Assembly: GCA_965197585.1 (NCBI GenBank)
Contig: OZ240215.1
Coordinates: 3,328,001-3,392,000 of the forward strand
From: Dehalococcoidia bacterium
GTDB lineage: Bacteria > Chloroflexota > Dehalococcoidia > Plut-88900
Reading direction: 5' to 3'
Length of the DNA: 64,000 bases
The notes beneath the pieces were generated by a model that saw only the letters and a program-made list of their open reading frames with translations, ran no database searches and was not told where the DNA came from. This document shows, in pieces, positions 1-64,000 of this stretch (position 1 is its first letter; every line of letters starts with the position of its first letter). Position numbers and translations under genes: made by a program.

Positions 1-2158
1 GGGTGACGATGCCAACGACTTTGACATTACGGGCGGAGCCCTTACCTTCAACTCCTCGCCTGACTTCGAAAACCCGGCCGACCGGGGTTCCGACAATGTC
101 TACAACATGACGGTAGGAGCTAGCGACACTGGTGGAAGGCTCACCGAGGTAGATGTAACCGTTACCGTTACCAACGTGGACGAGCCGGGCACGGTCACGC
201 TCTCGTCTGACCAGCCTGAGGAGGGCGTCCGTATCTCCGCCGATTTGGCGGACCCCGACTACATAGATGGCACTAAAGTTTGGCAGTGGTCCTGGTCCTC
301 CGACGGCACCACCGATTGGATCGATATCCCCAACGCCACCGGCGGCATCTACACCCCGAATGTGACGGTTGTGGGCCTCTACTTGCAGGCCACAGCCACC
401 TACAATGACCGTGAAAGTGCCCTAACTACCAGGACTGCTAGCAGGGCTACTGCGAACCCCGTCCTGGCTGCGGGCGAAGTCAACTCAGCGCCCCGCTTCC
501 TGGATAGATCTCCGGAAAGGTTCGTGAACGAAAACGCCGCGGCAAATGCCCCCGTCGGTGATCCTGTCGCTGCCGAGGACGAAGACAGCGACACCCTGAC
601 CTACTCCATGACTGGTACAGACGCTGATTCCTTCGACATTGACGTGGATACCGATCAGATCTCGGTAGCCGAAGGCACCGCCTTTGACTACGAAAGTACC
701 ATCAGCTACAGCGTCACCGTAGAGGCCACCGACCCGGACGGTGATAGCGACAGCGTAGACGTCGCCATAATGGTCAATGACGTGGATGAGCCCCCCTCAT
801 TCACCGTGGACAACACCGAGCTTGAGTACGCCGAGAACGGTGCTGGTTCCGTTACAACGTTCACCGCTACCGATCCTGAAGGTGGAGACATCGGATGGGG
901 CCTTTCCGACGACGATGCTGACCTCTTCTCCATTGACGACGGAGCGCTCAGCTTCGCCTCCTCGCCTGACTTCGAGAGCCCCGCAGACGAAGACACTGAC
1001 AACGTCTACAACCTAACCATCGGAGCCAGTGACGCCGAAGGCAACCTCACTGAGGTGGATGTTACCGTCACCGTCACCAATGTGGACGAAGCAGGTACAG
1101 TCACCCTGTCGTTGCTCGAGCCTGAAGAGGAAGTCCGCATCACAGCCACCCTGGCCGATCCTGATGGCATTGCCTCCAACATCAGGTGGCAGTGGGCACG
1201 TTCCTCCGACGGCTCTACCGCCTGGGTGGACATTGATGAAGCCACTTCCGGTATATACACCCCCGTTCCCGCGGACGCCGACCACTACCTGCGTGCTACC
1301 GCCAACTACTAAGACAGAGAGAGCGCTACGGTTACAAAGACCGTGGCCGCTGCAACCGATGAACCGGTTGTGGGCATACCGCACATCAACCGGGGCCCTG
1401 AGTTCGTTGACCAGGATCCGACCGACAGGACCGTGAACGAAAATTCGGCTGAGGCGGCCCTCGTTGGGAATCCTGTCGAAGCCGTGGATGCCGACAACGA
1501 TGTGTTGGTTTACACCATCAGCGGTGATGACGCAGGCTCGTTCGATGTAATCACAGCAACCGGTCAGATCACGGTTGGCGCCGGGACATCCCTGGACTTC
1601 GAAACACGGACAAGCTACATGGTCACCCTTACTGTCTCTGACCCGTCCGGGGCCTCAGACACCATAGATGTCGACGTCGAAGTAACTAATGTCGACGAAC
1701 CCCCGACAATCGACCTGACCGTACCTGGCCCCGAAAGAGAGGACGCTGTATTCCAGGAGAACAGCACCAGCCCCGTGGCCAGCTACACCGTTGGTGGGCA
1801 AACCGAAGGCTTCGAGTGGAGCTTGTCGGGTATCGACGCTGGTAACTTCTCCATCAGCAACAGCGGGGTGCTCACATTCAACTCGCCTCCCGACTATGAG
1901 AACCCCACAGACAATGACAGGAACAACGAGTACCTGATCAGCGTCAACGCAACAGACAGCGATGGTAAGACTGGGACCACTGCCGTAACCGTAACCGACG
2001 TCAACGATACCGGTGAAGCAGCGGTTGGCAGGTACGACCAGAACGACGACGGGACGATAGACAGGGAAGAAGCTCTCAGAGCCATAAGAGACTACTTCGA
2101 CGACATCATAACCAAGGACCAGGTGCTGACTGTCATCATGCGGTACTTTATCGGCTAA
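1..2158 (+). CDS. Cadherin/Ig-like repeat surface protein, 5'-truncated by the window, with C-terminal dockerin/EF-hand-like motif; interrupted by in-frame TAA at 1310-1312
   Basis: Repeated cadherin-type motifs (PDFE.P.D.D.DNVY, VTVTVTNVDE.G, DYE). ORFs 107-1312 and 1343-2158 are in the same frame. C-terminus YDQNDDGTIDREEALRAIRDYF. Confidence 0.8.
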
Positions 2159-2216
2159 TGTAGTCCACCCCTGCTTGACCATGCGTAGTTAAGCAAGGTA
2201 AACAGAGCTAATAGAA

Positions 2217-2254
2217 CCGCCCCCAGGGATCACTCCCTAGGGGCGGCGACTTTT
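2217..2254 (+). terminator. Probable intrinsic terminator hairpin
   Basis: CCGCCCCCAGGGA...TCCCTAGGGGCGG inverted repeat followed by a short T run, downstream of the cadherin gene. Confidence 0.5.
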
Positions 2255-2395
2255 GGGGCGCAAACAGGAATGAGTGGAGTCCGGGTTCCAAGGCAGGAAG
2301 TATCCCGGGATAGGCATCAATACCGTGGCTCCTACACGAGACCACGCAGAGTCAATCCCGCACACATCCGCCTTGGGATGCCGGAAAAAGGGAGA

Positions 2396-2470
2396 TGGAG
2401 CCAGCGAAGGGAATCGAACCCTTGGCCTGCGGTTTACGAAACCGCTGCTCTACCGCTGAGCTACGCTGGC
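2396..2470 (-). tRNA. tRNA-Thr (anticodon CGT)
   Basis: Reverse complement GCCAGCGTAGCTCAGCGGTAGAGCAGCGGTTTCGTAAACCGCAGGCCAAGGGTTCGATTCCCTTCGCTGGCTCCA: full cloverleaf with encoded CCA. Confidence 0.97.
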
Positions 2471-2633
2471 TTCAAATGTGGACCTATATGCCCGGACAAC
2501 CCCTATTATCGACAGGAACGTGCCCTTTGTAAATCAGGTGAACCCATGGGCCCGACCAGGCTGGACATTCTCAAAGGCGAGGCTATAATTAGTCCCAACG
2601 ACCCCGTGTCGGCATCACCCGACTGGAGACATC

Positions 2634-2825
2634 ATGGATCGGATACCTGCAAGCATACTACTACCCTTAATGGCGGGGATTTTTGTCCTGGTTGTCGGGG
2701 GAGGATTGGGCGTCATCTTCACCCTCGCCGGTGAGAATGGCACCATAATAATTGGACTGGCTATCGTAATCCTTTCTCCCGTCGTGGCAGGCCTACTGGT
2801 CAGAAAACGTAGCTCTAAAACATAA
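2634..2825 (+). CDS. Small two-TM membrane protein
   Basis: 63 aa, two hydrophobic segments, basic tail, GGAG RBS. Confidence 0.65.
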   Translation: MDRIPASILLPLMAGIFVLVVGGGLGVIFTLAGENGTIIIGLAIVILSPVVAGLLVRKRSSKT

Positions 2826-2971
2826 TCTGCCTGCCCAAGACGTTTCATCTATTGGTGAGAGCGACTCCCGCTCTCACCATTGTTTTTTGGGCGACGAATC
2901 GGCACTAGCTTGCGCTACTGGGAAACGAGACGGTAGTATGCCCACGACGCCCGCCTTTCAAGGAGGTCCCC

Positions 2972-4183
2972 ATGTCCCGCCTCGTAATCACCAACTGCCA
3001 TCTTATTGATGCCCTCTCTGACCACGCCCAGCCCGACGCCAGCGTCGCCATCGAAGACGGCCTGATTACCCGCATCGAGACCAATAACGCCAAGATTGAT
3101 GCGGATGGAGGCCGGGTAATCGATGCCCGAGGTGGCTGGCTTCTCCCGGGCCTCTGGGACGTACACGTGCACCTCATGTTTCCGGATCCCCCACCCAAGA
3201 CCATCCCCCACCGCGTCGTCAAATATGGCAAGAATGCTATGGAGGGCCTCACCGAAAGCGGAGTAACCGGCATCCGCAGCGGCGGAATCGAAAACTGGAT
3301 AGACGTGGCCTGGCGGGACGCCTTCGCCTCTGGACAGTACCTTGGCCCTCGCATCTTCGCTTCCGGCTATTTCCTCACTACCACCGGCGGACATGCTACC
3401 CGCTGGCCCTTCTCTCAGCAGTGTGACGGCCCCGAGGACTTCGTGCTCGCCGTTAGACAGCAGATAGACAACGACGTAGATCACATTAAACTCAACCTCT
3501 CCGGCGGCATCATGGGCCCCGACTGGGACCGCCACTGGCACAGCTTCTTCCTCCCTGATGAACTGACGGCCACCTACCAGGTCTGCCATCAGCGCGGCAT
3601 GAAGGTCATGTCCCACGCCGCCAACCCCGATGCCGTCAAGAGTGCCGTCCGCAACAACACCTGGACCGTTGAGCACGGCTATATCATGGATGACGAATGC
3701 ATCGACATGATGAAGGACAAGGGCACCATCTACGTTCCCACCCTGGGGATCAGTCACCTCACTCCTCGGCAGGCGACCAACGAATGGGAGCAGGAGTATC
3801 TGGAGATAAAGCAGATCTCATCCGAGATGCTGGCCCGCGCCGACGCCGCTGTCGAAGAGCACGCCAAGTGGTTCAAAACGGCCCTCGACTCCGGCGTCAA
3901 GATGGCTCTGGGCTCCGATCTGGGCCCCGTGAAGGACGCTGTGCACCTGGAGATGGCCCTCTGGGTCAGGGACGGCTCCACGCCCATGCAGGCCATCAAG
4001 GCGGCTACCGCGATGTCTGCCCTCACCTGCGGCGTCGATGACAAGCTCGGCACCGTAGAGGTCGGCAAGATCGCCGACCTCATAGTCGTCGGTGCCGACC
4101 CCCTGGAAAACATCGACAACATGCGGCAGCTCCAAATGGTCTTCAAGGACGGCCGTCTGGTCGCCGATAAGGCTTCCGGATAA
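2972..4183 (+). CDS. Metal-dependent amidohydrolase (Xaa-Pro dipeptidase-like subgroup)
   Basis: PGLWDVHVHL metal motif, VEHG, GSD, GKIADLIVV; AAGGAGG RBS. Confidence 0.9.
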   Translation: MSRLVITNCHLIDALSDHAQPDASVAIEDGLITRIETNNAKIDADGGRVIDARGGWLLPGLWDVHVHLMFPDPPPKTIPHRVVKYGKNAMEGLTESGVTGIRSGGIENWIDVAWRDAFASGQYLGPRIFASGYFLTTTGGHATRWPFSQQCDGPEDFVLAVRQQIDNDVDHIKLNLSGGIMGPDWDRHWHSFFLPDELTATYQVCHQRGMKVMSHAANPDAVKSAVRNNTWTVEHGYIMDDECIDMMKDKGTIYVPTLGISHLTPRQATNEWEQEYLEIKQISSEMLARADAAVEEHAKWFKTALDSGVKMALGSDLGPVKDAVHLEMALWVRDGSTPMQAIKAATAMSALTCGVDDKLGTVEVGKIADLIVVGADPLENIDNMRQLQMVFKDGRLVADKASG

Positions 4184-4213
4184 GCCTCCACAGTCCCAAA
4201 AGGAGCGTCCCTC

Positions 4214-5350
4214 ATGCCCGCCGAGTCCACTCCATCAGTTTATGCCGACCTCGGAGTGAAGCGCGTCATATGCGCCCGCAGCAGTTCCACCGTTCTCGGT
4301 GGTTCCATCCTGAGTCCCACCGTTCGGGCGGCAATGGAGGAGGCCAACCGCATATACGTCGGAATGCCTGAACTCCTCGACCGGGCAGGGGAGTCGATAG
4401 CCGAAATGATCGGTGCCGAGGCAGCCTACCCGACCCCAGGTTGTTTCGCGGCCATAACCCTGGGCGTATCCGGCGTAATGACCGGCGGCGCCCCTGACCT
4501 GGTCGCCCGCCTCCCCGACACCTCCGGCCTGAAGAACGAGTTCCTTATCCAGAAGTGCGCCCGCTACCAATATGATCGCAGCGTCACCGTCTCCGGCGCC
4601 CGCATGATCGAGGTCGGGGATGATGCGCAGACCACTCCCAACCAGCTGGCCCAGGCCATACGCCCGAGCACCGGGGGAATCGTCTATGCCGCCCACCAGG
4701 AGGGCGAACCTGGCATACTGCCTCTCTCGGAGGTTGTGGCCATCGCCAAGGACGCTGGTGTTGCCGTCATCGTCGATGCTGCCTACCAGGTATATCCCCT
4801 CGAAAGGATCACTGAGCTCGTCAACAGCGGCGCCGATCTTATCTGTTTCAGCTCCAAGTACATGGGCGGACCAAACTCCGCAGGTTTCCTCTGTGGGAAT
4901 AGCGAAGCAGTCGAGGCCGCAGCCCTCAATGGTTTCATGGCATTCGAGACCGAGAAGAACCGTAATATGGGCCGGGGCTACAAGATAGACCGTCAGGAGG
5001 TCGTGGCCACCGTAGCCGTGTTGAGAGAGTGGCTGGAAATGGACCACTCTGCCAGGCTGACCGACCAGGACCGCAAATTTCAGGTCGTCGCCGAGGGTCT
5101 CGCCAGCCTTCTCCATGTCGAGATAGAGCAGGGCTGGTACGATCGCTATTGCTCGATGGAAATGAAGATCACCCTCGACGAAGAGGCCTTGGGCCGCACC
5201 GCAGCCTCCGTGGAACAAGCCATGAGGGAGGGAGACCCGAGCATCTGGCTCTGGCTTGAAGGCACCGCCCTAAAACTCGGCGTCGACACTCTCCTCCCCG
5301 GCGAAGAAAACATCCTCGCCCGCCGCCTCCGCGAAGAACTCACCCTTTAG
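4214..5350 (+). CDS. SelA-like PLP-dependent enzyme (DgaE-like subfamily)
   Basis: LGVKRVI..., VDAA, GADLICFSSKYMGGP, GRGYKIDRQE motifs. Confidence 0.8.
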   Translation: MPAESTPSVYADLGVKRVICARSSSTVLGGSILSPTVRAAMEEANRIYVGMPELLDRAGESIAEMIGAEAAYPTPGCFAAITLGVSGVMTGGAPDLVARLPDTSGLKNEFLIQKCARYQYDRSVTVSGARMIEVGDDAQTTPNQLAQAIRPSTGGIVYAAHQEGEPGILPLSEVVAIAKDAGVAVIVDAAYQVYPLERITELVNSGADLICFSSKYMGGPNSAGFLCGNSEAVEAAALNGFMAFETEKNRNMGRGYKIDRQEVVATVAVLREWLEMDHSARLTDQDRKFQVVAEGLASLLHVEIEQGWYDRYCSMEMKITLDEEALGRTAASVEQAMREGDPSIWLWLEGTALKLGVDTLLPGEENILARRLREELTL

Positions 5351-5463
5351 CCGTCTGTCCCATCGCCTCTCACTGTGAGACATTTGGCAAACTCGCTCAC
5401 ATACCTTGGGTGAGGTGTCCTGTCCCCTCTCCCTCGATGTGACCTTTGCATAACTGTCATTCC

Positions 5464-6519
5464 TGTAAGTGTTAGGTAATTCGTTGACAGATTGGTATAA
5501 GAGGCCAACACCAATCTGGAGGCGAGAATGCGAGACAATAGCAAGGACCTCACCCTTGAGCGGAACTACATTCAGAAGTGGCGGTTCCTCATCCATGAGT
5601 ATCAACTGGTCAAGGCAGGGAAGCATCCCCGTTTCCGCTTCGCCCAGGACTTCTACTCCTTCCACGGCACTAGCCGTCAGACCTTCGCCAAGTACTACAA
5701 CCGGTTCCTCCTTTCCCCCTCCGACAACGCCTTCCTCCCCCGTAAGCGGGGTCCCGGGTGGAAGTCCCGCCGCACCCTGCCCTACATTGAGCAGAAGGTC
5801 ATCAACGAGCGCCTTAACGGTACCAACCGTTACGAGATCTATGCCATACTCAAACCCATCCTTAAACACAACACCCCTAAGCCCTCCACCATCTACGCCA
5901 TCACCAGACGCCACGGTTTCAATAGGCTCACAAAGCCGATGCAGCAGTCGAAGCGCAAGATCATCAAGACCCGGGCAGGAGAGCTGGGCCACCTGGACAG
6001 CCACTACCTCAGCCGGGATACCATCGTGGGCACCAAGCACCGCTACTACCTGGTGGGCCTCATCGACGCCTACACCCGTCTGGCCTGGGCCGAAGTGGTC
6101 GGAGACATCAAGAGTCTCTCCGTTATGTTTGCTACTCTGAAGTCCATCAATTTCCTTAACGTGGAGTACGGCATCCAATTCGAGGCCATCCTCACCGACA
6201 ACGGCCCCGAGATGGCCTCCCCAAGGAACACCGAGGGCCACCCCATGGAACGGATGCTCAATGAGCTGGGCATAAAGCACCGCTACACCCGCCCTTATAG
6301 GCCCCAGACCAACGGGAAGATAGAGCGGTTCTGGAGAACCTTGAACGAGGACCTGCTGGAGGGGACAACCTTCGAATCGGTCTCGGAACTGAAGGACGAG
6401 CTTCAGCAATACCTGATCTACTACAATACTCAGAGACCCCACCAGGCAATGGACGGAAAGACCCCTTTGGAGACCCTTAAATCCACCTAATTCTGTCAAC
6501 GAATTACCTGACATCCACA
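5464..6519 (+). mobile_element. IS481-family insertion sequence
   Basis: TGT...ACA ends; imperfect ~28 bp IRs (TGTAAGTGTTAGGTAATTCGTTGACAGA / TCTGTCAACGAATTACCTGACATCCACA); 5-bp direct repeat ATTCC at 5459-5463 and 6520-6524. Confidence 0.92.
5528..6490 (+). CDS. IS481-family DDE transposase (rve integrase core)
   Basis: GELGHLD, ILTDNGPE, TRPYRPQTNGKIERFWRTL, YYNTQRPHQ. Confidence 0.95.
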   Translation: MRDNSKDLTLERNYIQKWRFLIHEYQLVKAGKHPRFRFAQDFYSFHGTSRQTFAKYYNRFLLSPSDNAFLPRKRGPGWKSRRTLPYIEQKVINERLNGTNRYEIYAILKPILKHNTPKPSTIYAITRRHGFNRLTKPMQQSKRKIIKTRAGELGHLDSHYLSRDTIVGTKHRYYLVGLIDAYTRLAWAEVVGDIKSLSVMFATLKSINFLNVEYGIQFEAILTDNGPEMASPRNTEGHPMERMLNELGIKHRYTRPYRPQTNGKIERFWRTLNEDLLEGTTFESVSELKDELQQYLIYYNTQRPHQAMDGKTPLETLKST

Positions 6520-6604
6520 ATTCCGAGACTCCGCGAGGAATCTGGGGCGAGGGGCTCAGGATTGGATAACATGTCTCGTATTGCCAATATGTTCCAGCAT
6601 AGGG

Positions 6605-6798
6605 AGTTACGCAAAGGCCTCTCGATGGGTCGTAGATGCGCCGAGGCGTGAGAGGGCTAGGGCCGTAGGCTCGCTGAGGAGAGTGAGGGTGAGCCGGGTT
6701 CCGAAAGAGCAGTTACGCAAAGGTCTCTTAATGGGTGGCAGATGCGCCGAGGCGTGAGAGGGCTAGGGCCATAGGCTCGCTGAGGAGAGTGAGGGTGA
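6605..6798. repeat. Two-copy tandem direct repeat (~88 bp unit, period 106)
   Basis: AGTTACGCAAAGG...GATGCGCCGAGGCGTGAGAGGGCTAGGGCC.TAGGCTCGCTGAGGAGAGTGAGGGTGA at 6605-6692 and 6711-6798. Confidence 0.85.
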
Positions 6799-6861
6799 CC
6801 CCCCTTCATTCCGGCCTCCGAGCCGGTCGAAGATGTGCCGAGGCGTGAATCCATCCTCCCC

Positions 6862-7968
6862 CTACCCCCCGTTCAGCGAAAACCCGTATATCCGCGCCGC
6901 ATTTTCCCCGACTATCTTCCTCTTGTCCCCCTCCGAGAGTCCCCCGAACGTGCGCTCGATCACCTCTTGGGAATAGGGGAATGTACCCTCGTCGTGGGGG
7001 TAGTCGCTGCCCCATAGGAGGCAATCAGCCCCGGTCAGCGAGATGTTCAGCAGGGCCGGGAGGTCGTCCCCGAAGGTGAGCCCGCCTTGCCGCTTGAAAT
7101 ACTCGCTGGGCCGCATTTCCAGGGTGGGCCGGATCCACATGTGCTTCTTTTCCGCCTGCTCGTCCAGTGCGTAGAGAAGCCATGCCAGCCACCCCGCCCC
7201 GCACTCCGCCACCACAAACCGGATCCCGGGGTGCCGTTCCAATACCCCCGAGCATATCAGGTCCGTTATCGGCTCCTGCACCTGCGACATTCCGCACACC
7301 AGCCACTTGATGAACCCGCCATTCTCTTCTTCCCCTATGTTGTCGGGGAACGGATCATAGTCGACGGCCCGTGCATGAAGGCTCAACGCCATCCCCGAGT
7401 CCTCGATAGTCTGCCAGAGCGGCTCGTACTCGGGCTGGTTGTAGGGCAGCCTGCTCACCAGGGCCGGTATCGCTGCCACCTTGAACCCCAGACTGGCCAA
7501 CCTCTTTATCTCCTCAATTGCCCTGGGAATGTCGATAACCGGGACCACCCCCACCGGCGCGAACCGGTCTCCCTGGGGTCGGAAATGGTCTATTACCCAG
7601 TTGTTGTAGGGTTGGGCAACGGCCATCTGGTAGTCGGGGTCTGGGGAACTGAAGATCCACAGGGTGTAGTCCGGGTATATGACTTCGGCGCTGACACCGT
7701 CCCGCTCTATCTCGGAGACGCGCCGCTCCAGGTTGCGGCCTCCCCACTCTTCGTGCCGGAACTCCTTCTCTCTATCCTCCTCGGTCAGCCGAGCCTCGGC
7801 CAGGTCCAGCCTACGAGCCTTCCGCCCCTCCACTACCCGGTACGTCCCGCCGTTTCGCTGCTCTATGTGTGGCGTCCTGTGCCGGAACTTCGGCGCCACC
7901 AACTCCGTGTAGAGCTCGGGAGGCTCCGCTACGTGTGAATCCGCCGATATGATCTTATACCCTGCCAT
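6862..7968 (-). CDS. Amidohydrolase_2 family protein
   Basis: ISADSH, ECGAGW, LLWGSDYPHDEGTFP. Confidence 0.92.
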   Translation of the reverse strand: MAGYKIISADSHVAEPPELYTELVAPKFRHRTPHIEQRNGGTYRVVEGRKARRLDLAEARLTEEDREKEFRHEEWGGRNLERRVSEIERDGVSAEVIYPDYTLWIFSSPDPDYQMAVAQPYNNWVIDHFRPQGDRFAPVGVVPVIDIPRAIEEIKRLASLGFKVAAIPALVSRLPYNQPEYEPLWQTIEDSGMALSLHARAVDYDPFPDNIGEEENGGFIKWLVCGMSQVQEPITDLICSGVLERHPGIRFVVAECGAGWLAWLLYALDEQAEKKHMWIRPTLEMRPSEYFKRQGGLTFGDDLPALLNISLTGADCLLWGSDYPHDEGTFPYSQEVIERTFGGLSEGDKRKIVGENAARIYGFSLNGG

Positions 7969-8035
7969 GATGCGCCTCCCTGGTACTATTCGGATGTCCG
8001 GTCCCGGGAACCCTTACACTAGCCCCTTGGCGGCT

Positions 8036-9166
8036 CTAATGGCCGTTGGTTGGGAACCCGTAGAGCTTCGCCGCATTCTCCGATACGATTTTCGCCTTGT
8101 CCTCTTCGGGTACGCCTTCAAACATTCGCGCAATGACTTCCTGCGAGTGAGGGAAGGTTCCTTCGTCGTGTGGATAGTCGCTACCCCACATCAGTGACCC
8201 CACCCCTGCAATTTCCCGGGTAATTATCCCCACGATGTCGTCGGAGAAGGTGGAGTATCCCTGCCGCTTGAAGTACTCGCTCGGCAGTAGTTCTAGCTGG
8301 GGTACTTCCCACATGTGCCGACGGTGATGGTTGTCGTCCATCTGCACCAGCAGCCACGGTATCCACCCGATACCCGCCTCTGCAAGCACAAACTTCAAGT
8401 CCGGGTGCCTTGCGCACGCCCCACCTGCTATCAACTGGACCATCGGGTACATCGCCTCGGTCATCCCGAGCACCTGCCCAAGCTGGTCGGACCCGGGTGT
8501 CGCTACGTTCGGCTCCTTGGAGGGGGTTCCACCCTTGGGGCCACCGCTGAACACGTGGAAAGCCAACGGCACGCCCAGTTCGGCTGCATTGGCCCAGAAC
8601 GGCTCGTATGCGGGCATGTTGTACGGTACGAGAGGCATCGACACGGGCAACGAGAATGACCGGTACCCGAGTCCACCCGCCCGCTTCGCCTCGTTTATCC
8701 CGTCCTGGATGTCTATCACCGGGATCTGGGCGGAACATACAAACTTGTCGGGATGTCCCCCGAATATCTCGTGGTGCCAATCGTTGTACACCTGGGCTAG
8801 GGCTAATTGGTACCCGGGGTCCGGCGACGCATACAGTTTGAACACCGCCTGTGGATATACCACCTCCGCAACGACCCCGTCTTCCACTTGGTCCGCCAGG
8901 CGTGTCGGAATGTGCGTGCCGCCTTCACGGTGCTGCACCCGGCCCAGTGCCTCCCCGTCCCTCCAGTACCGACGCATGTCGTCCTCACTGAGCGGGTGCG
9001 GCGCCTCCATGGGCGATGGCCTCTGGCCGTCGTATACCAGGTACCGCTTCCCGTCGATTACCTCCTCGTGAGGAGCGCGGGCACGGTATTCGGCTGGCAG
9101 CCGATCATATATTTCCTCAGGCTCGTTCGAGTGAGAATCCGCCGAGATGATTGCTAGCTCCGGCAT
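8036..9166 (-). CDS. Amidohydrolase_2 family protein
   Basis: Start at MPELAIISADSH (AAGGAG RBS), EAGIGW, MWGSDYPHDEGTFP. Confidence 0.92.
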   Translation of the reverse strand: MPELAIISADSHSNEPEEIYDRLPAEYRARAPHEEVIDGKRYLVYDGQRPSPMEAPHPLSEDDMRRYWRDGEALGRVQHREGGTHIPTRLADQVEDGVVAEVVYPQAVFKLYASPDPGYQLALAQVYNDWHHEIFGGHPDKFVCSAQIPVIDIQDGINEAKRAGGLGYRSFSLPVSMPLVPYNMPAYEPFWANAAELGVPLAFHVFSGGPKGGTPSKEPNVATPGSDQLGQVLGMTEAMYPMVQLIAGGACARHPDLKFVLAEAGIGWIPWLLVQMDDNHHRRHMWEVPQLELLPSEYFKRQGYSTFSDDIVGIITREIAGVGSLMWGSDYPHDEGTFPHSQEVIARMFEGVPEEDKAKIVSENAAKLYGFPTNGH

Positions 9167-9177
9167 CAGGGTCTCCT

Positions 9178-10278
9178 TTAGCTCACCGGGAACCGGTACA
9201 GGTCCGCGGCGTTCTGAAACACTACTTTGCGCTTGATGTCCTTCGAATACCCTTCGAAAATCCGGTCGATGACCTCCGCCGAGTGGGGGAATGTCCCCTC
9301 GTCGTGGGGATAGTCGCTGCCCCAGAGCAACGCAGTCTCGCCGATGTAGTCCAGCGTTGCTAAGGCCACGGGGTCGTCTCCGAAGGTCGCATGACCCTGC
9401 CGTTTGAAATAGTCGCTCGGGTTCAACTCCAGCTTCGGCTCGACCCACATGTGCTTGCGCTGGTACTGCTCGTCCAGCGCATACAGCACCCATGCCAGCC
9501 ACCCCGCCCCACACTCCACCACCACGAAGTCCAGCCCCGGGTGCCGCATCGGCACCCCTGATGCCAGCATATGGGAAACCGGCTCTATACCCTCGGCCAT
9601 GCTGATGATCATGTATGGCAGGAATCCGTTGTCATCGTCCTCTTCGCCGACTTTATCCGGCAGGTGGTCTTCCGTTCCCGTGTTGAAGTGCAGGCTGAAT
9701 ACCAGCCCGGTCTCCTCCAACGCCTTCCACAGCGGCTCGTACACCTTCCGGTTGTAAGGCTGATTCTTGATGCCGATGGGACTGCTAACCAGCTTAAACC
9801 CCAGCTCGGCAAGCCTGTAGGCCTCCTTTACCGCTGCCGGAACGTCCAGGGTCGGCAGGATCGCGGCAGGAGCTAACCGGTCCGGACGACTCCCGAAAAG
9901 CTCATGGATCCAGTCATTGTAAGTCTGGGCCACGGTCATCTGGAATTCGGTGTCCGGAGTCCCGAGGTAGGTGAGTAGGTCGTTGCAGTAGATCACCTCT
10001 CCTGCCACGGTGTCCCTGTCCTGGTCCTTCAGCCTGCGCTTGATGTCCCGTCCTTGCGTCGGGTCGTCTCGCCACTCCCGGTTCATGTCGTCTTCGTCCA
10101 CCCGGCTCTCCGCAATGTCGTACCTGCGAGGCTTACGCCCCTCCACGATCTGATATTCACCACCGTTGATGACTTCCGTGTGGGGCAGCCGCTCCCGGAA
10201 GGGGGCCGGGACCCTCATCTTGAATTCCTCACTCTCCTGCACGTGGGAATCGGCGGATATGAAACGCAAATCAGCCAT
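9178..10278 (-). CDS. Amidohydrolase_2 family protein
   Basis: MADLRFISADSH, LWGSDYPHDEGTFP; GAGGAGG RBS. Confidence 0.92.
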   Translation of the reverse strand: MADLRFISADSHVQESEEFKMRVPAPFRERLPHTEVINGGEYQIVEGRKPRRYDIAESRVDEDDMNREWRDDPTQGRDIKRRLKDQDRDTVAGEVIYCNDLLTYLGTPDTEFQMTVAQTYNDWIHELFGSRPDRLAPAAILPTLDVPAAVKEAYRLAELGFKLVSSPIGIKNQPYNRKVYEPLWKALEETGLVFSLHFNTGTEDHLPDKVGEEDDDNGFLPYMIISMAEGIEPVSHMLASGVPMRHPGLDFVVVECGAGWLAWVLYALDEQYQRKHMWVEPKLELNPSDYFKRQGHATFGDDPVALATLDYIGETALLWGSDYPHDEGTFPHSAEVIDRIFEGYSKDIKRKVVFQNAADLYRFPVS

Positions 10279-10369
10279 CTTTACCTCCTCATTACATGAG
10301 GCCCGCAAGCCTCACGTGAACGCGCCAATGGACGGAATACCCCGGTTAGCTCAGACATCTTCGTCTGGT

Positions 10370-11470
10370 CTAGCTCACCGGGAACCCGTACAGTTCCGCA
10401 GCATTCTGGAATACTACTTTGCGCTTGATGTCCTCCGAATACCCTTCGAATATCCGGTCGATTACCTCGTTCGAGTGTGGGAATGTGCCTTCGTCGTGCG
10501 GGTAGTCGCTGCCCCAGAGCAACGCCTTCTCCCCGATGTAGTCCAGCGTCGCCAGCGCCACCGGGTCATCCCCGAAGGTCGCATGGCCCTGCCTCTTGAA
10601 GTAATCGCTCGGGTCTAGCTCCAGCTTCGGCTCGACCCACATGTGCTTCCGCTGGTACTGCTCGTCCAGCGCATACAGAACCCACGCCAACCACCCCGCC
10701 CCGCACTCCACCACAACGAAGTCCAGCCCCGGGTGCCGCATCGGCACCCCCGACGCCAGCATGTGCGATACGGGCTCAATCCCTTCCGCCATGCTGATGA
10801 TCATATAGGGCAGGAATCCGTTGTCGTCGTCCTCCTCGCCCACGTGGTCCGGCAGGTGGTCCTCCGTGCCTGTGTTGAAGTGCAGGCTGAATACCAGCCC
10901 GGTCTCCTCCAGCACATCCCACAGCGGTTCGTACACCTTGCGGTTGTATGGCTGGTTCTTGATGCCGATGGGGCTGCTGACCACCTTGAACCCCATATTC
11001 GCCAGCCTGTAGGCTTCTTCCACCGCTGAGGGAACGTCTAGCGTCGGCAGGATGGCCGCTGGGGCGAACCGGTCGGGGTGCTCTCCGAATATTTCGTGCA
11101 CCCAGTCATTGTATGTGCGGGCGACCGTCATCTGGTACTCCGTGTCGGGAGACCCGAGATACGTCAGAAGAGCGTTGCAATAGATAACCTCACCCACCAC
11201 GCTGTCCCGGGTCTGGTCCGAGAGCCGCCGATTGATGTTTCGCCCCCCATCCGGGTCCTCTCGGAAATTGCGGTTCAGATCATCCTCATTGATTCGGCTC
11301 TCGGCCACATCAAATCGCCTGGGCTTCCGCCCTTCGACTATCTCGTACTCCCCCCCATCGATGATCTCCTTGTGCGGAAGCCGCTCCCGATAGTGGGCCG
11401 GAATCCTCAGCGTGAATTCATCGGACTCCTGCACGTGGGAATCCGCGGAGATGAATTGCAAATTTGCCAT
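10370..11470 (-). CDS. Amidohydrolase_2 family protein (close paralog of 9178-10278)
   Basis: MANLQFISADSH, C-terminal half nearly identical to its neighbour. Confidence 0.92.
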   Translation of the reverse strand: MANLQFISADSHVQESDEFTLRIPAHYRERLPHKEIIDGGEYEIVEGRKPRRFDVAESRINEDDLNRNFREDPDGGRNINRRLSDQTRDSVVGEVIYCNALLTYLGSPDTEYQMTVARTYNDWVHEIFGEHPDRFAPAAILPTLDVPSAVEEAYRLANMGFKVVSSPIGIKNQPYNRKVYEPLWDVLEETGLVFSLHFNTGTEDHLPDHVGEEDDDNGFLPYMIISMAEGIEPVSHMLASGVPMRHPGLDFVVVECGAGWLAWVLYALDEQYQRKHMWVEPKLELDPSDYFKRQGHATFGDDPVALATLDYIGEKALLWGSDYPHDEGTFPHSNEVIDRIFEGYSEDIKRKVVFQNAAELYGFPVS

Positions 11471-11683
11471 CTCGCCCTCCTGGCTAAAACAGACGCTCTG
11501 CCTTGATATGGAATGCCCCAAAATGGGGGGATTTACCTATTGGATAGGGTGATTGTACTACCCGCGTAGGCAGTGTCAAATTAGTGGTCTAAAGAAGGGA
11601 ATCACTCTTAATGAATGAGTGATTATGAACGGGAGGTCACGAATCGACTGGACGCAATAAACTCTCTGTGACGGGAGACAGAA

Positions 11684-12184
11684 CTATTCGAGTCTAGGTT
11701 GTACCATTACCGGTGACTCGTAGCCTTCATCTATCGGGAGATTCTTCTGACGAGCGGCTTGCGTTGCTAACCGATCGCAACGCTCGTTGTAGCGGTTACC
11801 GGCGTGCCCTCGTACCCAGCGGAACTCAACTTCGTGCTCTGAACAGAGGTCAAGGAGGCGCTCCCATAAATCTGGATTGACGGCCCGGTCCTTCTTGTTG
11901 CGCATCCAACCTTTGGCTCGCCAGCGCTCCACCCACCCCTTTTCTATGGCATCGACGACGTAACGGGAATCACTGTAGAGAATTACGACGTAGCTCTGTT
12001 TTAGAGTCTGAAGGGCCTTTATCGGCCCCATCAGTTCCATGCGGTTGTTGGTCGTGAGGCGGTATCCTCCACTGAGTTCCTTGCGCTGTTCACCGAATTG
12101 CAGCACTACTCCATAACCACCGCGCCCGGGGTTGCCAATACAGGCGCCGTCGGTGTGAATAGTAACCTGAGGTTTTGCGGTCAT
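11684..12184 (-). CDS. rnhA: Ribonuclease HI
   Basis: TDGACIGNPGRGG, TTNNRMEL, SDSRYV, WVRGHAG..NERCD; start MTAKPQ. Confidence 0.95.
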   Translation of the reverse strand: MTAKPQVTIHTDGACIGNPGRGGYGVVLQFGEQRKELSGGYRLTTNNRMELMGPIKALQTLKQSYVVILYSDSRYVVDAIEKGWVERWRAKGWMRNKKDRAVNPDLWERLLDLCSEHEVEFRWVRGHAGNRYNERCDRLATQAARQKNLPIDEGYESPVMVQPRLE

Positions 12185-12194
12185 AGTAGAAACC

Positions 12195-12944
12195 CTATGG
12201 CCAAGTCTTCCCGAAGTCGTTCCGCAGCAGCACCTTGCCCGTAAACGAAGCGTCCTGCTGTGCCAACCATAGCGTCGAGGCCACCACAACCTCGGCAGGC
12301 TCTATAACCAGCCCCCGAGGATTGTTCTCCGGGTCCCAGTTGCGCGTCATGTAGGAAGTCACCAGCCCTGGACTCATCGCGTTTACCGCTATGTTGCAGG
12401 GCTTCAGGTCCTCGGCCATGTTCAGGCTGAACCGGTCCAGCGCCGCCTTGGACGCCCCGTAAACAATGTGGTTGGGTTCGCTCCAATTAGCGTTCCTTGA
12501 ACTGATGTTGATGATGTTTCCCTGCCGCCGTTCGAGCATTGTCGGAACAATGTATTTGCACATAAGGAACGGCCCGCGCACGTTCACAGTCATCACCCGG
12601 TCGAAGTCATCCACCGACATATCGACTATCGAACCCCTAACCGACAGGCCCGCATTGTTGATCAGCACGTCCACCGCCCCAATCTCCGAGCGCACCCTAT
12701 CGATCGTCGACTTCACGTCGGCTTCCACGGCGACGTCGCACGCAATCGCGTGCGCCCTCCCCCCCGACGCCTTAATCCGCTTGACCGTCTCTTCCAGGGA
12801 GCCTTGCCACTCGCCCGTGTTCGGGGCCAGGGTCCGGGCGGTGGCAACAACAATCGCCCCCTCCGCCGCAAACCCATAGGCCAAAGCCTCCCCCACCCCG
12901 CGGCTCGCGCCAGTAATCAGTACAACCTTGTCTTTAAGGGTCAT
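12195..12944 (-). CDS. Short-chain dehydrogenase/reductase
   Basis: TGASRGVG, NNAG, YGASK. Confidence 0.93.
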   Translation of the reverse strand: MTLKDKVVLITGASRGVGEALAYGFAAEGAIVVATARTLAPNTGEWQGSLEETVKRIKASGGRAHAIACDVAVEADVKSTIDRVRSEIGAVDVLINNAGLSVRGSIVDMSVDDFDRVMTVNVRGPFLMCKYIVPTMLERRQGNIINISSRNANWSEPNHIVYGASKAALDRFSLNMAEDLKPCNIAVNAMSPGLVTSYMTRNWDPENNPRGLVIEPAEVVVASTLWLAQQDASFTGKVLLRNDFGKTWP

Positions 12945-13002
12945 GGGGATTCCTTTGGGTGGATCAAAAGGTTAAGTCAGGGACTGTCGGAGGACGGGGG
13001 CG

Positions 13003-13338
13003 TTAAATTAAGAGTTGGCTCGAAGCCCCTCCACCCCCGACCCGCAACTCACCGGCGTCGGCGCAAACATGAACAATCGGGGAAGAGGCCAGCATCGGGT
13101 GCAGCATGTCTTCGAAGCGCCTGCGGTCGCTGTGTCCCGCCCATCGCTGCCAGTCCTGAACACTGCGCCACGTACTTACCACTATCAATGTCGCGTGGTT
13201 GCTCACGTCCACAAGTGTCTCGCCGGAAATATATCCGGTCTGCCGGGTTGCCATCGCCCTCATTTCCACAAGAATGTCCAGAGACCGGGCCTCGCTGCCC
13301 GGCAGCACGTGGCGCTCTATGACAATCTTAGCTTGCAT
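13003..13338 (-). CDS. Antibiotic biosynthesis monooxygenase (ABM) family protein
   Basis: Q.GYISGETL, VVSTW.S...W..W pattern; 111 aa. Confidence 0.8.
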   Translation of the reverse strand: MQAKIVIERHVLPGSEARSLDILVEMRAMATRQTGYISGETLVDVSNHATLIVVSTWRSVQDWQRWAGHSDRRRFEDMLHPMLASSPIVHVCADAGELRVGGGGASSQLLI

Positions 13339-13536
13339 CGCACCTTCTAGCCGGTGGTCGCCGCACCCGGCTTCGCATCAGACCTACATGGTCTACACGC
13401 ACTTCTACGCGCTAAAACTTACCCGCACGGGGTGCCGCCTGTCAATCCGACTCCCCTTGCCCATGATTGCATTACCATCGTAAAGTGATAATCTTTTCCC
13501 TACCTATATTCCAACTCTATGCGGGAGCCAATCGAT

Positions 13537-14550
13537 ATGAAAGTAAACGCCCACCTCGATACCAACAAACTCTCGGAAATCTCTGAACAAGCCGCCCGCG
13601 CCGAGGCCCTCGGCTTCGACTCCCTCGCCCTCGCCGAACTCACCCTCGACCCCTTCCTCTGCTCTCTCCTGGCTGCGGAGCACACCCGAAACGCCGGCAT
13701 CAAGACCGCCATCGCCGTCGCCTTTCCCCGCAGCCCCATGACCACGGCCTACATGGCCTGGAACATTCAACAGCTGGCAGGCGGTAGATTCGAACTGGGT
13801 CTTGGCACTCAGGTCAAGGGCCACAACGAAAGGCGTTTCAGTACCCCCTGGGTCTCCCCCGGCCCCCGACTCAAGGAGTACATCGCCTCTCTCAGGGCCG
13901 TATGGGACACGTGGCAGAACGGTACGCCGTTAAACTTCCGCGGTAAGTTCTACAACTTGACCCTGATGATCCCCGTCTTCGACCCCGGCCCCATCCCCCA
14001 GCCCCGCATCCCCATCTCCATTTCCGCCGTGAACAAATACATGCTCGGCTTGGGTGGAGAAGTTGCCGACGGCATTCAACTGCACAGCTTCTGCACCCCC
14101 AAATACGTCCACGAGGTTGTGTTGCCCACGGTCGAAGAGGGCGCTAAGAAGGCCGGCCGTTCCCTGCAGGACGTGGCTGTTACCGGAGGCTGCTTCATTG
14201 TCGCCGAGACCCCCGGCCAAGACCTCGACGCCCAAGTCGCCGCCGTGCGTCAGCGCATCGCCTTCTACGCATCAACCCGCACCTACAAGCCCGTGATGGA
14301 CGTCCACGGCTGGGGAGACGTGACCCTGGAGCTGCACGGGCTTTCTCTCAAGGGCATGTGGCGAGAAATGACCGCCCTCATTACCGACGAGATGCTCGAC
14401 GCCTTCGCCATATTCGGCTCCTACGACGCCCTTCCAGGCCTCATAGAGAAGCGGTACGGCGGATGGGCCTCCAGCGTGGACCTGGGCCTCCCGGACGGGC
14501 CCGACGATGGCGGGAAGCAGGCTATAGAGAAAATAAAGCTGATTGCCTAG
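13537..14550 (+). CDS. F420-dependent LLM-class oxidoreductase (TIGR03617-like)
   Basis: AIAVAFPRSPM, GRFELGLGTQVKGHNERRFS, IAFYASTRTY..V...HGW. Confidence 0.9.
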   Translation: MKVNAHLDTNKLSEISEQAARAEALGFDSLALAELTLDPFLCSLLAAEHTRNAGIKTAIAVAFPRSPMTTAYMAWNIQQLAGGRFELGLGTQVKGHNERRFSTPWVSPGPRLKEYIASLRAVWDTWQNGTPLNFRGKFYNLTLMIPVFDPGPIPQPRIPISISAVNKYMLGLGGEVADGIQLHSFCTPKYVHEVVLPTVEEGAKKAGRSLQDVAVTGGCFIVAETPGQDLDAQVAAVRQRIAFYASTRTYKPVMDVHGWGDVTLELHGLSLKGMWREMTALITDEMLDAFAIFGSYDALPGLIEKRYGGWASSVDLGLPDGPDDGGKQAIEKIKLIA

Positions 14551-14560
14551 TAGCGCCCCC

Positions 14561-15001
14561 CTACGAGAATATCTCCAGCAGCCGCTTCCTCCGGTAGCCA
14601 AAAATCCTTCGCAGCTCCCTCGCCATGAATAGATGTTCGACCGGCCACCCGAACGGCACCCGATAGTCGACGTGGTCGGTCACCAGCGTGCCCTCGGGAG
14701 TCTCCTCGAAAGTGTGCCGATGCAGCCAATATCGATACGGCCCGCCAACCTGGAAGTCGCAGAACTCGTAAGGAGGGGCCCACACCGAGATTTTGCTCTT
14801 CCACTTGAACGGCACCCGGTATAGGCTGATCCTGTAATCTATAATGGTCCCGAGCCCCATCTCTATCGGCGTCGGCGTCACTATCGAAAACCTGACCCAC
14901 GGTGGCGTTAGGAGGTTCAGGTTCTCGGCAGAGGCTAAGAAGTGGAAAACCGGCTCCCGAGCGTGGGGCAGCAGCAACTCTTCGTGGTATTGGTAGGGCA
15001 T
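14561..15001 (-). CDS. SRPBCC family protein (start may extend to 15037)
   Basis: NLNLLTPPW, F.D.QV.GPYRYW.H.H.F, IFGYR. Confidence 0.85.
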   Translation of the reverse strand: MPYQYHEELLLPHAREPVFHFLASAENLNLLTPPWVRFSIVTPTPIEMGLGTIIDYRISLYRVPFKWKSKISVWAPPYEFCDFQVGGPYRYWLHRHTFEETPEGTLVTDHVDYRVPFGWPVEHLFMARELRRIFGYRRKRLLEIFS

Positions 15002-15136
15002 GAGGCTTGTACCGGCGAAAACTGTAGGCTTTCGCACGGTTCGTTATATTACATTGGCCGGTTAAGCAACGGATAGGCCCCGATTCCCTCCCACCTTCAC
15101 TCCTTCAGGGCCCTTAGCAATGATTGGGGGATAACG

Positions 15137-16282
15137 ATGATGAAGATTCTCGACAGCGACATGCACGTCCACGAGCCTTGGGACATCTGGCTCAACTACA
15201 TCTCCCCCGAGTTCCGGGATCGAGCCCCCGTCGGCGCCACCAAAGATCCGATGGACATGAACACCCTCGTAGACGGCAAGCCCATAGGCTTCGCTCAGGA
15301 GACCGGCGTAAATGACAACCGGGAAGAGCAAATTCACCGAGAGGTCGAGAAACTCCAGTCCGAGAGGCTCCCCGAGGGCATCGCCAGTGGCTTCGACGCC
15401 GCCTCCCAGGTCCATGCTATGGACGTTGAGGGCCTCACCGGGGCCGTACTGCTCCCGACCCGCGGCCTCGCCGTCGCCGCCGTAGATTTCAACGACCGGG
15501 CCTTCGCCTCCGCCGTGTCCCGGGGCTACAACGACTGGCTTTATGACTTCTGTTCCCGGGGCCCCGGCAGGCTCTATGGCGCCGCCATGATTACCCTGGA
15601 GGACGTGGACGACGCCATAGCCGAGATCAAGCGCTCCCGCAAAGACCTTGCCTTCAAGGGCGTCTTCGCCCGGCCCAATCCCCTGCGCGACCGTAATTGG
15701 CACGATGATGTCTACGATCCCCTCTGGGAAGTCTGCCAGGACCTGGATGTGCCCATGATCTTCCACGAAGGGTTCCGCAGCAATCTTCCCCAGGCCATGG
15801 CCGAGAGATTCCTCCAGGAGCAGGACAAGGTCTGGACCATGGCCCACGTCGCCTGCCACCCCATCGAGCAGATGTACGCCTGCCTCTGCATGTGTGTCGG
15901 CGGCGTCTTCGAGCGGTTTCCCAAGCTCAGGGTTGGTTTCCTTGAAGGAAACGCCAGCTGGATACCCTTCTGGCTCTGGCGCATGGACGAGCACTACGAA
16001 CTGAGGCGCAATTGGACCGAGGGCTACATCTCCATGGCCCCCAGCGAGTACTTTAAGCGCCAGGGCTACGTCTCCATCGACGCCGACGAAAAGCCCGCCG
16101 CTTACGCCGTAGACTGGGCGGGTGACGAGAACTTCGTCTTCTCCACCGACTACCCCCACACCGACTCCAAATACCCCCACGCCGTCGAGGAGTTCCTCAA
16201 ACTCCCCATCCCCGACGAATCCAAGCGCAAGATCCTCTGGGACAACTGCGCCCGCCTCTACGGCATGATAAACGGCGCTTAG
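15137..16282 (+). CDS. Amidohydrolase_2 family protein
   Basis: LDSDMHVHEP, FLEGNASW, FSTDYPHTD. Confidence 0.92.
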   Translation: MMKILDSDMHVHEPWDIWLNYISPEFRDRAPVGATKDPMDMNTLVDGKPIGFAQETGVNDNREEQIHREVEKLQSERLPEGIASGFDAASQVHAMDVEGLTGAVLLPTRGLAVAAVDFNDRAFASAVSRGYNDWLYDFCSRGPGRLYGAAMITLEDVDDAIAEIKRSRKDLAFKGVFARPNPLRDRNWHDDVYDPLWEVCQDLDVPMIFHEGFRSNLPQAMAERFLQEQDKVWTMAHVACHPIEQMYACLCMCVGGVFERFPKLRVGFLEGNASWIPFWLWRMDEHYELRRNWTEGYISMAPSEYFKRQGYVSIDADEKPAAYAVDWAGDENFVFSTDYPHTDSKYPHAVEEFLKLPIPDESKRKILWDNCARLYGMINGA

Positions 16283-16612
16283 CTCACCGTCCCGTCTAGC
16301 CTGACAACCTACCCCCTTACCCCTCGTCATTCCTGCGGAGGCAGGAACCTAGGGGTGGGCCCCGGGGATGGGCATCCTGTCCCCTCTCCCTCAACGATAC
16401 CTTTGCATAGCCTGTGTTGGAGGGGCGTGGGGCCGCTCGTGCTGAGGCTCTCGAAGTATGAGCGGGGGGGGGTGTTAGGCGATCTGGATGGAACAACAAG
16501 TACGATCTGCAGTTACACAAAGGCCCCTCGAGGATCCCCAGATGCTCCAAAGCATGAGAGGTCTTGAGCTTACCCCGAGTGCCACCCAATGAGGTGCGAG
16601 CGTTTCACCCCC

Positions 16613-17455
16613 CTACAACACCTGCCACACCCGCTTCCCCTCCAACCTCACAATCTGCCCTAAACCCGGGGCCGGGAAGTGCCCCGCTGCCACCTTCAAC
16701 CCCTTCTCCTCCACCATCTTCATCACCGACTCCCGAGTCTCACGCGCCACGTCGTGGTCGCAGTCTGCAATGACCTTCCATCCAGTCTCTTGGACTTGCT
16801 TCGGGTGGTGCGCCACGTCCCCTAAAACCAGCCCCTGCTCGCCCTGAGACGAGATCAGCAGGCTCATGTGGCCCGGAGTATGGCCGGGGGTGTGAATCGC
16901 AGTAATTTCGTCGGTTATCACCCACTCCTTACCCGACACTAGCTCCAGCTTCCCCATCTCGTAAAGCGGCTCGACGGTGGACGCTTCGTAAAAGTATTTC
17001 TCCTTGGCCTCCGGCTCGTTCCTGAAGAACTCCCAGTCGATCTCGTGGGCCACGTACCTGGCCTTGGGAAACAGGACAGCCGGCACCCCACCATTCCGAG
17101 ATACGTTCCAACCCGTGTGATCGAAGTGCAGATGCGTCATAAACACCATGTCCACGTCCCCCGCATCTACTTTGTTCGCTTTCATCTCATTAAACAGGCT
17201 GCCCCACTCCCCTCCGACGCCCTCGGTCTCCACATCTCCCATCCCTGTGTCCACCATTATCGTCTGCCCCCCTGACCGGATCAGGAAAGACCCCAGGTTG
17301 GTCGAGAACTCGGGCTCCGCCTCGGGCGACACGCAACCGCACCCCCACGTCCGGGTCACCTCGTCCCCGTACATATCCCGCACCGCGCCATCCATGTGCC
17401 CGTCCGATAGCGACAGGACCGTAACATTGCCGATTGTCAGTGTATTGCCAGCCAA
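16613..17455 (-). CDS. Metallo-beta-lactamase fold hydrolase
   Basis: THLHFDHTG, TPGHTPGH, GD..H, HFP; TTG start after GGAGGAG. Confidence 0.9.
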   Translation of the reverse strand: MAGNTLTIGNVTVLSLSDGHMDGAVRDMYGDEVTRTWGCGCVSPEAEPEFSTNLGSFLIRSGGQTIMVDTGMGDVETEGVGGEWGSLFNEMKANKVDAGDVDMVFMTHLHFDHTGWNVSRNGGVPAVLFPKARYVAHEIDWEFFRNEPEAKEKYFYEASTVEPLYEMGKLELVSGKEWVITDEITAIHTPGHTPGHMSLLISSQGEQGLVLGDVAHHPKQVQETGWKVIADCDHDVARETRESVMKMVEEKGLKVAAGHFPAPGLGQIVRLEGKRVWQVL

Positions 17456-17738
17456 GGTATCTCCTCCAATATCGCGGTTAGTAGCAGCCCCCGCCCCCCA
17501 TCTCCCTCGCCCCGCCATTTAACCCCGCACCCACCCGTTTGTCGAGTGGGTGTGACACAAGCCCCTTGCCCCGGCCCCACCCCATGTACTACCTTTACCC
17601 CCTATGGAAAAACCCTTCAATACTCCCCTGTGGGCTGCACCGTCCTTCCCCATCGAGGGATGCCCCCGCCGCAAAAATTCCCCCGGATCAATCAAACAGG
17701 CACGATTTTTGACTGAATCAATCAAATAAGGAGAAATA

Positions 17739-18548
17739 ATGCGGACCAAAGAGCTGGGTAATACGGGTGTCGAGATACCGGAGATCGGGCTGGGGACCTC
17801 CCAGTACAACGGAGGCCTCGAGCCCTTGGTCCGCGGTATTGAAGCCGGCGCCAATCTCCTTGACACTGCAGAACGCTACGGCACCGAAGAGGTGGTAGGC
17901 GAAGCAGTCCGCGGTCGCCGCGACTCCGTGTTAGTCGCGACGAAGGTCTCGGGTGCCAACGTCAAGTACGACCAGGTCATTGATGCCGCCAACCAGAGTC
18001 TTGCAAGGCTTGGAGTCGACTGCATCGATCTCTACCAGGTCCACTGGCAGGACCCCAACGTCCCCATCAAGGAGACCATGAGTGCCATGGAAGCGTTGGT
18101 CGACGAAGGGAAGGTGAAGTACATCGGCGTCAGCAACTACACCGCCGACCAGATGAAGGAGGCCCAGGACTGCCTGAAGAGCAATCGCATCGTCTCCAAC
18201 CAGGTCCTATACAACCTCGCCGATCGGGAGATTGAGGACGAGGTGCTGCCCTATTGCCAGGAGAACGGGATCACCGTGCTGGCCTTCAGCCCCTTGGCCC
18301 AGGGTCGGCTCGCGTCCCTGTCCTTTTTCTGGCGCACCAAGGCCATGAACGCCCTCAGGCGGATAGCCGGGGAGTTGGGCAAGACCAGCGCCCAGGTGGC
18401 CCTCAACTGGTGCATCTCCAAGCAGAACGTAGTCCCGATACCCAAGTCCAGTCAGGAAGCCCGCGTCCTCGAGTTCTGCGCTGCCTCCGGCTGGAACCTC
18501 ACCCCCGACCAGATAGCAGAACTGGACCGCCTCTTCGTCCGCTACTAG
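17739..18548 (+). CDS. Aldo/keto reductase
   Basis: DTAERYG, IDLYQVHW, IGVSNY, PIPKS. Confidence 0.93.
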   Translation: MRTKELGNTGVEIPEIGLGTSQYNGGLEPLVRGIEAGANLLDTAERYGTEEVVGEAVRGRRDSVLVATKVSGANVKYDQVIDAANQSLARLGVDCIDLYQVHWQDPNVPIKETMSAMEALVDEGKVKYIGVSNYTADQMKEAQDCLKSNRIVSNQVLYNLADREIEDEVLPYCQENGITVLAFSPLAQGRLASLSFFWRTKAMNALRRIAGELGKTSAQVALNWCISKQNVVPIPKSSQEARVLEFCAASGWNLTPDQIAELDRLFVRY

Positions 18549-18593
18549 TCCTAAATCGGGACAACAGCTCGATTAGCCGCCGGACTCCTTCCC

Positions 18594-20216
18594 TTACTCT
18601 GACTCACCACCGGGATTTGGCCCCGAAGGGCTCGACCCACCCGGCATCACTGAGCGCAGCCGGGACCCGTACCGCCTGATGAGTATCACGGCTGCGCCCA
18701 TTGCCAGGATAACCGGGCTGAATATCCCCACCCAGATAAGCACAGCCAGTGCCACCTTTCCTACCGCCGACAGTGCCCTGATCGCCGTCTTCGCCGTCTC
18801 CCCCACATCCCATCCACCCACCGCGAACCCCTCGACCTCGGTGACATGAACTGTAAAGGAGTCGGTTGAGCTGATCCGGCCCACGTCGCTCATCGCACTT
18901 ACCGTCACTACGACTTCGTACGGCCTGGGCCTGAAGTCCGAGTACTCGTGGGACACTGCAATGCGGCTTTCCTCATCTTCGATACTGCCCGTTACCGTCG
19001 GAGACCCGTCCCCGAACTCCCACTGGTATTCGAAGTCCCGCAGTTCCGCCGGCCGGGTGAACCGCGCAACGTAGTCGACCTCGTCTCCTTCTTCAACCGT
19101 CTGGCTCTCTCCGGCAAACACGTCGATAGTCGGGACCTCCCGCACCGTCGCCTCCATGGAGGCCGACCCTTCCGCTAACCCCTCCTCACCGGCTCCCGTC
19201 AGGTCAACTCTGACGATGTATGGAGAATCTCGATCATCTTCATACGTGTGTGTTACCGTCGCCGTCAGCCGTGTCCCGTCGGGCCTGAGAGTGCTTCCAG
19301 CCCCTGCAGCCGACGTCCCGTCCCCGAAATCCCACACGAATGAGAACTCTTCTATACCCGGCGGCGCCCTGAAGGATGCGCGGAACCGGCCGTTCTCACC
19401 CACCCTCAGCGATGCGTCTGGCCCCGGGTCAACTTCGATCTGCACCGGAGAGACCTTTAGGTTCACCTCGATAAGCGAGAATGCTGATGTCTGACTCAGG
19501 TAGTTGATCCTTCCCTGCATCCCTTCGATCCGCTCCTCCAGCGCCGAAAGCTCCTTCTCGACAAGCAGAGCATCCTCAATCGTCCCAGATTGCTCCAGGA
19601 ACGATAGGAGCCTGTCCCTCGTTGCCCTGAGGCTCACCAACCTCGATTCAATGTCTACATACTCATCCGTTACGTCCTGGCTCGTAATCTCCCGAGATTC
19701 CACTTCAAGGGCCAGCGCCTCGATCCTGTTGAAAGCGTCCTGCAGCGACCCCGCCGGCACCCGAATGGCGATTGACCCGCTATGCTGAGAAACCCGGTTG
19801 GATCCAACCACCCAGCCACCGAGATCAATGGAGACATCCGTGATCTGCGACAACGCATCCGCCACGTCGTCCACCACCAGTGACATACGTCCTGTGTGGA
19901 CGATGATGCGGTTCTGGGCGAATGAAGTCAGTTGTACTGTAACGTCGGTTTTTTCGGCAGAGGCACTGTCGATGTCCATGGCGTCGTCGAATTCCGCTGC
20001 TGCCCACTGCATAGCCTCCTCATCCATCATCATTAGAGGCATCGCGGTTGGCTCGGCCATAATCGCTACTTGGTTGGACTCTTTGGTCGTGTCAAATGAC
20101 CCCTCAGGGTCCGATAAGGACGCCCCGGAGTCCGATGCCCCGCAAGCTGAGGCAAAAGCCACAACTATCGTTGCTGCTATGACCAATAGCGTCCAGGCCA
20201 ATCGCTTTATCTTCAA
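18594..20216 (-). CDS. Lipoprotein with DUF4349 domain, two PKD-like domains and C-terminal TM helix
   Basis: Lipobox ASAC; QDVTDEYVD..SRL; WDFGDG and WEFGDG PKD signatures. Confidence 0.75.
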   Translation of the reverse strand: MKIKRLAWTLLVIAATIVVAFASACGASDSGASLSDPEGSFDTTKESNQVAIMAEPTAMPLMMMDEEAMQWAAAEFDDAMDIDSASAEKTDVTVQLTSFAQNRIIVHTGRMSLVVDDVADALSQITDVSIDLGGWVVGSNRVSQHSGSIAIRVPAGSLQDAFNRIEALALEVESREITSQDVTDEYVDIESRLVSLRATRDRLLSFLEQSGTIEDALLVEKELSALEERIEGMQGRINYLSQTSAFSLIEVNLKVSPVQIEVDPGPDASLRVGENGRFRASFRAPPGIEEFSFVWDFGDGTSAAGAGSTLRPDGTRLTATVTHTYEDDRDSPYIVRVDLTGAGEEGLAEGSASMEATVREVPTIDVFAGESQTVEEGDEVDYVARFTRPAELRDFEYQWEFGDGSPTVTGSIEDEESRIAVSHEYSDFRPRPYEVVVTVSAMSDVGRISSTDSFTVHVTEVEGFAVGGWDVGETAKTAIRALSAVGKVALAVLIWVGIFSPVILAMGAAVILIRRYGSRLRSVMPGGSSPSGPNPGGESE

Positions 20217-20569
20217 AACTCGCCTCCAGCCATATTCTCCCTGTCCCTAATCATATAACGATAACGTTGCCCAAAATGTTCCATTCCGCCTTACCCTAAG
20301 CCTTTCCTGATACCCTTGAGCATACTTCAGGCTCATCGAAAAGGGACGGCAAAGCAGTGCCACCCATCAATAACGCGCCGTTTATATATGAGGCTCTACT
20401 CCGTTTATGTAAGTGAAAGACTATCGGGGTTGTCGCTCAACAGGCCTCGCCTTCCAGGCATTTGACTCGCTATAATCTCGGGAGCAAGCCTTCTTGTGCC
20501 TGAATCGTATCGCTTTGCTTGACATCGAATCTGCAAAATGCTAACTTTCACTGACAAATTTAAAAGTGA

Positions 20570-20810
20570 AAGGCTGAGAAGAGGAGTAGTAGGAATACCG
20601 AAAACCTCTAGAGAGCCGGGGTAAGGTGAAAGCCCGGCGGTCGTAGGTTTCCGAACTCGCCTCAGAGCTGCCAATCCGAAAGCCGTATGTCGGCAAGTAA
20701 TTTTGGCCGGTTGACAACCGTTACAGGTCCTGAGATCTTCTGGCGTGCCGGGAGATGAAGAAGGGTGGTACCGCGGATTCTCCGCCCCTTTAGGGGTGGG
20801 GATTTTTTTT
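20570..20810 (+). promoter_or_regulatory. T-box riboswitch leader (Leu specifier CTC) with terminator
   Basis: Stem I with AGAGA and GGTGAAA motifs; GAA-CTC specifier at ~20653; T-box AAGGGTGGTACCGCG at ~20761; hairpin followed by T8. Confidence 0.9.
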
Positions 20811-20883
20811 ACCCGACACAGGAAATTGAAGATAGGCGAGTTGCCGGCGGCCCGAACCCAGGGCCCCGAGTTAGTGATCGGAA

Positions 20884-22578
20884 ATGAAACTGAACGGCTC
20901 TCAAATTGTATTGGAATGCCTCAAAGCCGAGGGCGTCGACGTGATGTTCGGCCTTCCCGGAGGGGCAATTTTACCCTTCTACCAAACCCTCCCCGAGTAC
21001 CCCGATATCCGCCACATCCTCGTCCGGCACGAGCAGGGTGCAGCAATGGCCGCGGACGGCTACGCCCGGTCCACAGGCAAGGTGGGCGTTTGCGTGGCCA
21101 CTTCGGGGCCCGGCGCCACTAACCTTGTAACCGGGATCATGACCGCACAGATGGACTCCGCGCCAATAGTCGCAATCACCGGGCAGGTGCCCCGGGCCAT
21201 GATCGGCAAGGACGCCTTCCAGGAATCGGACGTTACGGGCATCACCCTGCCTATAACCAAGCACAACTACCTCGTCATGGACACCAACGCTCTGCCCATG
21301 ACTATCAAGAAAGCCTTCCACCTGGCCCGAACCGGGCGCCCGGGGCCCGTGCTGGTGGACATCCCCAAGGATGTCCAGACCGAAGAAGTGGAGTTCCACG
21401 GCTATCCTGAGACTGCGGTGCTCCCCACATACAATCCCGGCTCGGACCTCAAAGCTGCTGACCTCAAACGTGCCGCGGAGATGATAAAAGCCGCTAAGAA
21501 GCCGATTATCATAGCGGGACGGGGCGTTAACATCTCTGGTGCCCACGCCCAGCTTCTGGAGCTTGCGGAGAAGGCTCAAATTCCTGTCATAACCACCCTC
21601 CTGGGCCTCGGCTCGATACCCGGTAGCCACCTGCTGAACGTGGGTATGCCCGGAATGCACGGTGTTGCCTGGGCCAGCATGGCCATTGACGAGGCAGACC
21701 TGCTCATCGGCATCGGCATGAGGTTCGACGACCGGGTCACTGGAAACGTAAACCTCTTCGCGCCCAGGGCCAAAAAGATACACATCGACATCGATGAGTC
21801 CGAAGTTGCTAAGAACGTAGTCGTGGACCTCGCCCTCGTATCCGACGTGAAGGAAGTCCTCAACGAGCTCAACCCTCTGGTGGAGCGCACTATTCACGCC
21901 GAGTGGGTCGGACAGATCGACGAGTGGCGCCGGACCCACCCATCCTTGACAATAAGGGAAACCAATGATCTTCTACCCCAACACGTCCTGTCTGATCTGA
22001 ACCGGGAGACCGCTGGCGAAGCGGTCATAGTTACGGGTGTGGGGCAGCATCAGATGTGGGCCGCACAGCACTTTGTATCCGACAAACCGGGCAGGTTCAT
22101 CACCTCCGGAGGCGCTGGGACGATGGGATACGAGGTCCCTGCTGCTATGGGCGCCCAGGTGGGCAACCCCGACAGAGTAGTCTGGTCTATCTGCGGCGAT
22201 GGCGGCTTCCAGATGACAATGTCGGAAGTGCTGACCATGGTCCAGAACAAAATTCCCGTCAAGCTGGCCATAATGAACAACGGTTTCCACGGCATGGTGC
22301 GGCAGTGGCAGGAGCTCTTTTACAACAAGAGCTACGTAGCCACCGAGGTCCATGCCCCGGACTTCGTCAAACTTGCAGACGCCTTCGGGTGCATGGGACT
22401 GAGAGTGACCGAGAAGGACCAGGTGGTTCCCGCAATCCGAGAGGCCACTGCCCACAATGGCCCGGTAATCGTCGACTTCGTGGTCCCGGTGGAGGAGAAC
22501 GTATACCCGTTCATACCCCCCGGCGGCTCCGTCGGCTCGATGGTAGAAGACCCGAACGTCAGCCAGGCCATGGGATAG
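20884..22578 (+). CDS. ilvB: Acetolactate synthase large subunit
   Basis: RHEQGA, TSGPGATN, GVGQHQMW, GDGGFQM, GMVRQWQ. Confidence 0.97.
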   Translation: MKLNGSQIVLECLKAEGVDVMFGLPGGAILPFYQTLPEYPDIRHILVRHEQGAAMAADGYARSTGKVGVCVATSGPGATNLVTGIMTAQMDSAPIVAITGQVPRAMIGKDAFQESDVTGITLPITKHNYLVMDTNALPMTIKKAFHLARTGRPGPVLVDIPKDVQTEEVEFHGYPETAVLPTYNPGSDLKAADLKRAAEMIKAAKKPIIIAGRGVNISGAHAQLLELAEKAQIPVITTLLGLGSIPGSHLLNVGMPGMHGVAWASMAIDEADLLIGIGMRFDDRVTGNVNLFAPRAKKIHIDIDESEVAKNVVVDLALVSDVKEVLNELNPLVERTIHAEWVGQIDEWRRTHPSLTIRETNDLLPQHVLSDLNRETAGEAVIVTGVGQHQMWAAQHFVSDKPGRFITSGGAGTMGYEVPAAMGAQVGNPDRVVWSICGDGGFQMTMSEVLTMVQNKIPVKLAIMNNGFHGMVRQWQELFYNKSYVATEVHAPDFVKLADAFGCMGLRVTEKDQVVPAIREATAHNGPVIVDFVVPVEENVYPFIPPGGSVGSMVEDPNVSQAMG

Positions 22579-22590
22579 AAACCGCTAGCT

Positions 22591-23136
22591 ATGGCACAAC
22601 CTAGACATATACTAGTGGCGTTGGTGGAAGACAAGCCCGGAGTCCTGAATAGGGTTTCGGGGTTGTTTCGCCGCCGCGGCTTCAACATCGCCAGCCTTGC
22701 CGTAGGCCACAGTGAAACGCCTAAACTGTCCCGCATGACCATCGTGGTTGAGGGTGGGGAGGGTGTCCGCATACAGGCCGCCCGGCAGCTCCGCAAGATA
22801 GTAGGGGTCATGGAAGTAAAGGACATCACCGGGTCTCAGACCGTGGCCCGGGAGCTTGCATTGATCAAGCTGAGGGCATTGGCCAGAGACCGGAACGACA
22901 TAATTAACGTCATTGGCATTTTTCGGGCCGACATCATCGACGTGGACGTCGACACAATGGTCATCCAGGCAACTGGAGACGCCGACAAAATAGAGGCACT
23001 GCATTCCATGCTCTTGCCCTTCGGCGTGCTGGAGATGATGCGGACCGGCGAGGTCGCAATGATTCGTGGGGCAGCCGGGCGGCGGGGAGACGGCGTCGAA
23101 GAGGCCGTCGTTTACGAGGATATAGGAGGAGTATAA
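22591..23136 (+). CDS. ilvN: Acetolactate synthase small subunit
   Basis: [29 protein letters not shown]. Confidence 0.95.
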
Positions 23137-23140
23137 CGAC

Positions 23141-24148
23141 ATGGCAATCAATGCAAAGGTATATTACGACGTAGACGCCGACATCTCAGCCCTCGAAGGC
23201 AAGACCATCGGCGTGATCGGCTATGGCAGCCAGGGCCACGCCCACTCTCTGAACCTGAAGGACAGTGGCTGCAACGTCATGGTCGGCCTGTACCAGGGTA
23301 GCAAGAGTTGGGAGAAGGCCGAACAGGCCGGTCTCCGGGTCGCCGAGGTGGCCGACGTGGCCAAAGAGGCCGACATTTTGATGATGACTATCCCCGACGA
23401 ACGTCAGGGCGGCGTCTTCACTGACCACATCGCCGAGAGTCTGAAGTCGGGGCAGACCTTGATGTTCGCCCACGGGTTCAACATTCACTACAAGGAGGTA
23501 GTGCCGCCTTCCTACGTGGACGTGAGCATGATCGCCCCCAAGGCCCCCGGCCACCGGCTCCGGGAGCTCTACTCGGAGGGAGTCGGCGTGCCCGCTCTCA
23601 TCGCTATCCATCAGGATGCCAGCGGCAGTGCTAGGGAAGTCGCGCTGGCATACGGCAAGGGCTTGGGTTGCACCAAGGCCGGTGTGCTGGAGACCACCTT
23701 CAAGGAGGAGACTGAGACCGACCTCTTCGGCGAGCAGAGTGTCCTCTGCGGTGGCGTCACTTCACTGATCAAGTCCGCCTTTGATATCCTCGTCGATGCC
23801 GGCTACCAACCCGAGGTCGCCTATTTCGAATGCCTCCACGAGGTCAAGCTCATCGTAGACCTGATCTATCAGGGTGGCCTTGAGTACATGCGCTACTCGG
23901 TTAGCGACACCGCCGAGTACGGGGACTACTCCCGCGGCGGACGGATTATCGACGATCACGTACGTGCATCAATGAAGAAGGTCCTGACCGAGATACAGGA
24001 CGGCACTTTCGCCAGGGAGTGGATTGCCGAAAATCGGGAAGGACGCACGAACTTCGACGCCATGCGTAAGAAGGACAAGACCCACACGGTTGAGGTGGTA
24101 GGCCGAGAGTTGCGGGAGATGATGTCCTTCCTTAACAAGCCGACCTAA
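23141..24148 (+). CDS. ilvC: Ketol-acid reductoisomerase
   Basis: [27 protein letters not shown]. Confidence 0.97.
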
Positions 24149-24202
24149 GGTCGGCGCTAGGGGGTTCGTCTTCTACCAGACCGGTACATTGGGAGGTTCG
24201 AG

Positions 24203-25741
24203 ATGGAAAAAGTAATGATATTCGATACCACGCTCAGGGACGGAGAGCAGGCGCCCGGCGCTACCCTGAACGTAGATGAAAAGGTAGAGATAGCCCACCA
24301 GTTGAACAAGCTGGGTGTGGATGTGATAGAGGCGGGGTTTCCCTACAGCTCGCCGGGCGACTTCGAGGCGGTGAGCAGGGTCGCCAGGGAGGTGAAGGGA
24401 CAGATCGTTGCAGGATTGGCCCACGCCCACGCCAAGGCCATCGACACCTGTTACGAGGCCGTTCGCAACGCTGAGAATCCCCGAGTCCACGTATTTCTCT
24501 CCAGCTCCGACGTTCACCTCATGTACCAGCTCAAGAAGAACCATGAAGAGATTCTGGAGTTGGCCACCGAGATGGTGGGCCGGGCCGCAGGCTACCTCAG
24601 CGATGTCGAGTTCTCTCCCATGGATGCCACCCGAACGGATCGAGAATACCTCTACAGGATTCTCGAATCGGTCATCAATGCCGGTGCGACCACCGTTAAC
24701 ATTCCCGACACCGTCGGCTATACCACCCCCGAGGAGTTCTACGAACTCATCTCCGGCGTCTTTAACAACGTCCCCAACATCCATAAGGCGATGGTGAGTG
24801 TCCACTGCCACAATGACCTGGGCTTGGGCGTCGCCAACAGCATAGCCGCGATCCGGGCCGGGGCGAGACAGGTGGAGTGCACCATCAACGGGATCGGTGA
24901 GAGAGCGGGTAACGCCTCCCTCGAAGAGATCGTCATGGCCATCCGTACCCGGAACGACCTGTACGACATCACCACCGGCATCGACTCTACACAGATCTAC
25001 CGGACCAGCCGGTTAGTCAGTGACCTGACGGGACTGCCGGTGCAGCCCAACAAGGCCGTGGTTGGGGCCAACGCATTCAGGCACGAGTCCGGCATACACC
25101 AGGACGGAATCCTGAAGAATCCCATCACTTACGAAATCATGACACCCACATCCGTGGGAGTGCCCCAGACCACCCTCTATTTGGGCAAGCTCAGCGGTAG
25201 ACACGCGCTGAAGAACCGGCTGGAACATCTCGGCTACACTCTGACCGACGATGAGCTCCGCAAGACCTTCCAGGCATTCAAAGACGTCGCCGACAAGAAG
25301 AAAGAGGTCACCGACCGTGACCTTGAGGCCCTGATGGGTGAAGAACGCCGCACCATCAACGAGACCTATCATTTAGAGCACGTCCAGGTAGCTTGTGGTG
25401 ACCACGAAGTACCCACCGCCACCGTGATGCTCAGGGGTCCCGAGGGACACACCTCCACCGATGCAGCCGTCGGCACGGGCCCTGTGGACGCGGTCTACAA
25501 GGCGATTAACCGCATAATAGACGTGCCCAACGAGCTCACTGAGTTCAGCATCAAGTCCGTTACCGAGGGCATAGATGCCCTGGGCGAGGTCACCATCAGG
25601 ATTGAGAGCGAGAACCAGTCCTTCATAGGCAGGGGCGCCCACACGGATATCATCGTGGCCAGCGCCAAGGCCTACATGAACGCTCTCAACCGGATGATCG
25701 CCACTCGGGAGGAGGCTAAGGAAACGGTGGCGGTAGGCTAG
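24203..25741 (+). CDS. leuA: 2-isopropylmalate synthase
   Basis: DTTLRDGEQ, HCHNDLG, GERAGN, HESGIHQDG. Confidence 0.96.
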   Translation: MEKVMIFDTTLRDGEQAPGATLNVDEKVEIAHQLNKLGVDVIEAGFPYSSPGDFEAVSRVAREVKGQIVAGLAHAHAKAIDTCYEAVRNAENPRVHVFLSSSDVHLMYQLKKNHEEILELATEMVGRAAGYLSDVEFSPMDATRTDREYLYRILESVINAGATTVNIPDTVGYTTPEEFYELISGVFNNVPNIHKAMVSVHCHNDLGLGVANSIAAIRAGARQVECTINGIGERAGNASLEEIVMAIRTRNDLYDITTGIDSTQIYRTSRLVSDLTGLPVQPNKAVVGANAFRHESGIHQDGILKNPITYEIMTPTSVGVPQTTLYLGKLSGRHALKNRLEHLGYTLTDDELRKTFQAFKDVADKKKEVTDRDLEALMGEERRTINETYHLEHVQVACGDHEVPTATVMLRGPEGHTSTDAAVGTGPVDAVYKAINRIIDVPNELTEFSIKSVTEGIDALGEVTIRIESENQSFIGRGAHTDIIVASAKAYMNALNRMIATREEAKETVAVG

Positions 25742-25851
25742 GGCTGTTATAGTCCTGAGCGCACTTCCCTGAACTGGGCCCCGAGACACAGTCATCGTCA
25801 GACGACCTGCGCCCGCGGCGCCCATACTTCGATCCTATTGAAGAGACAAGC

Positions 25852-26949
25852 ATGGCTAAAGCAAACATAGCAGTAATACCGGGGGACGGAATCGGGCCCG
25901 AGGTTATGGAGCAGGGTGTCCGCGTCCTCCGTGCCGTCGAATCCCGGTTCGGACACGAGTTCAGCTTGGAATACGGCATTGTTGGTGGCCGCGCCATAGA
26001 CGAATGTGGCACGGCCCTGCCCGCCGAAACATTGAAGACCTGCAAGAAGAGCGACGCAGTCCTGTTCGGAGCCGTTGGAGGTCCGAAGTGGGATGACCCC
26101 AAGGCTGCCGTCCGCCCCGAGCAGGGTCTCTTGGCCCTGCGCAAGAAGCTCAACCTGTTCGCCAACATCCGTCCTGTGAAGGTCTACCCCCAGCTCCGGG
26201 ACTCGACCCCCTTGAAACCCGAACGCCTGGACAGTGTGGACATGGTTGTGATCAGGGAGCTTACGGGTGGCCTCTATTTCGGCAAACCGAAAAGGCAGTG
26301 GACTACCAGCAAGGGCCGAAGGGCCGTGGACTCGATGTCCTACTCCGAACACGAGATCCGGCGCATAGTGCGCGTCGGCTTCGAGATGGCTCGGGGGCGG
26401 CGGCGTAAGAAGCTCACTTCCGTAGACAAGGCCAACGTGCTGGAGTCCTCCCGGCTCTGGCGTCAAATCGTGCTGGAAATGGCACCCTCCTACCCGGACG
26501 TAGAACTAGACCACCTTTTGGTAGACACCTGTGCAATGCACTTAATCCGCCAGCCCTCCCGCTTCGATGTCATAGTCACCGAAAACACCTTTGGAGACAT
26601 ACTTACGGACGAGACTGCCGTCCTATCCGGGTCTATGGGAATGCTCCCTTCGGCGAGCTTGAACATGGAGGAATCGGATAAGGCTGCGGTGGGCGTCTAC
26701 GAACCGTGCCACGGGTCGGCGCCCGACATCGTTGGACAGAACAAGGCCAATCCTTGCGGAATGGTTCTCAGCGTTGCAATGATGCTTAGGCACTCGTTGG
26801 GCCTTGATGAAGAGGCCCAAACTATTGAAAACGCGGTCGAGCGAGTGTTGGAAGAGGGATACCGTACACCTGACATCGCCGAGGATGGAACGGAGACTAC
26901 GGGCACTGTTGAAATGGGAGCTCTCATAGCTGAGAAGGTGGCAGGTTAG
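25852..26949 (+). CDS. leuB: 3-isopropylmalate dehydrogenase
   Basis: GDGIGPE, RELTGGLYFG, DKANVL, EPCHGSAPDI. Confidence 0.96.
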   Translation: MAKANIAVIPGDGIGPEVMEQGVRVLRAVESRFGHEFSLEYGIVGGRAIDECGTALPAETLKTCKKSDAVLFGAVGGPKWDDPKAAVRPEQGLLALRKKLNLFANIRPVKVYPQLRDSTPLKPERLDSVDMVVIRELTGGLYFGKPKRQWTTSKGRRAVDSMSYSEHEIRRIVRVGFEMARGRRRKKLTSVDKANVLESSRLWRQIVLEMAPSYPDVELDHLLVDTCAMHLIRQPSRFDVIVTENTFGDILTDETAVLSGSMGMLPSASLNMEESDKAAVGVYEPCHGSAPDIVGQNKANPCGMVLSVAMMLRHSLGLDEEAQTIENAVERVLEEGYRTPDIAEDGTETTGTVEMGALIAEKVAG

Positions 26950-26962
26950 GAACGAAGTCTAA

Positions 26963-28567
26963 ATGGCTACCACGGCAAAGCAACTCACGCTCTACGACAC
27001 AACCCTGCGGGACGGCACCCAGATGGAGGGCATCTCCCTATCGGTGGAGGACAAGCTCAAGATTACGCGTATGCTGGACAAGCTGGGCGTGGACTTCATC
27101 GAAGGCGGTTGGCCCGGGTCTAACCCCAAGGACGCCGAATTCTTCGAAAGAGCTCGGGACTTGGACCTCCAGAATGCCACTATCGTCGCTTTCGGGGCAA
27201 CACGCCGGGCCAACATTAGCGTGGACAAGGACCCTCAGATAGAGGCTCTGCTCCAAGCCGAGACCGAGGTGATCACCCTGGTCGGCAAGAGCTCCGCACT
27301 TCACGTCCGCTCCATCCTGGAGACCACTCCTGAAGAGAACCTGGACATGATCGCCGACTCCATCCGCTACCTTCGTGACAAGGGACGGCGCGTCATCTTC
27401 GATGCAGAGCACTTCTTCGACGGCTTCAGTGAAGACCCTGACTATGCCATAGAGACTATAAAGGCCGCCCACGAAGCCGGCGCTGAGTGCGCCGTTCTCT
27501 GTGATACCAACGGGGGCCGGCTTCCATCTGAGATAGGGGACATAATCCATCAGGTTCGGGAGGCCACCGACGCAAAGCTCGGCATCCACGCCCACAACGA
27601 TGCCGAAATGGCCGTCGCCAATAGCATCGCCGCAGTAAACGAAGGTGTAGTCCAGGTGCAGGGCACCATCAACGGCTATGGAGAGCGGTGCGGAAACGCT
27701 AACCTCGTCTCCATCATTGGCAACTTGAAGATCAAGATGGGAATCGACTGCATATCAGATGAGCAGTTGTCCCGCCTGACGGAAGTTTCCCGCTATGCCA
27801 GCGAACTGGTAAACCTTCCCCCCGACCACCATCAGCCCTATGTCGGGATGAGCGCTTTCAGCCACAAGGGCGGAATGCATGTGGCTGCGGTGAACAAGCT
27901 GGAGGAGAGCTATCAACACGTGCCGCCTGATCTGGTCGGTAACAACAAAAGGGTTGTTGTATCGGAGCTCTCAGGGAGAGGCAACATAGCTTATAAGGTG
28001 CAGGAGCTGGGTATCGACGTTGAACTCGGGGCGGAAGGTACCCGAGAAGTGCTGGGCCGGATCAAAGACCTGGAGAGCAAGGGCTTTCAGTACGAAGGCG
28101 CCGAGGCTTCCTTTGAGCTTCTCGTCAGACGGGCTCACAGCAGCTACAAGCCCCCCTTTGAGCTTGTCGACTTCATGGTGCTTGTCGAAAACAGCCGACG
28201 CTCCCCGAGTATGACCCAGGACGCCGAGCCCCACCTGCTCGCTGAAGCAATGGTAAAGGTGAAGGTAGGAGAAGAGACCATCCACACCGCCGCCGAGGGC
28301 AACGGCCCGGTGAACGCGCTCGACCTTGCTCTTAGAAAGGCGTTGCAGCAATTCTACCCGCGGGTCTCGGTAGTCGAGCTATCGGACTACAAGGTGCGGA
28401 TCGTAGATGAAACCTCAGGAAGTTCGAGCAGTATCCGGGTGCTCATCGAGTCAACGGACGGGACGCGACAGTGGCGGACTGTTGGAAGTTCTACCAACGT
28501 CATAGAGGCAAGCTGGTTGGCCATGGCAGACAGCCTGGAATTCTGGCTCATTAAAAACCAGGACTAA
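26963..28567 (+). CDS. cimA: Citramalate synthase
   Basis: DTTLRDGTQ, GGWPGSNPKD, DAEHFFDG, HKGGMH, GNGPVNALD. Confidence 0.92.
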   Translation: MATTAKQLTLYDTTLRDGTQMEGISLSVEDKLKITRMLDKLGVDFIEGGWPGSNPKDAEFFERARDLDLQNATIVAFGATRRANISVDKDPQIEALLQAETEVITLVGKSSALHVRSILETTPEENLDMIADSIRYLRDKGRRVIFDAEHFFDGFSEDPDYAIETIKAAHEAGAECAVLCDTNGGRLPSEIGDIIHQVREATDAKLGIHAHNDAEMAVANSIAAVNEGVVQVQGTINGYGERCGNANLVSIIGNLKIKMGIDCISDEQLSRLTEVSRYASELVNLPPDHHQPYVGMSAFSHKGGMHVAAVNKLEESYQHVPPDLVGNNKRVVVSELSGRGNIAYKVQELGIDVELGAEGTREVLGRIKDLESKGFQYEGAEASFELLVRRAHSSYKPPFELVDFMVLVENSRRSPSMTQDAEPHLLAEAMVKVKVGEETIHTAAEGNGPVNALDLALRKALQQFYPRVSVVELSDYKVRIVDETSGSSSSIRVLIESTDGTRQWRTVGSSTNVIEASWLAMADSLEFWLIKNQD

Positions 28568-28579
28568 AGCGCCAACTTG

Positions 28580-28606
28580 GTCATTCCGGCCTCCGAGCCG
28601 GAATCC
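28580..28606. repeat. GTCATTCC...GGAATC REP-like palindrome (dispersed family)
   Basis: GTCATTCCGGCCTCCGAGCCGGAATCC; related copies at ~6806, 16326, 37381, 58960 and one split by the IS481. Confidence 0.75.
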
Positions 28607-28685
28607 ATCCCCAACTGACCCACGAGCGATCGACTATAGCCCCCAATAGTTTCGCCGGTGGTAATTCCCCCAAGCGATGGGGCGC

Positions 28686-29123
28686 TTATCCCTCTATTGC
28701 CACTTCCTCTTCCGTGATCTCTCCTTCAACTATGTGGAAGGCACGGATTTCCGGGTTGTCCGGCTCTCTTAGGGAAACTAGGAAATAAAGGACATCCGGC
28801 CAAATGGTCTGTTTCTCGCCGGTAGTCTCATCCTCATAGGTGGCAAGTCGTACGTCGGTAGGCGAGGGGTACGCCTCGCTGAACGTATGTGAGTGGTAGA
28901 AGCCCTGGATCTCCCACCCCTCGGCATCCACCTCCTCGAAAACTCGGAACTGGGCTTCCGGGTCCATGACGTATTTTACCGGGCTGGGTTCAGCGTTTCG
29001 AACTTGGTAGACCCGATTGACCTTGCCGTTCGCTCCTGCCAAGATTCCGCAGCATTCGTTGGGCGCATCCGCCTTAGCGTGGGCGATCATCTCGTTGGCG
29101 TGCTGCCTGCTGAGTCTAAACAA
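28686..29123 (-). CDS. JAMM/MPN+ metalloprotease (Mec/CysO-cysteine peptidase-like)
   Basis: PNECCG, YHSHT...AYPS.TD JAMM motif. Confidence 0.9.
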   Translation of the reverse strand: MFRLSRQHANEMIAHAKADAPNECCGILAGANGKVNRVYQVRNAEPSPVKYVMDPEAQFRVFEEVDAEGWEIQGFYHSHTFSEAYPSPTDVRLATYEDETTGEKQTIWPDVLYFLVSLREPDNPEIRAFHIVEGEITEEEVAIEG

Positions 29124-29147
29124 TGGATTCCTGTCTGCTTTCTTTCG

Positions 29148-30197
29148 CTAACGTGTAACCGCCATGGTGCCTTTGGGTGCATCTACTATCTGTCCTATCA
29201 CCCTTGCCCCGACCACTCCATGCTCGACCAATGCTGCCATCAACCTACCGGCCTTTTCTTCCGACACGGAAATTAGCAGTCCCCCGGAGGTCTGCGCATC
29301 CGCCAACAATACCTTTAACGGGTCGGGTATTTCTGCTTCCCAGACCACGCTGTCCCTCAACGAGTCCAAGTTCCGGAGCGTGCCGCCGGGGGCTATCCCC
29401 TGCTCGGCCAGGGCACGGGCCCCGGGAATAAGCGGCACGTCGTTCAGCACAATCCGGGCCCCGACCCCGCTTCCCTCCACCATCTCACGTAAGTGCCCAA
29501 GAAGCCCGAAACCCGTGATGTCCGTGCAAGCGTTCACCCCGACCCCAACCATCGCCTCCGATGCGCCTTTGTTCAACTCTGCCATCAGCTCGACGACGCT
29601 GCGCTCCGTGTCTGCGTCGGACTTTCCGGCCTTCAGGGCGGTGGTAATGATTCCGGTGCCGATGGGCTTGGTCAGCACCAACCGGTCTCCCGGTCGGGCG
29701 TCCGCGTTGGTGATCTGCTCTCCGGGCCTCACTAATCCTGTAACGGCGATGCCGTATTTTGGCTCGACGTCATCGATGGTGTGGCCGCCGGCAATAATGG
29801 CTCCCGCCTCAGTCATCTTGTCGGCCCCGCCTTTGAGGATGCTGCCAAGGATGTCTTTGGGAAGGCCTATGGGGAAACCCACTATGTTGAGCCCCATAAG
29901 CGGCGTGGCGCCCATGGCATAGATGTCGCTCAGGGAGTTGGCTGCAGCTATGGCCCCGAACCAGTAAGGATCGTCAACGATGGGAGGGAAGAAGTCGACA
30001 CTCTGGACCAAGGCTATGGAATCGTTCAGCCTGTAAACAGCAGAGTCATCCGACGTGCCCGATCCCACGATAAGGTTCGGGTCGTCTATTTTGGGGAGGC
30101 TCTTCAGGACCTGGACCAGGTCCTCGGGGCTGAATTTGGAAGCTCAGCCCGCGCAGTGAGCGAGTTCGGTGAGTCTAATCTCTTTGACTTCTGCCAA
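29148..30197 (-). CDS. selD: Selenide, water dikinase (selenoprotein; UGA-Sec at codon 18)
   Basis: Reading through TGA at 30144-30146 gives MAEVKEIRLTELAHCAG-U-ASKFSP...; DFFPPIVDDP, ANSLSDIYAMG, TDITGFGLLGH, DAQTSGGLL; downstream hairpin AGGACCTG-GTC-CAGGTCCT. Confidence 0.93.
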
Positions 30198-30287
30198 TGC
30201 CTTAACCTGGATTCATAACGTGGGCTGCAAGGAAAATATAATTCGTGTCCTGCATGTATGGAACAAAGACCATACGCCGTGGGCGCA

Positions 30288-30644
30288 TCAGTACAAGAGG
30301 GCGTGGGTTGGCGCCAATCTCTGTCCAACTGGGTCTACCGCAAGGAGCAGTATTTCCAGTGTCACAGCCCCGAGCAAGGGCGCTGCCTCCTCCGTTCCGA
30401 ATATAACGGGAGATACTGCAGACGCCCCATTGATCGTGATCCGCAATTCACCAATGTCTAGCTCTTCGCGGTGGCCGTCGGCCATTTCGAATATCCCCTT
30501 CCTGGTTGGGGATATGCCCAGCTCATTCAGCACGTCGATAGGAAACATGGTGTAGGTGGCCGCGGTATCTACAGTAGCCTCAATCTCCCGCGAACGTCTG
30601 TTGTCGAGAGAGGAAATTCGTAAAGGACAGCTAAATACGCCCAT
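30288..30644 (-). CDS. Clan AA aspartic protease-like protein
   Basis: VDTAATYT, ADG, LLGAVTLE. Confidence 0.8.
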   Translation of the reverse strand: MGVFSCPLRISSLDNRRSREIEATVDTAATYTMFPIDVLNELGISPTRKGIFEMADGHREELDIGELRITINGASAVSPVIFGTEEAAPLLGAVTLEILLLAVDPVGQRLAPTHALLY

Positions 30645-30685
30645 AAGGGGAGTTTAGCACACGGTCACTTTGGGAAGTGGGCAAA

Positions 30686-31180
30686 CTACCCGTTTACAGG
30701 CCCGCCGCCCTCGCCGGTGAACTTCCAGGCGTTCTCGCCTACCCCCGTGACTCGCCACCTAGGCATAACGTATTCGGCGTCTTCCGAGCGCTCGAACACG
30801 ACCTCCACGGGATTGCCGATGGCTACGGCGTCTTCATCGTCCACCAGAACGCCCACGATTCTCGTAAGCGAACCGTCGGGGTTGCCGCAGTCGGGCAGGT
30901 CGATGACGGCGGTTATGTAGGGAACGGCGTTGACGAAGGGTGCGAGGATGGGCTGAACCACAACGTTGTAGCTGTAAATCACGCCCGTGCCCTTGGCCTG
31001 ATGCCAACCCAGGTCCATGGAAGTGCAACCGGGACAGGCGGGAAAGGGCGGGAAGAACTTGTGGCCGCAATCGTTACAAAGGCGTACCAGGAGTCGGTCT
31101 TCCTTAGTGCCGTCCCACCACTCTTTGGTGTCGGGGTCGGGCTTGACGTTGATGAGGGAATAGTCGATGGGTCCGGGCAT
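30686..31180 (-). CDS. DUF35 Zn-ribbon/OB-fold protein (ChsH2-like)
   Basis: CxxC...CPxC, G.GVIYSY, IG.PVEVVF; follows a thiolase-like gene. Confidence 0.88.
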   Translation of the reverse strand: MPGPIDYSLINVKPDPDTKEWWDGTKEDRLLVRLCNDCGHKFFPPFPACPGCTSMDLGWHQAKGTGVIYSYNVVVQPILAPFVNAVPYITAVIDLPDCGNPDGSLTRIVGVLVDDEDAVAIGNPVEVVFERSEDAEYVMPRWRVTGVGENAWKFTGEGGGPVNG

Positions 31181-31186
31181 GGGAGC

Positions 31187-32410
31187 CTACCTCCTAATGA
31201 TCATGGCGCTGCTCTCGGTCTCCGTGCCCCAGGCGAGACACGCGGCGATCTCAGCCTTCTTCAGCTGGCGGCAACCCTTGTTTCGGTCATAAGTGTGCTT
31301 TCCCTCCCGCCAACCGGGGCACGAGTCGTCGGTACGATGTCTTAGCTGGCGGACATTCTCGATGACCATCGCTATGCCGTGCGTGTAGCCTTCGGACAGG
31401 TGCCCTCCCGAGAGATTGGACGGCAGCTTACCGTCGATCTGAAGAGTGCCTCCCTCTACGAAGGGCCCGATCTCGCCCTCAGGCGCGAAGCCGTAACCTT
31501 CCAGCAGGATAAGGGATGTAAATGTGAAGGCGTCATAAGCAGATACAAAGTCGATGTCGTCGTGCGTGACGCCCGACATGCCAAAGAGCCGCTTTCGCCC
31601 GTAGTTCGCGCCCACGTAGTGGATCTTTTCCCTGTTCCACCTGTAGGACGCGTCCGGCGTCTGTGTGCGGGCGGTGCCGCCCATGATGAAGACCGGGGGT
31701 TGCTTCAGGTTATAGGCCCACTCCCTCGGCGCGACGATGATGGCTGCAGCTACGTCGGTCTCCAGGCAGCAGTCGAATAGGCGGAAAGGTTTGGCCACCC
31801 AGCGGCCTTTCAGATAATCGTCCATAGTCAGGGGGCGGTCATAGAAAATGGACTTCGGGTTGAGGTTGGCGTGCCTGCGGTGAGCTACGGCCACCTCACC
31901 TAGATGCCGGGAGGTGAGCCCATAGTCGTGCATGTATCTCATGCACGTGAGCCCGTGGTGCTGGGCGGGAGTTGTGAAGCCCCACGCATCCCACATGTCT
32001 CCGATACTGGATACCGAGGTCACGGGTGCTGGACCGTCCGGGTCCTGACCCCCGAACCGCAGCCCCGACCGCCCGTTCATCGACCGGAAAATCACCATAT
32101 TCTGGCAATAGCCTGCTTCAATAAGACCAATGGCGTGGGCAACAAGGGTCTCGGTGCTGTTCCCACCCCCAATGATGTCGACGGCATAGTCGAGGCGAAT
32201 GCCAAGGGACGAGGCGACTTCGCTGGAATCACTGGAGTCAGCGTACTGATACGATGTCATGCCACTGATATCCGAGGGTTCGAGCCCCGCGTCGGCCATA
32301 GCGTTCTTCACGGCCTCACAGGCCATGGACAGGGTGGTCCGGTTAGATGGGCGCATGTGGGGAGTCTCCCCCACGCCTACGATGCAATATTTGTCCGTTA
32401 GTGCTCCCAC
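31187..32410 (-). CDS. Thiolase-like protein (Ltp2/SCP-x type)
   Basis: CIVGVGET, RSMNGRSG, LFDCCLETD, YDAFT, SGGHLSEGYTHG. Confidence 0.9.
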   Translation of the reverse strand: MGALTDKYCIVGVGETPHMRPSNRTTLSMACEAVKNAMADAGLEPSDISGMTSYQYADSSDSSEVASSLGIRLDYAVDIIGGGNSTETLVAHAIGLIEAGYCQNMVIFRSMNGRSGLRFGGQDPDGPAPVTSVSSIGDMWDAWGFTTPAQHHGLTCMRYMHDYGLTSRHLGEVAVAHRRHANLNPKSIFYDRPLTMDDYLKGRWVAKPFRLFDCCLETDVAAAIIVAPREWAYNLKQPPVFIMGGTARTQTPDASYRWNREKIHYVGANYGRKRLFGMSGVTHDDIDFVSAYDAFTFTSLILLEGYGFAPEGEIGPFVEGGTLQIDGKLPSNLSGGHLSEGYTHGIAMVIENVRQLRHRTDDSCPGWREGKHTYDRNKGCRQLKKAEIAACLAWGTETESSAMIIRR

Positions 32411-32417
32411 TCTACCA

Positions 32418-33641
32418 CTACCTCCTGAGAATCATTGCGCTGCTCTGTGCCTCGAAAGACCAGGCCAGGCAGGCGGCGATGTCTGCTTTCTTCAATTGGC
32501 GGCATCCTTTGCTCCGGTCATATGTGTGTATCCCCTCGCGCCATCCGGGACAAGCGTCGTCCGCCCGATGCCTAAGCTGCCGCACGTTCTCTACTACCAT
32601 TGCTATGCCGTGAGTGTAACCCTCCGACAGGTGACCACCCGACAGATTCGAAGGAAGCTTGTTGTCGATTTGTAGCGTCCCACCCTCGACAAAGGGTCCG
32701 ATCTCCCCTTCTGGTGCGAATCCGAAAGCCTCCAGCAGGATGAGAGAGGTGAAGGTGAAGGCGTCATAAGCGGATACAAAGTCGATATCGTCGTGACTAA
32801 CCCCCGACATCCCGAAGAGCCGCTTCCGCCCATAGTTGCCACCGACGTAGTGAATCTTGGGCATTCCCCATGGAAACGCGGCACCTGGCGCCTGCACCCT
32901 TGCCGTGCCACCCATAATGAACACCGGAGGTTGCCTCAAATTGTACGCCCACTCCCGGGGCGCGACGATTATCGCCGCCGCAACGTCGGTCTCCAGGCAG
33001 CAGTCAAACAGGCGGAACGGCTTGGATATCCATCGGCCTTTCAAATAGTCGTCCATTGTCAATGGCTTGTCGTAGAAGACCGCCTTTGGGTTCAAGTTCG
33101 CATGTTTGCGATGCGCTACTGCCACCTCCCCGAGGTGCCGAGAGGTGAGGCCATAGTCATGCATATATCTCATGCAGGTCAGGGAATGGTGTTGAGCAGG
33201 CGTGGTAAAGCCCCACGTCTTGGTCATGTCACCCATGTTTCTAATGGCAGGTACAGACGCCGATCCCCCGGGGTCCTGCCCCCCCGGCCTCCGCCCCGAA
33301 CGGCCGTTCATGGAGCGGAAAATAACCATGTTGCGGCAATACCCCGCCTCGATCAGGCCTATAGCGTGGGCCACGAGCGCCTCGGTGCTGGAGCCTCCTC
33401 CCATTATGTCCATGGAGTAGTCCAGGCGCATGCCCAGAGCGGAGCCAACGTCCTTGGAGGGAGAGGAATCGAACGCTTGGTAGGAGGTCATCCCGCTGAT
33501 CTCGGTGTGATCGAGACCCGCGTCGGCCATAGCATTACGCACGGCTTCGCAGGCCATGGAAAGCGTAGTTCGGTTGGAGGGACGCCTGTGGGGAGTCTCT
33601 CCAACCCCTACGATGCAGTACTTGTCAGTCAGGGCTCCCAA
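32418..33641 (-). CDS. Thiolase-like protein (tandem paralog)
   Basis: Same motifs as 31187-32410, highly similar. Confidence 0.9.
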   Translation of the reverse strand: MGALTDKYCIVGVGETPHRRPSNRTTLSMACEAVRNAMADAGLDHTEISGMTSYQAFDSSPSKDVGSALGMRLDYSMDIMGGGSSTEALVAHAIGLIEAGYCRNMVIFRSMNGRSGRRPGGQDPGGSASVPAIRNMGDMTKTWGFTTPAQHHSLTCMRYMHDYGLTSRHLGEVAVAHRKHANLNPKAVFYDKPLTMDDYLKGRWISKPFRLFDCCLETDVAAAIIVAPREWAYNLRQPPVFIMGGTARVQAPGAAFPWGMPKIHYVGGNYGRKRLFGMSGVSHDDIDFVSAYDAFTFTSLILLEAFGFAPEGEIGPFVEGGTLQIDNKLPSNLSGGHLSEGYTHGIAMVVENVRQLRHRADDACPGWREGIHTYDRSKGCRQLKKADIAACLAWSFEAQSSAMILRR

Positions 33642-33680
33642 AGCGCCACAACCTTAAACTATTTGGGGCAATAGTTAAAG

Positions 33681-34430
33681 CCTCTGTACTCGTTCGGTAG
33701 ATTAGTGACACACCGGCCTTTTCTTCAGTTGTGGGTTTCGGTTTCCGTTCTGTCTGTTAGGTTTTGGGTTGGCGATGGAAGACGCCCATTTGGCAGAGCT
33801 GCTTGTACGTGGACTTGCAGCCAGTATGCCCTGATGCTAGATGGTATACACGGACAATTCTCGGGCCAGACGTCCGGCAGAGGCTCCTTATGGGGGCTGT
33901 ATGCCCGTGGGGGCACGTCGGGGCCAGGGATCCAGCTGTGCGAGGCCCCACAGCCTAACTAATAGTGTCCAAGTTCGCCGGAAAAGGACAGGAGCGAATA
34001 TCCTCCGGGCACCCCCGCGCCGCAGCGCCAATCTCCAGCAATGCGGCCCGACGTTCGAGACGGTTCTCCATGGGGGTTAGGCGGTCCGCGGAGCGTATGC
34101 TCTGGTCACCCTTGATGCAATCTCCCGTACAGGGAGCAGGGTGGGAGCGTGAAGGCCAGGGCGTCTTTCCATCGCCTGGGGATCAGGGAAGGGGGCACGG
34201 GACCCGTGGGATGAGGAGATGGCGTCGTTTGCTTGTGCCGCGGGCCTGCGCGAGGGCCGTTGGGATGGGCTGAGGCGTTGAGTCCTCGGGTGGGTCGAGT
34301 GTGGGCTTCCCTGGGTTGTGGTTCCTCCTTAAGGTAGTTGGGTTAGGTGGTCTAGACCTGCCTACAATATAGAACATAAGTACTTATAATGTCAAGGGGG
34401 TGATGTCACCCCTCTATGTGAACGGGATCA
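33681..34430 (-). ncRNA. Putative large structured RNA/element, copy A, with its own promoter
   Basis: Inverted homolog of 37077-37930; no conserved ORF; conserved nested stems; TTGACA-N18-TATATT promoter. Confidence 0.6.
34366..34395 (-). promoter_or_regulatory. Sigma70 promoter with LexA-like box in the spacer
   Basis: TTGACA (34390-95) and TATATT (34366-71); GAAC-ATAA-GTAC at 34372-34383. Confidence 0.65.
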
Positions 34431-34442
34431 GCCTCACCGCAG

Positions 34443-35744
34443 TCACGGAATGTGAGGCGCGGGCTCCGTGCCTATGTGCCCCTCTTCCTCCAGCCGTTCG
34501 TAACGCTCGGCGTCGTATCCCAGCAGCTCCTTGTATACGTACTCGTTTCCATAGCCCAGGTGAGCGGGCGGCTTCCGAATGGCGTTGGGTGTCCTGGCCA
34601 TCTTCCACATGAACCCGACATGATCGTGAGTCCCGAGATCGGGATCATTGACGGTCTGGAAGAACCCGCGGGCCTTGATATGAGGATCGGCATGGACGCT
34701 CTTTTCATCGAGGACGGGTGCAGCCGCCACCCCGGCACCCTGTAGCCGACCCGTCACTTCGTACTGGGTGAGGGTTTGAGTCCACTGGTTTAGGCTTTGG
34801 TCCAACTCTTCCTGGTTGTGCCACCTCCCGAGCACAGTACGGAACCTTTTCTCTCCGGTCCACTCCGGGTTGCCGAGTGCCTGGCACAGCCCGTCCCACT
34901 CGGAGTCGCTGCCTACAGAAATCGCTACCCATGAGTCCGGGCCCTTGCACCGGTATACACCGTGGGGCGCCATCGATGTATGCCCGTTGCCCAACGAAGA
35001 TCGCACCCTGCCGTTCATCGTGTAGTCTATTATCGGAGCGGCTAGGCTGGGTATGAAGTTCTCGCACAGCGGTATTTCGATGAGCTGTCCTTCACCCGTT
35101 AGATTGCGATGCCTGATAGCCATCGATACAGCTAGAACGGCGCTGTAGGCCGCCCCGGAATCGCTCTGGTTGGACTCGGGACGTTGTGATATGTCCGTGT
35201 CCCGGTACCCCTTTAGCCAGCTATGCCCAGCTACCCCTTCCACGTGCTGACCCCAGGATCGGTATCTGTGGTATTTGCCGTCCAGCCCAAACGCAGGCAT
35301 CCTGACCATGATCAGTCCGGGATTGTGCTTCTTTAGCTCGGAGTAGACCAACCCAAGCTTCTTCATGGTGTCCGGCATATTATTCTCGATGAACACGTCC
35401 GACTTGGATATCAGGTCCTTGAATATCTCCAACCCCTCGGGGCGCGTAACGTCGACTGTCATGCTCGATTTGTTTCGGGCGTGAGTGTTGAACAACGCCC
35501 CCCTATCCCACGCCCGACTCTCCGGGTACCGGCCCGCATAACCGTACCCCATATCTATCATCACCTTGAAATACTCGCTGCTGGGCCTCATCAAGCCCGT
35601 CCGAGTCGTCGTGCCCAGGAACTGGGTCGACTCTACGCGGATCACGTCCGCGCCCCAATCGGCCAATATCTGGCTGGAGTGAGGCCCGGCCCACACCACG
35701 GTGATTTCCAGGACCCTTATCCCCTCAAGGGGTAACTTCGCCAA
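34443..35744 (-). CDS. CaiB/BaiF family III CoA-transferase
   Basis: LEGIRVLE...WAGP...GADVIRVE, RNKSS, APHGVYRCKG.D.WVAI. Confidence 0.92.
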   Translation of the reverse strand: MAKLPLEGIRVLEITVVWAGPHSSQILADWGADVIRVESTQFLGTTTRTGLMRPSSEYFKVMIDMGYGYAGRYPESRAWDRGALFNTHARNKSSMTVDVTRPEGLEIFKDLISKSDVFIENNMPDTMKKLGLVYSELKKHNPGLIMVRMPAFGLDGKYHRYRSWGQHVEGVAGHSWLKGYRDTDISQRPESNQSDSGAAYSAVLAVSMAIRHRNLTGEGQLIEIPLCENFIPSLAAPIIDYTMNGRVRSSLGNGHTSMAPHGVYRCKGPDSWVAISVGSDSEWDGLCQALGNPEWTGEKRFRTVLGRWHNQEELDQSLNQWTQTLTQYEVTGRLQGAGVAAAPVLDEKSVHADPHIKARGFFQTVNDPDLGTHDHVGFMWKMARTPNAIRKPPAHLGYGNEYVYKELLGYDAERYERLEEEGHIGTEPAPHIP

Positions 35745-35762
35745 TATATACCTCTCCAGACT

Positions 35763-37007
35763 CTATGCAGTGCCCGACTGCCTGAGCCTGGCAAGCTCTT
35801 CCTTGCTGTAGCCCAAGATTCCGCAATACACGTCCTGGTTGTGCTCCCCTATCCTCGGGGCAGGGGAATGCAGCCGCCACGGCGTGCGGTACATCTTCAA
35901 AGGCCTGCCCGGCATCGTCATCTCCCCCATCACCGGGTGTTGCATTCGGGCCCACATGCCCCGTTCCCAGAAATGCTCGTCCTTTAGAAGGTCTTCCGTC
36001 GTGTTCACTACTCCCGATAGCACTCGCTTCTGCTGTGCCGTCTCCCATACGTCCAACTTGGATTGGGAGTAAAGCCAGGATATGACCAGCGCCGAAATCT
36101 CTTCTATGTTGGCTGGGTCCCGCCTGCCCTCGGGAGTGTTGAACCTTGGGTCATCCATTAGGTCTTCACGCTCGATCATAGAGCAGACCCGATCAAAGCC
36201 AAACTCTCCGCCCAACAGGTTGATATAGCCGTCTGCGCAGGGAAAGGGCCCCGACCCTATGCCCATGTGGTCCAGGTTCCTGTCCCCGACCACACCTGTA
36301 TACGAATACGCCAGCAGCTTCGCAGCCCGCCGGTCTATATTCCCCAGTTGCACTTCCGACGCTGCAATGTCGATATAGTCACCCACCCCCGAGGCCTCTG
36401 CCCTGCGAAACGCGACCATACCCGCCGCGGCAGCTGCCAGCCCCGTGTGTAGGTCCACTACGTTGTTAGCGGAGTTGACTGGCTCTCGCTCCGGTTGACC
36501 GGTGAAGTACATCGGCCCGCCGAACGCGTAGGGCTGTATCTCATGGCTCTTGTAGTCCCTGTACGGCCCACTCTGCCCGAATGGCGTGATGGACACAGCC
36601 ACGAGCGCTGGATTAGCGGCCTCAATCTCCTCGTACGGGAATCCGAGGCCGTCCAATACCCCCGCCCCCAGCCCCTCCACCAGGATGTCCGCCCAGGAAA
36701 GCAGCCCACGAAAGACCTTCTGCCCGTGCCCCGAGTCCAAGTTCAGGGTTACGCCCTTCTTGTTGACGTTGAGGTACTGGAATAGTCCGCTGGTCTCGGA
36801 ATGTGGTAGATCACCGGAGAACGGCCCCGATCTCCGCAGCGGATCACCATCTAAGGGCTCTACCTTGATAACCTCTGCCCCAAAGCAGGCCATAAGTTTG
36901 CCGCTGTGAGCGGGGGGGATACCGTGGCCCAAGTCCAGGACTTTTACGCCGTCCAGGGCTTTGGGTGGAAGAAGGGGGTCTGCACTATGGGTTTGCTGTT
37001 CCAGCAA
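35763..37007 (-). CDS. CaiB/BaiF family III CoA-transferase
   Basis: ALDGVKVLDL, GAEVIKVEP..GDPLR, NKKGVTLNL, PFGQSGPY. Confidence 0.92.
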   Translation of the reverse strand: MLEQQTHSADPLLPPKALDGVKVLDLGHGIPPAHSGKLMACFGAEVIKVEPLDGDPLRRSGPFSGDLPHSETSGLFQYLNVNKKGVTLNLDSGHGQKVFRGLLSWADILVEGLGAGVLDGLGFPYEEIEAANPALVAVSITPFGQSGPYRDYKSHEIQPYAFGGPMYFTGQPEREPVNSANNVVDLHTGLAAAAAGMVAFRRAEASGVGDYIDIAASEVQLGNIDRRAAKLLAYSYTGVVGDRNLDHMGIGSGPFPCADGYINLLGGEFGFDRVCSMIEREDLMDDPRFNTPEGRRDPANIEEISALVISWLYSQSKLDVWETAQQKRVLSGVVNTTEDLLKDEHFWERGMWARMQHPVMGEMTMPGRPLKMYRTPWRLHSPAPRIGEHNQDVYCGILGYSKEELARLRQSGTA

Positions 37008-37076
37008 GGTCGGTCACGAGGTGAGGGCGGGGTTTCCGGATTGTCGGCGATTATAGCATCGCCGCTTGTGGCAGGG

Positions 37077-37930
37077 TGATCCCGTGCACATAGAGAGTGA
37101 CATAACCCTCTTGACAGTGAAGTACTTATGTTCTATATTGGTGCCAGGTCTAGACCACCTAACCCAACCACCTTAAGGAGGAACCAAAAACTAGGGAAGT
37201 CCACTCGACCCACCCGAGGACTCAACGTCTAAGCCCATCCCAACGGCCCTCGCGCAGGCCCGCGGCACAAGCGAAAGTCGCCATCTCCTCATCCCGCGGT
37301 CCCGTGTCCCCTTCCCTGACCCCCAGGCGATGGAAGAAGCCCTGGCTTTCTACTCCCACCCCTCCCCCACCATCCCCCCATCATTCCAGCCTCCAGGCCG
37401 GAATCCAGAGACGGGGTGCACAGGGAGATTACAACAAGGGTGAAAGGAGATGTACTCGCGGACCGTTTGACCCCCATAGAGAACCGTCTCGAAGTTCGGA
37501 CCGCAATGCAAGAGTTAGCGCGCTACGGCGAGGGGGTGCCGGAGGATTTGCTCCGTATCGCTCCGGCAATCTAGGACAAATATAGTTAGGCTGTGGGGCC
37601 ACAGCTGGATTCCCTGGCCCCCGTCGTGCCCATAGCGGCATACAGCCCAAGAATGGAGCCTCTGACGGACATCCTGCCCTGGATCGGTCCGTGCATATAA
37701 TCGAGCAAAGGGCACGGCCGGCTGTAAGTCCCTCCCTCTCAGGCGGGGCCTGCTCTCCAGGTCCCCCCGACAGCCGGAACACCCGCAAAGAGAGAATGCA
37801 AAGCCACTTAGAGGGCAAAAGGGCGTCTTTCATCGCCAACCCAAAACCCAACAGACGGAACTGAAACCGAAACTCCACAACTGAATAAAAAGCCAGCGGG
37901 TCACTAACCTACCGAACGTGTACACAGGGT
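37077..37930 (+). ncRNA. Putative large structured RNA/element, copy B, with its own promoter
   Basis: Homolog of copy A; TTGACA-N17-TATATT; long-range stem 37326-37343/37820-37837; CCACAACTGAATA at ~37875. Confidence 0.6.
37111..37139 (+). promoter_or_regulatory. Sigma70 promoter with LexA-like box in the spacer
   Basis: TTGACA gtgaa GTAC-TTAT-GTTC TATATT. Confidence 0.65.
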
Positions 37931-37996
37931 TTAGGTATACCCCGTCCGTCTGCTAAAATCAGCCTGTCCTAAGCACATCAACGCCGAGGCACAGCC

Positions 37997-38770
37997 ATGG
38001 GTTTCGCGACGGTCGAAGGCAGAAACATCCACTATCAGTTTCCGGCACAGGCCGAGGCCCGCGTCCGCCAGGGGCACAACGTCCTGATGGTCCACGGCGC
38101 CGTCGACAACCATCGGGTCTGGAGACACCAGCACGCCTACCTGGAACGCGACCACACTCCCCTGGCCATCGATCTGCCCGGTCACGGCGACTCCCAGGGC
38201 CCGCCCATCGACAGTCCCGCCGACTTCCGACATTTCATCAAGGCATTCGTGGACGTTATGGACCTCCCGCCCTTCGTTTTCGCTGGGCATTCCATGGGCG
38301 GCTCCATGGCCTTGGACTACGCCATCCACCACCCCGATGACGTGAAGGGCCTCATCCTGGTAGGCGCGGGCGCCCATTGGGAGCTGTCTTCTGAGCACCT
38401 GGAGCTCTGGACCACCGACCCCGAGCGTGCCCAGCGTGAAAACGTCGCCCTCCTTTTTTCCAAGAAGACCTCCCAGCGCCTCGTCGAAGAATACGCCAAA
38501 CAGCTCGCTGCCCAGGGACCCAGGACCTGCACCGCAGACTTCCTCAACTGCGACAGATACGACCTCCTCGACAAAATCAATCAAATCAGCGTCCCGACCC
38601 TAGTCGCCGCTGGTGATGAAGAAGAGTGGCTCGAGAATTCACGCGAAATCCACGCCAGTTCCATGAAAACCACCTTCGAGATAATAGCTGCCGCGGGCCA
38701 CGCCGTAATGATCGAGCAACCCGCCCTGCTGAACGAGGCCATTGGGGCCTATCTTGCCACCCTGTCCTGA
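37997..38770 (+). CDS. Alpha/beta hydrolase
   Basis: VHGA, DLPGHGDS, GHSMGG, AGH. Confidence 0.92.
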   Translation: MGFATVEGRNIHYQFPAQAEARVRQGHNVLMVHGAVDNHRVWRHQHAYLERDHTPLAIDLPGHGDSQGPPIDSPADFRHFIKAFVDVMDLPPFVFAGHSMGGSMALDYAIHHPDDVKGLILVGAGAHWELSSEHLELWTTDPERAQRENVALLFSKKTSQRLVEEYAKQLAAQGPRTCTADFLNCDRYDLLDKINQISVPTLVAAGDEEEWLENSREIHASSMKTTFEIIAAAGHAVMIEQPALLNEAIGAYLATLS

Positions 38771-38806
38771 CTACCGATAGAAGATTAGCCAACTGCCCTG
38801 GGGGAA

Positions 38807-39580
38807 GTGATGACACACATACAGGTAAATGGAAAACGAGCCTTCTACGCATCCCCTCATGATGTGGCCGGCGGTGACCGCCGGGGGAAGACGGTTTTAT
38901 TGGTGCACGGGGCACGGAGCAATCACCGGATTTGGGCGCCGCAGCTACAGGCTCTTGCCCGCCGACATACGCCCATAGCCATGGACCTTCCCGGCCACGG
39001 AGACTCCGAGGGCCCGGGTTCGACGAACGTCTCGGAGTACCGTGACTTCGTCAAGGCCCTCGTAGACGCCCTGGGAATCGAAAGTTTCGTGATAGCCGGC
39101 CACTCGATGGGCGGCTCCATCGCCCTCGACTACACGCTCAACTACCCGGGCGTCGAGGCCTATATCCCTGTAGGATCTGCCCCCCAATGGAACATCGACG
39201 AGGACTACATCGACATCTACCGCACGGATCCCGAGAAGGCTATCAAGGAAAGCGCAGGGCGCAACTTCTCGAAGAGCACCCCCAGGGCCATCGTCGAACT
39301 CAACGAATGGAACAACAAATCGACGCCCATGGAGGTCGGAATCGGAGACCTGGAAGCCTGCAACGCCTTCAACCAGGCCCCCCGCCTCGCCGATGTAAAG
39401 GTCCCGACCTGCGTGATTTGCGGTGAGGAAGACCTTTACGTCGATGGTTCCCAGGCCCTGCATGACGGAATATCGGGCTCCCAGGTGCACTGGATAAAAA
39501 ACGCCGGCCACGACCCGTCCATAGAGCAGCCCCTGGCCACCAACAAGATACTTCTGGACTTCCTAGGCTCCCTGGCTTAG
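38807..39580 (+). CDS. Alpha/beta hydrolase (paralog of upstream gene)
   Basis: VHGA, DLPGHGDS, GHSMGG, AGH. Confidence 0.92.
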   Translation: MMTHIQVNGKRAFYASPHDVAGGDRRGKTVLLVHGARSNHRIWAPQLQALARRHTPIAMDLPGHGDSEGPGSTNVSEYRDFVKALVDALGIESFVIAGHSMGGSIALDYTLNYPGVEAYIPVGSAPQWNIDEDYIDIYRTDPEKAIKESAGRNFSKSTPRAIVELNEWNNKSTPMEVGIGDLEACNAFNQAPRLADVKVPTCVICGEEDLYVDGSQALHDGISGSQVHWIKNAGHDPSIEQPLATNKILLDFLGSLA

Positions 39581-39676
39581 GTGACAACATACTTGGTATC
39601 GGCCAAATGACCAGCCACCCCCATATGTTAAGATGCACCGCAGTCTCGTGAGATTTCACCACAGGAGGCCCGAGCG

Positions 39677-40837
39677 GTGAGTGGCTGTCTGGACGGAATA
39701 AAAGTGCTGGAACTCGCCCGGTATCAAGCCGGGCCCCGGGCCGGCATGGTCATGTCCGACATGGGCGCCGAGGTCATCAAAGTCGAGAAGCCCGGCGGCG
39801 AGGAAACCCGAGCCCATGCTCCCCTCGTTAACGGCACCAGCGTCTACTTCACCGTCTACAACCGGGGCAAGAAGAGCATCACCCTCAACATGCGCACCGA
39901 GGAGGGTAAGGAGATCTTCCGGGAGCTCGTGAAGACCGCCGACGTCGTTCTCGAAAACTTCCGCCCCGGCGTCATTGCCAAGATGGGCTTCTCCTACGAG
40001 GAGCTCAAGAAGATCAAACCGGACATTATCCTGACCTCAGTGTCGGGGTTCGGGCAGTATGGTCCCTACAGAAACCGGCCCGCCTTCGACCCCATCGGCC
40101 AGGCGATGTCAGGGCTGATGGAGATCACCGGTCTCCACGAAGGCCACCCGGTCCTCACCGGTTCCCCGATCATCGACCGTATAACTTCCCTCCATGCCTG
40201 CATTGGCACCCTGGGGGCGGTCATTCATCGCAACGCTACCGGCGAGGGTCAGGTGATCGACGTAAGCCTGCTGGACACGGGCGTGACCCTTATGGAAATT
40301 CCCATCTCCCACCACATGGGCACAGGCGCAGGGCCCGAGGACTACTACGCCTCCGTCTATAAGGCCAAGGATGGCTACGTGACCATTCCTGCTACCTCCA
40401 GGACCCTCTGGACGCGAGTCTTCATCGCTATGGGGTGCCACGAGCTTGCTGAAGATCCCAGCATCCTCGGCTTCGAGGCCGATGAAGGCTCGAAGGCCAA
40501 GCGCCTGGCACTCCTCACGGAATGGGTCGCCTCGAACAACGTGGCCGATATAACAGAGAAACTTGTCGCCAACGAGGTCCCCGTAGGTCCCGTCCAGACC
40601 CCCGCTCAGATGTCCCGAGACCCCCACATGAGCGAACGTGAGATGATGGTCCCTGTCCCGACTGAGAACGGTCAGCATGAGATCATGGCCCCCGGCCTCA
40701 CCATCAAGTTCTCCAAGACCAAGGGCGCCGTCGGCAAGGTCCCCGCCGCCGGCGAGCACACCTGCGAAATCCTCGGTAGGCTTCCCGGCATGACCCCCGA
40801 GAAGATCGAAGACCTGCGCAGCCGGGGCGTCCTATAG
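39677..40837 (+). CDS. CaiB/BaiF family III CoA-transferase
   Basis: AGP, GAEVIKVE, NRGKKS, ENFRPG, SGFGQYGPY..RPAFD. Confidence 0.93.
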   Translation: MSGCLDGIKVLELARYQAGPRAGMVMSDMGAEVIKVEKPGGEETRAHAPLVNGTSVYFTVYNRGKKSITLNMRTEEGKEIFRELVKTADVVLENFRPGVIAKMGFSYEELKKIKPDIILTSVSGFGQYGPYRNRPAFDPIGQAMSGLMEITGLHEGHPVLTGSPIIDRITSLHACIGTLGAVIHRNATGEGQVIDVSLLDTGVTLMEIPISHHMGTGAGPEDYYASVYKAKDGYVTIPATSRTLWTRVFIAMGCHELAEDPSILGFEADEGSKAKRLALLTEWVASNNVADITEKLVANEVPVGPVQTPAQMSRDPHMSEREMMVPVPTENGQHEIMAPGLTIKFSKTKGAVGKVPAAGEHTCEILGRLPGMTPEKIEDLRSRGVL

Positions 40838-40871
40838 ACCTCCACCTAAATCGAACGCAATACTAAAACCG

Positions 40872-42005
40872 ATGAATAACCTCAAGGATAAATGCGCCAT
40901 CGTCGGCATCGGCGAGACGGAATACTCGAAGGACTCGGGACGAAGTGAACTGTCCCTGGTCATCGACGCTTCCTTGAAAGCCATCGAGGACGCGGGCCTG
41001 CAGCCCGAGGACATCGACGGCATGGTCAGGTTTGTCGTCGACCCCACCAGCGAGGAAGAGGTCATTGCCTCCCTCGGCATTCCCGAGCTCACCTTTTTCG
41101 ACGAACTTGCCTACACGGGTACGGCTGCCGGGGGCCTTGTAGCTCACGCCTGCATGGCGGTGGCCACCGGGATGGCCAACAATGTCCTGCTTTACCGGGC
41201 CATGAACGGGAGGTCGGGGAAAAGGTACGGGTCTGGGGCAATAACCGGGCGCCGGGGGCAGGGTCAGGCGGCGTTCATGGAGCCTTTCGGACTCCTGGTC
41301 CCTGGCCAGCAACTGGCAATGTACGCCCGACGACACATGTACGAGTACGCCACGACGAGCGCGCAGTTCGGGGCCATATCGGTCGCATGCCGGAAGCACG
41401 CCAACATGAATCCTCGGGCCATCATGTACGGCCGACCCATGACCATTGAGGACCACCAGAACTCCCGAATGATCTACGATCCATTCCACCTCTTCGACTG
41501 CTGCCTGGAGACCGACGGCGGCGCAGCGATAGTCATCTCCTCCGCCGAGCGGGCCCAAGACATGCGTCAAAGGCCCGTATACGTTTCCGCTGTTGCCCAG
41601 AGCCTCGTCCCACCGATCTTGGAAAACGGGCCGATATCCCAGACCGTCGCTGCTGTGTCGGGGCCGAGACTCTTTGACATGGCGGGCATAACCCCCCAGG
41701 ACATCGACGCCGCTCAAATCTACGACCATTTCAGCGCCCTTGTTCTGTTCGCCCTGGAAGACTACGGGTTTTGCGCCAAGGGAGAGGGCGGGTCCTTCGT
41801 TGAGGGTGGCAGGATCGAAATAGGCGGCGAGTTGCCAATAAACACCGCTGGCGGCCATCTGTCGGAAGCGTACGTCCACACCGTGAACCATATTATCGAA
41901 GGTGTCAGGCAGCTCCGCGGCTGCTCGACTGCACAAGTTCCCGACGCCGAGTTCGTACTGGTAGACACGGGCGAAGGCGTCGGTGCGATGATCCTCCGCA
42001 GGTAA
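40872..42005 (+). CDS. Thiolase-like protein (Ltp2-like lipid-transfer protein/aldolase)
   Basis: AIVGIGETEYSKDSGRSE, RAMNGRSG, DCCLETDGG, YDHF, GGHLSEAY. Confidence 0.9.
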   Translation: MNNLKDKCAIVGIGETEYSKDSGRSELSLVIDASLKAIEDAGLQPEDIDGMVRFVVDPTSEEEVIASLGIPELTFFDELAYTGTAAGGLVAHACMAVATGMANNVLLYRAMNGRSGKRYGSGAITGRRGQGQAAFMEPFGLLVPGQQLAMYARRHMYEYATTSAQFGAISVACRKHANMNPRAIMYGRPMTIEDHQNSRMIYDPFHLFDCCLETDGGAAIVISSAERAQDMRQRPVYVSAVAQSLVPPILENGPISQTVAAVSGPRLFDMAGITPQDIDAAQIYDHFSALVLFALEDYGFCAKGEGGSFVEGGRIEIGGELPINTAGGHLSEAYVHTVNHIIEGVRQLRGCSTAQVPDAEFVLVDTGEGVGAMILRR

Positions 42006-42011
42006 CTGGAA

Positions 42012-42434
42012 ATGACCGAAGAGACTCTCCAACCCCTCCCCATACCCGTACCGTCCATTGATAACCGGGCCTTTTGGGAGGCCTGCAACCGGGGCGAGTT
42101 AGTCATCCAGCATTGCCCAAAGTGCGACGCCCTGCGCCATCCCCCTAGGCCCATGTGCCCCGGATGCCGGAGTAAGGAGTTAGGTTGGAAGAAGGTGTCG
42201 GGGCTGGGTACGGTCTACAGCTACACGGTGACCCACCAGGCGATTCACCCGTCGCTGCGAGGCCGGGTCCCGTGGACTGTGATAATGGTTGACCTAGACG
42301 AAGGCGTGAGGATGATTAGCCACATCGTCGACTGCCCTGCAGAGGACGTACAAATCGGCATGCGGGTGGAGGTGGTCTTCGAAGAGGTCGAGGCAGGCGT
42401 CACCCTCCCTTACTTCCGCCCGGCTGCCGATTAG
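42012..42434 (+). CDS. DUF35 Zn-ribbon/OB-fold protein
   Basis: FWEA, CPKC...CPGC, SG.GTVYSYT, IGMRVEVVF. Confidence 0.9.
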   Translation: MTEETLQPLPIPVPSIDNRAFWEACNRGELVIQHCPKCDALRHPPRPMCPGCRSKELGWKKVSGLGTVYSYTVTHQAIHPSLRGRVPWTVIMVDLDEGVRMISHIVDCPAEDVQIGMRVEVVFEEVEAGVTLPYFRPAAD

Positions 42435-42551
42435 GCAGCCCTTTCCCCCCCGTTCCCTCGAACACCACGAAGAGTCTCCCGAAGTACTATACGAGCGCGC
42501 TCCCCGGTAATTGACCCCCTATCAAAGCCCTGCTATATTCGACCCCTGATT

Positions 42552-42627
<76 letters not shown>

Positions 42628-42709
42628 CCACGTACTGTACTCATAACCCGCCCGCTTAGGCCGACCTCGGCGCTGTCCACGCACCCTATGGGACCGTCAT
42701 CCGGCGTGG

Positions 42710-43177
42710 TTATGGAGTAGAGGCCGCCGGCTCCGCCAGAGTGTGGGGGAACGTGCCACCGAAGAGGTCGCCCTCGGTGGGCCACTGGTCTCTGGGCAGC
42801 TCGTTGAAGGCTTCTATCATGTTTCCATCGGGATCGAAAAAATAGACGCCGAGCGATATTCCGTGATCATCCACCATGGAGATCTTCACGTCCCTTTGCT
42901 TCAAGTCCAGATACAGCTCCTGCAGCTCCTTGAAAGTCTCCATCTCCCAGGCAAAATGGTTGAGCCCTACGCGGCGTTGCTCTGGGCCCGGGGCGTCGGG
43001 TCCTACGGAGATCAGAGCCAGCTCGTGGGACGAGTCCTCCCCGGAGCTCATAAATATCACCCGGCCCGGCCATACGTTGGTGACGTGAAGACCCAGGACA
43101 TCCTTGTAGAACCTGACGGATGTATCGAGGTCGCGGACCGAAAGCACCAGGTGCCTGAGTCTTTTGGGTTTGACCAT
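42710..43177 (-). CDS. VOC/glyoxalase family protein
   Basis: LRHLVLSV.D...S..FY...LG, HFAW, DHG...VYF.DPDGN.IE. Confidence 0.9.
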   Translation of the reverse strand: MVKPKRLRHLVLSVRDLDTSVRFYKDVLGLHVTNVWPGRVIFMSSGEDSSHELALISVGPDAPGPEQRRVGLNHFAWEMETFKELQELYLDLKQRDVKISMVDDHGISLGVYFFDPDGNMIEAFNELPRDQWPTEGDLFGGTFPHTLAEPAASTP

Positions 43178-43222
43178 AGTCTCCTCCGTCGCCTGCTTCG
43201 AGCGAGCCCTCTTTGTCCTCTC

Positions 43223-43729
43223 CTACAGGAAGATGCTGATGTTTCTGGCATCCAGTATCGTCTGGTCTAAAATGATGGTCCTTCTGGCGATCTTCAGCTT
43301 GCCATCGACCCGCCTGAGGGTGTCCTGCCGGGTGCCGACGTAAATGTCCTGGTCGGTGTCCAGGCGGGTCCTGTAGACCAGGAAGTTGGAATGAACGTCA
43401 AACTCGGAGTGCCCATTGGCGACTTTTACTCGGATGTTGGAGATCAGATGCCGCGTTCGAGAGGGTGGAGTCTCCGCCCAGGCGGTCCCGGTATCCAGAC
43501 GAGCAACCCGCATCCGCAGGGTTTCCTTGGTGTCCTCGAAAAAGGCCGTTTCTCCAGGCTTGGACAGCTCTTCCGCCACCTCTCTGCTGTTCCGGTTCTC
43601 TCGCACCGGCATCCAATAGTGCAGATCGTCGGTGAACAGGTCCAGCCACTGGTGGAACCGACGGTCATCCAGGAGCTCCGCCTCTTCGTACAGGAGGTCT
43701 TCGACCTCATTCCGCAGGTCATCCGACAT
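43223..43729 (-). CDS. Aromatic ring-hydroxylating dioxygenase beta subunit
   Basis: EAELLD.RRF..WL, YWMP, AWAE.PPSRTRH.ISN, R.I.LDQ. Confidence 0.92.
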   Translation of the reverse strand: MSDDLRNEVEDLLYEEAELLDDRRFHQWLDLFTDDLHYWMPVRENRNSREVAEELSKPGETAFFEDTKETLRMRVARLDTGTAWAETPPSRTRHLISNIRVKVANGHSEFDVHSNFLVYRTRLDTDQDIYVGTRQDTLRRVDGKLKIARRTIILDQTILDARNISIFL

Positions 43730-44295
43730 GCTGGGCTGTCTCCACTTTACGAGTGGAATCACTCACTTCTCCCCAGGACTCCACAGCCATCAGCTCGGCC
43801 CAGCGTTCGTACATGGAGCGTTGGTTGATGTCGCTGTAGAATTCCCCCACCCTTCCCGGAAAATCCGGGTGCGTCGTCTCGTGTCCCATACCCATCTGGA
43901 AGTTAACGGGTACTCGCCTTGAAGCGGCGCCTCGTCCGGAGCGGGTGACCTGCATCCAGTTGTCCATGTCGTCCTGCTCCCACGTCCCCGCGGTCGAAAA
44001 AGTCTGTGTTACATTGATCCGCTGAGCTTCCTTGACCTCGGGAGGAGCGGCTTTATCGACGAAGGTCCATGCCCAGATTTCCGTCTCCATCCCGGCTCAC
44101 TATGATCGGGTCCTCCCCCATGTAGGTTGTGATGAAGTCCTCGGGGTTGGGCAGCTGGCTCTCGTGTCCCAAGAACAGCCAGCAACGGGCGAAAATCCGC
44201 TCCAGCTCCAGATCGTAGATCTCCCGATCGGCGAATATCCTGCGGTCGATCAGGCCCTGCTCCATGTCCACAAGTTGTTTATTATCGAAACTCAT
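43719..44295 (-). pseudogene. Ring-hydroxylating dioxygenase alpha subunit with large internal deletion
   Basis: N-terminal fragment ([20 protein letters not shown]...MGEDPIIV) abuts an out-of-frame C-terminal fragment (TEIWAW...GTWEQDD.DNW); Rieske CxH/CxxH motifs absent. Confidence 0.85.
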
Positions 44296-44403
44296 TCTCT
44301 AAAGCCATCCTGGTCAGGTCTGGTCTTGTCTCTTACGAAGCTCGCTATGCACTAAGTCTAGCGATGGCGTTACGGCGATTCAATCCATTTACCGTACCTG
44401 ACC

Positions 44404-45411
44404 TTAAATCGATACCTTTGCCCCGATGGGCTCCAGGACGTGCAGCTGCTCACGGGTCAGCTCAAGGTCGCTCGCCGAGGCGTTCTGCTCCAACTCTTCA
44501 AGGTTCTCGGGACCGATGACGGCGCTGGTCACCGCCGGACGAGAGAGCAGCCAGCCCAGTGCCAACTGTGCCGGAGGCAGCTCCCACTCCTTCGCTGCAG
44601 CATCCAGTTGCCTGGCCGCGTTCCTCTCATCGGCATTGAACCCGGGCCCCTGCCCCTCCAGCCATCGCCGGTCCCCGAGCGTGGAGACTGCCCTTGTTTC
44701 GAGGGTATCCAACCCGGTGAGCAGGCCGCCGGCCAGCGGGCTATAGCATGTGAGGCCAATACCAAAGCGCCGACAGGCGGGGACAACCTCCTCCTCGATG
44801 ACACGGGCGGCCATGCTGTACCGCATCTGAGTTGCCACCGGCTCGTACAGCCCCAGCATCCTTGACGTCATCACAATCTCAGTCATCTGCCAGGCAGGGA
44901 AGTTGGACAGGGCAAAGTACCGAATCTTGCCCTGAGGCACCAGGTCATCCATTGCCCGCAGGGTCTGATCGATGGGCGTGGAGGGGTCAGGGGCATGCCA
45001 GTAGTACAGGTCCAGGTAGTCGGTCCCGAGCCGTTTCAGGGTCCGCTCGATCATCCGCATGATGTGCACGCGCGTGAGGCCGCCACCACCCATTCCTCCC
45101 CCGTTGGGGCCCGGCAGCACCCGTTCTTGAACCTTGGAGGCGATTATCACGTCGTGACGGTGACCCTTGAGCGCCAAGCCGAGAATCTCCTCGGCGGACT
45201 TGCGCTGCTCGGCGGGAGGCGCTCCCGGTCGGCTAAACCTGGGCTGGTCGCCGTAGGAGTTTGCGGTATCGAAGAAGTTGATGCCCAGGTCCAGGGCCCG
45301 ATTGAACAGGGCTGGAGCGTCCTCTTCTCGAGGCGCCACGCCCAGGGCCGCTGTGCCGATACAGATCCGGGAAACGCGAACACCCGTATTTCCTAACGTG
45401 ACATACTGCAT
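44404..45411 (-). CDS. Aldo/keto reductase
   Basis: GINFFDTAN.YG, LGTDYLDLYYWH, YSPLAGG.LTG. Confidence 0.92.
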   Translation of the reverse strand: MQYVTLGNTGVRVSRICIGTAALGVAPREEDAPALFNRALDLGINFFDTANSYGDQPRFSRPGAPPAEQRKSAEEILGLALKGHRHDVIIASKVQERVLPGPNGGGMGGGGLTRVHIMRMIERTLKRLGTDYLDLYYWHAPDPSTPIDQTLRAMDDLVPQGKIRYFALSNFPAWQMTEIVMTSRMLGLYEPVATQMRYSMAARVIEEEVVPACRRFGIGLTCYSPLAGGLLTGLDTLETRAVSTLGDRRWLEGQGPGFNADERNAARQLDAAAKEWELPPAQLALGWLLSRPAVTSAVIGPENLEELEQNASASDLELTREQLHVLEPIGAKVSI

Positions 45412-45773
45412 GACAGGTCACCACCTTAAACGCTGTTTTGCCGAGGCGATGGGCCGGGTAGAGGCCCACGATAGCGGCCCGGCTCCCGCCTTAGATTACC
45501 ATGGCAACTTCTCCTACCTCGCTTCTACTTCGACCACATGGTTATTGATACACCTATCCAGACGTGAGAGGCAACTCATGATAATCGAAGTACCGTATAG
45601 GAATGCGTTGCATAAAATCTTCAATACATGGCATGAGTGTAAACCGTCGGCTTGATGGACTTGCCTCACCGGTCGCCGTATACCTCTCAAACTGGCTTCC
45701 CGAATGTAGCCTTCATGTGCGGATGCGCCCCACAGTTACTCAGGCCCTGCTCAGCGGAAAAAGCAGTCTGGCG

Positions 45774-45995
45774 ATGACAGTACCACTTAACCGCCTCCTC
45801 GTACTGGTTGCCGCAACGCTGACCCTTCTGGCCGTCATGCTCGCGACTGCCCACGCCGTCTACGCCCAGAGCGGCGACTATTCCTGCGCCACCGGCGAAG
45901 CGGTGACCGACCCGGACAACAGCCCCGGACTGGTGTCCGACTGCACCGCTCTCCTGGCGGTCATCCGCCTCTACTTTGCCGACGGCTCCACATAA
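45774..45995 (+). pseudogene. Truncated secreted-protein remnant (signal peptide plus Cys-containing cap)
   Basis: Signal peptide ending AHAVYA, then SCATGEAVTDPDNSPGLVSDCTALLA, then early stop. Confidence 0.5.
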
Positions 45996-46156
45996 GAACG
46001 TGAGTGATGGTGACTGGGGTGGTGGCGGCATGTCGAATAAGACAGTGACCCCGAGGTTCCGTTATTCCCGCGATGGCCTGAGTTCGGGGACGCCTTGGAT
46101 ATCCGTGCTATCCTGACAGGAGATCCCGCCTGACCCAATCCATAGGGAGGTGTCCG

Positions 46157-47902
46157 ATGACCACGACCATCCAGCGCCTGCTCGACGCCGGAACAGTAGA
46201 AGAAGTGCGGGCCCGGCGATGCACGGTAGTCACCGGAGGCGGACACGCCATCGCCGTCTTTCCCCTCGGAGACCGGTTCGCCGCCGTCGACAACCGATGC
46301 CCCCACATGGGTTTTCCCCTCGACAGGGGCACCGTCAGCAACGGAATCCTCACCTGCCACTGGCATCACGCCAGGTTCGACCTCTCCAGCGGCGGCACAT
46401 TCGACCCCTTCGCCGACGATGTGAGGGCCTTCCCGGTCACGGTCTCGGGAGGCCGTGTGTGGGTCGACCCCAGCCCGCCTACAGCCGACCCTGTGGAGAG
46501 GTGGTCGCGCCGCCTCGAAGACGGGATGGAGCACAACATCCGGCTGGTGATCGCCAAGTCGGTCCTCGGGCTCAACTCGTCCCCCTCCGACTACCACACG
46601 CCGCTGACTATCGGCGCCAGGTTTGGGACCACCTACTCGGATAGCGGCTGGGGAGCGGCCATGACTATGATGACCTGCTCGGCCAACATCCTCGCCTATC
46701 TCTACCCCGAAGATCGACCCCTAGCCCTCTACCAAGGCATCAGGCAGGTGGCCGCCGAGTGCGCCGGAAGACCTCCCCGCTTCCCGGTCGATCCCCTGCC
46801 CACGGGTGAGACCCGCCCCGAGGTATTCAAAGAATGGTTCCGTGGCTTCATCGAGGTCCGTGACGCCGAAGGCGCCGAGCGGTGTCTGCGCACAGCGATT
46901 GACCTGGGCATATCCTCCCGCGAGATCGCAGACATGGTCTTCGCCGCGGCTACGGACCGGGTCTATCTGGACGGAGGCCACGTCCTCGACTTCTGCAACA
47001 AGGCCTTCGAGTCGCTCGACCACATCGGCTGGGAGCACGCGGGCCAGGTGCTCACCAGCCTCGTGCAGGGCATAGCCACGGCGCGGCGCAGCGAGGAGCT
47101 CAACTCGTGGCGAAACCCCATCGACCTCTCCTCGCTGGTCTGGGAAGCCCGGAGTGCCCTACCCGACCTCTGGCGGCAGGGAGCCGGCTCCCGGGGAGCG
47201 TGGGACGGAGAGCAACTTCTCGTCGATACCATCCTCTCGGATGATCCATCTGCCACCCTCGAAGAGTTGGGTCAGGCGGTCCGGGCGGGCGCGACTGCCG
47301 AGCAACTGGGCGGTGCGGTCGCCTACGCCGCATTCCTCAGGATGGCCCGCTTCCACACCTCCAACGAGTTCGGGGACTGGGACACCGTCCACAATACCCT
47401 CACCGCCGCCAACGCGCTGCACCAGGCGCTGAAGCGCGCCCCTTCGGTCGAGTTGCTGCGCGCCGTGTTCGATACGGCGATCAGCATCTACCTCGACCGC
47501 TTCCTGAACATGCCGCCCCAGCGTATGCCCGAGTCGAACGGTGCACAGCCCTCGGACGACCTCGGGACAAGGTTACTGGAGGCGATGGACTCGCAGCAGC
47601 AGGTGGAACAGGCGGCCCGCATCGTGACCGACTACGTAGTAGCCTCTCCCAACCCAGATGATCTCCTCTCGGTGCTGGCCCACGCCATGCTCAGGGAGGA
47701 CTCTACCTTCCACCACTTCCAGATCGTCGATGCAGCGATAAAGCAGTACGAGGAGCGCAGGGGTACCGACGCGGCTCGGCACGTACTGGTCGGCGCGGCT
47801 AGGTTCCTGGCTGCCCACTACCCGACGCCAAGGGCCGTGAACCAGACCTTCAACATCGCCGCTCGCCTCCAGCGCGGCGACGAGATCTTCAAAGAGAAGT
47901 AG
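46157..47902 (+). CDS. Rieske [2Fe-2S] domain protein with large helical C-terminal region
   Basis: NRCPHMGFPL...TCHWHHARFD; GGAGG RBS. Confidence 0.88.
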   Translation: MTTTIQRLLDAGTVEEVRARRCTVVTGGGHAIAVFPLGDRFAAVDNRCPHMGFPLDRGTVSNGILTCHWHHARFDLSSGGTFDPFADDVRAFPVTVSGGRVWVDPSPPTADPVERWSRRLEDGMEHNIRLVIAKSVLGLNSSPSDYHTPLTIGARFGTTYSDSGWGAAMTMMTCSANILAYLYPEDRPLALYQGIRQVAAECAGRPPRFPVDPLPTGETRPEVFKEWFRGFIEVRDAEGAERCLRTAIDLGISSREIADMVFAAATDRVYLDGGHVLDFCNKAFESLDHIGWEHAGQVLTSLVQGIATARRSEELNSWRNPIDLSSLVWEARSALPDLWRQGAGSRGAWDGEQLLVDTILSDDPSATLEELGQAVRAGATAEQLGGAVAYAAFLRMARFHTSNEFGDWDTVHNTLTAANALHQALKRAPSVELLRAVFDTAISIYLDRFLNMPPQRMPESNGAQPSDDLGTRLLEAMDSQQQVEQAARIVTDYVVASPNPDDLLSVLAHAMLREDSTFHHFQIVDAAIKQYEERRGTDAARHVLVGAARFLAAHYPTPRAVNQTFNIAARLQRGDEIFKEK

Positions 47903-47915
47903 CAGGAGAGTAATA

Positions 47916-48269
47916 ATGAGCCAAGGGAAAATATTTAACTGGGATGGAGTGGAAACCAGGCATTCGTCGAACCATCCGGGGATAGCCGCAAAAGTGGTGG
48001 ATGGCAAGAACATGCAACTCATTTGGGCCGAGTTCCAACCCGGCGCCACTTACTCCCTCCACTCCCATGAGCGGGAACAATTCAGCTTCATGGTGAGCGG
48101 CCGAATGCGTCTCACCGTTGGGGAAGAAGTTGCGGAAATCGGACCCGGAGACATGTGGCATGCTCCGGGCAACGTAGTCCACGGCGGCGAAATCCTGGGG
48201 AACGAGCCCGTGGTGTTCGTTGATGTATACTCGCCGCCCGCGGAGGAGTTCAAACAGGACGGGGAGTAA
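47916..48269 (+). CDS. Cupin domain protein
   Basis: HSHEREQ...G, PGNVVHG, DVYSP. Confidence 0.9.
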   Translation: MSQGKIFNWDGVETRHSSNHPGIAAKVVDGKNMQLIWAEFQPGATYSLHSHEREQFSFMVSGRMRLTVGEEVAEIGPGDMWHAPGNVVHGGEILGNEPVVFVDVYSPPAEEFKQDGE

Positions 48270-48308
48270 CCGCCGGACTCCCTCCAGGAGGAAAGGGCTC
48301 TCAATCGA

Positions 48309-48410
48309 GTGGCCGAGGGACCGGTTTTGCCATCCTCAACGAGAGACTTGCCTTCAATGCTCGAGAGGGGCGATGCGGGGCTACTGATAGGAGACTCGGC
48401 GCTGTCCGCC
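48309..48410 (+). pseudogene. Fragment resembling MqnA (chorismate dehydratase)
   Basis: DLPSMLERGDAGLLIGDSAL resembles the MqnA DAALLIGD.AL motif; remainder unrelated. Confidence 0.4.
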
Positions 48411-48697
48411 AAATACGAGTCGTGTGAGGCCCCTCGGAGACTGCTGGTGAGGCAAAGGTGCAGGGGAGCGCTGTTGGAGGAAGAGGGTTTCCGCAAGCTA
48501 TGGCCCCTGACGCTAGAGATGTAGACGGCGATGGGGTCATTTGCTACAGGTGACGCCTGTAAGCTAACGTAGAGGGCCGAATGCGCTGATGGTTCTGGCT
48601 ATTCAGTCGGGAATACCGTCTTCGCAAACCATTGAAGGACATTCTGTAATCCCAACGATATCCGCTCCAGAATAGAGACTTCTCCAAAGCCGGGTGT

Positions 48698-49555
48698 ATG
48701 AACGTTAGACGCTTCGCCAGCAATCCGATTATCCATCTCGGTTCACACGCTGGTATGGGTGGCAACGTAAACGGGCCATCCCTCATCCAAGCCCCCGGTT
48801 GGATCGACCGACCCCTGGGCAGGTACTACCTCTATTTTGCCCATCACCAGGGCGACTACATCCATCTCGCCTACTCGGACAGCCTGGAAGGGCCGTGGCG
48901 GATCTACCAGCCAGGGACCCTGCATATTGAGGAGTCCTACTGCTACAACCACATCGCTTCCCCGGACGTGCACGTGGATGAGACCAACCGACAGGTCCGC
49001 ATGTACTATCATGGATGGGTTGGTGAAGAGGTACAGGGGACCAAGGTGGCCCTCTCCGATGACGGCATCAGATTCATAGCACGAGCTGGCAACCTAGGAG
49101 AGCCCTACTTCCGCCTGTTCCGCTGGGGCGGGTACTTCTACGCCCTGGCAATGCCTGGAATCTTCTACCGGTCGAAGGACGGCCTGACAGGGTTCGAGGA
49201 GGGGCCAACGTTGTTCACTTCCGATATGCGCCACTCGGCGGTGCGAGTTGTCGGCAATGAGGCAGAGGTCTACTACACCAACGCCTACGCCCAGCCCGAA
49301 CGAACCCTTCGCTCCCGAATCGACCTCAGCTGGGACTGGACTCGGTGGACCGCCTCCGAGCCGGAGGTGGTGCTGGAACCTGAAATGAAGTACGAGGGTG
49401 TAGACCTGCCTCAGGCGCCTTCCGCAAGAGGCGCCGTCATGGAGCCGGTGCGTCAGTTGAGAGACCCGGCGATATTCCAAGTCGGTGAGTCCGTCTATCT
49501 GCTGTACTCGGTGGCGGGTGAACAGGGCATAGCGATAGCTGAACTGCTCCAATAA
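48698..49555 (+). CDS. Beta-propeller glycoside hydrolase-like protein (GH43/GH130-like fold)
   Basis: NGPSLI, YYLYFAHH, HIASPDV, QLRDPAIF, LLYSVAGE. Confidence 0.7.
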   Translation: MNVRRFASNPIIHLGSHAGMGGNVNGPSLIQAPGWIDRPLGRYYLYFAHHQGDYIHLAYSDSLEGPWRIYQPGTLHIEESYCYNHIASPDVHVDETNRQVRMYYHGWVGEEVQGTKVALSDDGIRFIARAGNLGEPYFRLFRWGGYFYALAMPGIFYRSKDGLTGFEEGPTLFTSDMRHSAVRVVGNEAEVYYTNAYAQPERTLRSRIDLSWDWTRWTASEPEVVLEPEMKYEGVDLPQAPSARGAVMEPVRQLRDPAIFQVGESVYLLYSVAGEQGIAIAELLQ

Positions 49556-50031
49556 AGGGTCCACCGGATGGGCCTGGGCAGCACCTCGTGCCTTCTAAGA
49601 GACCACCGTCCAAACCGCGTGCTCCAAAAGGTCAAGTTCCCTGCCTTATAAACGGGGATGAGTGCCCATCTAGAACGTCTCGCATTCTCAGCGGATACCG
49701 GGGACGACGGCTGCACGATGTGCGGCAAGACGGGCCAACGTGGGAATACTGCTTGAACCGACGAAATAGTCCGTGCCGCCGACGCAAGAGGTCAGCGGGA
49801 TTGACCATCCAGGACAGCGGCCCACGAGTAGACAACTTTTGGTGTCTATTGCGAATCAGGCTTGAACGCTCGCAAAACAGCGAACTCAGGTGTAGCTAAC
49901 CTGCTTGGGGCCCGGTCTTGCCAGTAGCTGCAGATTACATTGGTATCGAAAATTATCAATTTGCTCACCTTCTCTCTTATCCCGTAGATGGCTGAAAAGG
50001 TGTATGGAGTGATGAAGGCTGTTAGGGGCTA

Positions 50032-51312
50032 TTACGAGGTTGCCGGCGCAAGTGCGGGCACACCCGATATGTACAGTCTTCGCGGTGTCGGTGTAAAGAC
50101 ACTGAGAACCATCACTCCCAGGAACGCCGCGCTTCCAACCAGTAGTATCCACCCGGGGTTGAACACGTCGGCCAGGACCCCGTTAGCGAAGTATGAAAAT
50201 GCCATAATCCCGCCGGCGTGAATCAGGTATATGCTGGTGATTCGACCACGAAGGTGATCAGGAGCTACCGACTGAATCATGATCGTAGCCATGGTCATGA
50301 AACCCGTATGAGAGATGCCTATAATCACGGTCCCCAACAGTGCCAGTGGCAGGGTGGGCGCTATTGCCAGAACGAAATTGCCTAGAGCGCTGACCACGGC
50401 CGTCACCAGGAAGAGTCGTCCTATCGCTGATTCCCTTCGCATTGGAGCAATTGCAACGGAGATTAATAGCGCACCAAAACCAACCATCATATGCATGTAG
50501 GCTACGCCGCCACCGCCGGAACCCAACCGGTTTTCCGAAATCGCTGGCACGAGCGATTCAAATGACATTATCAAAGTTCAGTGGAACAGCACTATCAGGA
50601 TGATGCTTCGTAGCACCTTATGGCCGTAGACGTATTTGAATCCTGAAAAAGCGTTGTCAAGCAAACCTTTGTCAGGATCTATGATGCCCGTAGATCGAGT
50701 GCGTATCCGGAGTACGAAGAATACCCCTACGCCGTAGAAAGCAGTGCAAGTGAAAAATATCCATTCCAGACCGACCACATCTATAATCGGTGCAATCACT
50801 CCGGGGCCTATCAGTCGGGTAGCGTAGTAGCCCGCGTTAACCAGGATATATGCGTTCGGCAGGACTTGCCCCGGTACCAGATTGGCAGCCAGAGATTCGA
50901 TGGCACCCATGTGGACTGCCCTGGCGCATCCGTTGACGAAGGCCAGAGCAAGAATGTGCCATGGTTGCACCACGCCAGTGAGGACCAGAAGGGCCAGGGT
51001 CAAGCTATGCAAAAGGCTGACGACGTAGGCTAACGTCAGTATGTTTCGTCGTATGAACCGGTCGGTTAAGTATCCGGCGATGATAGGTACAACGAACCAG
51101 GGGAGCATAGCTACGAGAAATATCGCTCCCACCCAGGTGCTGGGATTACTGTCAGCCAGGTTGAAAATCAGCCACCCTTCGGCGGCTCCCATGGCCCACG
51201 ATGCCGATTCGCCGAAGATGTGCCCGAACCACATCACTCGATAATCCCGGTGGGCTAGGGCCGGCAAAAAACGCTGGCCCGCGTTCCGCTGAGCGCGCAT
51301 GATGCCTAACAT
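50032..51312 (-). CDS. MFS transporter with in-frame TGA at 50578-50580 (Sec readthrough candidate or pseudogene)
   Basis: ORFs 50578-51312 and 50032-50574 are in frame (...LIVLFH*TLIMSFES...); AGYLTDRFIRR and Q..APDHLRGR MFS motifs. Confidence 0.8.
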
Positions 51313-52188
51313 CTAGCTGCACCAGGTCTAGACGTGCCCACAATCATTCCCAGTAGCCACAGCTTTTTCCCCTCCAACGAAAACAAGCACACGAATTGCT
51401 GCCTCCACGCGAGACCTCAGCCACTACAGAAGGACAACTAGGGGATATCCTAGCACCAAACGCGAGCCATTACCTCGGGAATAGTGGGTGTAAGAGGACA
51501 ACAGTTTGGCTGGGTAACCTGGATTTGGACCGAGGCTTACGGGTTCAGCAGCCGAGGCTACAAGAGCTGCCAAGGGTACCTGGCGTCTGGAATACCGGCG
51601 CCGTTCACTGAAGGGCAGGATGTTGTGACTTATCGATTGGATGTCCTGTCCTTTTGTATTGACATTACCCATTGCCAGGTTCGCAGTACAATACGCGCCG
51701 GCCCACCACCCCGCACAAATGCCCAAATCTCAATCTTGCCACTGCGTCTGAGCACATAAGCATACCCTTCAAAATTCCGTTTCGTCACCATGCGAAAATA
51801 GCGTCGGGCCCCTGCCTCGCAGCATCGGCAGCGTAAATTCTGTGGGCAGATAGGTTAAACAACTCGAATGGCACCCAGTGACCACACATGGTGCTCCGAG
51901 TAATGCCGCCAGCCCGATTTCCGCTTTGGTATAATTAGTTGAATCACAATTAACATTTCTTTTTCTGACGAAAGCCTAAACACGAAGGTCCCAATTTGCG
52001 CTCCACAATGAAACAGTTCAAATCACAGGTGTGGATCGCAAAATCACTCCGGAAGAGTACACAAAACTACAGCTCATCGACACAGATTTCGTCCTCGCGA
52101 GGTTTTAAGCGGCTAGCCAAGGCCGAAGAGGTGGAGCATTTTCCTCATTTCCCCTATAGGTAGATTCTTAGTCAGCTGGTACATCCTA

Positions 52189-53172
52189 GTGCCGGCTATG
52201 GTGGGCATGGGCATAGCGGCAGGTGTGCTGGGCTTTGTCTACCTGACTCCCGGCAAACCCCAGATTGGGGTCATAGAGGTGCCCTACACCGTCATCAATG
52301 ATCGCTCTGCCTTCGCTATCGGCCAATACATCGACTACGCCCGTCGAGATGACTCCATAAAGGCTGTGGTGATTAAACTGAGCACTCCCGGTGGAGGCGC
52401 CTCAGCCAGCGAACGCTTATACAACGAGACCCGCAGGCTCCGTGAAGAAAAGCCGGTGGTGCTAGTTATGGGTAACCTGGTAGCTAGCGGCGGCTACATG
52501 ATGTCGATGGGCGCATCCTACACCTACGCTCAGACATCTTCACTGGTGGGGAACGTGGGAGTGATTTTCTCCACGGGCCCCCTGATCCCGGAACTTCCCG
52601 ACGAGGGGCTGGTCTTCAGCAGCCCCAACAAGCTGGATGGAGGCACCAGGAGAGAGTGGATCGGGACGGTGGACATGCTTAATGAAGCCTTTGTACAAAT
52701 GGTGGTTAGCGAACGGGGAGACAAACTACGTATTTCCAGGGATGAACTTGGCACGGGACGCCTTTATCCCGGAATGGTTGCAGTGAGACTGGGATTGGCT
52801 GACGAGGTTGGAAGTTATAGTGACGCGATCGAAAAGGCCGCCGACTTGGCGGGAATCTCCAACTACGGATTCGTAGACGTAAACTTGGAAGTGTTGCAGG
52901 AATTCGTCCAGGAGCTCGATTTTGTCTTTACACTCGAAGGCGGAGATGGAGACCTGTCGGGAGCCCTTTCCTTCCTATCCAATCCCTCCCGAGACGGGGA
53001 GCCCCTGCCCTCGGAAGGCGAAACGGGTAGCGCCCTGACAACTCTCCGTACCCTGAGAGACTTGATGCTGGACCAGGGCCTCGGAGCAGACGGGGAGGGA
53101 GCCCTCCCGGGGTTACCCGTCGACATACAGCGCCCGGAAATCTATTACCTGTACGTTGGGTATGACCCTTAA
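52189..53172 (+). CDS. S49 family (SppA-like) peptidase
   Basis: KAVVIKLSTPGG, KPVV, ASGGY, GNVGV, LGLADEVG. Confidence 0.88.
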   Translation: MPAMVGMGIAAGVLGFVYLTPGKPQIGVIEVPYTVINDRSAFAIGQYIDYARRDDSIKAVVIKLSTPGGGASASERLYNETRRLREEKPVVLVMGNLVASGGYMMSMGASYTYAQTSSLVGNVGVIFSTGPLIPELPDEGLVFSSPNKLDGGTRREWIGTVDMLNEAFVQMVVSERGDKLRISRDELGTGRLYPGMVAVRLGLADEVGSYSDAIEKAADLAGISNYGFVDVNLEVLQEFVQELDFVFTLEGGDGDLSGALSFLSNPSRDGEPLPSEGETGSALTTLRTLRDLMLDQGLGADGEGALPGLPVDIQRPEIYYLYVGYDP

Positions 53173-54475
53173 ACTAGCATCTCTCTTCCTATTCCCCATA
53201 ATTGCCGCCGCTACTTTTGCGGGCATATTCTTTTTCTTTTACCAAGGCGCCTATGACCCTCCGCCTTCGTTGGATATTCCCTATGAGCAGATAACTTCGC
53301 CCGCGGTGACCCCCGTTGCTCCCGTTGATACGGGGGCGGCCCAGGTTCGGAAGGGACTGCTGGTCGTCGACGCTCTGCACTACAACTCCTTCAGTGAAAG
53401 TGAAATTGCCACCCTCAGCTCCTGGGTAACCGACAGAGGTTATGACGTTGAATTCATTGGCAACTTTTTCGGTGTGCTGGCAAAGACCAGACTGGAACAG
53501 ATGGAAAAGAAGCTGCGGGAAGCCGACAGCTTCCTAGTCATGCTTCCCCGAACTACCTACCTGGACGAGGAAGTGGACTTGGTGGGACGGTTCGTCGAGA
53601 AGGGCGGAAAACTGGTGCTGGTGTCTGATCCGACCCGGCCCAACCGAATAAATGCCCTGGCTAAGAGATTTGGTGTGGAGTTCCAACCCGACTATCTCTA
53701 CAACACCGTGGAATACGACCTGAACTTCAGGCACATATTCGTTAGAGATTTCCAGCCCGCCCCCCTTACCAGTGGCCTCGAGACTATAGCCCTTTATATC
53801 GCCGGGTCGGTGCAGTCTTCCGGTGACGGCTTGGCCTTTACCGATACAAATACGGAGTCTTCTTTGGGGAACATTGCAGAGGAATTCAACCCCATTTCCC
53901 TGGGAGACAAGAGGAACGTCCTGGCTATTGCTGATTTCACATTTATGGTTCCTCCCTATAACTCTCTACTGGATAACGACAGGCTGTTGTCAAATCTGGC
54001 GGACTTTCTGACCGACGGTCAACGTGAGTTTGACCTCGGCGATTTTCCCCACTTCTATGAGGGCGACCCCGGAGACATTACCGACATCCTGTTGGGCCAG
54101 CCTTCTCTCTGGAACATTGGTCTCGAGATGAGAAACGGCCTCACGGTCTACGGTCTATCCTCCAGGATTGGTGAAGGGGAAGACGTGAGCCAGGACACGG
54201 TGTTCCTGGGCCTGTATGAAGACTCACGCATGGTGAGCCAATATCTACTGGCTGCCGGCGTTAGCATCGACGAGGCAATTACCCTGCCCTTTGCCCCGGA
54301 AATCGACAGGGAAGGAACAGCGATCATCCTGCTTCATAGGGACCAAGGCCGATACGTGCTGGTAGTCCTCGGGGAAACACCCGTTGCCTTGACCGGGGCT
54401 GTGAGCAGCTTGTTCAGCGGTGAATTCAGAGACGAACTAGTTAGCGACTATCTGGGGTTGCGTAATAGTCAATGA
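53156..54475 (+). CDS. Membrane-anchored protein, DUF4350/GldG-like domain
   Basis: N-terminal TM; VVDALHYN; FVEKGGKLVLVSDP; DNDRLLSNLADFL. Confidence 0.65.
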   Translation: MGMTLKLASLFLFPIIAAATFAGIFFFFYQGAYDPPPSLDIPYEQITSPAVTPVAPVDTGAAQVRKGLLVVDALHYNSFSESEIATLSSWVTDRGYDVEFIGNFFGVLAKTRLEQMEKKLREADSFLVMLPRTTYLDEEVDLVGRFVEKGGKLVLVSDPTRPNRINALAKRFGVEFQPDYLYNTVEYDLNFRHIFVRDFQPAPLTSGLETIALYIAGSVQSSGDGLAFTDTNTESSLGNIAEEFNPISLGDKRNVLAIADFTFMVPPYNSLLDNDRLLSNLADFLTDGQREFDLGDFPHFYEGDPGDITDILLGQPSLWNIGLEMRNGLTVYGLSSRIGEGEDVSQDTVFLGLYEDSRMVSQYLLAAGVSIDEAITLPFAPEIDREGTAIILLHRDQGRYVLVVLGETPVALTGAVSSLFSGEFRDELVSDYLGLRNSQ

Positions 54476-55887
54476 AGAAACAATTAGGTCTATATATCCT
54501 TCTACCCACTTTGATATTAACTCTGGGCCTGGTTATGGCCTGTGGAGGCAGTGGCGATCCTGAAACCGTGCCCGTTACCCTGCCCACAGACTCAACCCCC
54601 CAATCGTCCAGGCCCCTGTCGGTTAGCGAACTGATGGTGGTGGATGAATTTGCCACACAACAGGAGGCCGTTGGGCTGGAGTGGGACCAATTCCACAAGG
54701 ACTTTGACCACTGGCGCGCCGGGTTAACATCTTGCCACGAGAGCACCGCTCAGAATGCCCTGCGGGACTTTGCCGTAGCTTTCAACGGTGTAACGGAACA
54801 GGCCCGGGACCTTCCCAGGGCGACGGTGACTCGGGAGTTAGCCGACGTGTTGATAGCGGCTGCCGAGTCGGAAGAGAAGGCATTCCGACAGTTACGCGAC
54901 CGCTGGCAGCCAAACAACCTTTCATTGTTTGAGACAGTTGAGCAGCAGCGCTCCGAATCGGCCCTCGCCCAAAGGACAGTGCAAGACCAGGTCGCGGAGT
55001 TACAGGAAGATCTCGAGAAGGCTACCGACCCCGAGAGATTGCAGGCGATAGAAGATTTGTCCGAGGCCCTTGATGCCATCGGTGATGCATGGGAGGGCTA
55101 TCACGACGACTACTCCGGCTTGCTGAAGGAGTCCGAGACCCTGGACAACGCGAAAGTGCTCACCCGGCTCAACCACCTAATCGGGCAACTCGACGAGGTA
55201 GTTGATTCTATTGACAGGCTAACTGCGACAGACGCTACGAAAGATATGATCGGGGAGCTTCAAAAGGTCGCGGAGGCTGAACAAGCTGCCCTGTCGAACA
55301 CGCTTAAAGTCGTCAGACAGGCCACTATGGCAGTCTTGGAGATGGGTGATGAGTCGGCCACCCCTGAACCAGAAACGTCCAATCAAACGATCGCACCGCT
55401 TCTGAAGGCGCCGCAGGCCGCCATCAAGAAATCCCAGGCAACTCTCAAGGAAGTCAATCTATCCATCGAGGATGCGTTGGATGGCAGTGCCGAGGAAGAT
55501 TTGCAGGACCTTAGAGAGTTTGTTGACGGGTACGAGAGCCTGTTGGCTTCATGGGGCGCATTCCACGAGGGTTACAACGGCTGGCGGGAGGTCGAGGGCG
55601 GATGCGACCGTAGCGAAGTTCTCAAAGCCTTGAGTCAATTCAACATACGTATAAGTGAACTCGGGCTTCAAGTGAGAGACCTTCCACAGTCGGGTTACCT
55701 GCTGCCCATGTACAACCTGTTGGTAGAAGCAGTGGAAAGGGAAGAGGGCGCTGTGCGAACTTTGCGCACCTCCTGGCAACCCTTCACTGTTGACGCCTTT
55801 ATAGCGGTGGATCGGGAGCGGGATAATTCCAACAGGCTGCGCCGCGAGGCGAGCATAGCCTTGAAGGAGCTCACCGACCGGTCCTGA
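54472..55887 (+). CDS. Alpha-helical lipoprotein with internal repeat
   Basis: Lipobox VMAC; W..FH..F/Y..WR motif and AAESEE.A...LR.RWQP repeated at both termini. Confidence 0.75.
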   Translation: MKKQLGLYILLPTLILTLGLVMACGGSGDPETVPVTLPTDSTPQSSRPLSVSELMVVDEFATQQEAVGLEWDQFHKDFDHWRAGLTSCHESTAQNALRDFAVAFNGVTEQARDLPRATVTRELADVLIAAAESEEKAFRQLRDRWQPNNLSLFETVEQQRSESALAQRTVQDQVAELQEDLEKATDPERLQAIEDLSEALDAIGDAWEGYHDDYSGLLKESETLDNAKVLTRLNHLIGQLDEVVDSIDRLTATDATKDMIGELQKVAEAEQAALSNTLKVVRQATMAVLEMGDESATPEPETSNQTIAPLLKAPQAAIKKSQATLKEVNLSIEDALDGSAEEDLQDLREFVDGYESLLASWGAFHEGYNGWREVEGGCDRSEVLKALSQFNIRISELGLQVRDLPQSGYLLPMYNLLVEAVEREEGAVRTLRTSWQPFTVDAFIAVDRERDNSNRLRREASIALKELTDRS

Positions 55888-56447
55888 GATGTCTTGTCCA
55901 ACATGGCTGATTGCTGAAGTAGCGGCGCCTGCGACATTTGGCCGAGATGCCCATCGCATAAGAGCACAAGCTGGATCGGTAGTTGATCAATCTCGACTAC
56001 CACCAGGTGAGATGGCCGTCACGCAACCTTGCTGGAATTCTAGAACTATTAGGCAGCAAATCTGATAGGCAAGAGATATGCTCCGGAGCTTTTCTTCAGA
56101 GGCCGCATGGAGAAAGCGGAGACATGGGTTTCGGCGGGGCTATCTACAGAACCGGTCACGACTCGCCTTTACCTGATCGGCTTAGATATCCCACCGGAAC
56201 GTTTGCAGTACAGCACACTTAGACTTGGCTAGTTAGACTCGAACTTCCGATTGGTACCCTGCGCAACCGCGTCCTGCACTCAGATGCGTGCAGAACGCTG
56301 GATACAGTCACTCCGTTCAATATTCATAGGTGAAGGCGTGATACCATACCGTGTGAGGCAATGATCGGTGAATGTTGCCATCAGCCTATCAGGGTGGTGA
56401 GGATTGTGGGAATGAACACTAGGATATAGGTGTTTCATAGCTAATTA

Positions 56448-56468
56448 CGAATCCCCCAACTCCACCAC
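56448..56468 (+). repeat. Degenerate direct repeat of the tRNA-Ala 3' end (att-like)
   Basis: CGAATCCCCCAACTCCACCAC vs CGAATCCCCCCATCTCCACCAC at 42607-42628. Confidence 0.6.
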
Positions 56469-56551
56469 TTTCTCTCTTACTTCATCTGCAGGATAGGGTT
56501 GACTATCCCAATATCAGGAAGTCCAAGGGTAGCGTTTCAGGAGGCCCCACC

Positions 56552-57811
56552 ATGACCCCACCCCAATTTCCCATCAGCTCCCGACCCTGGCACGACGTCC
56601 GCACCGAGATGGAGTCGGCGCACGGGGAGGACAAGCCGTGGTACGCGCCTCGGCAGTTCAAGGGAGGAAGCTACTTTGGCGGGGAGGACGTGGTTAAGGT
56701 GGCCAACGAGGCCTACCAGATGTACATCAACCACAACGCCCTCTTCGCTCCCGACCTCTTCCCCAGCCTCGTCAGGTACGAGCGGGAGCTGATCGGCGCT
56801 CTGCTGGAGATGCTGACCGCGCCTGAGGGCGCCGGCGGGAGCGTCACATCCGGCGGCACGGAGAGCATAGTGGTGGCGGTGAAGGCGGCCAAGGCCTGGG
56901 CCCGAGACCACCGGCCCTCGGCTACCGAGCCCGAGATTGTGGTGCCGCGGGCTGCCCACCCGGCCTTCGACAAGGCGACCCACATTCTCGGAATCAAGAC
57001 CGTTCGGGTGCCGGGCAGTGTCGACTACCGGGCGGACGTGGACGCAATGGCCCGGGCCATTAACGACAACACCATCATGGTCGCCGGTTCCGCTCCCTCC
57101 TACCCCTATGGCGCCAACGATGCGATCACCGAGATCGGGGCGCTGGCGGAGGAGCATGGGCTCTGGTTCCACGTCGATGCGTGCCACGGTGGGTTCGTAT
57201 TGCCTTTCGCAAGGAAGCTCGGCTATGACATCCCGGACTATGACTTTGGCGTGAGTGGCGTCACCTCCATCTCGGTGGACGTGCACAAGCTGGGGTATGC
57301 CAACAAGGGGGTCTCGGGGTTGCTGCTGCGGGACGATACGCTGGAGAAGTACCAGCGGTTCACCTTCGACGAGTGGCCATCGGGGCTCTACTCGACTCGA
57401 AACAACACGGGGTCCAGGTCCGGGGGTGGGGTGGCGTCGGCGTGGGCGGTGATGAACTACCTGGGGGAAGAGGGATACCTGCGCATCGTGGAGAGGATTC
57501 TGGGGACGCGGGACCGGTTCATAGACGGGATCAACTCCATCGAGGGGCTCGAAGTTTTCGGGACGCCTCATGCCTACCTTGCAGCTTTCGGGTCGAAGAA
57601 TCTCGACATCTACGCCGTCCACGATGGCATGTCCGACCGGGGGTGGAACAGCAACCGCATTGTCGACCCAGAGGGCATCCACCTCTTTTTCGACTACTCG
57701 CACCACGACATCGTCGAGCAGTACGTGACCGACCTAGCGCTGGTGACTGCCGAGGTGCGGGCCGGCCGCATCACCCGCCGAGCAGGGGAGGCGGTGTATA
57801 CGCGGAGCTAG
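56552..57811 (+). CDS. PLP-dependent decarboxylase/lyase, sphingosine-1-phosphate-lyase-like
   Basis: TSGGTESI, AHPAFDKA, GSAPSYPYG, HVDACHGG, SVDVHKLGYANKG, GSRSGG. Confidence 0.85.
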   Translation: MTPPQFPISSRPWHDVRTEMESAHGEDKPWYAPRQFKGGSYFGGEDVVKVANEAYQMYINHNALFAPDLFPSLVRYERELIGALLEMLTAPEGAGGSVTSGGTESIVVAVKAAKAWARDHRPSATEPEIVVPRAAHPAFDKATHILGIKTVRVPGSVDYRADVDAMARAINDNTIMVAGSAPSYPYGANDAITEIGALAEEHGLWFHVDACHGGFVLPFARKLGYDIPDYDFGVSGVTSISVDVHKLGYANKGVSGLLLRDDTLEKYQRFTFDEWPSGLYSTRNNTGSRSGGGVASAWAVMNYLGEEGYLRIVERILGTRDRFIDGINSIEGLEVFGTPHAYLAAFGSKNLDIYAVHDGMSDRGWNSNRIVDPEGIHLFFDYSHHDIVEQYVTDLALVTAEVRAGRITRRAGEAVYTRS

Positions 57812-57820
57812 GGGCGGCGG

Positions 57821-58770
57821 TTATTCAGTTGTGGGGGGAGGGGTTGAGGGTATGGGCTGTTGGGCGGTTCCTTTGGTGGGTATGAATGGGGGAGTTTTGA
57901 TTGATGCGCGGACCCAGGCGTGAGGTCTGATTGTTTTGCGGGAAGAGTCCGCTTTTCCCTGGATTGAGGGGGCCGGGGAGGTGGAGGGGATGGAAGGTCC
58001 CGGACGGTTGCGCAGGAAGGCGGCGACGCCTGTACCGATGGGTGTTGTCCGCGACAGCGGATGTTCCACATCGAAGCCGGCTTTGCGACAGCCCCGAACT
58101 TCTGAGAGGACGTGGTGGAGACGCGCGATGGGCTCGCGGTGGGGCGGTCTCCACCACCAGAAGTGCTCGACCACCCTAAGGGATGGGAGCGTGGACCCGT
58201 GACCGGCGTTCGTAGTCGGAAGTTCTCCGGTTGTGACGACGGTGGAATCCTTAAATGGTGCGTTGGTTTTGAGTCGGCGCTCATCCGACTGTTCGGACTC
58301 GCCAGCAAGGTCTAGGCCGGGGGAGTCCGGAGGGGGCGCTATGGCCCAAGGTGGAGACATGACGCTGTGCTCCAGGGCGTCGCCTGAGGAGGCGAAACGG
58401 ATGCGCCGGGTGAGTGCAGCGCGCACTTGGCATTGGCCCTTGGAAAGGGCAAGCCGGTTTTTGTCCGGGAACCTTCCATGGCGGGTCACGTGGACCTGTG
58501 GGGACAGTGATTGATCGCTGCTGAGGCGGAGGCGATGGGCCTTGGGGCAGCGCTTGAAGTGGGGGAAGTAGGGTGGAAAGAGGCAGGAAAAGAGACGCGT
58601 GCCTGTGGCCGGGCGGTCCCATACCGCTCGGGTGTGACGGGGCCTATGAAGGCTATTGCGACTCATGGGACTCCTTTAATCCTTTTCCTTGAATAGGGCC
58701 GACGTGGGGTGTCGGGCCTGGCAGGCAATATAGTACAGGTGTTTTGATTTGGTCAAGGGGTTCGTGTCAC
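57821..58770 (-). other. Copy C of the promoter/structured-element family; spans a 281-codon ORF (57821-58666)
   Basis: GTGACA..CCCC-TTGACC-N18-TATATT-GCCTGCCAGG; AAAGGAG RBS; long-range stem ATGGAAGGTTCCCGGAC/GTCCGGGACCTTCCAT; ends CCACAACTGAATAA. Confidence 0.5.
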
Positions 58771-59064
58771 TTTTGGGGAGACACCGCCCCAGCCCCACCG
58801 GGGAACCTTCACCCCCTTAATCCCCCTCTCACGCCATAGGCGCATCTTTGACCCTTAGGGCCGTCAAGGGAGAGGGGGAGATAAGAACAGAGGCAGAGGT
58901 TGGCGCAGAAGCGCCAACCTCTGCCTCTAGTTCAGTACTGGGTAGAAGGGGATGGGGATGGATTCTGGCTCTCGGCGGCCGGAATGATGGAGGGGGTGGA
59001 TGGGGGGAGGCCTCGCCCCAGATTCCTCGCGGGGCCTCAGAAGGAGAAGGGAGGGGTCAGGGAG

Positions 59065-59451
59065 TTAGGCGCGTGCGAGAGTCTCGGTGTCCTGGATGAA
59101 GACTGCGGTCTCGTGGATAAGCCCCTCGATGGCGTCTACAGGCTCGCACCAGCCGGTGTAGAAGCAGTCGCCGTGGAGTGCGCCCTGTCGAGTGAAGTAG
59201 CGGTCCCGAAGGTTGCGCACCTTAGGATCGTCCTGCGCGAGCTTCAGGAGGGCGCGGGTGGTGTTGGGGGACTTGGGGGGGAGTTTACCGGTGCGGGCGA
59301 GGACGAGGGCGTCGATGGCGCGCTTGGCGGCGCACCAAGCCTTTTCGGCGGCGTCCCTGATGTCTCCGGCGGCCATACGTTCGAGGGCGGCGTTGTGCAT
59401 GCGGCGGGCGTCGGCGAAGATGGGGGTGGGGTCGGCTGAGGTTGTGGTCAT
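59065..59451 (-). CDS. PaREP1/HEPN-like protein
   Basis: GDIRDAAEKAWCA, LHGDCFY. Confidence 0.75.
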   Translation of the reverse strand: MTTTSADPTPIFADARRMHNAALERMAAGDIRDAAEKAWCAAKRAIDALVLARTGKLPPKSPNTTRALLKLAQDDPKVRNLRDRYFTRQGALHGDCFYTGWCEPVDAIEGLIHETAVFIQDTETLARA

Positions 59452-59712
59452 GTGCTTTTCCTTGGGTGGAACGATAGCACAGGTGGGGGGTGGGGGGACT
59501 CATTGACGACCGTTCCATGCCCCTGATATATTCGACTAAGATGAAGATATTACCCAGTTGGGAGAGTGCTGTGGTCGTACTGTAGGGGCTGGTGATTCTT
59601 TAACCCTGCCACCTTCATTAAACCGTATACTTGGGCACCAGATAAGATATAGGCTAACCTCGTAACTTTGAGGCTTGAGTGGACAACTGTAAGCAAAAAG
59701 TAAGTTGCCAAA

Positions 59713-60465
59713 ATGCCAAATACCGTCATTGACATATTTCTCCAATGCGATCAATCAGTTCGCCGTGGCCAGCTAATCCATCGAACTAGTAGAACGGACA
59801 AAGAGTTCCACTTCCAGGATTGGTTCCAAGCTCGACTGGATGAAATCCAAGTGACATACGACACACCCTCCCGCAACACCTATCCTGATTTTCGACTGGT
59901 GCATAGCCCCGAAGGATATGAAGTAAAAGGGTTAGCGTATCCTGGGCGCGAAGCGAACTATGACGCTAACAGTCAGATGCCCACGGGCTTCCATAAAGGC
60001 AGAACCATCTTCTATGTTTTCGGCCGATATCCCCGGGACCCCAACGGCGACGACTACCCGGTTATCGATATAGTGCTGTTCCACGGCGACTTCCTAAATG
60101 CAAACCACGAGTATGTCCACAAGAACAAACACGTCACAGGTTTTGGAAGCTATGGCGACATTATGATAAGAGACCGAAAAATGTATGTGGCTCCCACACC
60201 CTTTGCATTGACAGACGGAACAGCTGGTCAACGCACCCTTATTTTGCCCAGCGACGCCGAGGTGGATGCTCGGTTGGAATCGTGTGGGGAGCTAGTGCGC
60301 GTAGAAACAGATCAGATTCTCGTTGGGTATAGAGCTGACCTTAAGGGAAAATCACTTGTTCCTCAATTTGTCAATAACCCTTCTTCCGGACTCGAACACC
60401 ACTTTATTGCCTACCGTGCCGTCGGGACGAATGGCGCAGCAGTAACGATGAAAGCATCTGTATAG
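59713..60465 (+). CDS. Probable type II restriction endonuclease (PD-(D/E)xK)
   Basis: YPDF...EVK motif; adjacent to a DNA methyltransferase; AT-richer than flanks. Confidence 0.75.
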   Translation: MPNTVIDIFLQCDQSVRRGQLIHRTSRTDKEFHFQDWFQARLDEIQVTYDTPSRNTYPDFRLVHSPEGYEVKGLAYPGREANYDANSQMPTGFHKGRTIFYVFGRYPRDPNGDDYPVIDIVLFHGDFLNANHEYVHKNKHVTGFGSYGDIMIRDRKMYVAPTPFALTDGTAGQRTLILPSDAEVDARLESCGELVRVETDQILVGYRADLKGKSLVPQFVNNPSSGLEHHFIAYRAVGTNGAAVTMKASV

Positions 60466-60529
60466 CCTCTATAGGCTGTGCGTACTATGCAACTACAAAT
60501 GAATCATTTGCCGAACACTGAAAACCTAG

Positions 60530-62683
60530 GACAAGCTGCTGTTTAAGATACCTCGCGCTATCGAAAGCGATGATTTCCCATTCGAGCAACTCAGTCGTAT
60601 TGCAGAACATGAAAGCTGGCGTAAGGAGATCTACCGTCCGATCTACCACATACACAAATGGTGGGCGCAACGTTTAGGATCAGTTTTTAGGGGTATTCTC
60701 TTGGGCGCATTAGCGCCAAAGGGTGCCGATGTCATGAAGTTGTTTTACTCATCCACACGCTTTACTGATATTGTCGTCTTCGACCCATTCATGGGAAGCG
60801 GCACAACAATAGGCGAAACCCTGAAAATTGGAGGGAGAGCCATCGGCCGGGACATCAACCCGGTGTCTTACCTTCAAGTCTGCACTGCCTTAACACTGAA
60901 AGATTTGGCACTACTGGAAAATACCTATCATGCGATCGAACGCGATGTGGCTGATACTATTTCCAGCTATTACGTCACCCGTATGTCAGGTGGCGCATTG
61001 TGCCGAGTTCTGTACTACTTCTGGGTAATGCAAGCCACTTGTCCAATTTGTGATATCGATGTCGACTTGTTTGGCAGCTACATATTTGCTCGGCATGCGT
61101 ATTCTCAACGTAATCCTAACGTACAAGTTGTATGCCCGAAATGCGGCGCATTATCTCAAGAAAACCGTCAGATCAAGCAAATGCAGTGTTCGAAGTGCAA
61201 TCATGAGTTTAACGCAACACGAGGTCCCGTAAGAGGAAAGACAGCCGAGTGCCCGAATTGCCGCTGCGAGTTCACGATTGCTCATACCATACGCGATACT
61301 GGAACCTCTCCCAGCTACAGGATGTATGCAAAACTGATCCTAAAACCTGATGGAGTGAAAGAATATCATCCAGTAAATGAGTTTGACGAAGAGTTATATC
61401 AAGAGGCGATTATTGCCTTATATAAGTCTCCATATGAGATTCCACGTGGAACTATAGAGCCTGGCTACAATACAAACCAAGTGTTGAACTATGGGTTCAG
61501 TTACTGGCATCAGTTGTTCAATGCACGGCAGCTTCTGTGTATATCTACCCTAGCTAATCGAATAAAGGCGATTGAAGACATATCACTTCGTTATGCGTTC
61601 ACCTGCCTTTTTTCTGGTGTGCTTGAATTCAATAATATGTTTGCCTCCTATAAGGGTGAGGGCACGGGAGCTGTCAGGCACATGTTTTATCACCATATCT
61701 TGAAGCCTGAACGCACGCCATTGGAGGCGAACCTGTGGGGTACGCCTCGAAGTTCTGGTGCTTTCTCAACATTGTTCCGTAGCAGGCTATTGCGGGCAGC
61801 AGAGTATGCACGGGAACCATTTGAACTGGCGCTCCATACCAAGAATTCGAGCAAGCGGTCTACTAAAGTTGATAGCATCAACCAACCTCTAGTTGGAATC
61901 ACCAACAGCGATTCATTTAACCATTTTGCCCAGGGTCGAACGCTCTATATTTCCTGCGGAGATTCCGCAACCACTGACTTGCCGGATCAGAGTGTAGACT
62001 TGGTTGTTACAGACCCACCTTTTTTTGACAATGTGCATTACTCCCAATTGGCTGATTTCTTTTTCGCCTGGCAGAAACTAATTTTGGATGATTCTCCTGT
62101 CTATAAGATAGAAACCACTCGATCTAAACTTGAGGTGCAGAATGCGGATGCAACGGCTTTTACAGATCGTTTAACGCATGTGTTAAAGGAAACCACACGC
62201 GTTCTCAAGAAAGATGGACTCCTTATCTTCACTTACCACCATTCCAGGTGGGAAGGTTGGCGCTCCATTCTTGATGCATTGTTGATGGCCGGATTTTGCA
62301 TAGCTGCATGCCATCCTGTTAAAGCAGAATTATCGCTTGCGACTCCCAAACACCAAGCAAAGTCTCCAATCAACTTCGACATCATTATGGTTTGTCGCAA
62401 AGCCCAAGATAGTGCAAACCCGCGGGAAGAGCGAGACGTATTGACAATTACGTCTGCCGTTAAACGTGCGGAAGATCAGATTGATAGACTTCGACTAACC
62501 GGATGGCAGTTAAGTCGAAACGACGTTGGCGTGATGGTCATGGCACAAGTAATATCCGAAATCTCTCGATGTAAAGAATCCCATTTAGCAGAGCAATTGC
62601 TAGATAGCATCGGTGGCTCCATAGCTCAGGCCATCGATCGACTCTACGAGTCGAAATTCCCGAATCTTAGGGTAGAAGTGTGA
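60530..62683 (+). CDS. Amino-DNA methyltransferase with Zn-ribbon insert (DUF1156-like); start unclear
   Basis: HKWWAQRLGSVFR upstream of the annotated TTG; DPFMGSGTT; several CxxC; TDPPFFDNVHYS. Confidence 0.85.
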   Translation, partial: DKLLFKIPRAIESDDFPFEQLSRIAEHESWRKEIYRPIYHIHKWWAQRLGSVFRGILLGALAPKGADVMKLFYSSTRFTDIVVFDPFMGSGTTIGETLKIGGRAIGRDINPVSYLQVCTALTLKDLALLENTYHAIERDVADTISSYYVTRMSGGALCRVLYYFWVMQATCPICDIDVDLFGSYIFARHAYSQRNPNVQVVCPKCGALSQENRQIKQMQCSKCNHEFNATRGPVRGKTAECPNCRCEFTIAHTIRDTGTSPSYRMYAKLILKPDGVKEYHPVNEFDEELYQEAIIALYKSPYEIPRGTIEPGYNTNQVLNYGFSYWHQLFNARQLLCISTLANRIKAIEDISLRYAFTCLFSGVLEFNNMFASYKGEGTGAVRHMFYHHILKPERTPLEANLWGTPRSSGAFSTLFRSRLLRAAEYAREPFELALHTKNSSKRSTKVDSINQPLVGITNSDSFNHFAQGRTLYISCGDSATTDLPDQSVDLVVTDPPFFDNVHYSQLADFFFAWQKLILDDSPVYKIETTRSKLEVQNADATAFTDRLTHVLKETTRVLKKDGLLIFTYHHSRWEGWRSILDALLMAGFCIAACHPVKAELSLATPKHQAKSPINFDIIMVCRKAQDSANPREERDVLTITSAVKRAEDQIDRLRLTGWQLSRNDVGVMVMAQVISEISRCKESHLAEQLLDSIGGSIAQAIDRLYESKFPNLRVEV

Positions 62684-62730
62684 CCGTGATTAGCCCTTAC
62701 TTGGCTCAACCCCTATGCTAGAATACCGCC

Positions 62731-63087
62731 ATGCTTTATATTCTCCTGGCCACTCTGACGACTGACGGGCAGCGGAAGCTGATAGATAATCCCGAGCTTA
62801 TAAATGACGTTGCGCAGGAGGTGGATGTGCCCGGCGCCCGCCTTATGGCGCGGTACATGGTTCTCGGCAGGTACGACTTCGTAATCATCGCCGAGGCGGA
62901 CGGGCCGGAGTCGGTGGCCCGGTTGTCCCTGGAGTTCGGGCTCCGAGCCGGGGTCCACACCGAGACCCTTCAGGCTATCAACGTCGACCTCCTCGCCGGC
63001 GCCGGCGAGGACGACATTATTTCGAGCCTCACCGAGGCGTTCGTCCCTACCCCCACCGACGGCGCACCCCCCACCTCCGAAACCTAG
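62731..63087 (+). CDS. GYD domain protein
   Basis: Y.VLGRYDFVII.EA, TETL.A. Confidence 0.85.
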   Translation: MLYILLATLTTDGQRKLIDNPELINDVAQEVDVPGARLMARYMVLGRYDFVIIAEADGPESVARLSLEFGLRAGVHTETLQAINVDLLAGAGEDDIISSLTEAFVPTPTDGAPPTSET

Positions 63088-63121
63088 TCCAGCCAGTCTT
63101 CCCAAAAGAAAGGCGTCACCC

Positions 63122-64000
63122 ATGAGCAACCTGGACTTCGAGATTTCCGAATTCGAGGACCGGCAGCAGAGGACTCGGGCGGCCATGGAGAAGATCGGCA
63201 TAGACCTTCTCATAGTGACCAATCCCGTCAACATCAACTACCTGGCCGGCAGCCGGATCAAGGGATACCAGGAGTTCCAGGCCCTACTATTCACGCTGGA
63301 GCCCAGCGACCTGATACTCCAGACTCGTTTCGCTGATGTCTTCGAGGCGCAGGAAATGTCGTTGTCGGGGGACGTGCGGGGGTGGGACCGGGACCCGGGC
63401 GACCACGCCGTGCCCATCCTCAAGTCCATACTGGAGGAGAAGGGGTATCTTAACCGGAGAATAGGGCTTGAGGTCCCGGATACGTATCTTAACGTGCACG
63501 ACTATCTGCAGCTCAGGGATGTTCTCGGCGACGCACTGGTAGCCGAACCCACCCGCCTCATCGAGGAGCTCAAGTTCGTTAAGTCTCCCGCGGAGCTGGC
63601 CTACATCCGCAAAGCCTCCGACATCAATGACGCCGTCCACCAGACGTGTCTCGATACCATGGCGGCAGGCAAGACCGAGTTCCAGGTTGTCGGCGAGATG
63701 CATCGCACGATGATGTCCCTCGGCGGTGAGTTCACGTCGAGCCCGATGAACTTTGTGAGCGGGGAGCGGACGCCCTACTCTCACGGCTTTCCCTCGGAGA
63801 GGGTGCTTCAGGACGGAGACCTGGTCCATCACGAATATGGTTCAGCCTATCGTCGGTACACCTGCACAATTGGTCGGGTGATGTGCATCGGGGAGCCGAC
63901 GGCCAGGATGAAAGAGGTCTACCAGGTTGTCCGGAACGCCTGCGATGCTACCATAGGGGCGATCAGGGCGGGGGTCCCGGCGTCGGCGCCCCACGAGGCG
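63122..64000 (+). CDS. M24 family Xaa-Pro peptidase/creatinase-like, 3'-truncated by the window
   Basis: MSNLDFEISEFEDRQQRTR...NINYLAG; VKSPAELAYIRKA; SGER...HG. Confidence 0.85.
   Translation, partial: MSNLDFEISEFEDRQQRTRAAMEKIGIDLLIVTNPVNINYLAGSRIKGYQEFQALLFTLEPSDLILQTRFADVFEAQEMSLSGDVRGWDRDPGDHAVPILKSILEEKGYLNRRIGLEVPDTYLNVHDYLQLRDVLGDALVAEPTRLIEELKFVKSPAELAYIRKASDINDAVHQTCLDTMAAGKTEFQVVGEMHRTMMSLGGEFTSSPMNFVSGERTPYSHGFPSERVLQDGDLVHHEYGSAYRRYTCTIGRVMCIGEPTARMKEVYQVVRNACDATIGAIRAGVPASAPHEA

Follow-up and report, generated by a model that had tools for sequence, protein, structure and literature searches.

The window analysed here, a stretch of 64,000 nucleotides from a Dehalococcoidia bacterium genome (GCA_965197585.1 OZ240215.1:3328001-3392000), contains two homologous sequences in opposite orientation, here called copy A (746 nt, 33685-34430, minus strand, with predicted transcription toward lower coordinates) and copy B (848 nt, 37077-37924, plus strand, 5'-TGATCC...GTACA-3'). 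The boundaries of both were derived from filled and empty sites and from target-site duplications. Two CoA-transferase family III genes lie between the copies (34443-37007); a thiolase-like gene (32418-33641) follows copy A and an alpha/beta-hydrolase gene (37997-38770) follows copy B, each beyond a resident promoter-like site. The sequence-only reading from which this analysis started described inverted homologues over 33681-34430 and 37077-37930, coordinates that come close to the derived element boundaries, and the homology is confirmed: 13 inverted-repeat pairs connect 33666-34434 with 37073-37943, and pairwise alignment gives a mean column identity of 83% with many substitutions and frame-breaking indels of 1, 2, and 4 nt. 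The idea of a pair has to be given up, since an nhmmer search with the 5' domain found 57 copies in the 3.43-Mb genome, a large repeat family.

Copy B, which lies on the plus strand, can be described from end to end. A left target-site duplication, CAGGG (37072-37076), precedes a left end (37077-37108) that consists of a putative, imperfect terminal inverted repeat and contains a GTGACA box at 37097-37102, followed by a sigma-70-type promoter of the element's own (37111-37139; TTGACA, 17 nt, TATATT; 11/12 consensus matches). The conserved 5' domain (37153-37325), the part matched by nhmmer in all 57 copies and used to build covariance model R1, includes helix P1 (37194-37199 with 37311-37316), helix P2, a GAGGA/UCCUC helix, a variable hairpin, and an insertion-tolerant loop. 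It also holds a Shine-Dalgarno-like AAGGAGG (37175-37181) that is near-invariant in alignment A2 and, as first noticed in the two copies, lacks a start codon: ATG, GTG, or TTG occurs 4-14 nt downstream in 0/57 copies. A long-range closing helix, whose inner part covaries between subfamilies, joins a 5' arm at 37326-37343 to a 3' arm at 37820-37837 (18 nt, 89% complementary), and encloses a variable middle (37344-37819) with a nested insertion at ~37370-37421. This insertion had been described as REP-containing and as lying in a hairpin loop; the extra segment is a REP-like repeat present at many other loci. A CA-rich, G/U-poor tail (37838-37892) leads into the right end (37893-37924, ...GTCACTAACCTACCGAACGTGTACA), whose terminal 16-mer adjoins 24/57 copies, and then come the right duplication, again CAGGG (37925-37929), and a resident promoter-like site read from sequence (37930-37959; TTTAGG, 18 nt, TAAAAT).

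Copy A repeats this plan on the minus strand. Its promoter-end duplication (34431-34435) reads GCCTC on the plus strand, or GAGGC in element orientation, and is matched by GCCTC at the right end (33680-33684). The promoter has TTGACA at 34395-34390, an 18-nt spacer, and TATATT ending at 34366; the closing helix pairs 34159-34176 with 33771-33787, where it had been placed at the outset; and beyond the right duplication lies another promoter-like site read from sequence (33651-33679; TTTAAC, 17 nt, TAAGGT).

Several signals point to mobility. Each copy has a 5-bp target duplication of its own, perfect (5/5) for both, and among the 14 family copies in which both ends can be recognised the 5-nt direct repeat is perfect in seven and matches at 4/5 positions in four. 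Copy A is missing from three relatives: G002, where the junction is precise and a single GCCTC remains, G005, and G003. Copy B is missing, with its flanks joined, from G003, G001, and G007, and the empty sites in G003 and G001 have a single duplication unit (TTGTGGA-C/TGGGG-TTTAG). G005 carries an element at the site orthologous to copy B, with the same duplication and a middle of a different type. The tips are 5'-TG...ACA-3', and the consensus left end, compared by eye with the reverse complement of the right end, shares the pattern TG..C.CGTTC..TAGA..GTGACA, about 20/31 columns with one gap; in copy A a repeat finder returned only 13-nt subterminal arms at 77%. The element contains no transposase gene, its internal ORFs being without Pfam match. 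A and B are thus very probably separate insertions, oppositely oriented, of a DNA transposon that is non-autonomous and MITE-like but large. Identity between copy B and the other copies in the genome is 74-91%, which gives no sign that the family is active at present. The dispersed copies, target-site duplications, putative inverted-repeat ends, and empty sites do not fit two ncRNA genes standing on their own.

Family members are ~735-885 bp long. The -35 region CCCCTTGAC and a TA-rich -10 align across all 57 copies, and the 3' arm of the closing helix was located in 57/57, forming duplexes of 15-24 bp at -26.8 to -38.9 kcal/mol. The 5' domain and tail are conserved across the family while the middle diverges; middles vary from 300 to 540 nt between the closing-helix arms and group into 13 clusters, and a profile of one type picks up only some of the others. 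Base composition in the 50 nt past the 3' arm, over the 57 copies, is A 43.6%, C 38.9%, G 9.4%, and T 8.0%. The left-end 19-mer is present in 14-15/57 copies, and the 43 putatively mobile copies without two recognisable ends carry different upstream modules. With BLAST, many copies were found in 8/8 other species of the genus and one weak match among 32 other genomes; with model R1, six of 151 genomes of the class Dehalococcoidia were positive, all six within the genus, and none of the other 145. A scan of genome contigs with the element gave matches only in records named "MAG: Dehalococcoidia bacterium." Among the genomes searched, the element is confined to one genus of uncultured Dehalococcoidia.

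The right flanks share a further feature. In 37 unique flanks, a count in which flanks common by descent between species may be included more than once, positions +6 to +10 read T33 T31 G32 A27 C26. TTG occurs at the +6 offset in 26/37 and at 14 other offsets in 0-1; TTGAC follows the duplication directly in 26-27/37; and TAnnnT lies 16-19 nt beyond the TTGAC(A/C) hexamer in 33/37. Judged by these motifs, the right end of the element in the flanks examined sits exactly 5 bp upstream of a predicted resident sigma-70 promoter and always points at the gene. All copies with an intact left end (15/15) face a co-oriented gene within 1 kb, as do 29/42 of those without one. The downstream genes are diverse, encoding among others UvrA, LeuRS, a class Ic synthetase (Glu/Gln-tRNA synthetase), and Amidohydro_2 proteins. 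Placement beside the -35 hexamer could partly reflect the survival of insertions rather than targeting. An autonomous insertion sequence in the same genomes, IS_d, shows the same geometry, with 5 nt and then TTGAC past its end in six of seven readable right junctions, so that two unrelated elements follow one rule and insert in a single orientation with a -35 hexamer 5 bp downstream.

A comparison with five IS families, in this genome and at a small number of loci in relatives, revealed no autonomous partner whose ends match. IS_d has a 423-aa transposase with only a weak match, to the IS481 model best, and was rejected as partner because its ends are unlike those of the element in spite of the similar target geometry. 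The abundant, IS481-like IS_A has the IS ends that best match the right end of the element (score 11/32; 18/30 end positions in common), and was rejected because it targets REP sequence and not TTGAC.

The initial proposal was that selection acts on a large structured RNA, and parts of it survive. There is no shared ORF, the three longest ORFs within the copies being without Pfam match, and no known RNA family was recognised: cmscan of 33000-38500 against 4227 Rfam 15 models, with an E-value limit of 10, gave a single match, a spurious one at E = 5.5, and at Rfam gathering thresholds the whole window yielded only a T-box and two tRNAs located elsewhere. Pairing in the 5' domain has been kept through compensatory change. 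In 87 distinct sequences from related species, both sides change in 16/26 pairs (113 compensatory cells). Slid controls gave 6-7 pairs and 8-37 cells, and 0/500 shuffles reached the observed value. The share of paired cells is 92%, compared with 38-67% in the controls. These counts come from alignment A3, which was fitted to the model, and so lean toward structure. Selfish spread of DNA alone would leave the compensatory pair changes unexplained. In the closing helix, an arm folds with its own partner at a mean of -13.1 kcal/mol and with partners from other subfamilies at -9.2. The compensatory changes show that the fold is of consequence for those lineages of the element which have multiplied. 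The free-standing gene pair fell away from the proposal, and covariation in the middle is weak (5/99 predicted pairs; covariation term -0.94). A structurally selected large RNA is possible, but it would belong to a transposable element or travel with one.

One alternative, which overlaps in part with the transposon explanation, is that the selected product is a new large structured ncRNA of ~650-750 nt, expressed from its own promoter and acting in trans or in cis, with mobility only its vehicle. The compensatory changes in the 5' domain and closing helix favour it, as do the promoter conserved in all copies, the conservation of 5' domain and tail around a divergent middle, and the lack of an ORF or Rfam family. 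Against it, beyond the bias of A3 and the weak covariation of the middle, the copies are not "highly base-paired" in the thermodynamic sense first claimed, with MFE z-scores over 20 shuffles of -1.20 for the plus strand and +0.66 for the minus strand, and there is no excess of G-U over A-C (57 vs. 55), the sign expected of an RNA made from one strand. Over 37243-37865, two RNA libraries gave contigs with depths of 2-72. Relative to DNA runs this is not above the neighbouring gene, DNA carry-over could account for it, and contigs show neither ends nor strand. Further, seven Amidohydro_2-type paralogue genes follow six different middle types, and so gene and middle are not linked. On balance we regard an ncRNA product as rather unlikely.

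A giant riboswitch or attenuator leader, with a regulon of ~40 operons answering to one signal, would fit the 44/57 copies that have a co-oriented gene downstream. An invariant CUCCUC can pair either with the unused AAGGAGG or with GAGGA, a possible switch, and the C-rich, G-poor tail and the presence of a Rho gene point the same way. However, the genes that follow are unrelated in function, with housekeeping genes among them, 13 copies have no co-oriented gene, the same genes operate in sister species that lack the element, and no ligand-pocket-like invariant core was identified, all of which makes this explanation quite improbable. That the copies are decayed protein-coding genes, such as transposase or small-protein remnants, is highly improbable: ORFs of 85-149 codons do occur on both strands, but they differ between copies and have no Pfam matches, close relatives are separated by 1-, 2-, and 4-nt indels, and no start codon follows the ribosome-binding-like box. 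A composite transposon or inverted segmental duplication carrying the two CoA-transferase genes, suggested by the inverted copies on either side of them, is contradicted and scarcely credible, because the matching duplications are GAGGC/GAGGC for A and CAGGG/CAGGG for B, with none common to both, G003 has the genes at the locus with neither copy, and G002 and G005 carry B without A.

The best reading, which we consider likely, is a promoter-hunting transposon that is non-autonomous and brings a promoter and a structured leader to the gene behind it. A transposase acting in trans would select the -35 region, perhaps by contacting a protein bound there, as has been proposed for ISAjo2-type insertion sequences and XerC. 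Once inserted, the conserved promoter of the element would fire and produce a C-rich transcript of a predicted ~650-750 nt, comprising the 5' domain with its unused Shine-Dalgarno-like box, the closing helix around the fast-diverging middle, and an unpaired CA-rich tail. This transcript would either continue past the resident promoter and form a long structured leader for the gene, or end at the tail, a plausible Rho loading site. Insertion is presumably tolerated, even upstream of uvrA, leuS, and the Glu/Gln-tRNA synthetase gene, because the resident promoter stays intact. The role of the fold could lie in transcript stability, in control of read-through, or in transposition. A stronger version, which we consider unlikely, is that a promoter-targeting system, reading the -35 edge possibly through sigma factor or RNA polymerase, plants a functional large folded RNA and so provides mobile, genus-wide promoter-plus-leader control over dozens of genes, among them housekeeping genes; there, the fold may aid target choice or limit harm, for example through a Rho-dependent stop at the CA tail.

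Targeted insertion of the Tn7-like kind was compared in general, and the closest likeness is to the ISAjo2-type insertion sequences (IS1202 family, "dif-site hunters"). According to their published description, these encode a TnsB-like transposase of 441-457 aa and insert so that a XerC site adjoins the duplication. Both they and the element show target duplications of 5 bp, tips of the form 5'-TG(T)...ACA-3', a single orientation, and a duplication that separates the end from a short site bound by protein, XerC there and the -35 here. Imperfect terminal inverted repeats that contain a repeated box are a further likeness, though for the element a tentative one. Unlike them, the element has no transposase ORF and its site is a promoter -35 hexamer, not dif. 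Lacking a TnsB-like ORF, it could use such an enzyme only as a passenger, and no IS1202-type transposase linked to the element was found, the transposase of IS_d matching the IS481 model best.

The Correia repeat-enclosed elements (CREE) of Neisseria are ~5-8 times smaller and make a TA duplication. The literature on them describes an ability to supply a promoter to a neighbouring gene and a transcript helix open to RNase III. Like them, the element is non-autonomous, multi-copy, and intergenic, can supply a promoter, and has a perfect to near-perfect helix, here of 15-24 bp; unlike them, its promoter is complete and internal, its multi-helix domain shows compensatory changes, its duplication is 5 bp long, and its target is precise, at the edge of a promoter. 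The large RNAs OLE, ROOL, GOLLD, HEARO/omega RNA, and raiA resemble it in size class, lack of an ORF, and a multi-helix fold with some covariation, and differ in that the element has no Rfam match, bears target duplications, and occurs in one genus. The yeast retroelement Ty3 is promoter-targeting, and under the stronger version considered above the element would be its bacterial counterpart. "Mobile promoters" are described as highly similar promoter-bearing sequences upstream of unrelated genes (PMC3575422); here, by comparison, the vehicle, the insertion signature, and the rule for the target have been defined, and a predicted structured region of ~700 nt accompanies the promoter. In word searches of open-access text, neither this family nor bacterial insertion directed at the -35 region turned up.

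Targeting of this kind, if real, is a natural means of setting a promoter and leader before genes while leaving those genes unbroken, and it would explain ~1% of a small genome as repeats upstream of essential genes. An orphan-RNA candidate becomes a testable mobile element. The case also carries a caution for ncRNA discovery in MAGs, where pairing and the lack of an ORF are insufficient without copy number and insertion signatures.

The two homologous stretches of the window, copy A (33685-34430, minus strand) and copy B (37077-37924, plus strand), are, as judged from their sequence, both copies of a large non-autonomous transposon that hunts promoters. Its identity as a mobile element and the geometry of its target are supported directly by sequence. 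The element is predicted to bring a promoter of its own and to be transcribed into a long, structured RNA that covaries in part. The sequence-only reading had described the stretches as inverted and homologous over their whole length, broken by indels, and as resembling no known RNA. This description is correct: 13 inverted-repeat pairs join 33666-34434 to 37073-37943, copy A (reverse-complemented) aligns to copy B (forward) at 83% mean column identity with numerous short indels, and cmscan against Rfam finds no family match in the region at E values up to 10, save one spurious match at E=5.5. At Rfam gathering thresholds the whole window yields only a T-box leader (20567-20792, 115 bits) and two tRNA genes (2399-2470 and 42552-42624), all elsewhere than the element copies. 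The two stretches are homologous as proposed, but they are not simply a pair: BLAST of copy B against its own 3.43 Mb single-contig genome returns 63 matches, and iterated nhmmer searches with the element's 5' part give 57 hits.

A single architecture is common to all 57 copies. It comprises a conserved promoter region (…GTGACA-N8-CCCC TTGAC, a spacing of about 17-18 nt and a TA-rich -10), an AAGGAGG about 35 nt past it, a ~180-nt 5' domain, a 5' helix arm (GGCGATGGAAG…), a middle that is 295-535 nt long, the matching 3' helix arm (…CTTCCATCGCC), and a ~50-nt tail rich in A (43.6%) and C (38.9%) and poor in G (9.4%) and T (8.0%). The middles fall into 13 clusters (12, 10, 7, 6, 6, 6, 3, and 2 members plus five singletons), and a profile of the largest picks up just three of the others. 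They do not form an invertible phase switch, as there are no minus-strand matches among them, and they are not captured or antisense gene fragments, as their matches outside the family are confined to nested repeats and partial copies. Partial or divergent middles and one 3' half, all with an undetectable 5' domain, occur at 2280503-2280800, 2872693-2872967, 3062300-3062585, and 3315803-3316206 of the same contig, so the family exceeds the 57 copies counted. Upstream of 13 copies (loci L131, L134, and L144 among them) lies a further conserved module of about 200 nt, which contains a REP, a long GC-rich hairpin with a stem that varies in sequence between copies yet stays complementary, a terminator-like T-rich run, and another hairpin, this one perfect (CCCCCTCTCCCTTA…TAAGGGAGAGGGGG). 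A different repeat (~220 nt) is found at window 58098-58320, nested in the middle of the element copy e2178968+, and at about eight other loci.

Evidence for insertion comes from a comparison of window 31200-39600 with five sister species of the genus, in which the flanking gene order is kept and the elements are missing. Copy A is missing in G002, G005, and G003, and copy B in G003, G001, and G007; the B site is occupied by an element in G002 and G005. In element orientation the junctions of copy A read …CTGCGGT GAGGC TGATCCCGTTCAC … CGAACGAGTACA GAGGC TTTAAC…, with a single GAGGC in G002, and those of copy B read …TTGTGG CAGGG TGATCCCGTGCAC … CGAACGTGTACA CAGGG TTTAGG…, where G003 and G001 have TTGTGGA-C/TGGGG-TTTAG. 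A 5-nt direct repeat flanks copies in this genome that have both ends recognisable, perfectly in seven of 14 and with a 4/5 match in another four. The element tips are 5'-TG…ACA-3', and the left and right ends are imperfect inverted repeats of each other that contain an inner GTGACA box. No gene lies inside the element: a Pfam search of the longest ORFs gave no match, these ORFs vary between copies, and close relatives are separated by indels of 1, 2, and 4 nt, so a protein-coding reading was rejected. On these grounds the element is a non-autonomous transposon. A composite transposon enclosing the two CoA-transferase genes is ruled out by the separate duplication at each copy and by relatives that have the genes but lack one or both copies.

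The G005 element at the B site has the same duplication as copy B but resembles it only over the first ~300 nt (89%), and its interior is 88% identical to that of another copy in the window's genome, e2539425+. Differing interiors at one site indicate that copies trade interiors, presumably through gene conversion across the conserved sequences on either side. Of the 43 copies that lack a recognisable left end, a sample was compared with sister species: the one ahead of uvrA is missing in G003 along with ~800 nt more, and the one ahead of leuS is common to G002, G003, and G005.

The target was defined from all right ends with at most two mismatches and ending in CA, gathered from this genome and 80 sister-species loci. 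Across the resulting 37 unique flanks, among which a flank passed down to several species may be represented repeatedly, the bases right after the 5-nt duplication are T (33), T (31), G (32), A (27), and C (26). In 26 of the 37 flanks TTG occupies precisely this offset, compared with 0-1 at each of 14 other offsets, and a TAnnnT hexamer follows 16-19 nt further on in 33. These counts place the element immediately upstream of a sigma-70-type promoter, right at its edge and facing it, and because empty sites already hold the hexamer, it is part of the target and not of the element. Survival of harmless insertions could sharpen the -35 pattern. A co-oriented gene lies within 1 kb ahead of all 15 copies with a left end and of 29 of the 42 others. 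The genes served are unrelated, and include UvrA, leucyl-tRNA synthetase, class Ic Glu/Gln-tRNA synthetase, Amidohydro_2 paralogues, and transporters; within the window, copy A precedes a thiolase-like gene and copy B an alpha/beta hydrolase gene. Each of these two genes belongs to a tandem pair, one of two 407-aa thiolase-like genes (31187-33641, 74-78% DNA identity) and the other of two 257-aa alpha/beta hydrolases (37997-39580). With replication orientation assigned by a strongly one-sided cumulative GC skew (minimum at 2.65 Mb, maximum at 1.06 Mb), 21 of the 57 copies are co-directional.

The genome has 29 integrase-core (rve) loci, and two insertion sequences were weighed as mobilisers of the element. 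The first, IS_d (~1.3 kb, with a 423-aa rve transposase), is present once in the window's genome, once in G001, and in ten full copies, 99% identical, in G005. Its loci (L224, at 659342-660640 of the window's contig, and L225-L235) lie for the most part within the element family's promoter, in a fixed orientation. In 10 of 12 copies the GTGACA…CCCC box of that promoter region forms the left flank, and six of the seven readable right junctions run from the IS end through 5 duplicated nt to TTGAC. IS_d thus shares the target geometry of the element, but its tips are unlike the element's, and we rejected it as mobiliser; the junctions instead indicate two different elements obeying one rule, insertion 5 bp upstream of the -35. 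The second, IS_A, is the commonest rve element (1056 bp, about 22 copies), with a 320-aa transposase whose best match, IS481 at 184 bits, is under the curated cut-off; the window holds one such IS481-like copy at 5456-6525 (transposase 5528-6490). Copies are 89-99.9% identical, most above 99%, which suggests a recent burst. IS_A has TGT…ACA tips, and its left end agrees with the element's right end at 18 of 30 positions, the best of 20 comparisons. The ends are partly alike, but IS_A always targets a REP-like palindrome (GTCATTCC…GGAAT), duplicating ATTCC (5 bp) and not adjoining TTGAC, and it too was rejected. [quoted passage not shown] They have TGT/ACA tips, encode a TnsB-like transposase, and have been proposed to make contact with XerC bound at the site.

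The sequence-only reading had taken the stretches for a highly base-paired RNA under selection for its structure. Folding energy alone gives no support to the first part: for the predicted 760-nt plus-strand transcript of copy B the computed energy is -263.8 kcal/mol (z = -1.20, from 20 dinucleotide shuffles) and the opposite strand has z = +0.66, neither being significant. RNAalifold on plain MAFFT alignments of the 57 copies, or of the 5' domain, gave poor consensus structures because subfamilies were misaligned in the covarying helices. Six 5'-domain helices were therefore set by hand and used to build a covariance model, R1, to which 89 sister-species matches were aligned. In this alignment, whose fitting to R1 favours the structure, 92.2% of cells are paired (38-67% with slid partners), 16 of 26 pairs are changed on both sides (6-7 in slid controls), as are 113 cells (8-37), and values as high as these arose in 0 of 500 shuffles. 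All 57 copies have the closing helix. Its inner 16 nt bind their own partner more strongly (-13.1 kcal/mol) than the partners of other subfamilies (-9.2), a preference seen in 12 of 13 subfamilies. Compensatory change is scarce in the middles of the 12-member subfamily to which copies A and B belong: just five of 99 pairs predicted there by RNAalifold have one. Nor do the 5'-domain mismatches discriminate between strands: G-U (57) and A-C (55) are equally frequent, which is no proof of constraint acting on plus-strand RNA. The main argument for such constraint is the conserved upstream promoter.

Two metatranscriptome runs, labelled sponge metagenome, gave contigs over 37243-37865 and the downstream gene. 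These contigs cannot show transcript ends, and, set against DNA runs, RNA-library depth over the element does not exceed that over the gene, a level that DNA carry-over could explain. How the target is recognised, what becomes of the transcript, and what the fold might do are matters of inference; the transcript may act as a leader or end as a Rho-terminated RNA, and the genome has a Rho gene.

Word searches of open-access literature returned related concepts, but neither this family nor -35-directed insertion was described there. By BLAST, the 5' part occurs in all eight other species of the genus and was not found in three other genera of the family or in 28 of 29 other families sampled, with one weak match. 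R1 matches are found in six of 151 genomes of the class, each from the genus. An exact-pattern scan had no match in viral contigs, found at least 92 stretches in 185,579 species genomes (all 'MAG: Dehalococcoidia bacterium' among the matches listed), and matched five short contigs of one assembly in a metagenome collection. Outside the window, at 3404961-3405100 of the same contig, a lone 38-nt left end of the element directly joins a TTGCGA-N17-TAAAAT promoter. Next come an inverted repeat (TTAGCACTC-N9-GAGTGCTAA), which we take to be CIRCE-like, and a gene pair that is chaperonin-like as read from the N-terminus only.

Follow-up and report, generated by a model that had tools for sequence, protein, structure and literature searches.

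Does an in-frame UGA near the middle of a transporter gene signify that the gene has been lost, or has the codon been put to use? The question is raised by a locus in a 64,000-nucleotide stretch of DNA from a Dehalococcoidia bacterium, referred to here in its entirety as the window. On its minus strand a reading frame opens with ATG at 51312 and closes with the stop at 50032-50034, and within it there is one in-frame TGA, at codon 245 of 426, in the local context LFH-TGA-TLIMSFES. The listing of open reading frames has the locus as two pieces of 244 and 180 amino acids, and the public gene calls likewise split the gene into two fragments. An initial annotation, made without database searches, saw in these pieces one otherwise intact frame of about 426 codons for a major facilitator superfamily (MFS) transporter, which the frame analysis upholds. 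It further proposed that the TGA specifies selenocysteine (Sec) within a transmembrane helix, that a hairpin just downstream serves as its SECIS element, and that MFS transporters are not a described selenoprotein family; its main alternative was a nonsense mutation in a decaying island. The checks that it suggested included whether Cys occupies the column in homologs, whether independent TGA orthologs with a conserved hairpin exist, whether selA, selB and selC are in the genome, and whether reads support the base. The comparative evidence considered below makes it very probable that the gene truly encodes a selenoprotein, with UGA 245 decoded as Sec. The positions of the features concerned are collected in Table 1.

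Table 1. Positions, within the window, of the transporter gene, its recoding features and selD
Feature	Position	Strand	Basis
MFS transporter gene, complete, 426 codons + stop	50032..51312	minus	reading frame, Pfam MFS_3/MFS_1, 12-helix fold
UGA codon 245, probably read as Sec, transmembrane helix 7	50578..50580	minus	Cys column, TGA orthologs, bridging contigs
33-nt invariant block, codons 249-259	50536..50568	minus	identical at every base in six TGA genomes
Proposed bacterial SECIS hairpin	50538..50559	minus	geometry, -7.8 kcal/mol, published criteria, conservation
Hairpin parts	arms 50552-50559 and 50538-50545, loop CGUGCC 50546-50551	minus	
selD, selenophosphate synthetase, itself a selenoprotein	29151..30197	minus	TGA 30144-30146; Pfam AIRS, AIRS_C

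What kind of protein would result if the UGA were read through? The full-length product matches Pfam MFS_3 (PF05977) at 1e-37, scoring 130.2 bits where 27 is the cut-off, and also MFS_1 (PF07690), for which it has 77.5 bits and the cut-off is 33.4. Its AlphaFold2 model is a 12-helix MFS fold (pLDDT 88.4, pTM 0.88), for which Foldseek returned 447 PDB matches at E <=0.001; all 50 of those listed are MFS-type transporters, the best including the drug or amine:H+ antiporters VMAT2, NorA and MdfA. Closer assignment is another matter. The NCBIfam scan gave 9 matches at E <=0.001 and no equivalog was reached, the protein scoring 76.7 bits against the 324 set for the enterobactin exporter EntS (NF007792) and 120.3 against 319.6 for the H+ antiporter subfamily TIGR00900. 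In a profile search against PDB sequences, GlcP and NorA aligned over parts of domains only, with helix 7 outside, and from these partial alignments no residue-level counterpart of the acidic residues of NorA and MdfA could be assigned. The model places residue 245 in a helix spanning 232-247, about 13 residues into helix 7 and shortly before a helix break at 248, so that the proposed location within a transmembrane helix is borne out. The residue is mid-membrane, and is part of a His-Sec-x3-Met-x2-Glu motif that is specific to a subfamily.

That subfamily also bears on the identity of the inserted residue. A homolog search of a large protein collection gave 269 matches, and in all of the best 120 of these, which are those listed and have 61-79% identity, the TGA column is occupied by Cys, as the initial annotation had thought it might be. 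Also without exception among these 120 are His at -1, Met at +4 and Ser at +5, while Glu at +7 is present in 119. SAR202 cluster and Dehalococcoidia are among the names of their sources. More distantly, the His-Cys pair persists in each of the 11 paralogs with 42-45% identity. Beyond the subfamily, in 28 rows of distant MFS_3 proteins with 23-30% identity, the column is mostly Ser, Val, Gly or Ala and is Cys in just one. It follows that Cys at this position defines a subfamily particular to the lineage and is not a general feature of MFS proteins. Invariance within the subfamily that distant MFS_3 proteins do not share is seen at Met69, Arg131, His244, Cys/Sec245, Met249, Glu252, Met275, Met339 and His365. 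The Cys-type orthologs and paralogs, from this SAR202/Dehalococcoidia MFS_3 subfamily, are equal in length to the Sec form, have 42-79% identity to it and have in common with it the helix 7 motif His-Cys(Sec)-x3-Met-Ser-Phe-Glu. They differ in having TGC or TGT for TGA, Leu for Val255, and no hairpin, and the only annotation they carry is 'MFS transporter' or 'MFS family permease'.

How widespread is the TGA? Six-frame searches were made of 12 whole genomes of the order and of 401 of the class, and both led to the same 6 species-level genomes, from 3 genera, as having an ortholog with exactly one internal TGA. Four of these (G000, G009, G011 and G010) are from one genus with protein identities of 100, 100, 99 and 96%; G002, from a second genus, has 87% and G001, from a third, 74%. 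The TGA column is identical in all six. In the remainder of the class sample of 401 genomes there was no ortholog above 1e-100 other than Cys-type paralogs, and a contig search of the genomes gave the same five foreign TGA loci together with five Cys-type orthologs having TGC or TGT. The initial annotation's hope of finding further TGA orthologs with a conserved hairpin is thus realised in 6 genomes of 3 genera. They are not independent inventions: in the tree the Sec clade is nested inside the Cys-type subfamily and the Sec forms have a single origin. All six genomes are from one family, and so represent one evolutionary event seen through later divergence. A single Cys-type protein, P0003, is placed beside the G001 Sec form in the tree (SH-aLRT 97); it has kept Val255, which suggests a reversion from Sec to Cys. 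Split forms turn up in the protein collection as well: among 17 sequences fetched from 41 matches, at least 7 protein clusters start exactly at MSFESLVPAISEN, which is the start expected of a gene-caller product downstream of the TGA, and some of these fragment clusters are at 87-88% identity and represented by none of the six genomes. JGI metagenome contigs yielded no further TGA forms when scanned with a degenerate DNA pattern for F-H-TGA-x-L-V/I-M-S-F-E/D; the 2 matches were both due to chance, in AT-rich DNA outside any MFS gene.

Recoding of UGA as Sec in bacteria calls for a stem-loop, and here a candidate, GAAUCGCU-CGUGCC-AGCGAUUU at 50559-50538, has an 8-bp stem that includes one G-U pair, has a 6-nt loop, and folds at -7.8 kcal/mol. 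Its stem begins 18 nt after the UGA and the loop 26 nt after it, with G at loop position 2 and then U, i.e., the loop G-U is 27-28 nt after the UGA. All of this geometry agrees with what had been described initially. The G-U is provided by the Val255 codon, GUG (50548-50550). The consensus bacterial SECIS, as given in a 2026 review, has a loop of 3-9 nt, a stem of 4-16 bp and G in one of the first two loop positions (PMC13188914), with a spacing of 16-37 nt and a minimum free energy of -7.5 kcal/mol or lower (PMC13188914, Fig. 2 legend). The present hairpin is within every one of those bounds. Like the E. coli fdhF-type and consensus elements described there, it is a coding-region stem-loop directly 3' of the UGA, and the likeness is one of geometry, namely the early loop G-U, the 26-nt spacing and an energy below -7.5 kcal/mol; the optional loop-closing pair, N1-N2, that the review includes in its consensus is unformed, the bases being C and C (PMC13188914).

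How much weight can such a hairpin bear? By itself, none. Its fold energy is not unusual in comparison with shuffled sequence (z-score -0.58, 45 of 200 shuffles folding at least as well), and in the same genome a hairpin within the same bounds follows 1125 of 20000 random TGA triplets (5.6%), or 406 of 20000 (2.0%) when a stem of >=8 bp is stipulated. An Rfam search over 49500-52300, with E up to 1, gave no bacterial SECIS family, the sole match being a chance one to SNORA5 at E 0.94. The hairpin alone is no evidence for a SECIS element, and its support comes from conservation and not from fold energy. That conservation is considerable. The hairpin is identical in all six TGA genomes. Between G000 and G001, for codons specifying identical amino acids, none of the 12 degenerate codons from +4 to +16 has a synonymous difference versus 53% gene-wide (P ~1e-4), the region having been set by the hairpin initially described. 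These counts indicate more conservation of the hairpin than its coding for the protein would call for. Because it is invariant across the six genomes, compensatory covariation is absent from it. Among 13 Cys-type genes (8 paralogs and 5 orthologs) none has a fitting hairpin, and the synonymous sites of the region vary freely. Residue 255 tells a similar story, being Val in the Sec forms and, among the 120 listed Cys forms, Leu in 118 and Val in 1, the P0003 mentioned above.

Is the organism equipped to decode UGA as Sec? Its genome has tRNA-SeC, SelA (449.7 bits) and a SelB winged-helix domain in a 620-aa frame, and within the window itself is a selD that is of the Sec type. The loop of a GGACCU/AGGUCC hairpin, identified by eye, comes 26 nt after the in-frame TGA of selD, comparable to that of the transporter gene, as the initial annotation had remarked. 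It had also argued from this selD that Sec is decoded, and with selA, selB and selC now found as well, the argument stands. A Sec-type selD is present in all five of the other genomes with the TGA-containing transporter. Some 20 kb separates selD from the transporter gene here, a linkage without significance, as the pair is unlinked in G001, G002 and G010; in G001 and G002, from other genera, selD is at unrelated positions.

The transporter gene is not the only candidate in this genome. A crude scan looked for TGA codons with coding sequence on either side and a hairpin after them. From 71 that passed the coding filter it gave 13 candidates, and the transporter gene was among the 13; it missed selD, and so the result is not a complete selenoproteome. 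Seven of the 13 are of established selenoprotein families (Rdx, GrdB, ArsC-like, rhodanese, thioredoxin-like with NHL repeats, UGSC and GrdB-like), three fall elsewhere (a CoA-transferase, a luciferase-like monooxygenase and an M20 peptidase) and two look spurious.

Could the UGA nevertheless be a true terminator, with the transporter made in two parts? In such a scheme a 244-residue N-domain would end at the UGA, a 178-residue C-domain would be started at the ATG of codon 249, and the halves would assemble. That ATG is just 9 nt after the TGA, gene callers do predict the 178-residue protein from it, and purifying selection on the downstream half is equally expected. The cut would, however, divide transmembrane helix 7 halfway along, removing the invariant Cys column plus three residues. 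By eye there is no Shine-Dalgarno-like purine run before the ATG. A divided gene also leaves unexplained the nucleotide-invariant hairpin, the change from Leu to Val255 and why Cys forms have no such hairpin, and in many other genes of the same genome UGA is Sec. Synthesis in two halves is accordingly rated as very improbable.

A comparably slim chance is given to synthesis of full-length protein that is not a selenoprotein, with Trp or Cys being inserted at the UGA independently of SelB, by near-cognate decoding or in response to another recoding signal. A conserved TGA with selection on both its sides is informative about translation and not about which residue is specified, and to that extent such read-through would fit. 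But the invariant Cys of homologs in the column makes for a classical Sec/Cys pair, the Sec machinery is complete with a Sec-type selD in all six genomes, and in its geometry the hairpin conforms to a bacterial SECIS element. Nor is TGA lax in this genome, as it is a normal stop there, terminating 615 of the 2096 open frames of >=300 codons.

Less probable again is the pseudogene that was at first the main competitor. Inactivation of a transporter by mutation of TGY to TGA would take just one base change, and the Cys relatives do use TGC or TGT. In four pairwise comparisons dN/dS is 0.10-0.17 upstream of the TGA and 0.14-0.22 downstream, and dS in the most distant pairs, which are those with G001, is 1.1-1.6. 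None of the six orthologs has a second stop or a frameshift, and the TGA has been kept through 6 genomes and 3 genera, down to 74% identity. With low dN/dS on both sides, and with TGA being an ordinary stop, a recent nonsense mutation and a reassigned code are both excluded, and the nonsense mutation in a decaying island, as originally envisaged, has to be abandoned. Least probable of all is an error of sequencing or assembly, which would have to have recurred as the identical codon in 5 other assemblies and in bridging contigs from 4 public runs, which come from 3 studies.

The read support just alluded to also answers in favour of the base, the last of the points that the initial annotation raised for checking. 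The window, or part of it, is contained in 20 runs from 10 studies, and the contigs that bridge the codon are those of X1, X4, X15 and X16. Among the 40 differences listed of 67, the bridging contigs have none within 50536-50590; the nearest listed, at 50535, is the Glu-to-Gln change that G010 also has. Two of the runs, X15 and X16, are RNA libraries in which DNA is possibly present, and their contigs are a weak hint that the gene is transcribed.

What sequence of events, and what mechanism, would then account for the locus as a selenoprotein gene? An intact gene would encode a 426-residue, 12-helix MFS_3 transporter, and its codon 245 would be decoded by Sec-tRNA(Sec) delivered by SelB, with the comparative evidence pointing to recruitment of SelB by the stem-loop 18 nt downstream. 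The gene probably arose from a Cys ancestor within the SAR202/Dehalococcoidia-specific subfamily having the invariant His244-Cys245. Since the GUG codon provides the loop G-U, the substitution of Val for Leu at residue 255 is likely to have accompanied the switch from Cys to Sec.

How does this relate to what is known of selenoproteins? More than 100 bacterial families have been catalogued, most being soluble redox enzymes (PMC13188914, PMC13326102). Transporters are in a minority that includes the ABC permease SaoP (NF040733), YeeE/YedE (PF04143, with GUxSG), the Cu/Zn efflux transporter SO_0444 (NF033936, with UxC), SaoX, SaoB, a putative mercuric transport protein that is MerT-like (PF02411) and a cation-transporting P-type ATPase (TIGR01525) (PMC13188914). 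With those the present protein has in common that Sec is in or near a membrane transport pathway, that there are Cys homologs and that the mechanism is that of SelB and SECIS; it differs from them in that their folds and superfamilies are unrelated to its own, and in that its H-U motif lacks a further Cys or Sec close by. Neither SaoP (NF040733) nor SO_0444 (NF033936) is among the 9 NCBIfam matches referred to earlier. The terms MFS, major facilitator, antiporter, PF07690 and PF05977 are absent from the text and catalogue of the 2026 review, in keeping with the initial opinion that MFS is not a described selenoprotein family (PMC13188914). Neither MFS nor transporter is mentioned in the main texts, as distinct from the supplementary family lists, of the BSepDB (PMC13326102) and deep-Sep papers, and a literature search, judged in part by title and abstract, found no report of a Sec-containing MFS transporter. 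The novelty is in the family to which the protein belongs and in having Sec mid-membrane in a secondary carrier; how the codon would be decoded, and the logic of replacing Cys by Sec, are standard.

Why would a carrier have Sec there? Helix 7 is a cavity-lining helix in MFS proteins. The placing of residue 245 as facing the cavity rests on that general architecture together with its position in the helix. Residues 245, 249 and 252 have i, i+4, i+7 spacing, and so are on one helix face. It is possible, at rather less than an even chance, that Sec245 together with His244, Met249, Glu252, Met69, Met275, Met339 and His365 forms the binding site of the transported species. The combination of selenolate, imidazole and thioether ligands suggests that what is bound is a soft metal ion, for example Cu(I), or else a metal chelate or a solute containing S or Se, and Glu252 is likely to be the proton-coupling residue. 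YeeE, for comparison, uses pathway cysteines for thiosulfate. More specific, and likewise less probable than not, is the proposal that the selenolate of Sec245 would directly bind whatever is carried, inside the translocation pathway and as part of the His-Sec-x3-Met-x2-Glu site, the bound species perhaps being a soft metal (Cu(I), Zn, Hg) or a chalcogen solute, possibly one of Se. Most of the transporter selenoproteins in the review are tied to metal or metalloid handling (PMC13188914).

The neighbourhood of the gene is of little help in this regard. Synteny is confined to the genus, where the neighbours are an S49 peptidase, an ABC-auxiliary-like gene, a 285-aa unknown, a cupin and a Rieske protein; in other genera, and for the Cys orthologs, the neighbours are unrelated. 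As they are not conserved beyond the genus, no substrate inference can be drawn from them. In the neighbourhoods compared there were no metal-homeostasis or sulfur genes conserved beside the transporter gene, and no cbb3-oxidase or copper genes were found near it.

A known MFS protein does offer a working analogy, one of motifs only. CcoA/CalT, the 12-helix copper importer of Rhodobacter capsulatus, has essential soft-metal ligands in helices 7 and 8, in the motifs Met233xxxMet237 of TM7 and His261xxxMet265 of TM8 (PMC8406296). The Sec-containing transporter is like it in having, after His244, Sec245xxxMet249 in helix 7, with Sec taking the place of the first Met of the CcoA motif (PMC8406296). 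In helix 8 there is a Met-His-Met-Met run as against the HxxxM of CcoA, and the CcoA-like combination of TM7 MxxxM with TM8 HxxxM is lacking, His274xxxGly278 being found instead; His274 is Asn in G001.

What follows for the organism and for the family? If UGA 245 is Sec, the list of selenoproteins gains the largest family of secondary transporters, and a selenolate is placed in the middle of a membrane helix. Were Sec245 to be where the transported species binds, this would be the first MFS transporter with Sec in its binding site, and Sec would be serving transport and not redox catalysis. As the gene calls are split, transporter inventories of these abundant marine Chloroflexota are wrong at this locus. 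There are in addition at least 3 more conserved TGA genes in this genome from families that the review leaves unmentioned (PMC13188914), and the lineage appears to be a store of selenoproteins not yet described. For the transporters themselves, with Cys or with Sec, the His-Cys/Sec dyad, being invariant, points to a functional residue in a SAR202-specific subfamily, and gives a handle for finding what it is that they carry.

Could a Cys form of the MFS transporter descend from one with selenocysteine? P0003, a protein with Cys at the UGA position and encoded on an ENA contig of 16016 bases, has Val at residue 255 as do the Sec forms, and among the best 120 of the 269 homologs, all 120 with Cys in that column, it is the only one (1 of 120) to do so. 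The tree places it as sister to the Sec form of G001, the related genome from a third genus (SH-aLRT 97). From these sequence comparisons P0003 may be a Sec-to-Cys revertant. In G001, and only there, the Sec-type gene is adjoined by a tandem MFS_3 paralog, which has 49% identity.

Near the MFS gene in the genome studied, the divergent MFS and S49 peptidase genes are separated by an intergenic gap of ~880 nt (window 51313-52188), in which there is no ORF of at least 150 aa and for which an Rfam search gave no match. ARAGORN reports an 84-nt 'tRNA-Asp (gtc)' at 53478-53561 of the window on the minus strand, inside a 439-aa ORF (53156-54475); a tRNA-Asp is rarely so long, and the call may be false.

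Genes with an in-frame TGA, and the tandem paralog of the Sec-type MFS gene
Feature	Location	Strand	Remark
selD, selenoprotein	window 29151-30197	-	TGA at 30144-30146
Known selenoprotein family genes	G000:C1 2836126, 1580009, 3126926, 3128006	+	outside window
Known selenoprotein family genes	G000:C1 1537403, 1081975, 102970	-	outside window
M20 peptidase/amidohydrolase gene, in-frame TGA	G000:C1:1539389-1540612	-	L091, outside window
Luciferase-like monooxygenase gene, one in-frame TGA	G000:C1:1158477-1159484	-	L090, outside window
CoA-transferase family gene, in-frame TGA	G000:C1:922616-923590	+	L083, outside window
MFS_3 paralog, no internal stop	L047:4514-5854	+	G001, directly downstream of Sec-type MFS gene

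The TGA of selD, in the context AHCAG-U-ASKF, is kept in all five related genomes examined, and ordinary ORF calling places the start of the gene at 30068, downstream of that TGA.

Three further genes with a TGA belong to families for which the 2026 review (PMC13188914) has no mention, whether of the CoA-transferase family, of the luciferase-like monooxygenase family or of M20, peptidase or PF01546. Conservation of their TGA was followed in a sample of 12 genomes from the same order. That of the CoA-transferase gene is kept in 11, at identities down to 60%, with some rows of the comparison having extra stops besides, which probably lie within an over-long N-terminal extension of the query. The M20 gene, whose TGA falls within its His-Ala-Cys-Gly-His-Asp-type motif, normally a metal-ligand region, keeps that single TGA in 10 of the 12, down to 67% identity. 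For the monooxygenase gene the figure is nine, all of the same genus and at 80-100% identity; its paralogs at 41-45% identity are without any stop.

The seven known-family genes of the genome studied are Rdx/SelW-like, GrdB, ArsC-like, rhodanese, thioredoxin-like with NHL repeats, GrdB/PrdB-like and UGSC, and their hairpin loops lie 17-25 nt 3′ of the UGA. The lineage is selenoprotein-rich.
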